The notes: generated by a model not told the origin, from the sequence alone. Counted from the whole stretch's first letter, positions 1 to 61,256 are shown. The stretch is 61,256 nt of DNA, filler included, from Dugesia japonica (GCA_001938525.1; 5 parts of 5 records of this genome joined end to end with filler, not necessarily neighbours in it); one strand, 5' to 3'. Made by a program: numbers and translations.

Positions 1-296
1 GTTCACCAGCACTCATTTATTCAGATAACTTTAAAACAGTTTACGTGATAAGACCTTTACTTGATCGGAGTTTTCGAATCAGTCACTATTAAAAGTTCAT
101 TGGCTACGAATCTCATAATTTATATGAGTACAGTATTATGCAGCTTCAAAAACGATAAAGAAAGGTTATCCAAAAGAACAGTCAATATTGAGTTGATGAA
201 ATGTAATTTTAATTTTATTGTAATTTTAATTTAAAGTTTATTATANNNNNNNNNNNNNNNNNNNNNNNNNNNNNNNNNNNNNNNNNNNNNNNNNNN

Positions 297-495
297 TTAA
301 ATTAAAAGCTTTGGTCAAAATGTTGTTTTCTTTCTTTTTATTACATTTTTGGTAATTATCAGAAATTTCGACTTTTGTCTTCTTCTGGAATTTCTGAAAT
401 AAAACGAAACAAAACAACATTTTCATCGAAGCTTTTAATTTAATGAAATCTCAAATGCGATCAATAGTTAAGGCCAATAATTGTAATTGTAAAAC
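297..495. mobile_element. Penelope-like pseudo-LTR pair in inverted orientation, with a decayed hammerhead on the minus strand
   Basis: 297-330 is the reverse complement of 411-443. 421-495 matches the dispersed 'gatcgaagc...aatgaaatctcaaatgcgatcaatggttaagtccaacaat' repeat. The minus strand of 354-392 reads aattc-CAGAAGA-A-GAC-aaaa-GTC-GAAA-tt-tc. Confidence 0.7.
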
Positions 496-1600
496 ACATA
501 CGTCTGATGCCATCAACCTTGGACTTTTTGATTTCCTTTTTAATTTAAAATTCGTATCTCAATTAAATATTTTAAAAATTTTAATTTATTTATAAAACAA
601 ATTGTATTTAAAGTTTAATAATTGAACATTTATATTCCTTATTTTTTAAAACTCTTTTATAAACCATTTAAAAACAAGCTTATCAATTCATTTTAAATTA
701 TAATAATATTTCAAAATGAAAAGTATTTAATGATTAAAATTTTATATTAATTATCTTTAAAAACCATTTATTCAATTTAAATTACTTAATTATAATTTGA
801 AAAAAGCTTCAAAAATATTTAAATTCATATATAATAAACCAAATACATTTAATATTTTTAAAAATTAAAAACTTATTATTTGAAAATTAAATGAATATTT
901 AAAAGACTAATTTGATATCAAAAGTTTAATATTCATTACTCATATTTTTTTTAATTATTTTTAATTTAATTTACATTTAAAAAAAATATTTTCAAGAAAA
1001 GTTTCAATTGAGTTGACAAAAAAATTTGACCCAGTTTTTAAAAAAATTTCACATTAATAATAGTTAAAAAAAAATTTGAATTTTTATTAATCAAAAATAA
1101 TTTCAGTTGTTAATTAAATTAAGAGGCAAATCATCTAAAAAGTTAAGTTTAGAAAAGTTTGAAATCTAATGTTCTACTATAAATAGATTTAGATAATAAA
1201 ACTGTTCCATTGTTTTTCAAGTTTCAAATAAATTTTAATTAAATTAAACTAATTAATGAAGTTTCGTATTTAAAATTAATCATTTACAATGAATTAAATT
1301 GTTTAATTTAAAATGGCTAATAATTTCGGTCGTCACAATTTTATTTGAAATAAATAATTTCAAACGAAAATATGTTCATTATATACGTAATCATTCTGGA
1401 CTATCCCTATTTAACACGCCGCGATAATCAAACCCATCTTACAGGCTAGAAAATCCGCCCCAGGTTTAATCATTACATGGTTCGGCCAGCGTAAAGCTGT
1501 CAAACAAAACAAAAAGAGAAGAAATAAGAAGCAGGCGCAAGGAAATGGAGGGAATGTTTGGAAAGCCTAATTGAAATCTTCTACATCCAACCTTCTGGTT

Positions 1601-1880
1601 TTACTCACATTGAATCTCTTCAATAGTGCCAGCATGTTTGTTGTGGAAACTCCAATTCTTACTCGACCAGGCTATGGATTTTCTGGTCGAGACAAGAGCA
1701 AATTTTTTAATCACATTAGAGCGTAACCCAAACTGTTTAAGCGTTGGTTCATTTTCAACACACCATTATACCAGACACCCTACTTAGATCGTTTCAAGGA
1801 TTACTTTCCAATTTGGAAGGTTTTTCTGAATATCCTCCTTCAGCGATGTGTATTTATTTATGTTCAAGTCCCTCGCTAAT
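1601..1880 (-). pseudogene. C-terminal restriction-like endonuclease (RLE) fragment of an R2/NeSL/Utopia-type non-LTR retrotransposon
   Basis: Manual translation LARDLNINKYTSLKEDIQKNLPNWKVILETI*VGCLV*WCVENEPTLKQFGL fits the AR..K..KY..L ... VG.LG.W...N...L pattern of RLE domains. GC-richer putative 3' UTR extends to about 1370. Confidence 0.6.
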
Positions 1881-2027
1881 TTTAGATTACTGAATAGATT
1901 AATATTAAAAAGATAATATAAGATTTCATTAAATTAAAATCTTCAATCAAAATATTGTTTTTCTTTAATTTATATTTTGTTTTTTTCTTATTTATATTTT
2001 GTTTTTGCTAGTATTTGAAATTCAATA

Positions 2028-2120
2028 TTTTGATCGAATCTAAATATTTAATGAAATTTCTAATGCGATCAATGATTAAGTCTAACAATTATTCAAGTAA
2101 AAATTGTAATTATAAAATTT
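2028..2120 (+). repeat. Penelope-like pLTR fragment
   Basis: Diverged copy of the dispersed 'ttgatcgaa...aatgaaat...gcgatcaatg.ttaagtc.aacaattatt' motif. Confidence 0.65.
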
Positions 2121-3403
2121 AATTTTTAATTAATTTTAATTAAATCTTTTTTTTATTAATTTTCTATTATTTTTAATTTTTTTAATAAAAACATTATAAA
2201 AAACGAAATTGAAAAATTTACTTGAAAAGATTTTTGATTTATTTATTTTTAACACTTGCTTTTTATTATTACATTCAATAACGATATTGTTTTCTTTAAG
2301 CTGCAAAACAATTGTTATGTAAACATCACATTGAAGACAACCGCACAGATTTTCATTTTTTTCGTTAACTAAATAATCATTGAATATAAAAAAAAGTTTC
2401 CTTTCGGAATGGTTTTCTTCTATTTCAATTAAAATTTTATTTCCCTTTTCATCAATAGCATACAAAACCATTCCAATAAAATTCTTGATAAACAAAGAAA
2501 AATTCGATGATTTGTCACCAATTAAATTTCCATCCAAATTTTCGTGAATATAATTGGTTAAAAATAAATTGATGAGATTGATAAATACTAATTTATTTAA
2601 TTAAGTTAATTATTGAAATAACGTAAAAATTACAAGAATTACCTATTAAAAAAAAGCTGATCTTAAAGAAAATCGACATCAATTATGGTAATAATGTATT
2701 TTATCATATCATATTTATATTACCGAATTAGTATTGGAGCAATCATATTATAGCACATGAGGACATGAAACCATTTTATTTATTTTACAAATATACGATC
2801 TTGTTGTGTATTTTGTACAATGTTTACAATATTGTGATAATTAAATACTAAATTAGAAAATTTTTAATGTTTACTTTACTTCTAAATTTATTAATATTTG
2901 ATTTTATTGAATATTATTTTAATTAACTTTGTAATACTGAGAACAATAAATATTTATTGAAAAATAAACAAAACCAAAGAATTGTCTTATTCTTCAACGA
3001 TGTANNNNNNNNNNNNNNNNNNNNNNNNNNNNNNNNNNNNNNNNNNNNNNNNNNNNNNNNNNNNNNNNNNNNNNNNNNNNNNNNNNNNNNNNNNNNNNNN
3101 NNNNNNNNNNNNNAAATTTAATTTTCTTATATCATTTATTAAAATAAAAACTACAATCGATAATTGATTATAATAATAATTTAACAAACAAAAATACACT
3201 TAAAAAAATACAAAATCTTACGTTTTAAGCTGAATGCAAAAAAAAACAATACTAACTGATGAAGTCTTCAATAAATAAAACGATCTGACACTTAATTATA
3301 GGTTTTTGCAGTAATATATTTAAAATAATAATATTGTAAAATGTTCAAAAAATAAGAAAATCAAATATATTCTAATTTTCATAAATATTTATTTAAAAAA
3401 ATA

Positions 3404-3836
3404 CCTGTTTTGTAATACATTGATGACCACCCTATTTTGGTGACCACCTCTATAAAAATTGACCACTTCTAAAAGTATAATGAAATTCTTGACGTTTAGC
3501 CTCAAACTTCTTTAAAATAATTAATAAAAAGTGACANCTGCTAAAAAATAATTTCTGTTAAATAAAAAANTTTTATTTAAAAATAGAAACTTTACTTTGT
3601 TTAAATAAATTAAAGTTAGTGGAAATTTAAAATAGTGAATTATGGTATTAAGAATTGATTAATTTCCAGAATAATAGTAAGATTAAAAATCAAATTTCGC
3701 ATTTAGAAATAGAAAATAGAAATCGATTTGTTGGATTAGGCTAAAAAGCTGCAATATTCCTGTTTCTGTAAAATGGTGACCACCTCCCAAAGTGACCATT
3801 TCTTGAAAAATTGGTCACTTTTGAGAGTCTCCACTG
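3404..3836. mobile_element. Pogo/Tc1-type non-autonomous DNA transposon fragment (one end)
   Basis: Ends in gagagtctccactg followed by TA (reverse complement CAGTGGAGACTCTC). Repeated subterminal tgaccac motifs at about 3424-3466 and 3777-3818. No left TIR found. Confidence 0.5.
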
Positions 3837-4137
3837 TATATTTTTTTAATAAACTTTTTAAATAAATTTCTGCAAAAAANNNNNNNNNNNNNNNAAATAT
3901 TGTTTTTAATAAATTATTTGAAAATTGCTAAATTGTTTTTTAAAATACTTTCAAACTTTTCGAATATTTAAACCAAGCTTTACAAATAAAATTAAAACTT
4001 AATTTAAAATAAAGTTTCTAAAATTTAATTAAACATGAAAACTTAAATTATTCAAAAGTAGTGTATTTCAGAGTAATTAATTTTGAAATAATATTTAATT
4101 TTAACTTCACTATACTAACTTCAAGTTGATTTAATTA

Positions 4138-4226
4138 TTTTATAATTACAATTATTGTGAGAATAATTGTTGGANTTAACCATTGATCGGATTTGAGATT
4201 TCATTAAAATAAGATAAGGCTTCGAT
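4138..4226 (-). repeat. Penelope-like pLTR fragment
   Basis: Reverse complement of the copies at 9693-9759 and 52810-52898; near identical to 51514-51598. Confidence 0.75.
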
Positions 4227-4754
4227 TTAATTTGATTTAATTAAGTGAAATAATTTCATGATACTAACTTTTAAAAATTTATCAACTTATTTATTTAAAT
4301 AGTACATTTAATAATTAATTTCATAATTGTAGTTTTTGATTAGATTGTTAAAACAATTATTTAATTTGGAAAATTTAATTTTTAGTAATAAGTTTTAAAT
4401 TTAACTAATTTATTAAGACTTGTTAATGTTAATGTTAAAATTTTCTTATATATTATTTCATATATCTATAAAGTATATGATTAACACATATTTGATTAAC
4501 ATATATTATAAGAAATAAGCACCATGTATTCACATTATTGCGTTAATCAAAGACATAATGAAGATTGTCACTAGAAAATGGAAAAATAACATGGTATCTT
4601 TAATAAGAAGAGACTGGCGCACTGCCCGAAAGCCTCCCAGGATAAGTGATGTAATTTATGAGATTATGCGAAATTTGATATTTTAACCTGTGATGTAAAA
4701 ACATCATCGGAAATTTAATCAATCAATTAAATTTATTATGTAATTTTTTATTGG

Positions 4755-4890
4755 TAATCTTTTTCAGGCTTTTTTAGTTGGCAAAAACATTTTCAAGCTT
4801 TTAAGCGGCAATATATTTTTAGGTTTTTGAAGCGTTGATATTTTTTCAGGCTTTTTAAGCTATATTATTTCAAGCTTTTAAGTTGGTAAT
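4755..4890. repeat. Degenerate ~31-bp tandem repeat (ttttcaggctttttaagtggcaatat)
   Basis: About five diverged units; the same unit recurs at about 8810-8890. Confidence 0.6.
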
Positions 4891-4999
4891 TTGTTTAGTG
4901 AGGTCAATTTTTGTTTGGTTTTACATAGTTTTTGTCTAGAATTTCCTCGGCGAGATTGAATAAGGTAGATTTTTTGATTGGTTTAGGTAAATAAATAAG

Positions 5000-5278
5000 A
5001 AAAATGTCACTTATAAAATAACATGCATCATTTGTCAAGAAACATATATAGGNGAAACATGNAGAACCACCATAACAAGAGTTAAGGAATATTTGAAACA
5101 AAAAGAAAGTGAAGTATTCAACCACTTTAAACACAAACATAACATTTCACAAGAACAACATCACATTACATGAAAAACACTAGGAACAAGCGACATTTCT
5201 ACACTACATAGAAAAAATCATGAAGAAATGCTAATCAAAGAAAAGTATCCTAAAATAAATATAATTTTCAATAATTAA
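5000..5278 (+). pseudogene. GIY-YIG endonuclease C-terminus of a Penelope-like retroelement
   Basis: Manual translation KNVTYKITCIICQETYIGETxRTTITRVKEYLKQKESEVFNHF...HRKNHEEMLIKEKYPKIN shows the Y..C..C...YIGET.R....R..E and terminal E...I....P.IN motifs. One internal stop. Confidence 0.85.
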
Positions 5279-5397
5279 ATTAAATAATTAAATATAAAAT
5301 AAGAATTAAAATTAANCAATTAAAATTTTAAAAAAATAAAAATTATTTCAATAATTATTACTATTATAAACATAAATCTTGAATAAATTACAAAAGT

Positions 5398-5434
5398 CAA
5401 TTCCTGACGAAGACAAGCTTGAAATATCGAATTG
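5398..5434 (+). ncRNA. Minimal type I hammerhead ribozyme (stem II decayed)
   Basis: caattc / CTGACGA / agacaagctt / GAAA / ta / TC / gaattg: 6-bp stem I and intact core boxes, about 120 nt downstream of the GIY-YIG ORF. Confidence 0.65.
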
Positions 5435-5589
5435 TTATCAAATATCAATAAAAAACAAAAATTTTGATGGAAGCCTTTATTTTAGATGAATTTTTAATTT
5501 AAAATGTATTTATAGTATTATGAAATTTAACAATCAATATATTTATTGAACATGTATTTACATGGCGACCTCATATTACTATGATTAGG

Positions 5590-6270
5590 TCAATTATTTT
5601 CTCAAGATTGGTGAGTTTGCGCAAACCTGGTCGGTTTTAGGTCATTTTTGAGCGATTTGGTTAAGAATTTGCTCGATGAGGTCAAATAAGGTTGATTTTT
5701 TGTTGGTTTAGATAAAATTGGTCTAATATTTCCTCGGGATAGGTAATTTTTGGGTGGTTTAGGCAAAATTGGTCGAAATTTTCTCCATGAGGTTGAATAT
5801 GTGCAAACTTGCTCGGTTTTAAGTGAATTCAATCAAAATTTTCCTCGGGAATGGTTAGTTTGGGTCAGCTTTGGACAATTTTGCCAATTATTTACTCACA
5901 GTGCTCAGATTTTGGATGATTTAGTCAATTATTTTTTAAGCATGGATAAATTTAGACAATTATTTAATCATGATGGTTAGATTTTGGTGGTTTTTGGAAA
6001 ATAGTCAATTATTTGCTCACTAGTGTAATTTTTAGTTTAATTTGATAAATGATTCCCTCGGGAATGGTTAATTTGTGTCAGTTTTGGACAAATTTGTCAA
6101 TTATTTACCTGGTTTAAATAATATTGGGAAATTATTTACTGACGGTGGTTAATTTAGGATGGTTTTTGGCTGGCTATGGTCAATTAATTACTCACAACGG
6201 ACAGTTTTACATGAATTTGAGTAATCATTTTCTCAGGTTTGGTCAGTGTGGGTTGAATTTTAAGGAAATT
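5590..6270. repeat. Degenerate ~42-bp GT-rich minisatellite
   Basis: Recurring units such as tttgggtggtttaggcaaaattggtcgaaattttctc and ttggacaaatttgtcaattattt. Related units occur at 4900-4990 and 8920-9085. Confidence 0.65.
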
Positions 6271-6519
6271 TATGTGAAAAGTTGAATTTGTTTAAACTTT
6301 AAAGTTTTAAAACTTTTTTATGGGAATTCTTTATAGGAATCCAGGCATGCCGTTCATGTTGTTTAAATAATATTAAAATTAAAAATCTTTTAAATGAAAT
6401 TTTTATGGGAGTCTGGGTGAAAAGTCTTAATTTTTAAAAAAATATATTCTATATCTCAGATTTCAAAGATTTTTTATACCAAACTGCTGAGAAATAAAAC
6501 GTTTTCGAAAATATTTTCC

Positions 6520-6900
6520 CTCTCAAATAAGTTAAGAAAGTGTTTATTCAATAGAGAAGGTTTTGCTGATTCCAAATATGTTAACCTAAAATCTCCAAAG
6601 TTAACACTCGATGAAATAAATGGTGTTTTGTGGTGTAAAATCCCAAATTTTGAATTATTGTAATCAATTTTCTCTGCGTACTTAACCTGTATGGTTTCAA
6701 ATTTGGTATTATTTTACTCAGGAGTAAAGAGGAATTGTGTAAAGTTGCAATATCGTCTCGGAAAAAATGCTTCCTAACGATTATGTACAGCCGCCATTCC
6801 GGATTTAGTGACATTTTTAGAAAATATCAAAAGTAACTGAGAATTTATCGAAATTAATACTATTTTTTTGGAAAATTTACATTGAGTAAGAATAACATGG
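6520..6900 (-). pseudogene. Possible rosa/DD41D-type Tc1-mariner transposase remnant
   Basis: LKPYRL...Q.KL segment and downstream residues resemble this family; heavily decayed. Confidence 0.3.
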
Positions 6901-7128
6901 TTATAAACCAACAATCCTTATACATAAAAGTTATAAAGAAAATACCAATACTTTATCTATTATAATTCAAATTAATTAAATTTAATTTAAAGTAATTTAA
7001 TTTTTAAATAATTTTAATAAGAATGTTCTAGAATCAATTGTTTACACGTAGCAATGTATTTAATTAATAAACACTTGTTTTAAAACCTATATAAACCGAA
7101 TCTTTAATTCATTTATCATTATTTCAAA

Positions 7129-7578
7129 ATGAAGATGATTGAAACTCTAAACAAGGAAATTTCTTCTAAACTAGTATTTGAGTGTGAAAAGGCAAGAAAT
7201 TACTTCAAGCATGAAATTGTTTTCTTTAAGAGAACAATCAATTATACTTTTCAAGTAATATTTGATTTGCTGATAACTCTATTAATACTTTTTATTTAGG
7301 ATCCTGTAAAAGTAAAACCTTGTGTTTACGACTTATACATATCTGAAATCAGTGACAATGATCAAAAGACTCTTAATGAACTATTCGTAAGAATCAATGA
7401 ACACATTAAAATTGAAGATGCAACATTTATTAAATCTAAAGAAGATAATGTTTAGGAAATCATATCAAAGATTACAGTTGAAAGTATAGGATACAAGAAA
7501 TTGAAAGAAATAGTAAACCAATATGGAAAGTTAAATCAACTCAAAAGATTGAATGAAAATTTTTTGAATAGATATTAG
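7129..7578 (+). pseudogene. Small two-exon orphan gene (exon 1 7129-7254, exon 2 7300-7578) with one in-frame TAG at 7453
   Basis: TATATAAA at 7088-7095, ATG at 7129, phase-0 GT-AG intron of 45 nt (same size class as the collagen introns). The reading frame continues 40 codons past the TAG. Confidence 0.5.
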
Positions 7579-7849
7579 TATAATTAAACTAATTATCTTA
7601 TAATTCACTGGATTTGGTCTATTTTAAACAGAATTGTAGATAAATTTGGTTGATACTTTACTTTTTACCAGTCTTCAGTTATCAAAGCTCTGTGCACTAG
7701 TGCTCTGTCGACTAGATTTCAGTCATCAGTGTTCTGATCGCAGTGCACTGGATTTCAATTATCAATGATTTTCTTACTGAATACTGGTACTTTCTAATAC
7801 TTATTGGGTTTTAATTCACTAATTACAGGGCTTTAATAGTAGTAAATAT

Positions 7850-10320
7850 ACTGTTTATTTAACCTGATTTATATTTTTANTTATAATTTTGAAAATTAAA
7901 TTAGATTTTGTGGATTTTTATTATATTGTAATATTTTTTATCGTAAAATTTAATTAAAGTTTAATTTATAATAATTGAAATTTTTATTAAGCATTATATA
8001 ATTTGAAATAATTTTAATTATTTATTGAAAATAACTAAAATAATTCAATTTAAAGTGTAAAATACAGTCACTGTAGACTTTTTAAAATAATAAGAGAAAT
8101 TTAAGCTTTTACAATTATAAAAAGGAAAAATCTTTTACAATTTTTATTTTCATTCAAGATATTACAATTTTAAAATTGAATTTATAAATTTTATATGTTG
8201 GTTCTAAATGTTACATGGATTGAACAAATTTCCTGTGAAGATTTAACTAAGTAATTAATTAAAATATTTAAATGAATAAATTAATTGATTTGCCAGGTTA
8301 ATTATAGGTTATTGAATAATTGGTTAGAATTTTAATGCTTGAAGAAAGTGTATGCTACAAATATATGATTAATTGGTGAATAAACGCATTAGAAATTTTG
8401 TTTCAAAAGAAACGTTTATATTAAGGTGAAAATATCTGAATAATTAAACATTTATTAGTTGTAAAGTATATATTTAGTGTGAATTAAAGCGATGAAAAGA
8501 CTAAAGTATTAACTAAGTAAAGTAAGGGGATAGTAGCGCAATGGGACAAGGTGTGCGAACACTCCACTCTCCGACGTTATTGGAATATTACATAAGTGAT
8601 CCAGTATTTTTCTAATGTAAATAAGCGGCAGCACATATTTGTGTGGATTACATAATGTAATACATTTCGTCGCGAGCTTATTAAATAAGTGTTCCATTAT
8701 TTTTTATGTGTATTTAGGCGGCGAACAAAATGTGCAATTACATACGTTTTGCTCGTATTTTTTGAAAAAATTCCCGAGTTATTTTCAAATTTTTAATTTA
8801 ATTGGGAAAATTTTTATAGGCTTTTAAGCAATAAAAGTTTTCAGGCTTTTTAAGGGCAATAATTTTTAGGCTTTTTTAATCGGTAGTATTTTTTTTTACT
8901 GTGAATTTGTTTGAGAATTTATTTGGTGAGGTGGAATAAGTTCGATTTTTGATTGGTTCAAGTGACTTCGGTCGACATTTTTCTCGGTGAGATCGAATGT
9001 GGTCAATTTTTGACTTATTTAGGTGAAATTAGCCAAACCTTTTTCGGGATTGGTCAGTTTAGGTAATTTTTGGGTGGTTCAGTCAATCATCACTAATTGT
9101 AGATTTATTGTTTAATTAGTATTTTATTATTTAACCTATTATATATTTTTACTTGGACTTTTGAAATTAAATAAGATTTCATGAATATTTAATAATTTGT
9201 TCTATTTTTATCGTTAAACTCAAATTTAATTTTATAATATGAATTTTTTATTAAGATTGATTGAATNNNNNNNNNNNNNNNNNNNNNNNNNNNNNNNNNN
9301 NNNNAATTAATTGTAATAACTTAAATATAATGAATTGATTAATTTTCAATGTGTAATTTGATTAAAACTATACTTTTGTTGGTAAATTGAATTAAGTTTT
9401 GAATATATTTTTTAAGGTAATTTTGAAAAGAAATTAGCTTTTATGCATACATTTTTATGGCTAAATAAAAATTATACTAGCAAGTTTTTAAGTATTGAAA
9501 ATTTTGAAATAATTTTTAACTATTTATTGAAAATATCTTAAATAATATTGAATGAAAAAATTAGATATGATCGATTTAATAATTATTAAAAAAAGTACCT
9601 CAAACTTTAATTTTAAGTGTAAAATACAATAATATTAGATATTTTAAATATGAAATAAACCTTTAAAAAAAAGTAAAAGTAAACCTTTATTTGTTTTGAT
9701 CGAAGCCTTATCTTATTTTAATGAAATCTCAAATCCGATCAATGGTTAAGTCCAACAATNNNNNNNNNNNNNNNNNNNNNNNNNNNNNNNNNNNNNNNNN
9801 NNNNNNNNNNNNNNNNNNNNNNNNNNNNNNNNNNNNNNNNNNNNNNNNNNNNNNNNNNNNNNNNNNNNNNNNNNNNNNTTATTCTAAAACTAATTTCAAA
9901 GAAGGATAATTTTTATTTTCAATTAGGATATTACAATTTTAAAGTTGAATTTATAATTTTATATATTTGTTAGTTTTAAATTTTACTTTGATTGAAAAAA
10001 ATTTCTCTGAAGGTTTAACTAATTAATTTTAAAATATTTAAATAAATTAATTAATTAATTTCAAAGATAAATATTGGGTTTATGAATAATTGTTTAGAAT
10101 TTCAAGGATTGAATAAATTTAAATGTTACACGTATATGAATTATAGATGAATAAACATAATAGAAATCTGTTTTCAAATGGACACTCTATATTAAGGTGA
10201 AAATATCTGAATAGTTCACTGGTTATTGTTTGTAAAGTATATACTTAGTGTGAATTATAGGGTTGACTATAAGGCATAATCGACGAATAAATTAAACCAT
10301 TAACTAAGTGATTGATAAGT
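7850..10320. repeat. Local segmental duplication (about 7850-8520 versus 9110-10310)
   Basis: Collinear shared blocks, e.g. ttacaattttaaa.ttgaatttata (8162 vs 9931) and attaaggtgaaaatatctgaata (8420 vs 10191). The second copy carries a pLTR insertion at 9693. Confidence 0.65.
9693..9759 (+). repeat. Penelope-like pLTR fragment (continues into N-run)
   Basis: ttttgatcgaagccttatcttattttaatgaaatctcaaatccgatcaatggttaagtccaacaat. Confidence 0.75.
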
Positions 10321-11217
10321 AAATTAATTNGAAGAGTATTTGAACGGGATTACTGCATTCATCTGACATACTTCATGCAAATTTCAGTAAATATTTTAAT
10401 ACTTCCATGCAATTTCATAAAGTACTTTGTGATTTCTGTACAAAGCAACCTACTGAAAATGAAGCAAAAACTAGTTCGTATCAGAAAAATTAAATATATA
10501 TTACTTGCTTATCTCTGTGTTGGTCTAAGTGTTGACCATATCAATAAATTCTAATTTAGTGTATTGAATATATCTAATTTAATGGTCTTATATTCAATTA
10601 TAAAAACTTTATTTTCATGATAAAATCATTGTTAAAACCAGTATATTCATATTTTTCATGATTAAGCAATAAATTCATCTATTGAAACTAATATTTTAAA
10701 TGTTGAAACAAATATTTATAATGATAAAATCCGTATTTTCTATGTTGAACTGTTATTTTTGAACAATGTATCTGAGTATTGGCTATTCTAAAGAAAATAA
10801 AACCCATACAACCAAAGAGCAAGCAGGGTTGCCAATAAATGAGAAAGAAACCAAGAAGCAAGCCAAGATTCAGAATGATAATCATATGAAGAAAATGTGC
10901 AGAAATGATTATATTATTGCAAATAAGAAGCATGTCCTATTAGTTCTAACTCACTTATATACTCCTCCTTAATAATTAAAATCCAATAGAAAATATAGAA
11001 AATAAGGTAAAATAGGAGTGAAAGAGGATAATGGGGATAAAATAGGACAAATAGGGTAAATTTTAAAAGACGCCTAAAAATATGGCTCATCAAAAATATT
11101 GTTTATAAAAGCATTACGCGTTTACCGATATCATTACAAAACTTTAAAAGAACAGTAAAAAATTTATTTACAAAATACATAAAAAATTAGTTATGAAAAT
11201 ATTTAAAAACAAATAGT

Positions 11218-11811
11218 TCAAATTAATATAAAATTATTGAAATTAAAAAAAATTCTTACTCCAATCTCAATTATGACATTTTTCACAGTCTGTTTAATTG
11301 TCATAACATTGGCAAAGATCTTAGCTCTTTTACTCATTATTTTACGATTATCATTTATATAATATCCATTATATATACAATACATATAATCGAAAATATC
11401 GTCATCATTATCGTTGTCTTCATCATCGTCATTATCATTACCATCACAACTATGGTCTTCATTGTGAACTTCCTTGTGCTCTTCCTTGTGCTCTTCCTTG
11501 TGCTCTTCCTTGTGCTTTTCATTGTACTCTTCATTTTGAACTTCATTGTGAATTTCATTGTGTTCTTCATTGTCCTCTTCATTGTGCTCTTCCTTGTGCT
11601 TTTCATTGTACTCTTCATTTTGAACTTCATTGTGAACTTCATTGTGAACTTCATTGTGTTCTTCATTGTCCTCTTCATTGTCCTCTTTATTGTGCTCTTC
11701 ATTGTCCTCTTCATTGTGCTCTTCATTGTCCTCTTCATTGTGCTCTTCATTTTCCTCTTCATTGTACTCTTCATTGTGAATTTTAAAAATTTCATACAAT
11801 TTTATTTTCAT
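11218..11811 (-). CDS. Acidic His/Asn/Glu tetrapeptide-repeat ORF or exon (HNEE/DNEE/HKEE), unknown function
   Basis: 12-bp tandem repeat at 11457-11780, followed in frame by a non-repetitive tail and a possible gtaaga donor near 11259. Confidence 0.4.
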   Translation of the reverse strand: MKIKLYEIFKIHNEEYNEEENEEHNEEDNEEHNEEDNEEHNKEDNEEDNEEHNEVHNEVHNEVQNEEYNEKHKEEHNEEDNEEHNEIHNEVQNEEYNEKHKEEHKEEHKEEHKEVHNEDHSCDGNDNDDDEDNDNDDDIFDYMYCIYNGYYINDNRKIMSKRAKIFANVMTIKQTVKNVIIEIGVRIFFNFNNFILI

Positions 11812-11896
11812 TTCAAATTTAAATGATTTTTACGTTAATAAATCAAATAAATNNNNNNNNNNNNNNNNNNNNNNNNNNNNNNNNNNNNNNNNNNNN

Positions 11897-11908
11897 TTAA
11901 TTAATTAA
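11897..11908. other. Artificial contig linker TTAATTAATTAA
   Basis: Six-frame stop 12-mer flanked by 44 N on each side; identical at four positions. Confidence 0.95.
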
Positions 11909-11952
11909 NNNNNNNNNNNNNNNNNNNNNNNNNNNNNNNNNNNNNNNNNNNN

Positions 11953-12428
11953 AGTGCGATATTCTATTTTTGAACTAAAAATATTTTTACAACAAACCCT
12001 GTACGAAAAATGTTTAGAATTTTATTCTAAGTCGAATAGTACCATTTACAAAACGATCCGATAAAAATTAATTGAGAAATTTAAGAAACAAGGTCAAAAG
12101 TGCGAGTGCGGACATACCCTTGCTGAGAGAACCAAGCATATTCACATAACAAACCCTATACATAAAATGTTTAGATTTTAATTTATAGTTCAACAATACC
12201 AAAATTTAAATTGTACAATAAAATTTACCGAAAAAATTGGTTTCGAAAATTTGAATTTTCGACCTTTTCGAGCTAAAATTCGACCGTTCCAAATCGAATT
12301 CGAAATTTTATTTCACGTATTCGTAACAACCAATCAAAATTCTTTCATACTGGCACTTCAATTACTAGCACGATTGACGGCGCGGGGGAGGAGGGGTCAT
12401 CGTGCCAGTGCTGACGTATCCCACTACT
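11953..12428. mobile_element. Polinton-type terminal inverted repeat ending in ACTACT
   Basis: GC-rich terminus ...gtgctgacgtatcccACTACT (reverse complement AGTAGT) abuts a truncated capsid gene. Contains an internal direct repeat acaaaccct.tac..aaaatgtttag. Confidence 0.6.
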
Positions 12429-12429
12429 T

Positions 12430-13200
12430 GTTATAATAGATTATTATATAATGTAATGATTGAATTTAATTGTAATCGACAAATAAATGATAAATTATTA
12501 TTTTATGGTGATACAAGTACAACTGCTACTTTAAAACTAACAACTTTAGAGTTACTTATTCTCAAATGTAGATTAGTTCCAACGATGGAAGTAAATCTGT
12601 TGGAAAGAATTATTACAAATAAATCTATTCAAGTTTCTTTTTTAAATAGAGATTTTGTTGTTTGATAGAATTGTTTCAAAAAACAACTTTAGATTCAGGA
12701 AATTACTATTCACTGAAATTAAGTAATTTAACTTATAAAGCAAGATATATATTTATAGGTGTAAAATATTTAGAAATTTCTTATCAAAAAATAATAATTT
12801 ATTTATTCAACAAAATAGTAAAACTATAGAAAATTAAAAGAAAGGAAAAGTTACAACAAAATATTGTATAAAATGTATTCAAATACAATTAAATAATACA
12901 TATTATCCTATAAATGAATGTTAATTTAATATTGATAATAATGAAATGATTTTTCCTTATTTAAATTATTTGAATGGTTGTAAAGACTTTTTCATTGAAC
13001 CACATTTAACTCTACAAGAGTTTGATGATTTGTATCCAATCTTTTGTTTTGATGTTAGTTCTCAAGATGATAAATTAAACATTAATAATGTAGATGTAAC
13101 TTTACATATCAATAAAGATAGTGATTTTAAAGGAAATTTATATTGGTGTATTTTAGAAGAAAAACATTGAAATAAAATTATCCTATTCTAAAATTGTTAT
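12430..13200 (+). pseudogene. Polinton/adintovirus major capsid protein, C-terminal half (copy A)
   Basis: YNRLLYNVMIEFNCNRQINDKLLFYG and LYPIFCFDVSSQDDKL align to the fuller copy at 22329-23617. Frameshifts and stops present. Confidence 0.85.
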
Positions 13201-13302
13201 GATTGAAAATAAGCGAGGTGTGGATTTATTTAGATTTTAATATTTGGACTACACAAGTAGTCCTAAAATTCTATAATCCCTAAAGTCTTTAATTCTAAAA
13301 TA

Positions 13303-13538
13303 CACCTAGACCTCGCTTTGCGTCGATTCAGTTTGCGTTTTTTCTAACATGCGTCGTACTCGAATTTATACTAATTTTCACTCTGAACCGCTATATTTTC
13401 GAAGATGCGTCGTTAAATCTTTGATTTTCTTCATTATTTACATAGATTCTCAAATTAAATTCCAATTTATTTTGCATTGTTTCAGTCTGCGTCACAAAAT
13501 TTAGGAACGTATCTACGACGCAAAGTGGGGTCTAAGTG
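13303..13538. mobile_element. MITE with ~23-bp TIRs and TA flanks
   Basis: ta|cacctagacctcgctttgcgtcg ... cgacgcaaagtggggtctaagtg|ta. Confidence 0.75.
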
Positions 13539-13546
13539 TATATTAA

Positions 13547-14000
13547 ATGGATGAGTTTAAAAATAAATGTATTTGTGAAAATTTTAACAAAATATTACTT
13601 AGAAAAAATAAAGCTAAACATTTACGAATTTGTTTTAAAAGAGCTGATCGTGAAACTCCTTTTTGTCGCAAGCGAGAGCGAGCTCAAACTGAAGTGGAGA
13701 TCTCCAATCTAGTAAATTAACTTCTGCAATTCTAAAATCATTTAATTGGGAAAAGCATCCAGGTGAAATATGAGATTTAAGATTAGATGAAAATAATAAT
13801 CTAAAACCTGGATAAGAACCAAATAATAGAGTTCATGAAGCTGCTGTAAAACATGATTTATCTTATAAAGATGAAAATATACGATCAAGACATTTAGCAG
13901 ATGTATATTTAATTCATAATTTGAATAATATTCAAAATCTAACTACTTCGGAAAAAATGCAAAGAGGTTTTTTTATTTCTCATGAAAATAAAAAAGAACT
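13547..14000 (+). pseudogene. Polinton PLA2-like (parvoviral VP1u-type) protein, copy A
   Basis: GDLQSSKLTSAILKSFNWEKHPGE...EPNNRVHEAAVKHDLSYKDENIRSRHLAD contains the N..D.AA..HD..Y catalytic motif. Homologous to the ORF at 23653. Confidence 0.8.
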
Positions 14001-14090
14001 TAAATATAATAATGATTCCTTAAAAAAACTTGTAGATCCAATTGATGAACTACAAAAAGTAATTAATAAATTAAAAAAGTATTAATTTAC

Positions 14091-14285
14091 TTGTGCCCAC
14101 GGGCACAATTTTTTATTTAAAGATTTTGAATTTTAATTTTACAAAATACGTACCGCGGTACGTTTTTATATTTAAGAAATTTTAATTTTTTTGAAGACCG
14201 CGGTTGACATTTTTTTTGATTTGAAGACTTCAGTCTTCACTATTTTGTTTACAGATTTTAGAAATTAATTGTGCACGTGTGCACA
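14091..14285. terminator. Array of five short GC-rich palindromes with T-rich tails between convergent Polinton genes
   Basis: Inverted repeats at 14091-14108, 14148-14163, 14197-14204, 14222-14239 and 14270-14285. A terminator role is inference. Confidence 0.4.
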
Positions 14286-14295
14286 TTGTTTTTAA

Positions 14296-17200
14296 TTTAA
14301 ACATTTTAATTTTCCAGATAATTTAACTAATCTTAAATGCCAATCATTACAAACTCTACAATAAAACTTATTTCCGCGAGGCCATGTCCTTATTCCAATA
14401 TCCTCAATTAATCTCTTATTGTCATAACCTGTTAAAGCAATTTCTTTTGTTCTATTAATTCTATTTCATGTCTATTTGATTTTAAACTATAATTAGTACC
14501 ATAAATTATTTCTTTTGGGTTATTTAAAACTTTATCATTATGTTCCATTCCAATTTTATTAATTTTAGAAACTCATTTATGTTTTGTTTCTATATTTTTG
14601 TTATTGTCTTGAATAATATAACTCTTTGCTTTATATTATTAATTACATTTAACAATTTCGTTATTAGGTTTTTCGTCTTTCATTTTAAATAAATTATTAC
14701 CTAATAAATTTGTTACTTTGTTTAAATTATCTTGACCTATAATTTTTACAAATAGAGAATAAGTGTCTGAGTATTGAATTTTATATTTGTTTGTAATCCA
14801 TGTATCTAATTGATTATAAATAAAGTCATATATAACTTCTTTTGCATATTCCAAAATAGTAAAACCTATATATAGAAACTTATTATATTTATATTAGTTT
14901 TATGAAGATCTATTGCAGTTGATTCAGCTTCTCCTGTTTCTTTATAACTAAATATTTTACTAAATTTAAAATTAATTTTTGAAGCAAACATTTGATAATC
15001 TTTGTCATTATCTACAAATTCAGCATTATATCTATTTCTTATGTTTTCTAAAGTTTTACCATAAAATGCATTATTTAATAATTTCAAAAAATAATCACCA
15101 AAAACATTTTTATTTCTTTTTGCTTTATTTCTTTGATCAATTTTAAATTGAATGTAATCTTTTAACCATGGTGTTGTTGGCATTTTATATTTACCATGAA
15201 TTGTTTTTATTTTCATTCCTAAAAATAAATATAAATCTAAAGTACTTCCAAAAACAATATAATTTTGTTTATCAAATTGATTTAAAGTTAATTTAACATT
15301 TTTCTTAATCAACTGTTTCTGAAATGGTAATTAATAATGAGCTAACATTTCACTTGTTATATTAATTAGATCTGGTGATAATGGAAAGTATTTTGTCTTT
15401 ACATGAATTTCAGGTGGATATTCTAAATCAACTTCATAAATTTAATTAATTTTATCTGTTGATTTCGTATAAGTTAAGTCCTGACATTCATAAATTTCAC
15501 TTGTTTGTAAAGGTTTTGTCATACAAGATGCATATAAACTATTTTCACCAAAATATTTTATTAATGTTTCTTCAAAATAATCTTTGGGAAGATATTGTTT
15601 ATTTTTACATAAATTTAATAAATCATCATATTGAGCATTATTTATTTTTTTATTATTTCTTTTACTATTTCCAAAACCTTATCTCTCACCACATACTCCA
15701 AAATATCAAGCTTTAACACCTCTTTCTATTTTAATAAATCTATCATAAGTTTCTTTATGAGCATATTTTAATTTTATTTTAGTAAATTTCATTCCAGAAT
15801 TTCAAGTTAAGCCTGGAGCTGAATAACAATAGCATGGATCTATTTGATAATTATTTGAACACGTTTCTCTAGAATTCTCAAAGAAATCTGCTAAAATAAT
15901 TACATCTAATTTCATGTAATACAATCAAATAAATTTTTATGTTTTTCTAAATATTGTAAAAATTCATTATAATCATTTTCTGATATTCTTTTTTGTTTTA
16001 GTTTATTATTAAAATTTTTTTTTGTTGGAACTCGTTTGCTTTTTATTAAATTAATCACTTCATTTATATTTTCTCCTTTTACATATTCATAAAGAAATGA
16101 TATTTTCTTTGGTTTTAAATTAAATGATTTTAAGTGATTATATCTACCAGATTGATTTCACATTTCACCCATTTTCTCAATTGATGTAAATGGAAACACT
16201 CATGCTGAATCTAAAAATTTAATATTTTCATATTGAAATGAAATATAAATTTCATCTGTATAAGGAATTATTCTTTTAACTTTACTTGGATATTAAGTTA
16301 ATAATTCTTTGAAAAATAAATAATTATCATAATTTGATGGATTGTGAAATTAAAATTAAATAAATAAGTGCTTTATAGACATTTATTTTGAAAAACAAAT
16401 TCTAATAAGCAAAATTTATTTGCAATTGCAAAGATAAAAATCGAATCGTTAATGTTAAAATATTTAATTTCTGAAATGAAATTTAAATGCTTTATAGATT
16501 TATCTTGTAAATTACATTTTGAATGAGCATATCCTCTAAATCCCCCATTAAAATGATCATGATCAATTACTGAATTTTCAAATTCCATCACTTTATTTCA
16601 ATATCTACATTTTAGGTGAGCTTGCTCGCCTTTACTAAGATCAGGAACTTCACTTAAACATCTTGTTATTTATTTTTTTTTCTTTTATATCCTTTAATTT
16701 ATTATTTAGTTCATTTAAAAATTCAAAATATTGTTCATGAATATTTTCTCCATAAAATTCTTTGTATTCATTTTCCATTAAATGTTGATATTTACTGACT
16801 CCATAAATTCCAAGTGATAAAGGTTTTTGTTTTTTGGTTATTGTACTGGTCCAACTTTCAAAATCACCATAAACTACAAAAGGCATTTTATTTTTGTAAT
16901 AATAATTTTGAAAATAAAAATAATAATGTTTTGAAAATGTTATATTTGATATTTCATGATTAATACATTCATTTTGATGTTTTGTTAATCAATTTTTTCT
17001 ATGATAACAATTCATACATCTAATACATAAATAATTTTTATTTCTATTTGTTGTATAAAATACTTGCACATATCTTCAAAAAATAAAATTATTTTTATAA
17101 ACTAATAAATTACATTTATTTTCATTTGAATTTGGTTTATTTTCATAATGAGAATTATATAGAGGTTCAAGTTTTTTGGAGTCAGTTACAGTAAATACAT

Positions 17201-17683
17201 TTATTTTCCAATCATTAAATTTTTCAAATTTTAACATCATCAATATTTACAGGAAATTTAATTCCACTTTTTTAAATTCATTTAAATAAAGAATATATTT
17301 TTCAACTCGAGTTGGATGATCAAATATATATTTATGAGCCAAAATTGAATATAGAAAACATTTTTCATCTTTATTTTGAATAATAATTACACCTGGCTTT
17401 GAAATGGTAATTTTGTAATGAGCTTTTGCATGATTTTGATACAAAAACCTTTTCTTACAAATTTTACCAATATAACGGTACATTCTAGGCAATTCCACAA
17501 ATTCTAGAATTTACATGTTCTCTCAAACCACTCATAGATCGAAATGTGTTTAGACATCGTGAGCAAGTAAATCTCGCTCTATGTAGAACACAACATTGAG
17601 ATCTAAAATGAGATGTTAGATCTGCTTTACTTTTAAAAATCTTTTTACAAAGATTATTTGGACAAACCAATTCACATTGTCAT
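14296..17683 (-). pseudogene. Protein-primed family B DNA polymerase of a Polinton/adintovirus (copy A), with N-terminal zinc fingers and an endonuclease VII-like insertion
   Basis: Motifs in order: C2H2-like fingers; IIIQNKDEKCFLYSILAH; ExoI VVYGDFES; DHDHFNGGFRGYAHSKCNL; ExoII FHNPSNYD; LDVIILADFFE; ENSLYASCM; KLLNNAFYGKT; YSDTYS (decayed YxDTDS); KMKDE. Many stops and frameshifts. Confidence 0.93.
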
Positions 17684-17809
17684 TTTAAATATAAATAATT
17701 TAGTCAGATAGATTTCACCTACTTTAAAGATTGTTATTTACTTATTTTTTTATATTTTATTATAAAAACTTTATAGATAGTTATTTATATTTATATTTAT
17801 TTTTTCGAG

Positions 17810-18530
17810 TTGGAAGTTTTTACTATATAATTTGGTAAATCACTTTTTGCCGCATATACTCTTTTTATATCACCTTCATATTCTTCTGGAACTTTTAGTC
17901 ACTTAAATTATCACTATTTTCTTTTATTTTATTTAACATATTAATACAATCCATATTTGTAATAATTAGATCATCATCAACTTCATATTTTATTAATGAA
18001 AATTTTAAACCAGGATGTTCTTTTAATTTTGGTTGTTGTTCAAGATTTAATTGTTCTCTTAATCTATTACATTCATCTCTTTGTTTTTGAAAATTAATTT
18101 CTAATTGTTTTATTTCTATATTTTCAACTGCTTGTTGAGATAAACTATTTATTATTTTTCCCTTACATTCTGATTCACAAAATTTAGCAAGCATTATACT
18201 TAATAATTGAAACTTTTTTACTATCTTTAAATTTCTCAACTTGAATATACATTTCTTTTGAAACAGTTAAATATTTTTCTGCAATTTTATTTGTAATTCT
18301 ACATTTCGTAAAATTATTTTTTTTTTGATACTATAATTTTCAATCTTTGTGAAATTATTTATAGTATTATACAAAGTGTTTATACCCAACACTTCATGAT
18401 CACTTGATTTTTAAATAACTTTTTTTTTACTTCCTATTTTCTTTAGTGATAATTTAATATTTTTGATTTAATGTTTGCACTGGCTCTTATTCTTTTTTCA
18501 ACATGTTTTAACAATTCCTCTTTACTCATT
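17810..18530 (-). pseudogene. Decayed Polinton accessory ORF upstream of pPolB (includes 17895-18239), coiled-coil segment, unknown function
   Basis: Lys/Glu-rich coding-like sequence on the same strand directly upstream of pPolB; no recognisable motif. Confidence 0.4.
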
Positions 18531-19959
18531 TTATGATAATCATTCTTCGTTTGCGTTAGCTCTCTCTTCATTTGGTTTTGTTGATGGGACCCGATGGGAT
18601 TTATATTTGGAGGTTTAGGATTTTAAATGGGATCTTTTGGAATCTAAAGTTTAGGATTTTTATCAAATCGTTTTATTAAAGATTCATATTGTCCATTATT
18701 TTCTCTTTTTAAAATTCTAATGTTTTTTTCTGTTATATGGAATATTAAATTTTCTTAAATATTTTATTGCTGTTTTATGATTTACATTAATTTTTTTACA
18801 AAAAGTTGAAACAAAATTTTCCAAAAAATTATAAAGTTTTATGAGTTTATAAAAATCATTTTATATGTTATTATTACTAACCATTTTATTAATAAAGATT
18901 TTTCTGTACCTTAACAATACCTTTACTGTACGGTTACGGTTACTGTATTGAAAAAAAATAATAATAATAAAAACTATTTATATTTTATTCCAATATTATA
19001 ATTTTTACTTTTTCTAATTTTTCTTACAATTTTTCATTTTCAATTGATAAATCATATATTGTCTTTCCAACTAAATTTATAGCTTCTTCAAATAATTAAA
19101 ATTTTCGAAAAACAACTTTTAAAATTATACTTTGCTCTTTTGGAATAAACTTCATAATTTGAATATAATCATGTTTTAGATTATTCATAAATTTTGGATC
19201 TTGTTTTATATTTTCAAATAAACTCTTCCATTTTTTAACTGATAAAAAAACAAAACATTTATTTATATTTGCAGTTGCGCTTGCGTTTTCATTTCTATTA
19301 AAACATAATTAAAAAAACTAAGTACAAGTAGAGGCAATAATACGATATTAGCTGAGATTTCTTTTCCTAAATGTGCACTGATATTTTTTAAACAACATGC
19401 AAAAATCTAATATACAAATCGAAGCCAAAAACACAAGCCTTGATTTTTAAATTTTTTTTTCTGTTCCTCTGGTATTGAACTCTGTTTTACTGGTAATGAT
19501 TACCCTCTTTTTTCCTTTGTAATCACTGCTTAATTTCTGTTGTACTGGTATCGATTGTGCTCATAATAAGTATTTTTTATCATTTACACAACTTTGGAGC
19601 TACTGTCTCGGCTAAGATCTTATTTATCCCCTCTACTGATGTTCTAAATGTAAAAAATCAAGAAATACAAAGGAGTTATTTTACTAGAGAAAGAGACCTG
19701 CAAATTGTAATGTGATTTATATTTCTCAAACATATTTTCATTTAGATAAATACTCTTTTAGAAATAATTCCAACTGTTTTATATTTTTTTAATTAAACAA
19801 AACAAAACATTGGAAAACTAAATATAATTACTATTATTTAGATAGAGAAGCTGATGTATTGATGGAAGATCTTTTTGAAGAAAAGAATGTGTGATTTATT
19901 TGAAGAGAAAGTGTGATTTATTTCTCCTCTTAGAGAGAGGATTTGAAAGAGGTGAGGCT

Positions 19960-20544
19960 TTACCTGTTTCTTTATAATTAAATATTTTACTAGATCTAAA
20001 GTTTATTTTTGAAGCAAACTTTTGATTATCTTTATCATTGTCAACTATTTCTAAATTCCATCTATTTCTTATGTTTTCTAAAGTTTTACCATAAAATGGA
20101 TTAAACTATTATTTATAAATGAAATCACCAAACACATCGTTTTTTCGTTTAGCTTCTCTTCTCAATTCTATAAGTTTATGAAAATAATCTTTAAACCATA
20201 GTGTAATCGGCATTTTGTAGTTTTTTATTTTCATTCCTAAAGATGTAAATAAATCTAAAGTACTTCCTAAAACAATGTAATTTTGTTTATCAAATTGATT
20301 TAGAGTAATTTAAAATTTTTTTTACTCAACATTTTATTAAAACTAAATTGATATGGACATAAAATTTCATTTGTGATATTAATTCGATCTGGAGCTAATG
20401 GAAAGTATTTTGTTTATTCATGTAGGTCTAATGGATATTCTAAATCAAATTCAGAAATTCATTTTATCCGTTGATGGAGTGTAAATTAAATCTTTGGATT
20501 CAAAAATTTCACTTGTTGGTAGAGATTTTGTCATAAAAGATGTG
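19960..20544 (-). pseudogene. pPolB fragment (copy B)
   Basis: TSFMTKSLPTSE...GKTLENIRNRWNLEIVDNDKDNQKFASKINFRSSKIFNYKETG is collinear with 14930-15530. Confidence 0.9.
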
Positions 20545-20775
20545 AGTAGTTTTAAAATGGGCTGAATCGGCCCCATACTATTTTTTTCATTTTTTCGTCG
20601 TAGCCCAAATGGGCACTTTTACAGGTTTTCGGTTCCATATGAGTAAAAAAACATGAAACGTGTTAAAATTAGGAAATTTTAAATAAAAATTAAAATAATG
20701 AAAAAATAACATTTAGAAAAGGCTCAAAAATGAAAAAAACCGTACAAGGCCGATTCAGCCCATTTTAAAACTACT
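20545..20775. mobile_element. 231-bp miniature element with perfect 28-bp TIRs beginning AGTAGT
   Basis: agtagttttaaaatgggctgaatcggcc (20545-20572) is the exact reverse complement of 20748-20775, with imperfect extension to about 50 bp. Confidence 0.85.
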
Positions 20776-22328
20776 ACACTTTTATAAATTTTAGTTTTTT
20801 TAAATAAATAATAAAAAGTTATTTTTAATAATAAAAATAAAAAATAATGAAAATAAATTATTTGTTTAGGTGTGCCAATTAATTTATTTGAAACGGTCAT
20901 AGTTTAATGATCCTTTCAATTTTTAGTACTTGAGAATTTTTTTTAAAACTGTGTACTAAGATGAAATAAAAAATATTTGTTCAATGGATTTTTAAAAATT
21001 AACAAAACTTTATTATGTAAAATTTGTGGTACTTTTGTTTTATTTTTATTTTGTTATTTCGCATTTTATTATAACAAATAATAATAATAATAAATTTAAA
21101 TAATTAAAATAAAAAATGACAATACAAAACATAAAAGTAAAAAAATTTGAATCATAAATAATTAAACTTTTAAAGATCTTAAAAATTATTTCGTTTTTTT
21201 TCTAAAATTAATTAATCCAATTTTTTAAAATGGCCACTTGAATTCATTCAAATGTTGAGATACCTTGGGGGATTTGGCGAAGATAAGTCAACAAAGCGTG
21301 AGTTTAATAAATTTAATTTCAAATAATCCCAGTATATTAACGTTATAAAATTGAATTTATAAACCTTAATATAGCTACTATAAATATAATGATTTATTTT
21401 ATATATATACTATATAGTAATCCTTATTCAATAAAATCAAGATTTACTTTTTTAAAATATGTAATTGAACACAAAATTTCGTTTCACTTAATTACAAAAT
21501 TCTATTTTACACACGTAGAGATTTTTAACCTTTTTGTTGAAGATCTCAGAAGGTCCAAATAATTTTCGGTTTTAAAAGAAGGGTGATCAATTAAAAATTT
21601 GATCACTATTTATACTGTTACAGATACTAGTACGAAATGCATAATTATTATAAAATAAATAAAACTTACAAAAAAAAATCATAAAAATTCCATTATTACG
21701 TATAAAATCAATAATTTCAATAAATAATTTCGGTAAATTACAGATCATTTGTAAATAATTATTCATAAGATATCAGTAATTTCAATAAATAATTTCAGTA
21801 AATTACAGATTGTTTGTAAATAGATAACTGTTCATAAAATATTTCTAATTATAAATAGTTGTTCATNNNNNNNNNNNNNNNNNNNNNNNNNNNNNNNNNN
21901 NNNNNNNNNNNNNNNNNNNNNNNNNNNNNNNNNNNNNNNNNNNNNNNNNNNNNNNNNNNNNNNNNNNNNNNNNNNNNNNNNNNNNNNNNNNNNNNNNNNN
22001 NNNNNNNNNNNNNNNNNNNNNNNNNNNNATAAAGTTTATTGATTTTGAATTGATTGATTGCTCGAATTGATTGATTGATTGAGTTGGTTGATTGGGATGC
22101 TTTCCTTGTATGTTGTATATGTCAATGATTTTATTTATATGATTTTAATTTTCCTCAACACAATCATTCGTTTTCAAATATTGAAAATAATATGTTATAC
22201 TATATTTAGAGTCTCCCGCGAGGGACTCTATTTTTAGTAATTATATAATATTTTAATCAATTTAATTAGTTAATATGTTTTTAAATAAAATCGTTGAGAA
22301 AAATAAATATTATCAGAAGAATAATAAA

Positions 22329-23617
22329 ATGGCTAAATCTGAACCGAAATCTAAACTTAATTTAAACTACAATAAAGAATTTAAACATGATATAAAGAAA
22401 AATGATGTATTAAAGATTTCTCGAACAATAGGATCAATTTCTAATTTAAATAAATCAGGAGATATTGTTTTTCAATCATTACAATCATCGAATCATTTAG
22501 ATATTTGTAACGAACGATTATATTATAAAATTGAAATAACACTTACATCCGATAAAGATGATATAACTTTAGAAAATAATTTCTTTCCTAATTTATTTAG
22601 TAATATAAGATTGAAATTAGGTTCACCAGAAGTAGGTTCAGTTTTAAATCCAGGAGTATATTCATCTATGTTAAAATTTATTTTAAGTGATACGGATTAT
22701 AAAAAAGAATACGGAGAAATGGCTGGATGGATCCCAGATATTATCGCAGTAACAAACGATGTTACAGGAAAAGATATTAATACTCGTTATTATAAAAGAA
22801 AATTATTATATAATGCTACAAAGAAATTTGAAGGATATTTTGACTTAAAATATTTATTTGGGTTTCTTCAGAATTATGATAGGGTTTTACATTATGTATT
22901 TATCGAATTAATATGCAACAGACAAGTAGAAGACAAATTACACTTTTTTGGAGCAGATAAATTAACAGCAAAATTAAAGCTTATAACAATAGAATTACAT
23001 ATACCTGAGTAGACACTTAATCCAAGATTAGAAGTAAGTCTTTTAAAAAGACTAAATTCAAATAAATCTATAAATGCAAATTATTTAAATAGAATTTGTT
23101 CTGTTATTGATATGGGTGAAGGATCAACCTATTCTGTTAAATTAGCAAATTTAGCTTATAGACCTAGATATATTTTAATTGATTTTAAAGATACAGATAT
23201 TTCTTTTTAAAACAATAATAATTTATTTATAGTTAAAGATGTAACAACTAGTTTAAAATCAATACAAATACAGTTAAATAATACATATTATCCCGTCAAC
23301 AGAATGGAGTTTAATGTATCAAATAACGAAATGTTATTTCCTTTTAGTTCATATGTAAATTATTATAAAGAATTTAAAGTTAAACCACAACTTAGTTTAC
23401 AAGATTATAATAAATTATATCCCATATTTTTTGTATTGATACGTCAGTACAAGATGATAAATTATCGAATAATAACGTTGATGTTACTTTACATTACACA
23501 AAAGATATAGGTTTCAAAGCTAAATTATATTGTTTAATTCTTGAAGAAAGAAAAATTGAAATGAGATTAAGTAGAGGTAAAATAAGTATAATAGAAAATG
23601 TAAGAGTAGTTGCCTAA
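22329..23617 (+). pseudogene. Polinton/adintovirus double jelly-roll major capsid protein (copy B, ~430 codons, disrupted)
   Basis: ITLENNFFPNLFSNIRLKLG..EV...NPG..S.M, LKYLFGFLQNYDRVL, RPRYILI, LNNTYYP and LYPIF(C)IDTSVQ are typical Polinton MCP motifs. Stop at 23010, another near 23208, and a frameshift near 23430. Confidence 0.9.
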
Positions 23618-23652
23618 CTTTTATAAATAGATAAATAAACAAACAAATAAAA

Positions 23653-23965
23653 ATGAGTGATTTAAATTGGTATTGTAATCTATGTAATTCTTCTGCTTTA
23701 CGTAAATATAAAGCTATACATGAAAGAACAGATAAACATATTAAAAATCTTAATTCCCCTGTTGGAAAAATAATTATAAAAAGATCATCTCTTAAAACTA
23801 AACGTGAAGTGATGGATAATAAATTTCCATTGGAGAAAACTGGTGGAGATATTCAATCTTCTAAAGTTACTTCCTTATTATTAAAACCATTTCCTTTTGA
23901 AAAATATCCTCGTGAAAGACATTCTTTTAGACATAATTATACTGAGCCAAATACAAGATTAGAAA
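23653..23965 (+). CDS. Zinc finger + PLA2-like Polinton protein (copy B), truncated by contig end
   Basis: WYCNLC...HERTDKH zinc finger, then GGDIQSSKVTS...HNYTEPNTRL (decayed NY.GPGT Ca-loop motif). Confidence 0.75.
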
Positions 23966-24009
23966 NNNNNNNNNNNNNNNNNNNNNNNNNNNNNNNNNNN
24001 NNNNNNNNN

Positions 24010-24021
24010 TTAATTAATTAA
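24010..24021. other. Artificial contig linker TTAATTAATTAA
   Basis: Same N-flanked 12-mer. Confidence 0.95.
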
Positions 24022-24090
24022 NNNNNNNNNNNNNNNNNNNNNNNNNNNNNNNNNNNNNNNNNNNNTTATTATTATTATTATTATTATTTT

Positions 24091-24299
24091 TGTGAGTAGG
24101 ATATATTTAATTAAATAATTATTTGACCGTATGTATGTTATAATTTATGTGACCCCTATGTATGTTGTGAATGAATAATATATTCCCCGAATCCTTGCAT
24201 CACTTATATTCTCCATATTTAGGAATGCAATTGGTGTGTAATTGGTACTTTTATTCCAATATAATTTTTTTAAATTAGTTTTAGTTCTGTATACTAATA
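24091..24299 (+). repeat. 5' LTR of the Gypsy element
   Basis: Starts TG; collinear with 27991-28200 (gagtaggatatattt, ttgcatcacttata, atgcaattggtgt). Confidence 0.85.
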
Positions 24300-38052: not shown

Positions 38053-39001
38053 CTTAAATTAAATAGTAATATTTATTCTATTATCATTATTAATGATAAT
38101 ATTTAAATAAAACAATAAAATGTTAATAGTAATTTAATTACATTCATTGCAACATTAAAAAATTAATTAATTAAAATTATTAATTGTAAATATTTCAGGC
38201 CTAAAGTATTTTCTATTTATTTGAAATCATAATTATTGTTTTTAATTTTATTAATTTTCAAAATCTTCATTTTAAAATAAATTTGCAAGCAATATTATAA
38301 CAATGTTGAACATATTTGAACTAATTATTTATGATTTCACNNNNNNNNNNNNNNNNNNNNNNNNNNNNNNNNNNNNNNNNNNNNNNNNNNNNNNNNNNNN
38401 NNNNNNNNNNNNNNNNNNNNNNNNNNNNNNNNNNNNNNNNNNNNNNNNNNNNNNNNNNNNNNNNNNNNNNNNNNNNTATTAAAATCAAAATATAATTTTA
38501 TATGTTATATTATAATATACTATTTTAATATATAATTTATTATTTAATTGATTAACTTATCAATAAGCAAGACTAAAAACTTCGCTGGTCATCACTGGCT
38601 GGTACATCGTACTTCATCGATCCTTGACAAACAGAATTTAATTTAACAAGATATATGTAAACCATATGTAAGAAATCCGAAACATTTGACATCAAATAAT
38701 GTTGCTNNNNNNNNNNNNNNNNNNNNNNNNNNNNNNNNNNNNNNNNNNNNNNNNNNNNNNNNNNNNNNNNNNNNNNNNNNNNNNNNNNNNNGAATATTAA
38801 TTAAAGTTAATATACTCGTAATATGTTAATATGAAAGTGATTTTATTTATTTAATTTAAATTTATTAAAATTATTCAACAATTTAAATTTATAATTTCTT
38901 TTCAGGGAGTCATAACTCTATGAATTTACATGATTTAGGTTTATGTCTTTCACTTTTTTATATTATTACTAATGTTATTATTATTTTTATTATTATTCAT
39001 C

Positions 39002-39371
39002 GAACATGGCACAACAATCACAGCTGAAATACATTTTAACCAACTAGACGAAATGATGCAAAACATTAGAAAAAAAACAGATCGACTCGTATCTTATTGC
39101 CTGATAACGCTAGACCACACATAACACAAATGACTGTGGCTAAACTCCAAGAACCGGAGTTGGAACTTCTTCATCAGCCCCCAACTGACTACCACTCCTC
39201 AGTTTGGAAATTTTTTAATTGGAAAACAATTTAATTCTGTGAATACTATAAAACTGGCCTCCAGACCTTCATTGACTCTCGTTTGCCAGAGTTTTATACC
39301 ACCGGCCTGAACAAGCAGCCACTTAAATGGCAAAAGTGTATACACAATATTGGTGCATACTTTGATGAATA
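39002..39371 (+). pseudogene. mariner transposase C-terminal remnant
   Basis: TITAE...QLDEM, LLPDNARPH, PTDYH and FYTTGLNKQPLKWQKCIHNIGAYFDE*. Confidence 0.88.
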
Positions 39372-39478
39372 ACATAATTGCTTATATTTGTAATTTATCG
39401 ATAAAGTTTGTCTTTTTTTCTACAAATTTCATTCNNNNNNNNNNNNNNNNNNNNNNNNNNNNNNNNNNNNNNNNNNNN

Positions 39479-39490
39479 TTAATTAATTAA
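39479..39490. other. Artificial contig linker TTAATTAATTAA
   Basis: Same N-flanked 12-mer. Confidence 0.95.
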
Positions 39491-41032
39491 NNNNNNNNNN
39501 NNNNNNNNNNNNNNNNNNNNNNNNNNNNNNNNNNATCATTTTTTTACTAAGTCGTGGAACCACATCACTTAGATTTCTCAATTCAATAAGACGTGGGATT
39601 GTACCAAAAAATATTTACAAGTTATTGTTTCATCGTAACGGAGTTATTGATATATCATTTGGATATTGCAATTTGTTCTCGCAAACTTAGGCGCCAAGTT
39701 GTAAAATTTCAGTAAGCATAAGATTAATAAACGGAAAGAAACAAATCCGTAGTGGTGGTAGAATAAACCAGTGATTTACCGATTAAGTTCTCCTCAAAAC
39801 ATCAAGCTCCCGTTGCAGCAGCTCTTTTATTCGACAATTTTATCCTACTCAATTATTTGTGAACATTTTGAAGTAATTATTTTAATTTAATTATGGATTA
39901 TATTCAATAACCAGAATAATAAATTTGTAAAAATAAATGTTAATGAATTTAAATCATTAATTTCTTAAAAAATGCAAAACTTATTAAATAATTTTTTATT
40001 AATTGACTTTTAACCAAAAACGACTATAATTTATTATGCCGATAAAGTTTTCGAGTTTAAGTTATAATGATATTAAATAGGCAACCAATAAGGCAAAAGC
40101 CAAAATCCTGCATTATAATATTAATCTCGTTACTCGGCACAATGTTTGCTTTTACAAATATTAGTGACCACTCTACTGAATAAGATCAGAGTCTATATAT
40201 TTTTTTGTGCGGTTCATAAAACTATTTAAATAATATATATATAAACACACTTATGATAAAAGCATATAAAGCGAATGAAGAAAAAACAATATTTTATTGA
40301 AATAGAACACATAACACCTCTATAAATTCTATAATCTAACATAAAAAAANNNNNNNNNNNNNNNNNNNNNNNNNNNNNNNNNNNNNNNNNNNNNNNNNNN
40401 NNNNNNNNNNNNNNNNNNNNNNNNNNNNNNNNNNNCATAAAAGGTGACAAATAATAAACCCATACCTGAATGCGATAAAGTGTTTGTAAATCCAAATGCA
40501 TAATCACTAAGAATCTATCATTAAATTCCACTAATTCGGCCTATGTTGAGATACAAGAAAATGATTTTAGTGAATAGCCCATAATGCATGTGAGGATAGT
40601 TGTAACACACCAACTCCCAATCAGACGTAAATTCATGCTCATGACNNNNNNNNNNNNNNNNNNNNNNNNNNNNNNNNNNNNNNNNNNNNNNNNNAAAAAT
40701 TGATATCTTATGATAAGCAGAATAAACTAATTATTAAACTGGAAATGTTGTAAATAAATAAAATAATTACAAAATAAGTGATTAAAATCCCTAGTACGAC
40801 TATCGGACATTAATATTAAAAGTGGAAGACTCGTTATATAAATATTCTGGTAACGGTAATAATAATAAAATTGATAATAAAGATTAACACTAGGAGCCGT
40901 GATGATACTGAATCATGATATGATCAATGTCAATATTAATAATCTAATAAAATAATGGTCCGACCTTAGCATCCATGGACTTTTTCTTTTCTAAATAATC
41001 ATGTAATTTGCAGCTCTAATTTTGTTTCAGCA

Positions 41033-41257
41033 ATGACCACCCGCCTACAAAATATGTTACGGTGGATTAGGAAACAACGACAATCTGCCAGGAATAAACA
41101 ATTAATCGCATATTTTTTGACTGATGGAGCTGTGCAGCATCCCGACGAAACGGATCTCCAATGTTTCGTCAAAATGTTCCCGATGGAACTTCAGGTGGAT
41201 ATAGACGAGGAGTAACCCTGCTTCCCAATCGAACTTCGGTTACATGAATCGGTGTAA
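41033..41257 (+). pseudogene. Small ORF with a degenerate LxCxE-like motif (candidate adintovirus 'oncoid')
   Basis: Acceptor tttgtttcag at 41021-41030, ATG 41033, QHPDETDLQCFVKMFP..DIDEE. The TAA at 41213 is followed in frame by PCFPIELRL, which repeats FPMELQV. Confidence 0.55.
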
Positions 41258-41392
41258 CAATACAGAAACATTAAACTATATTTGATTTAGTTAATCTAAA
41301 ATAAAACTGCATGATTATTATGTGTTTTCTCCCTTTTATTTGTTGCTTATGATCCTTTCTAATTCCCTTAGTATTTTCCAGAATTTGGCACC

Positions 41393-41737
41393 ATGGATTT
41401 TAAATGGGAGATCTTGCGCGAGCGCTATACTGACCGAATAATATTCAAGCGGTATCGTAATCCATACGACCGTAATGCGGCTGCTACCATAGACTTCTCA
41501 ACTTTATCGCCTGAAGAGGCGAACCAGGAACGAGAGTGGGCGGCCCTCACGCGTCAGGTCTAGTATGATTGGAGCGGCCCCGATCGGAAGCGCGAGGTGA
41601 TGCATCGCGTCACGTCGGTTGACCCCATAACCAATCACGTGACCACCCACTGGAGAGATGGACCCTCACTTTTTCCAGTCCCTTTTGGACACCTGCCGCA
41701 AAGCGATAGTTTCGTTCTTGATATGAGTGATACTTGA
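41393..41737 (+). pseudogene. Orphan ORF, paralog 1 (114 codons, one in-frame TAG at 41561)
   Basis: Acceptor ttttccag ending 41381, gcaccATGg context; MDFKWEIL...FKRYRNPYDRNA. Not in the supplied ORF track. Confidence 0.65.
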
Positions 41738-41926
41738 AAGACTTGTATATTAGTCTCACGACGAAGTGTAACTAAATGGTGTTTAGGCCATCGAATAAAT
41801 TAATCATGTTATTTTATTTTTGGAGCGCTCTTAATTGTTTTCTATACTCATCAATTTTTGTTCATCCTAATAAAATCGTCTTGGTTAAACATAAATTTAT
41901 CGATTCGCTTTTGTAGATTTCCAATA

Positions 41927-42343
41927 ATGGAATACATTTGGAATGTGACCACCAATATCCAGACTGGGCTATCCACCTTCCAAAAATACCGGAATCCTCA
42001 TAACCGAAATGCAGGGGTGCTGGTATACAACTCCAACATAGCCCCCGAGCTAGCCACTGAATATCGCAGCTGNNNNNNNNNNNNNNNNNNNNNNNNNNNN
42101 NNNNNNNNNNNNNNNNNNNNNNNNNNNNNNNNNNNNNNNNNNNNNNNNNNNNNNNNNNNNNNNNNNNNNNNNNNNNNNNNNNNNNNNNNNNNNNNNNNNN
42201 NNNNNNNNNNNNNNNNNNNNNNNNNNNNNNNCCAATTACCCTCCTACGAGCACCTGTCATCCTTTGTGCAAAATAATTTATGGAGCGTGCGTAACTCCCT
42301 GGGTAACGCCAGTGACGAAAACGCTTCCAGAAGAGGCTCGTGA
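41927..42343 (+). CDS. Orphan ORF, paralog 2 (middle hidden by N-run)
   Basis: Acceptor cttttgtag ending 41916, ATG 41927; 16 of the first 47 residues are identical to paralog 1 without gaps. Confidence 0.65.
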   Translation: MEYIWNVTTNIQTGLSTFQKYRNPHNRNAGVLVYNSNIAPELATEYRSXXXXXXXXXXXXXXXXXXXXXXXXXXXXXXXXXXXXXXXXXXXXXXXXXXXXXXQLPSYEHLSSFVQNNLWSVRNSLGNASDENASRRGS

Positions 42344-42496
42344 CCTTTATTTTTTTGTAATTGTATTTAATTTAATATTTCAGGTTTACTCGTTGTCTTA
42401 TTTCCTCATGGGAACTTAAATAGGTTGAATAAGAGCTTTGCTGTTTTATTATATAATCATCATAATAACAAACCTTAATCATACTATCTCTTTTAG

Positions 42497-42860
42497 TGCA
42501 CTCTTCGCTAAATCGTACGCCTGCCCCAACAAAGAAAATACGCGAGGACAGTGAGGACATAGAGATGTTCTGGAGCCTTTATCGATTGGCCAAGCGTCGT
42601 TGGGAAGCCGACTTGGCTACAGCAAATGCCAAAGTGAAGCGCTATAAAAATAAATGCACCAGCGTTAGAGAGGAATTAAGACTGGCGCAGGAACAAGAAA
42701 GAGCATGGAAAGCTCAAGTTGAATCCTTCGCCGAAATGATCCAGTCCAGCCATGACCGAGAAAATAAACTGGTTAATTTCTCTTGTTAAAGGAAAAGTCA
42801 TACCTTGAGCCCCTTATGATCGATAAGGGTACCCAAACAAAAAACGTTTCTCGCCCATGA
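42497..42860 (+). pseudogene. Coiled-coil orphan ORF with a frameshifted tail containing DKGTQT
   Basis: Acceptor tctcttttag ending 42496; heptad-like region; the -1 frame from about 42777 reads FLLLKEKSYLEPLMIDKGTQTKNVSRP*. Confidence 0.5.
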
Positions 42861-42995
42861 TCCTGAAGTTATGTAAAGATAAATATCACTTTTGGTTATC
42901 CAGTCACTTGTGAATTTAAATTTTTTTTTTATGATGGTAGAATGTTGAACACTTTACTGTATTTTGCCATCTACTTAATGATTTATCTATTTCAG

Positions 42996-43306
42996 TGGCT
43001 AGAATCCAATTTCCCAATAGTTTAAGACGTTGTCATCGCCTCTTACGTCATCTCTTCGTCGAACGACATCTGAAAAGAAAAACAGATAAGGCTTTGTTGA
43101 AACATCTCGATCAAAGAGATCGATTAATAAAAAAATTAGATCTAGTGATAAAAAAGCAANNNNNNNNNNNNNNNNNNNNNNNNNNNNNNNNNNNNNNNNN
43201 NNNNCTTTTACTACAGCGAAAGGTGGACTTCCTGAAACAATACATCGCTGATCTGTCACGCCAACTAGGAAATCCTAATATGTCCCAATGGGATGAAGAT
43301 GACGAC
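42996..43306 (+). CDS. Basic/coiled-coil orphan ORF with acidic tail
   Basis: Acceptor tctatttcag ending 42995; leucine-periodic segment, then WDEDD before an N-run. Confidence 0.5.
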
Positions 43307-43499
43307 NNNNNNNNNNNNNNNNNNNNNNNNNNNNNNNNNNNNNNNNNNNNNNNNNNNNNNNNNNNNNNNNNNNNNNNNNNNNNNNNNNNNNNNNNNNNNN
43401 NNNNNNNNNNNNNNNNNNNNNNNNNNNNNNNNNNNNNNNNNNNNNNNNNNNNNNNNNNNNNNNNNNNNNNNNNNNNNNNNNNNNNNNNNNNNNNNNNNN

Positions 43500-43607
43500 T
43501 AAACTGAAAACCTGCCACAGGGACGGTAGGGTCAAATTCTTGAAAGGGTTCCCCTGAGGACTGTTTTTCCCCCAGTCGCTTTTTCTAACTCAGGTAGAAC
43601 CCCAACA
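43500..43607 (+). repeat. 3' end of a putative LTR (…gtagaaccccaaca)
   Basis: The same terminal 14-mer occurs at about 50844-50857 and 50982-50995; the complementary start tgttggggt is at 49240. Confidence 0.5.
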
Positions 43608-43639
43608 GTATTCCAATTCGATAAATCCACTTTTAAAAT

Positions 43640-43850
43640 GTGATGACATTTATATAGATACTTTTGTATTACCACATCATTATTAAAGGAGCCTCAAATT
43701 TTTATATTTTCTTTTTCATTGATAAAATCCTCCATAGCAATATCTTCATTCATTTTGTCTAAGAATTTAAAATCAGGCTATTGTTTCTTTTCATTATTCA
43801 ACTTCAATTTTTCAATCAATTTTTCTTCATTATTTAAACTTGATGGTTTT
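43640..43850 (-). pseudogene. Possible packaging ATPase mid-fragment (decayed Walker B region)
   Basis: ...DFINEKENIKI*GSFNNDVV resembles hhhFDD; support is mainly contextual. Confidence 0.3.
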
Positions 43851-44405
43851 TTTCTTGCTTTATTACCAGTATGCACAAAGTATTTCTTCAAAGCACCTCT
43901 CAATATACGATTGAATCTCTCTACGTGTACTGCCTTATATTGAGAGAATACAAAATAATTTTTAAATGTTTTATAAGATTTTTGAATTTGCTGTTGTAGA
44001 AGTCTTTACCATATCGGTTTGTCAATTATTTGGATGTCCATCTTTGAACATTTACTTTATTGCTGGCCTCATATTATTAACAGAACTTGATTTTATCGGT
44101 ACTTCTCTTGCAAATCTACTAAATGCATCGATACATTTCAAATTATACTTGAATCCTATATTAATCTCTGAATATGGGATCATTTCCAACAAATACATTT
44201 GCCATAAATCATCAATACCATATTTTTTATACGCTGTTGTTGGAGATTTTATCAATATTAGTTTGTTTAGACTGTATGCTAGTTGACTCGATAACCACGT
44301 TTTTGTCTTTGTTCTTGTTTTTTGTGCTGCTTACATCAACGTTTATACGCTATGAAAACCTGCGGGGATTTTTGGATCCGTCCATATTGTCTGTAGTTTG
44401 ACCAT
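43850..44405 (-). pseudogene. Polinton retroviral-like (rve) integrase, N-terminal and core parts
   Basis: IWTDPKIPAGF...TWLSSQLAYSLNK...YGIDDLWQMYL...GFKYNLKCIDAFSRFA...QTD...KAVHVERFNRIL. Confidence 0.9.
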
Positions 44406-44469
44406 TACAACAATAGGATAAAAATTTCAAATCAAAATTTGGTAAAGATTGTATACCACACATTTTATA

Positions 44470-44710
44470 TATAAAATGAGTTAAGCTCAATACTACCAAT
44501 ACAATTGGAAGTAATGTTGCTATAAAATCTCACTCTTATTTATTCATAACTTCTCTCCATAATCTCCTATTTTTTGTATTTACCAGCGATAATAAAGACG
44601 TTTTATGTCTTTTCAATCTTTCGTTTTGAGCTTTGCTAATGGTTATATTACCATTAACAGTATTTATAATAATTTCAACTTTTAGTTTTGTAAATAAATT
44701 TCATTCATTA
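44470..44710 (-). pseudogene. Small basic Polinton virion core-type protein
   Basis: EIIINTVNGNITISKAQNERLKRHKTSLLSL...DFIATLLPIVL resembles the E...N...GN.......L..HK...QxGGF..LL family found between ATPase and integrase. Confidence 0.55.
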
Positions 44711-44749
44711 TTTTATTTATTTCTTTACTTAAATAATCGATCCTGTTTT

Positions 44750-44980
44750 TGATAATTGGGTTTGAGATAACTCGTATTTCACTCCGCTATACTTCTCTAC
44801 TTTTTTATCTCGTTCTAACCCAACAAAGCCATTAGGTCAAAATCTAGTTAAAATTGAGCAAAACTCTTCCAAACATTTCAATTCAAACTGTTTTTAAATT
44901 AGAATAGGCTCAAAGATCAAATTAATAACAACAATAAAATGAAATTACCCGATTTACCAACTAATAATGCTTTTATTATC
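44750..44980 (-). pseudogene. Polinton packaging ATPase remnant (internally deleted)
   Basis: KALLVGKSG Walker A start and a C-terminal EEFC....PNGFV segment. Confidence 0.55.
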
Positions 44981-45780
44981 ATAAAGTCTAAACCTTTGCT
45001 CGAAAGGTTAACACTAGTAAATTTAACAATATTTTAGTCACTAATGATAATAATAACACATACAAAACTTATCGTTATAGATGATTTTCTGCTAAAATAC
45101 TTAAAGTGAATAATAATGACACTGTCTATCTAACTTGCAAACTACTGACAATAGTAATTTCAACATTCTTACAGAAAGGTTCATTTACAGTGCACATATG
45201 AAAATGGCTTTGTCTATTGGATCAGAGGCATTGATAAATCAATTCGTTTCGAAGAGACGAATATTCTGTAAAATCTTTTGTACAAACACTTAAGATGCTA
45301 GTATGATCTGATGAGATTATACGCGATGTGACAAGCCACGGCATTATTCTGGCAGCTTTCTATCTGGTAAAATTATTAATTAATAATTATTTTCTTATAT
45401 CCCACTTTTAAAGAAATTTTTTAAGTTTTCCACATTTTTTTCTAATTGCTGTCTATTTTGTCCTTGTACCGGATACCGTCTTTAGTGAATTTTCTCCATT
45501 ATTCAACAAGAATCTTCAAATCTGTTTTGGCTTTTATTTCTTGCTTCTACCTTGATGATTACAAAATCGTCCACTTTAAATTCTCTTTTAGTAGTCACTT
45601 GTGAAATTATTTCCTTATTTTTCTCCGGAACATCTGACTTGTACCACTTTTCTCTGTTAATTTTCTTTCTAAAAAAATTTCAGTCAGCCTCTTTCCAGTT
45701 AAGTATTCTTGTTTTAATCTTACTTTCTTTGGTATCTTCATGTAACATTTGACACTCTACACATACTTCACATTTTGAAC
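44980..45780 (-). mobile_element. 3' end of a second Gypsy element (integrase tail, PPT, LTR)
   Basis: KREFKVDDFVIIKVEARNKSQNRF...IMEKIH..Y...EKNVENLK is homologous to 27830-27960. Purine tract aaaagtggga at 45400-45409 (minus strand), then LTR-like sequence. Confidence 0.7.
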
Positions 45781-46899
45781 TAAAGTTTCCCGCCCAAAAA
45801 AATATTTAAAATTCCCACTAAATTTACTGATTAATTAAAACAAAAACTGAGTCACAGTTAAAAAATTTGAAATTCCCAGTATATATACTTAATTAAAACA
45901 AATATACTGTAGATAGGCCAGCATGCTTTCACTTTTTTATGGGTTAATTGATCTCCTTCGTCTCTTCTTTCCTTTTCTTTCTCCTAGCTCTCTAAACAAA
46001 CAAGCACAAAAAAAATCAATATTAAAACACATAAAAAATCTGTCAAGGTCGAAAATCAATAAATTCAAATACCAATAAATTCAAATATCAATAAAATCAA
46101 AAATCAATCTAATTAATCTATCTACCTATTTTACAAAAATCTATTATTTCTTAGAAACAAATAAAAATTTTANAAAATATCTGTTAATTATAAACAAATT
46201 TTAACAAACATGACCAAATTGTATATAAATGGGTTTATTTCATGATCATACAACAAATTTCATGTTATATACCTGCGACTTACTTGTTTTATACACAAAA
46301 ATTTATAAAGTATACCGACTCTTACAAAATATGTACAACATTAATGAGTTTACAATAATTCTATTTGGATAGATACAAATTTCAATAATTTACGTATAAA
46401 TTTCATCAGAATATATGCATAGTTCATACAATTATACACAAATCCTAAAAGATTTAATAAAACATTAGCACTTTATACTTAATGATTACATTATGTTATA
46501 TACAAATCTACATAAATATAACTTTAGCTTTTTATTTTGCTTGCATTTGTATTGTATTCATATTGTATGAATAAGTAGTCATGTATGTATTACACACTGA
46601 CAGAAGAGGTGGAAAAATAGGCACACGTTTACAGAAGAGATAGAAAAAATACAATCAAATATAACCAAATTTCATTATAAGGTATACAAAAACGTGATTT
46701 CACAAGAAGTATATCAATGGACAATGCATAAAATTTCTTAAATAAGTTGGATTAATGATTTACACATCCAAGTTTTATATAAAATAATTATATAATACAT
46801 TTAGAGCACAGTAATTTTATATATTTACTTAAAAACTCTTTAAAAATATATTAAGGCCATAGACTTTTCATTAAAATATACAACAATTTCAATACATAA

Positions 46900-47430
46900 A
46901 TTTGAATATGAACTGATTTCATAAAGTCTTATAAAAATTAATTATTTACTTAGAAACATATAACAATGTCATGAAAATATCTAGAAATTTCATTGCCTAA
47001 GACATCTATATAGTTTTATATGGGCAATTAATTAAGTTTAATTCATGGAATCATCATGACTGCATACTAGAAATCAATACCGATACAGTTTCATACTGAA
47101 AAACAATATAGTTTCATCGTGTAAATAAATAGTTTTATACTGAAAAACATCAAGGTACCATTCAGGAAATCAGGGCAATTTCAAACAGAAAGTAATGCAG
47201 TTTCATAGAAGAAACCAATATTGTTTCACACATGAAACCATTATAGATTTTATCCCATCATATGATTTCATAACGTTTTATACAAATCTACTAATTTATT
47301 AGAAACATAACAATTTCATGAAAATATCAGTAAATGGTATTGTCTAAGACAGCTTCATTGTTTCATATTAGCAATCGATATAGTTTCAAACTTTATCATA
47401 TAGTAAATCAATATAGTTTTAAATAAAGTT
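46900..47430. repeat. Degenerate ~22-bp minisatellite (atatagtttcatactgaaaaac) with an internal duplication
   Basis: Recurring agtttcat cores; 46950-47030 is similar to 47300-47380. Confidence 0.55.
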
Positions 47431-47965
47431 AAATAAAGAAAAGTTAAAGTTTAAATAATATAATTTTGATTTACTTATATAGTTTTCATTAATCAGTATT
47501 GTTTGGGATCCTGTGGATTTAATAATTACAAGTAATCATTTATGAGTTTATCATTTTCAGCAATATGTCGCACAATAATGAGAGTTTATCTGTAACTAGC
47601 AATAAACATAAAATAATTACTTTAATTGTTAAATGAGTTTGCAACAGACATTTTTAAATTCAAGAGGCCAACATTTTCTATTTCAAAATGAGGCAAAGAA
47701 AAAAAACAATTAACATCAATTTGTTATTTTATCGAATTAGAAACTTTGTATAATACTTGAAACTTTTATTATTAGAAATTTATTAAAATTTATTGATTTA
47801 TTGTTAATAAATAACGCCGTTTAAAATATAATTTATTGTTCTATATTTCGACGGATCATGGGATTGTTCAGTTTGTTTTATTTAAACATAAAAATTCAAA
47901 AAAATATTTAAAATGTTTAATATTTATGGAAAATTTTAAAAAACCTATGAAAAAATAAAAATGCC

Positions 47966-48177
47966 AGTAGATAGATATTGGCGCAATGTACTACCCCTCC
48001 CACGTCAAGGTCAAAATTTTCAAGGTCACTAGTACAGTATATTCGATATTGATTGGTCAATGGTATAAAATACTCGATTCTGATTGGTTGAAATTTTCAA
48101 GGTCATATTAGTTCAAGGTTGGCGGTAAATAGTATATTCGATTCTGATTAGTTGAAATTTTCAAGGTCAGTTTTACA
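47966..48177 (+). mobile_element. Putative Polinton-like terminal region with TCAAGGTCA/GATTGG repeats
   Basis: Begins AGTAGA; TCAAGGTCA at 48005, 48020, 48097 and 48161; repeated tcgattctgattggttgaaattttcaaggtca units. Confidence 0.45.
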
Positions 48178-49239
48178 NNNNNNNNNNNNNNNNNNNNNNN
48201 NNNNNNNNNNNNNNNNNNNNNNNNNNNNNNNNNNNNNNNNNNNNNNNNNNNNNNNNNNGCAGACTAAGTATTTTTTTGTTTTAATGTTAAAATTTTTTGG
48301 TTTAAATTAATTGATTTTTATGATTTGTTTAAAGTTACTAATTTTAAAGATTTTTATATAAATTAAGTGATTTAATTATTTTATGGATTTTTCAAAGAAA
48401 ATCGATGGAAAAACATTTGTTTTTAAATTTTCAAATTTGAAGTGAATTTTCGCCGAGTAATATTAACATCAATATAAATCGCTCTGGGCAATATTAAGAT
48501 TAGAGGCTTTTCATACAATGTTAAAAATAATATATAAAAAACAAATGAAAAGACTTATCAAAACATAAAATTTATTGTTGATAAAACATAAATGATCACA
48601 GTCATTACGTACAGTTGTTTAAATCTAGATCTTAATTATCAATTAGATTTTAATAGTACAAATTAATTAGTTTAAATAACAAAATAAATTACCAGTAAAT
48701 GTGCTTCTTTNNNNNNNNNNNNNNNNNNNNNNNNNNNNNNNNNNNNNNAGTTCAATTAAAATCAATAAATTAAGTAAAAATTATGAAGTTAAAATTTGAT
48801 AATATTAATTTGATAAAGTTTAAATCATTACATTAAAAATTGAAATTAAATTATAATCAAATTAAAATAAAATCATTAACTTATAATTATTAAACAAAGT
48901 CATTAACCTAAGATTTAATCTTAATAAATCTAACCTCTTTCATGAATTTCTTTTGTCAAATTGTCATAAAATTCCTTTGACACATCATTTATTTTTTCAG
49001 TCTAAAAAATTAATCAATAACAATAAATTAATTAATTAAACTTACCACGTTAAAACTTCTCATCATATTTATTGAAAAAGTTTTCATTGAATTCATTTTG
49101 TTTTTATCTAAAAAAATCATTAAAATAAATTAACAAATAAATATTCACTTATTTTATAATAAATTTTCAAGGTCATCTACTATTTTATTTATTTAACTCA
49201 GTTAAAGAAAAAATATATATAATAATTTCCATATAATAA

Positions 49240-61256: not shown

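What the first reader, a model, noticed from the sequence alone, without database searches (positions are those of the whole stretch)
40835..43306. Five orphan ORFs, each directly behind a 3' splice acceptor: a candidate adenovirus-style spliced early region of a Polinton
Seen: five short, GC/CpG-richer plus-strand ORFs in a row. Each is preceded by a pyrimidine tract ending in YAG (AG ends at 41030, 41381, 41916, 42496, 42995), four with a CTAAT/TTAAT branch-like motif 10-25 nt upstream. There is a TATATAAA at 40835 and AATAAA after ORFs 1 and 2 (41300, 41794). The cassette lies on the same contig as, and converges on, a Polinton ATPase/core/integrase module. Known: adenovirus early regions express several small host-modulating proteins by splicing one leader to alternative acceptors, and many invertebrates resolve operons by SL trans-splicing. 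Inference: this is a host-manipulation cassette of an endogenous adintovirus expressed by a shared leader or trans-splicing. I do not recall this architecture being described for Polintons, but cannot check that here.
Basis: partly seen in the sequence, partly recalled or inferred. Interest (0 to 1): 0.8.

Follow-up and report, generated by a model that had tools for sequence, protein, structure and literature searches.

The report
Orphan gene cluster beside dead Polinton
A 2.3-kb run of small, apparently real but database-orphan genes, each starting just after a splice-acceptor-like site, sits next to a broken fragment of a virus-like Polinton, but nothing found here shows that the genes belong to that element.

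Summary
In this AT-rich piece the TATA and AATAAA motifs are too common to count. The acceptors matter only for ORF1-3, whose first ATG lies 2, 11 and 10 nt behind one (3 of 3, against 2 of 33 other ATG-ORFs).

ORF2 and ORF3 are diverged tandem paralogues. They are conserved at codon positions 1 and 2 and random at position 3, so they are or were coding. ORF5 has no ATG and can be joined in frame to ORF4, so four genes are more likely than five. ORF3 and ORF5 cross assembly gaps, and ORF2 carries one in-frame stop.

The neighbouring Polinton module is a dead fragment: a pX-like remnant plus the N-terminal half of a chromo-integrase, with several stops and a frameshift. The piece holds no polymerase, capsid or protease, and only a trace of ATPase.

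Two related elements carry a conserved same-strand gene block where the cassette lies here. None of the three related contigs holds a cassette homologue. No cassette ORF had a relative in the searches run (ORF5 was not searched in a database).

Best reading: a lineage-restricted, operon-like small-gene cluster whose 5' ends are made by splicing, possibly by chance beside a Polinton relic. Viral origin is not excluded.

The parts
40835..40842 (+). TATA-like motif (TATATAAA), 195 nt upstream of the first acceptor
   Evidence: TATAWAW occurs 36 times on this strand of the piece, so it is not significant alone.
41021..41030 (+). Acceptor-like site 1 (pyrimidine tract + CAG), 2 nt before the ORF1 ATG
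41033..41215 (+). ORF1, 60 aa, orphan; 43% GC
   Evidence: Pfam and PDB sequence searches blank. No exact record. No metagenome relative.
41300..41305 (+). AATAAA, 85 nt after the ORF1 stop and 81 nt before acceptor 2
41372..41381 (+). Acceptor-like site 2 (CAG), 11 nt before the ORF2 ATG, which sits in a CACCATGG context
41393..41737 (+). ORF2, paralogue of ORF3; 114 codon positions with one in-frame stop; 50-53% GC throughout
   Evidence: Codon-position identity to ORF3 is 26/30/14 of 48.
41794..41799 (+). AATAAA after ORF2, 122 nt before acceptor 3
41907..41916 (+). Acceptor-like site 3 (TAG), 10 nt before the ORF3 ATG
41927..42343 (+). ORF3, paralogue of ORF2; crosses the assembly gap 42073-42231, and the frame across the gap is unverified
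   Evidence: No homologue found.
42487..42496 (+). Acceptor-like site 4 (TAG). The first ATG downstream (42565) is in the ORF4 frame.
42497..42789 (+). ORF4, a coiled-coil-like orphan. A phase-1 donor-like GT lies 2 nt before its stop.
42986..42995 (+). Acceptor-like site 5 (CAG), phase 1. Probably an internal intron acceptor that joins ORF4 to ORF5.
42996..43306 (+). ORF5: no ATG, basic and coiled-coil-like. It crosses the gap 43160-43204 and runs into the gap 43307-43499. Probably exon 2 of the ORF4 gene.
43500..43858 (.). Unassigned stretch between the cassette and the integrase remnant. No integrase C-terminal half is detectable here.
43859..44399 (-). Remnant of a stand-alone rve integrase of the chromo-integrase type. 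Only about the first 200 of about 360 residues remain, with at least 4 in-frame stops and at least 1 frameshift.
44485..44679 (-). Remnant of a small basic adenovirus-pX-like 'core' protein. Only about the last 65 residues remain, with 2 in-frame stops.
44721..44777 (-). Possible trace of the packaging-ATPase C-terminus, at the expected place and strand. Not significant (E about 1).

Best explanation
Window 41033-43306 (+) holds a tight cluster of four small, lineage-restricted protein-coding units:
- ORF1;
- ORF2;
- ORF3, an old tandem duplicate of ORF2;
- a two-exon coiled-coil gene made of 'ORF4' plus 'ORF5'.

GC-rich coding blocks alternate with AT-rich spacers of 150-220 nt. In two of the spacers a poly(A) signal is followed by a 3' splice acceptor a few nucleotides before the next start codon.

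The most likely mode of expression is operon-like. One primary transcript, or closely packed transcripts, would be cut at each poly(A) site. Each downstream cistron would then receive its 5' end by splicing at the acceptor. That would be spliced-leader trans-splicing if the unidentified host does it, and otherwise alternative splicing from one upstream leader exon.

The minus-strand neighbour (43859-44777) is a dead, truncated fragment of a Polinton/adintovirus-type element. I take its adjacency as not shown to be functional.

Shown: the motifs and their excess before ATGs, the paralogy with coding constraint, the composition pattern, the orphan status in the searches run, and the identity and decay of the neighbour.

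Inferred: splicing itself, the polycistronic transcript, the ORF4-ORF5 join, and cellular rather than viral ownership.
For: - Acceptors lie 2, 11 and 10 nt before the first ATG of ORF1-3, against 2 of 33 control ORFs.
- The first ATG after acceptor 4 is in the ORF4 frame. ORF5 has no ATG, and a phase-1 donor-like GT just before the ORF4 stop matches the phase-1 acceptor at 42995.
- ORF2 and ORF3 N-terminal parts: 33% identity, E = 1e-11. Identity by codon position is 26/30/14 of 48, and the annotated frame scores 87 against 37 or less for the other five frames.
- ORFs are 43-53% GC (ORF5's first part 35%) and spacers 25-32%, with the changes at the ORF ends.
- AATAAA lies 81 and 122 nt before the next acceptor. 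With a poly(A) site 16-24 nt after the signal, the intercistronic distances are about 60-105 nt. That is inside the 50-200 nt typical of C. elegans operons (PMC7668243).
- Stop-to-ATG distances are 177, 189 and 221 nt.
- CpG observed/expected is about 1 in the flanks, so the genome is probably not CpG-methylated.
- The neighbour is broken while the cassette ORFs fill their GC-rich blocks. This suggests different histories.
- Related elements lack the cassette and have other genes at that position.
Against: - The host is unknown, so trans-splicing competence is unknown.
- No SL RNA or any other Rfam family was found in the piece.
- The nematode Ur motif TAYYTT is not about 50 nt upstream of any acceptor.
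- GC3 of 0.47-0.58 in six of the eight ORF parts, in a roughly 25% GC setting, is odd for resident cellular genes. It would fit a foreign or viral origin.
- The only recognisable neighbour in 12 kb is a virus-like relic about 550 nt away.
- No homologue exists to show the genes are cellular.
- ORF2 carries an in-frame stop.
- Two ORFs cross gaps.
- There are no transcript data.
Confidence: 0.5

Rival explanations
1. The cassette is an accessory or 'early' region that came in with the Polinton/adintovirus-type element. It would be expressed from a TATA promoter through one leader spliced to alternative acceptors, or by trans-splicing. It may have been kept by selection after the rest of the provirus decayed.
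For: - It lies about 550 nt from, and converges on, the only recognisable gene remnants in the piece, and these are virus-like.
- The ORFs are orphans with GC3 of about 0.5, unlike their surroundings.
- One related element, L003, also has a block of small unknown genes on the opposite strand.
- Adintoviruses are known to carry variable accessory genes (PMC8502044).
- The acceptors before the ATGs are real motifs.
Against: - The element here is a short fragment with several stops and a frameshift. It has no polymerase, capsid, protease or terminal repeats in the piece.
- In the two relatives L002 and L003 the integrase is followed on the same strand by a conserved four-gene block, which is missing here.
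- There is no cassette homologue in L001-L003 or, for the ORFs searched, in the large searches.
- The ORFs have no LXCXE, CR1 or CXXC motifs.
- The long AT-rich spacers are unlike the tight packing of the relatives.
- The TATA and AATAAA motifs are at background frequency.
Confidence: 0.2
2. The ORFs are ordinary cis-spliced exons of one or two larger genes, or separate genes that each have their own promoter and a short 5'-UTR intron. There would be no polycistronic or shared-leader mechanism.
For: - ORF4 and ORF5 can be joined in frame.
- The alternating GC pattern looks like exons and introns.
- Donor-like GT sites lie close to the ends of several ORFs (sequence).
Against: - ORF1, ORF2 and ORF3 each start with the first ATG within 11 nt of the acceptor and each end at a stop where GC falls. 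That is not expected of internal exons.
- The acceptor phases do not allow ORF1 to ORF2 to ORF3 to be joined through the named acceptors in the ORFs' own frames.
- A spacer of 177-189 nt leaves little room for a poly(A) site, a promoter, a first exon and an intron.
Confidence: 0.15
3. Nothing functional. The ORFs are chance open frames, or decaying remains, in a GC-richer patch, and the acceptor-like sites are background T-rich sequence.
For: - GC-rich DNA gives long open frames on both strands here.
- ORF2 has a stop.
- There is no homologue and no confident fold (pLDDT 63.6).
- Acceptor-like sites are frequent, at 0.003 per nt.
Against: - The codon-position pattern between ORF2 and ORF3 shows past purifying selection in the annotated frame.
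- The probability of each stop-free stretch being open by chance is 0.002-0.006, and each GC-rich block is filled by one plus-strand frame.
- The excess of acceptors before ATGs has p of about 0.001.
Confidence: 0.07

Closest known systems
SL2-type operons of nematodes (C. elegans; Allen et al. 2011 as cited in PMC7668243), and spliced-leader operons of other invertebrates
   Same: Same-strand small genes. A poly(A) signal lies before the next gene, with an estimated 60-105 nt from poly(A) site to acceptor. The acceptor lies within about 11 nt of the start codon.
   Different: Host unknown. No SL RNA gene was seen. The Ur motif is not at about 50 nt. The ORFs are much more GC-rich than the surroundings. 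There are no transcript data.
Adenovirus early regions, where one leader is spliced to alternative acceptors (from general knowledge; no adenovirus sequence was fetched or compared)
   Same: Several small ORFs in a row on one strand, each behind an acceptor-like site, with poly(A) signals inside the unit and a TATA-like motif upstream.
   Different: No leader exon or donor could be established. The spacers are long and AT-rich. No similarity to any viral protein came back from Pfam or the PDB sequence search. The adjoining virus-like element is dead and truncated.
Adintovirus accessory genes ('Oncoid', 'Adintoc'; Starrett et al. 2021, PMC8502044)
   Same: Small, poorly conserved ORFs in an element with adenovirus-like virion genes and a retrovirus-like integrase.
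   Different: Oncoids are defined by LXCXE, CK2, CR1 and paired CXXC motifs and usually lie upstream of PolB. Here only scattered CK2-like sites occur, with no LXCXE, CR1 or CXXC. There is no PolB, and the cassette abuts the integrase. The text of that paper does not mention splicing.
Polinton/Maverick elements with a chromo-integrase (for the neighbour only)
   Same: The integrase remnant's full-length relatives have an rve core plus a C-terminal chromodomain. On related contigs they lie beside a P-loop ATPase, a pX-like protein and an adenain-type protease, and the pX-like/integrase order is kept here.
   Different: In the window only about 0.9 kb survives, with stops and a frameshift. No polymerase, capsid, protease or terminal inverted repeats were found.

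Membership tests
Polinton/Maverick (adintovirus-type) element: the neighbour at 43859-44777 (-) | Retrovirus-like (rve) integrase | tested here: met
   Relatives P0001-P0003 share 50-59% identity and two of them carry PF00665. tblastn gives E = 2e-45. The profile search found 1292 relatives at E <= 1e-10. The copy here is broken, with at least 4 stops and at least 1 frameshift.
Polinton/Maverick (adintovirus-type) element: the neighbour at 43859-44777 (-) | [quoted passage not shown] | tested here: not met
   Pfam scans of 48 stop-free stretches on both strands of the piece gave no polymerase hit. The piece is only 12 kb and full of gaps, so the gene could lie outside it.
Polinton/Maverick (adintovirus-type) element: the neighbour at 43859-44777 (-) | Virion module: packaging ATPase, adenain-type protease, capsid proteins | tested here: not met
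   ATPase only as a trace at E about 1. No match to the protease or to the three unknown genes that follow the integrase in L002 and L003. A pX-like remnant is present (E = 4e-12).
Polinton/Maverick (adintovirus-type) element: the neighbour at 43859-44777 (-) | Terminal inverted repeats bounding the element | tested here: not met
   Only short, AT-rich inverted repeats of 23-37 nt at 70-88% complementarity, as expected by chance in such sequence.
Cassette as part of that Polinton lineage | Homologues of the cassette ORFs in related elements | tested here: not met
   tblastn of all eight ORF parts against L001, L002 and L003 gave nothing below E = 0.2. Only three partial relatives (1.8-7.6 kb) were examined.
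Cassette as part of that Polinton lineage | Position colinear with related elements | tested here: not met
   In L002 and L003 the integrase is followed on the same strand by genes of about 380, 110-170 and 410-460 aa and then an adenain-type protease. Here the integrase match stops at about residue 200, and the cassette follows on the other strand.
Adintovirus 'Oncoid' accessory genes (PMC8502044) | LXCXE with a CK2 site, a CR1-like motif, paired CXXC | tested here: not met
   A regular-expression scan of all ORF parts found no LXCXE, CR1 or CXXC, only scattered (S/T)XX(D/E) sites.
Adenovirus-style spliced early unit | One promoter and a leader exon with a donor used by several acceptors | tested here: inconclusive
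   A TATA-like motif is at 40835, and GT dinucleotides lie between it and 41030, but both are at background frequency. No splice predictor or RNA data were available.
Adenovirus-style spliced early unit | Spliced transcripts ending at the acceptors | not testable with these tools
   No transcript data, and the source genome is not in the collections. Exact look-ups of three ORF products were not on record.
Spliced-leader operon (nematode SL2 type) | Same-strand genes with a short distance from poly(A) site to trans-splice acceptor (mostly 50-200 nt) | tested here: met
   AATAAA lies 81 and 122 nt before acceptors 2 and 3. The range is taken from PMC7668243. There is no canonical AATAAA between ORF3 and acceptor 4.
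Spliced-leader operon (nematode SL2 type) | U-rich (Ur) element TAYYTT about 50 nt upstream of the acceptor | tested here: not met
   The motif lies at 9 nt; at 101 and 106 nt; nowhere; and at 35 nt upstream of acceptors 2 to 5.
Spliced-leader operon (nematode SL2 type) | The host carries SL RNA genes and trans-splices | not testable with these tools
   Host not identified. Rfam found no SL RNA in the 12-kb piece, which says nothing about the rest of the genome.

The most novel reading that the evidence does not exclude
The cassette is a genuine accessory region of a Polinton/adintovirus lineage. It would consist of small rapidly evolving genes, including a duplicated pair, each expressed by splicing a leader onto an acceptor just before its ATG. 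It would have outlived its provirus because the host kept it. That would be the first sequence-level lead to a spliced, adenovirus-like or trans-spliced expression programme in Polintons, and a case of domestication of their accessory genes.
Probability: 0.15. Interest if true: 0.7.

Novelty: new member of a known kind. Interest (0 to 1): 0.3.

Why it matters
If the cluster is cellular, it is one more lineage-specific, operon-like set of small genes. It is useful mainly as an annotation note, and as a warning that lying next to a Polinton relic does not make something Polinton cargo.

If the viral reading proved right, it would bear on an open question. How Polintons and adintoviruses express their genes in animal cells is essentially undescribed, and whether they splice as adenoviruses do is unknown. 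The adintovirus paper consulted does not mention splicing. The locus gives five exact acceptor positions at which existing RNA data from the source species could settle this.

Tried and rejected
- Pfam on all cassette ORF parts and on 40 other stop-free stretches of both strands found nothing relevant.
- PDB sequence search with ORF1, ORF4, the ORF2/ORF3 alignment and the integrase profile found nothing.
- The 5.8-billion-protein search found no homologue for ORF4 or for the N-terminal part of ORF3.
- Exact look-ups of ORF1, the N-terminal part of ORF2 and ORF4 from its ATG were not on record, so the source genome and its other copies could not be reached.
- Pattern scans of JGI metagenome contigs with the ORF2/ORF3 alignment and with ORF1 gave no relatives.
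- Rfam at E <= 1, and a tRNA scan, found nothing.
- AlphaFold of the ORF2/ORF3 N-terminal parts gave pLDDT 63.6. That is too poor for a fold search, so none was run.
- The C-terminal parts of ORF2 and ORF3 do not align, so paralogy cannot fix the frame across the 42073-42231 gap.
- The regions upstream of ORF2 and ORF3 do not align, so the two acceptors are analogous in position but not shown to be homologous.
- A short YRN..RNA match between ORF3 and the pX-like protein of L002 (E = 1.6) was rejected as chance, because L001's homologue lacks it.
- ORF1-to-ORF2 and ORF2-to-ORF3 exon joins through the named acceptors are out of phase.
- The joined ORF4+ORF5 model was not searched. Only ORF4 was searched on its own.
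Full report
**Scope.** I worked only on the piece 39535-51598. It is about 27% GC and has 12 runs of N.

**1. The observation**

The five plus-strand ORFs exist. AG dinucleotides end at 41030, 41381, 41916, 42496 and 42995. Each follows a YAG with at least 7 of 9 upstream pyrimidines. Four of the five have a YTRAY motif 15-23 nt upstream. TATATAAA is at 40835 and AATAAA at 41300 and 41794.

The ORF blocks are 43-53% GC (the first part of ORF5 35%). The spacers between them are 25-32% and the flanks 25-28%.

Background frequencies matter in such AT-rich DNA:
- the same loose acceptor definition hits 33 plus-strand and 30 minus-strand sites;
- AATAAA occurs 51 times on the plus strand;
- TATAWAW occurs 36 times on the plus strand.

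So the TATA and poly(A) motifs carry no weight alone.

What does exceed chance is the position of the acceptors. The first ATG of ORF1, ORF2 and ORF3 lies 2, 11 and 10 nt behind one. Only 2 of 33 other ATG-initiated ORFs of at least 30 aa in the piece have such a site within 16 nt. The hypergeometric probability is about 0.001.

**2. The gaps**

After the 43160-43204 gap only one frame is open, and it is the one nominally in phase with ORF5. After the 42073-42231 gap two frames are open. The C-terminal parts of ORF2 and ORF3 do not align, so paralogy cannot choose between them. Continuity across both gaps is therefore unproven. ORF5 also runs into a third gap (43307-43499), so its end is unknown.

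**3. What the ORFs are**

ORF2 and ORF3 are paralogues: 33% identity over 48 residues without a gap, E = 1e-11, with a shared YRNP..RNA motif. In the codon alignment, identity is 26, 30 and 14 of 48 at positions 1, 2 and 3. The annotated frame scores 87, against 37 or less for the other five frames. That is the signature of an old duplication under protein-level constraint, so at least this pair is or was coding.

ORF2 carries one in-frame stop. Beyond it the same frame stays open and equally GC-rich.

The first ATG after the acceptor at 42496 is in the ORF4 frame, at residue 24. ORF5 has no ATG. A donor-like GT two bases before the ORF4 stop is in phase 1, as is the acceptor at 42995, so the two could be joined in frame. 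I therefore read the cassette as four units, not five. No tool predicted that intron, so I neither joined the exons nor searched the joined model.

ORF4 gives only weak coiled-coil-type Pfam matches.

No part of the cassette, on either strand, has a Pfam family or a relative among PDB sequences. AlphaFold on the two-sequence alignment gave pLDDT 63.6, which is too low for a fold search.

**4. Relatives elsewhere**

- ORF4 and the N-terminal part of ORF3 found nothing among 5.8 billion proteins.
- Exact look-ups of three ORF products were not on record.
- Pattern scans of JGI metagenome contigs with the ORF2/ORF3 alignment and with ORF1 found no relative.
- ORF5 and the C-terminal part of ORF2 were not searched in the large databases.

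**5. The neighbour**

On the minus strand, 43859-44399 matches stand-alone integrases (tblastn E = 2e-45). A profile search of 1.84 billion representatives found 1292 relatives at E <= 1e-10. Full-length ones are about 350-380 aa with an rve core and, in most of those scanned, a C-terminal chromodomain.

Three contigs encoding relatives were read:
- **L001** (1.8 kb) has, in order, the C-terminal end of an ATPase, a small basic protein and the integrase.
- **L002** (6.6 kb) has a P-loop ATPase, an Adeno_PX-like protein, the integrase, three unknown genes and an adenain-type protease (Peptidase_C5, 22.3 bits against a cut-off of 21.3). All are on one strand. L001's first two products match L002's ATPase (69% identity) and pX-like protein (E = 3e-14).
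- **L003** (7.6 kb) repeats the order integrase, about 380 aa, about 170 aa, about 460 aa, protease. It then has convergent genes that include the ATPase.

The integrase family therefore belongs to Polinton/adintovirus-type elements.

In the window, only about the first 200 of about 360 integrase residues are detectable, with at least 4 in-frame stops and at least 1 frameshift. The pX-like gene is reduced to its last 65 or so residues, with 2 stops. The ATPase is a trace at E about 1. No polymerase, capsid, protease or convincing terminal repeat was found. It is a dead fragment of roughly 0.9 kb.

**6. Does the cassette belong to it?**

Against:
- The gene block that follows the integrase in both longer relatives is absent, and the cassette occupies that side in the opposite orientation.
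- No cassette ORF matches L001-L003.
- The motifs that define adintovirus 'Oncoid' genes in PMC8502044 are absent.
- The 150-220 nt AT-rich spacers contrast with the tight packing of L002 and L003.
- The cassette ORFs fill their GC-rich blocks almost unbroken, while the relic has about one break per 30 codons. This points to different ages or different selection.

For:
- It lies within about 550 nt of the only recognisable remnants in 12 kb.
- It is an orphan in every search run.
- GC3 of 0.47-0.58 in most of its parts is unusual in a 25% GC setting.
- L003 shows that such elements can carry convergent small unknown genes.

I put the viral reading at about 0.2.

**7. Mechanism**

ORF1-3 each have an acceptor, a very short leader, the first ATG, an ORF and a stop where GC falls. 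For ORF1 and ORF2, AATAAA follows 57-85 nt after the stop, and the next acceptor lies 81 or 122 nt beyond it. With a poly(A) site 16-24 nt after the signal, the distance from poly(A) site to acceptor is about 60-105 nt. That is within the 50-200 nt typical of C. elegans operons (PMC7668243).

This is what spliced-leader operons look like, and I take that as the most likely mechanism. The alternative is a shared cis leader.

Caveats:
- the host is unknown;
- no SL RNA gene is in the piece;
- the Ur motif quoted in that paper is not at about 50 nt;
- there are no transcript data.

CpG observed/expected of about 1 in the flanks suggests a genome without CpG methylation. This is only a weak hint about the host.

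**8. Novelty**

Accessory genes in adintoviruses are known (PMC8502044). Its text does not mention splicing, and my literature searches found no description of a spliced Polinton early unit. The present locus does not establish one.

As it stands this is a lineage-specific, operon-like small-gene cluster beside a Polinton relic. Interest: 0.3.

(a) In my private reasoning I recalled from memory a nematode spliced-leader string and rough motif strings for Polinton integrase and ATPase.

(b) An early script, a composition script and notebook entry 1 print the bounds of stop-free stretches, including the two parts of ORF2 and pieces of the integrase remnant. That amounts to giving the places of breaks. 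I noticed this later.

(c) L001-L003 were fetched by look-up of relatives of the window's integrase before their nature was known. Once they proved adintovirus-like, I fetched no longer contig and did not scan the viral-contig collection (see referred steps).

Noticed in passing
window 41540-41650: The GC-richest part of the cassette (about 50% GC, inside ORF2) holds three closely spaced CpG-containing ACGT/CGCG-core motifs of the type TCACG(C/T)G. They could be a regulatory site or simply coding sequence.
   Followed up: no
window 46914-47040 and 47263-47386: A direct repeat with a period of about 347-349 nt, 76-81% identical, with shorter 23-nt tandem units inside (47083-47244). It looks like a local satellite or duplicated non-coding segment.
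   Followed up: partly
window 48036-48169: A 41-nt unit repeated at 64-nt spacing (90% identity), plus a third, shorter 22-nt partial copy at 48036. It borders the gap at 48178.
   Followed up: no
window 51266-51374: A 30-nt tandem repeat, 3.6 copies, 75% matches.
   Followed up: no
window 39535-51598 (flanks): CpG observed/expected is about 1.0 in the AT-rich flanks. There is no CpG depletion, so the source genome is probably not CpG-methylated.
   Followed up: partly
L001:1266-1778: In this metagenome contig the called integrase product ends at 144 aa (relatives are about 360). An unrelated open frame of at least 171 aa with no Pfam family overlaps and follows it. This is a second copy of this integrase family cut short in mid-gene.
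   Followed up: partly
L002:4660-4989 versus window 43784-43999 (-): The 109-aa product downstream of the L002 integrase gives a weak tblastn match (E = 9e-5, 31% identity) to the same window stretch that matches the integrase core end. This may be lysine/glutamate-rich low complexity.
   Followed up: no
L003:5430-7566: This related element has the ATPase and three unknown genes (320, 129 and 112 aa) on the strand opposite the integrase/protease block. In L002 the ATPase is upstream on the same strand. Gene order in this group is therefore rearranged between members.
   Followed up: partly
window 50246-50455 (+): An isolated 70-codon stop-free stretch in a slightly GC-richer patch (about 32%), with no Pfam match.
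   Followed up: partly
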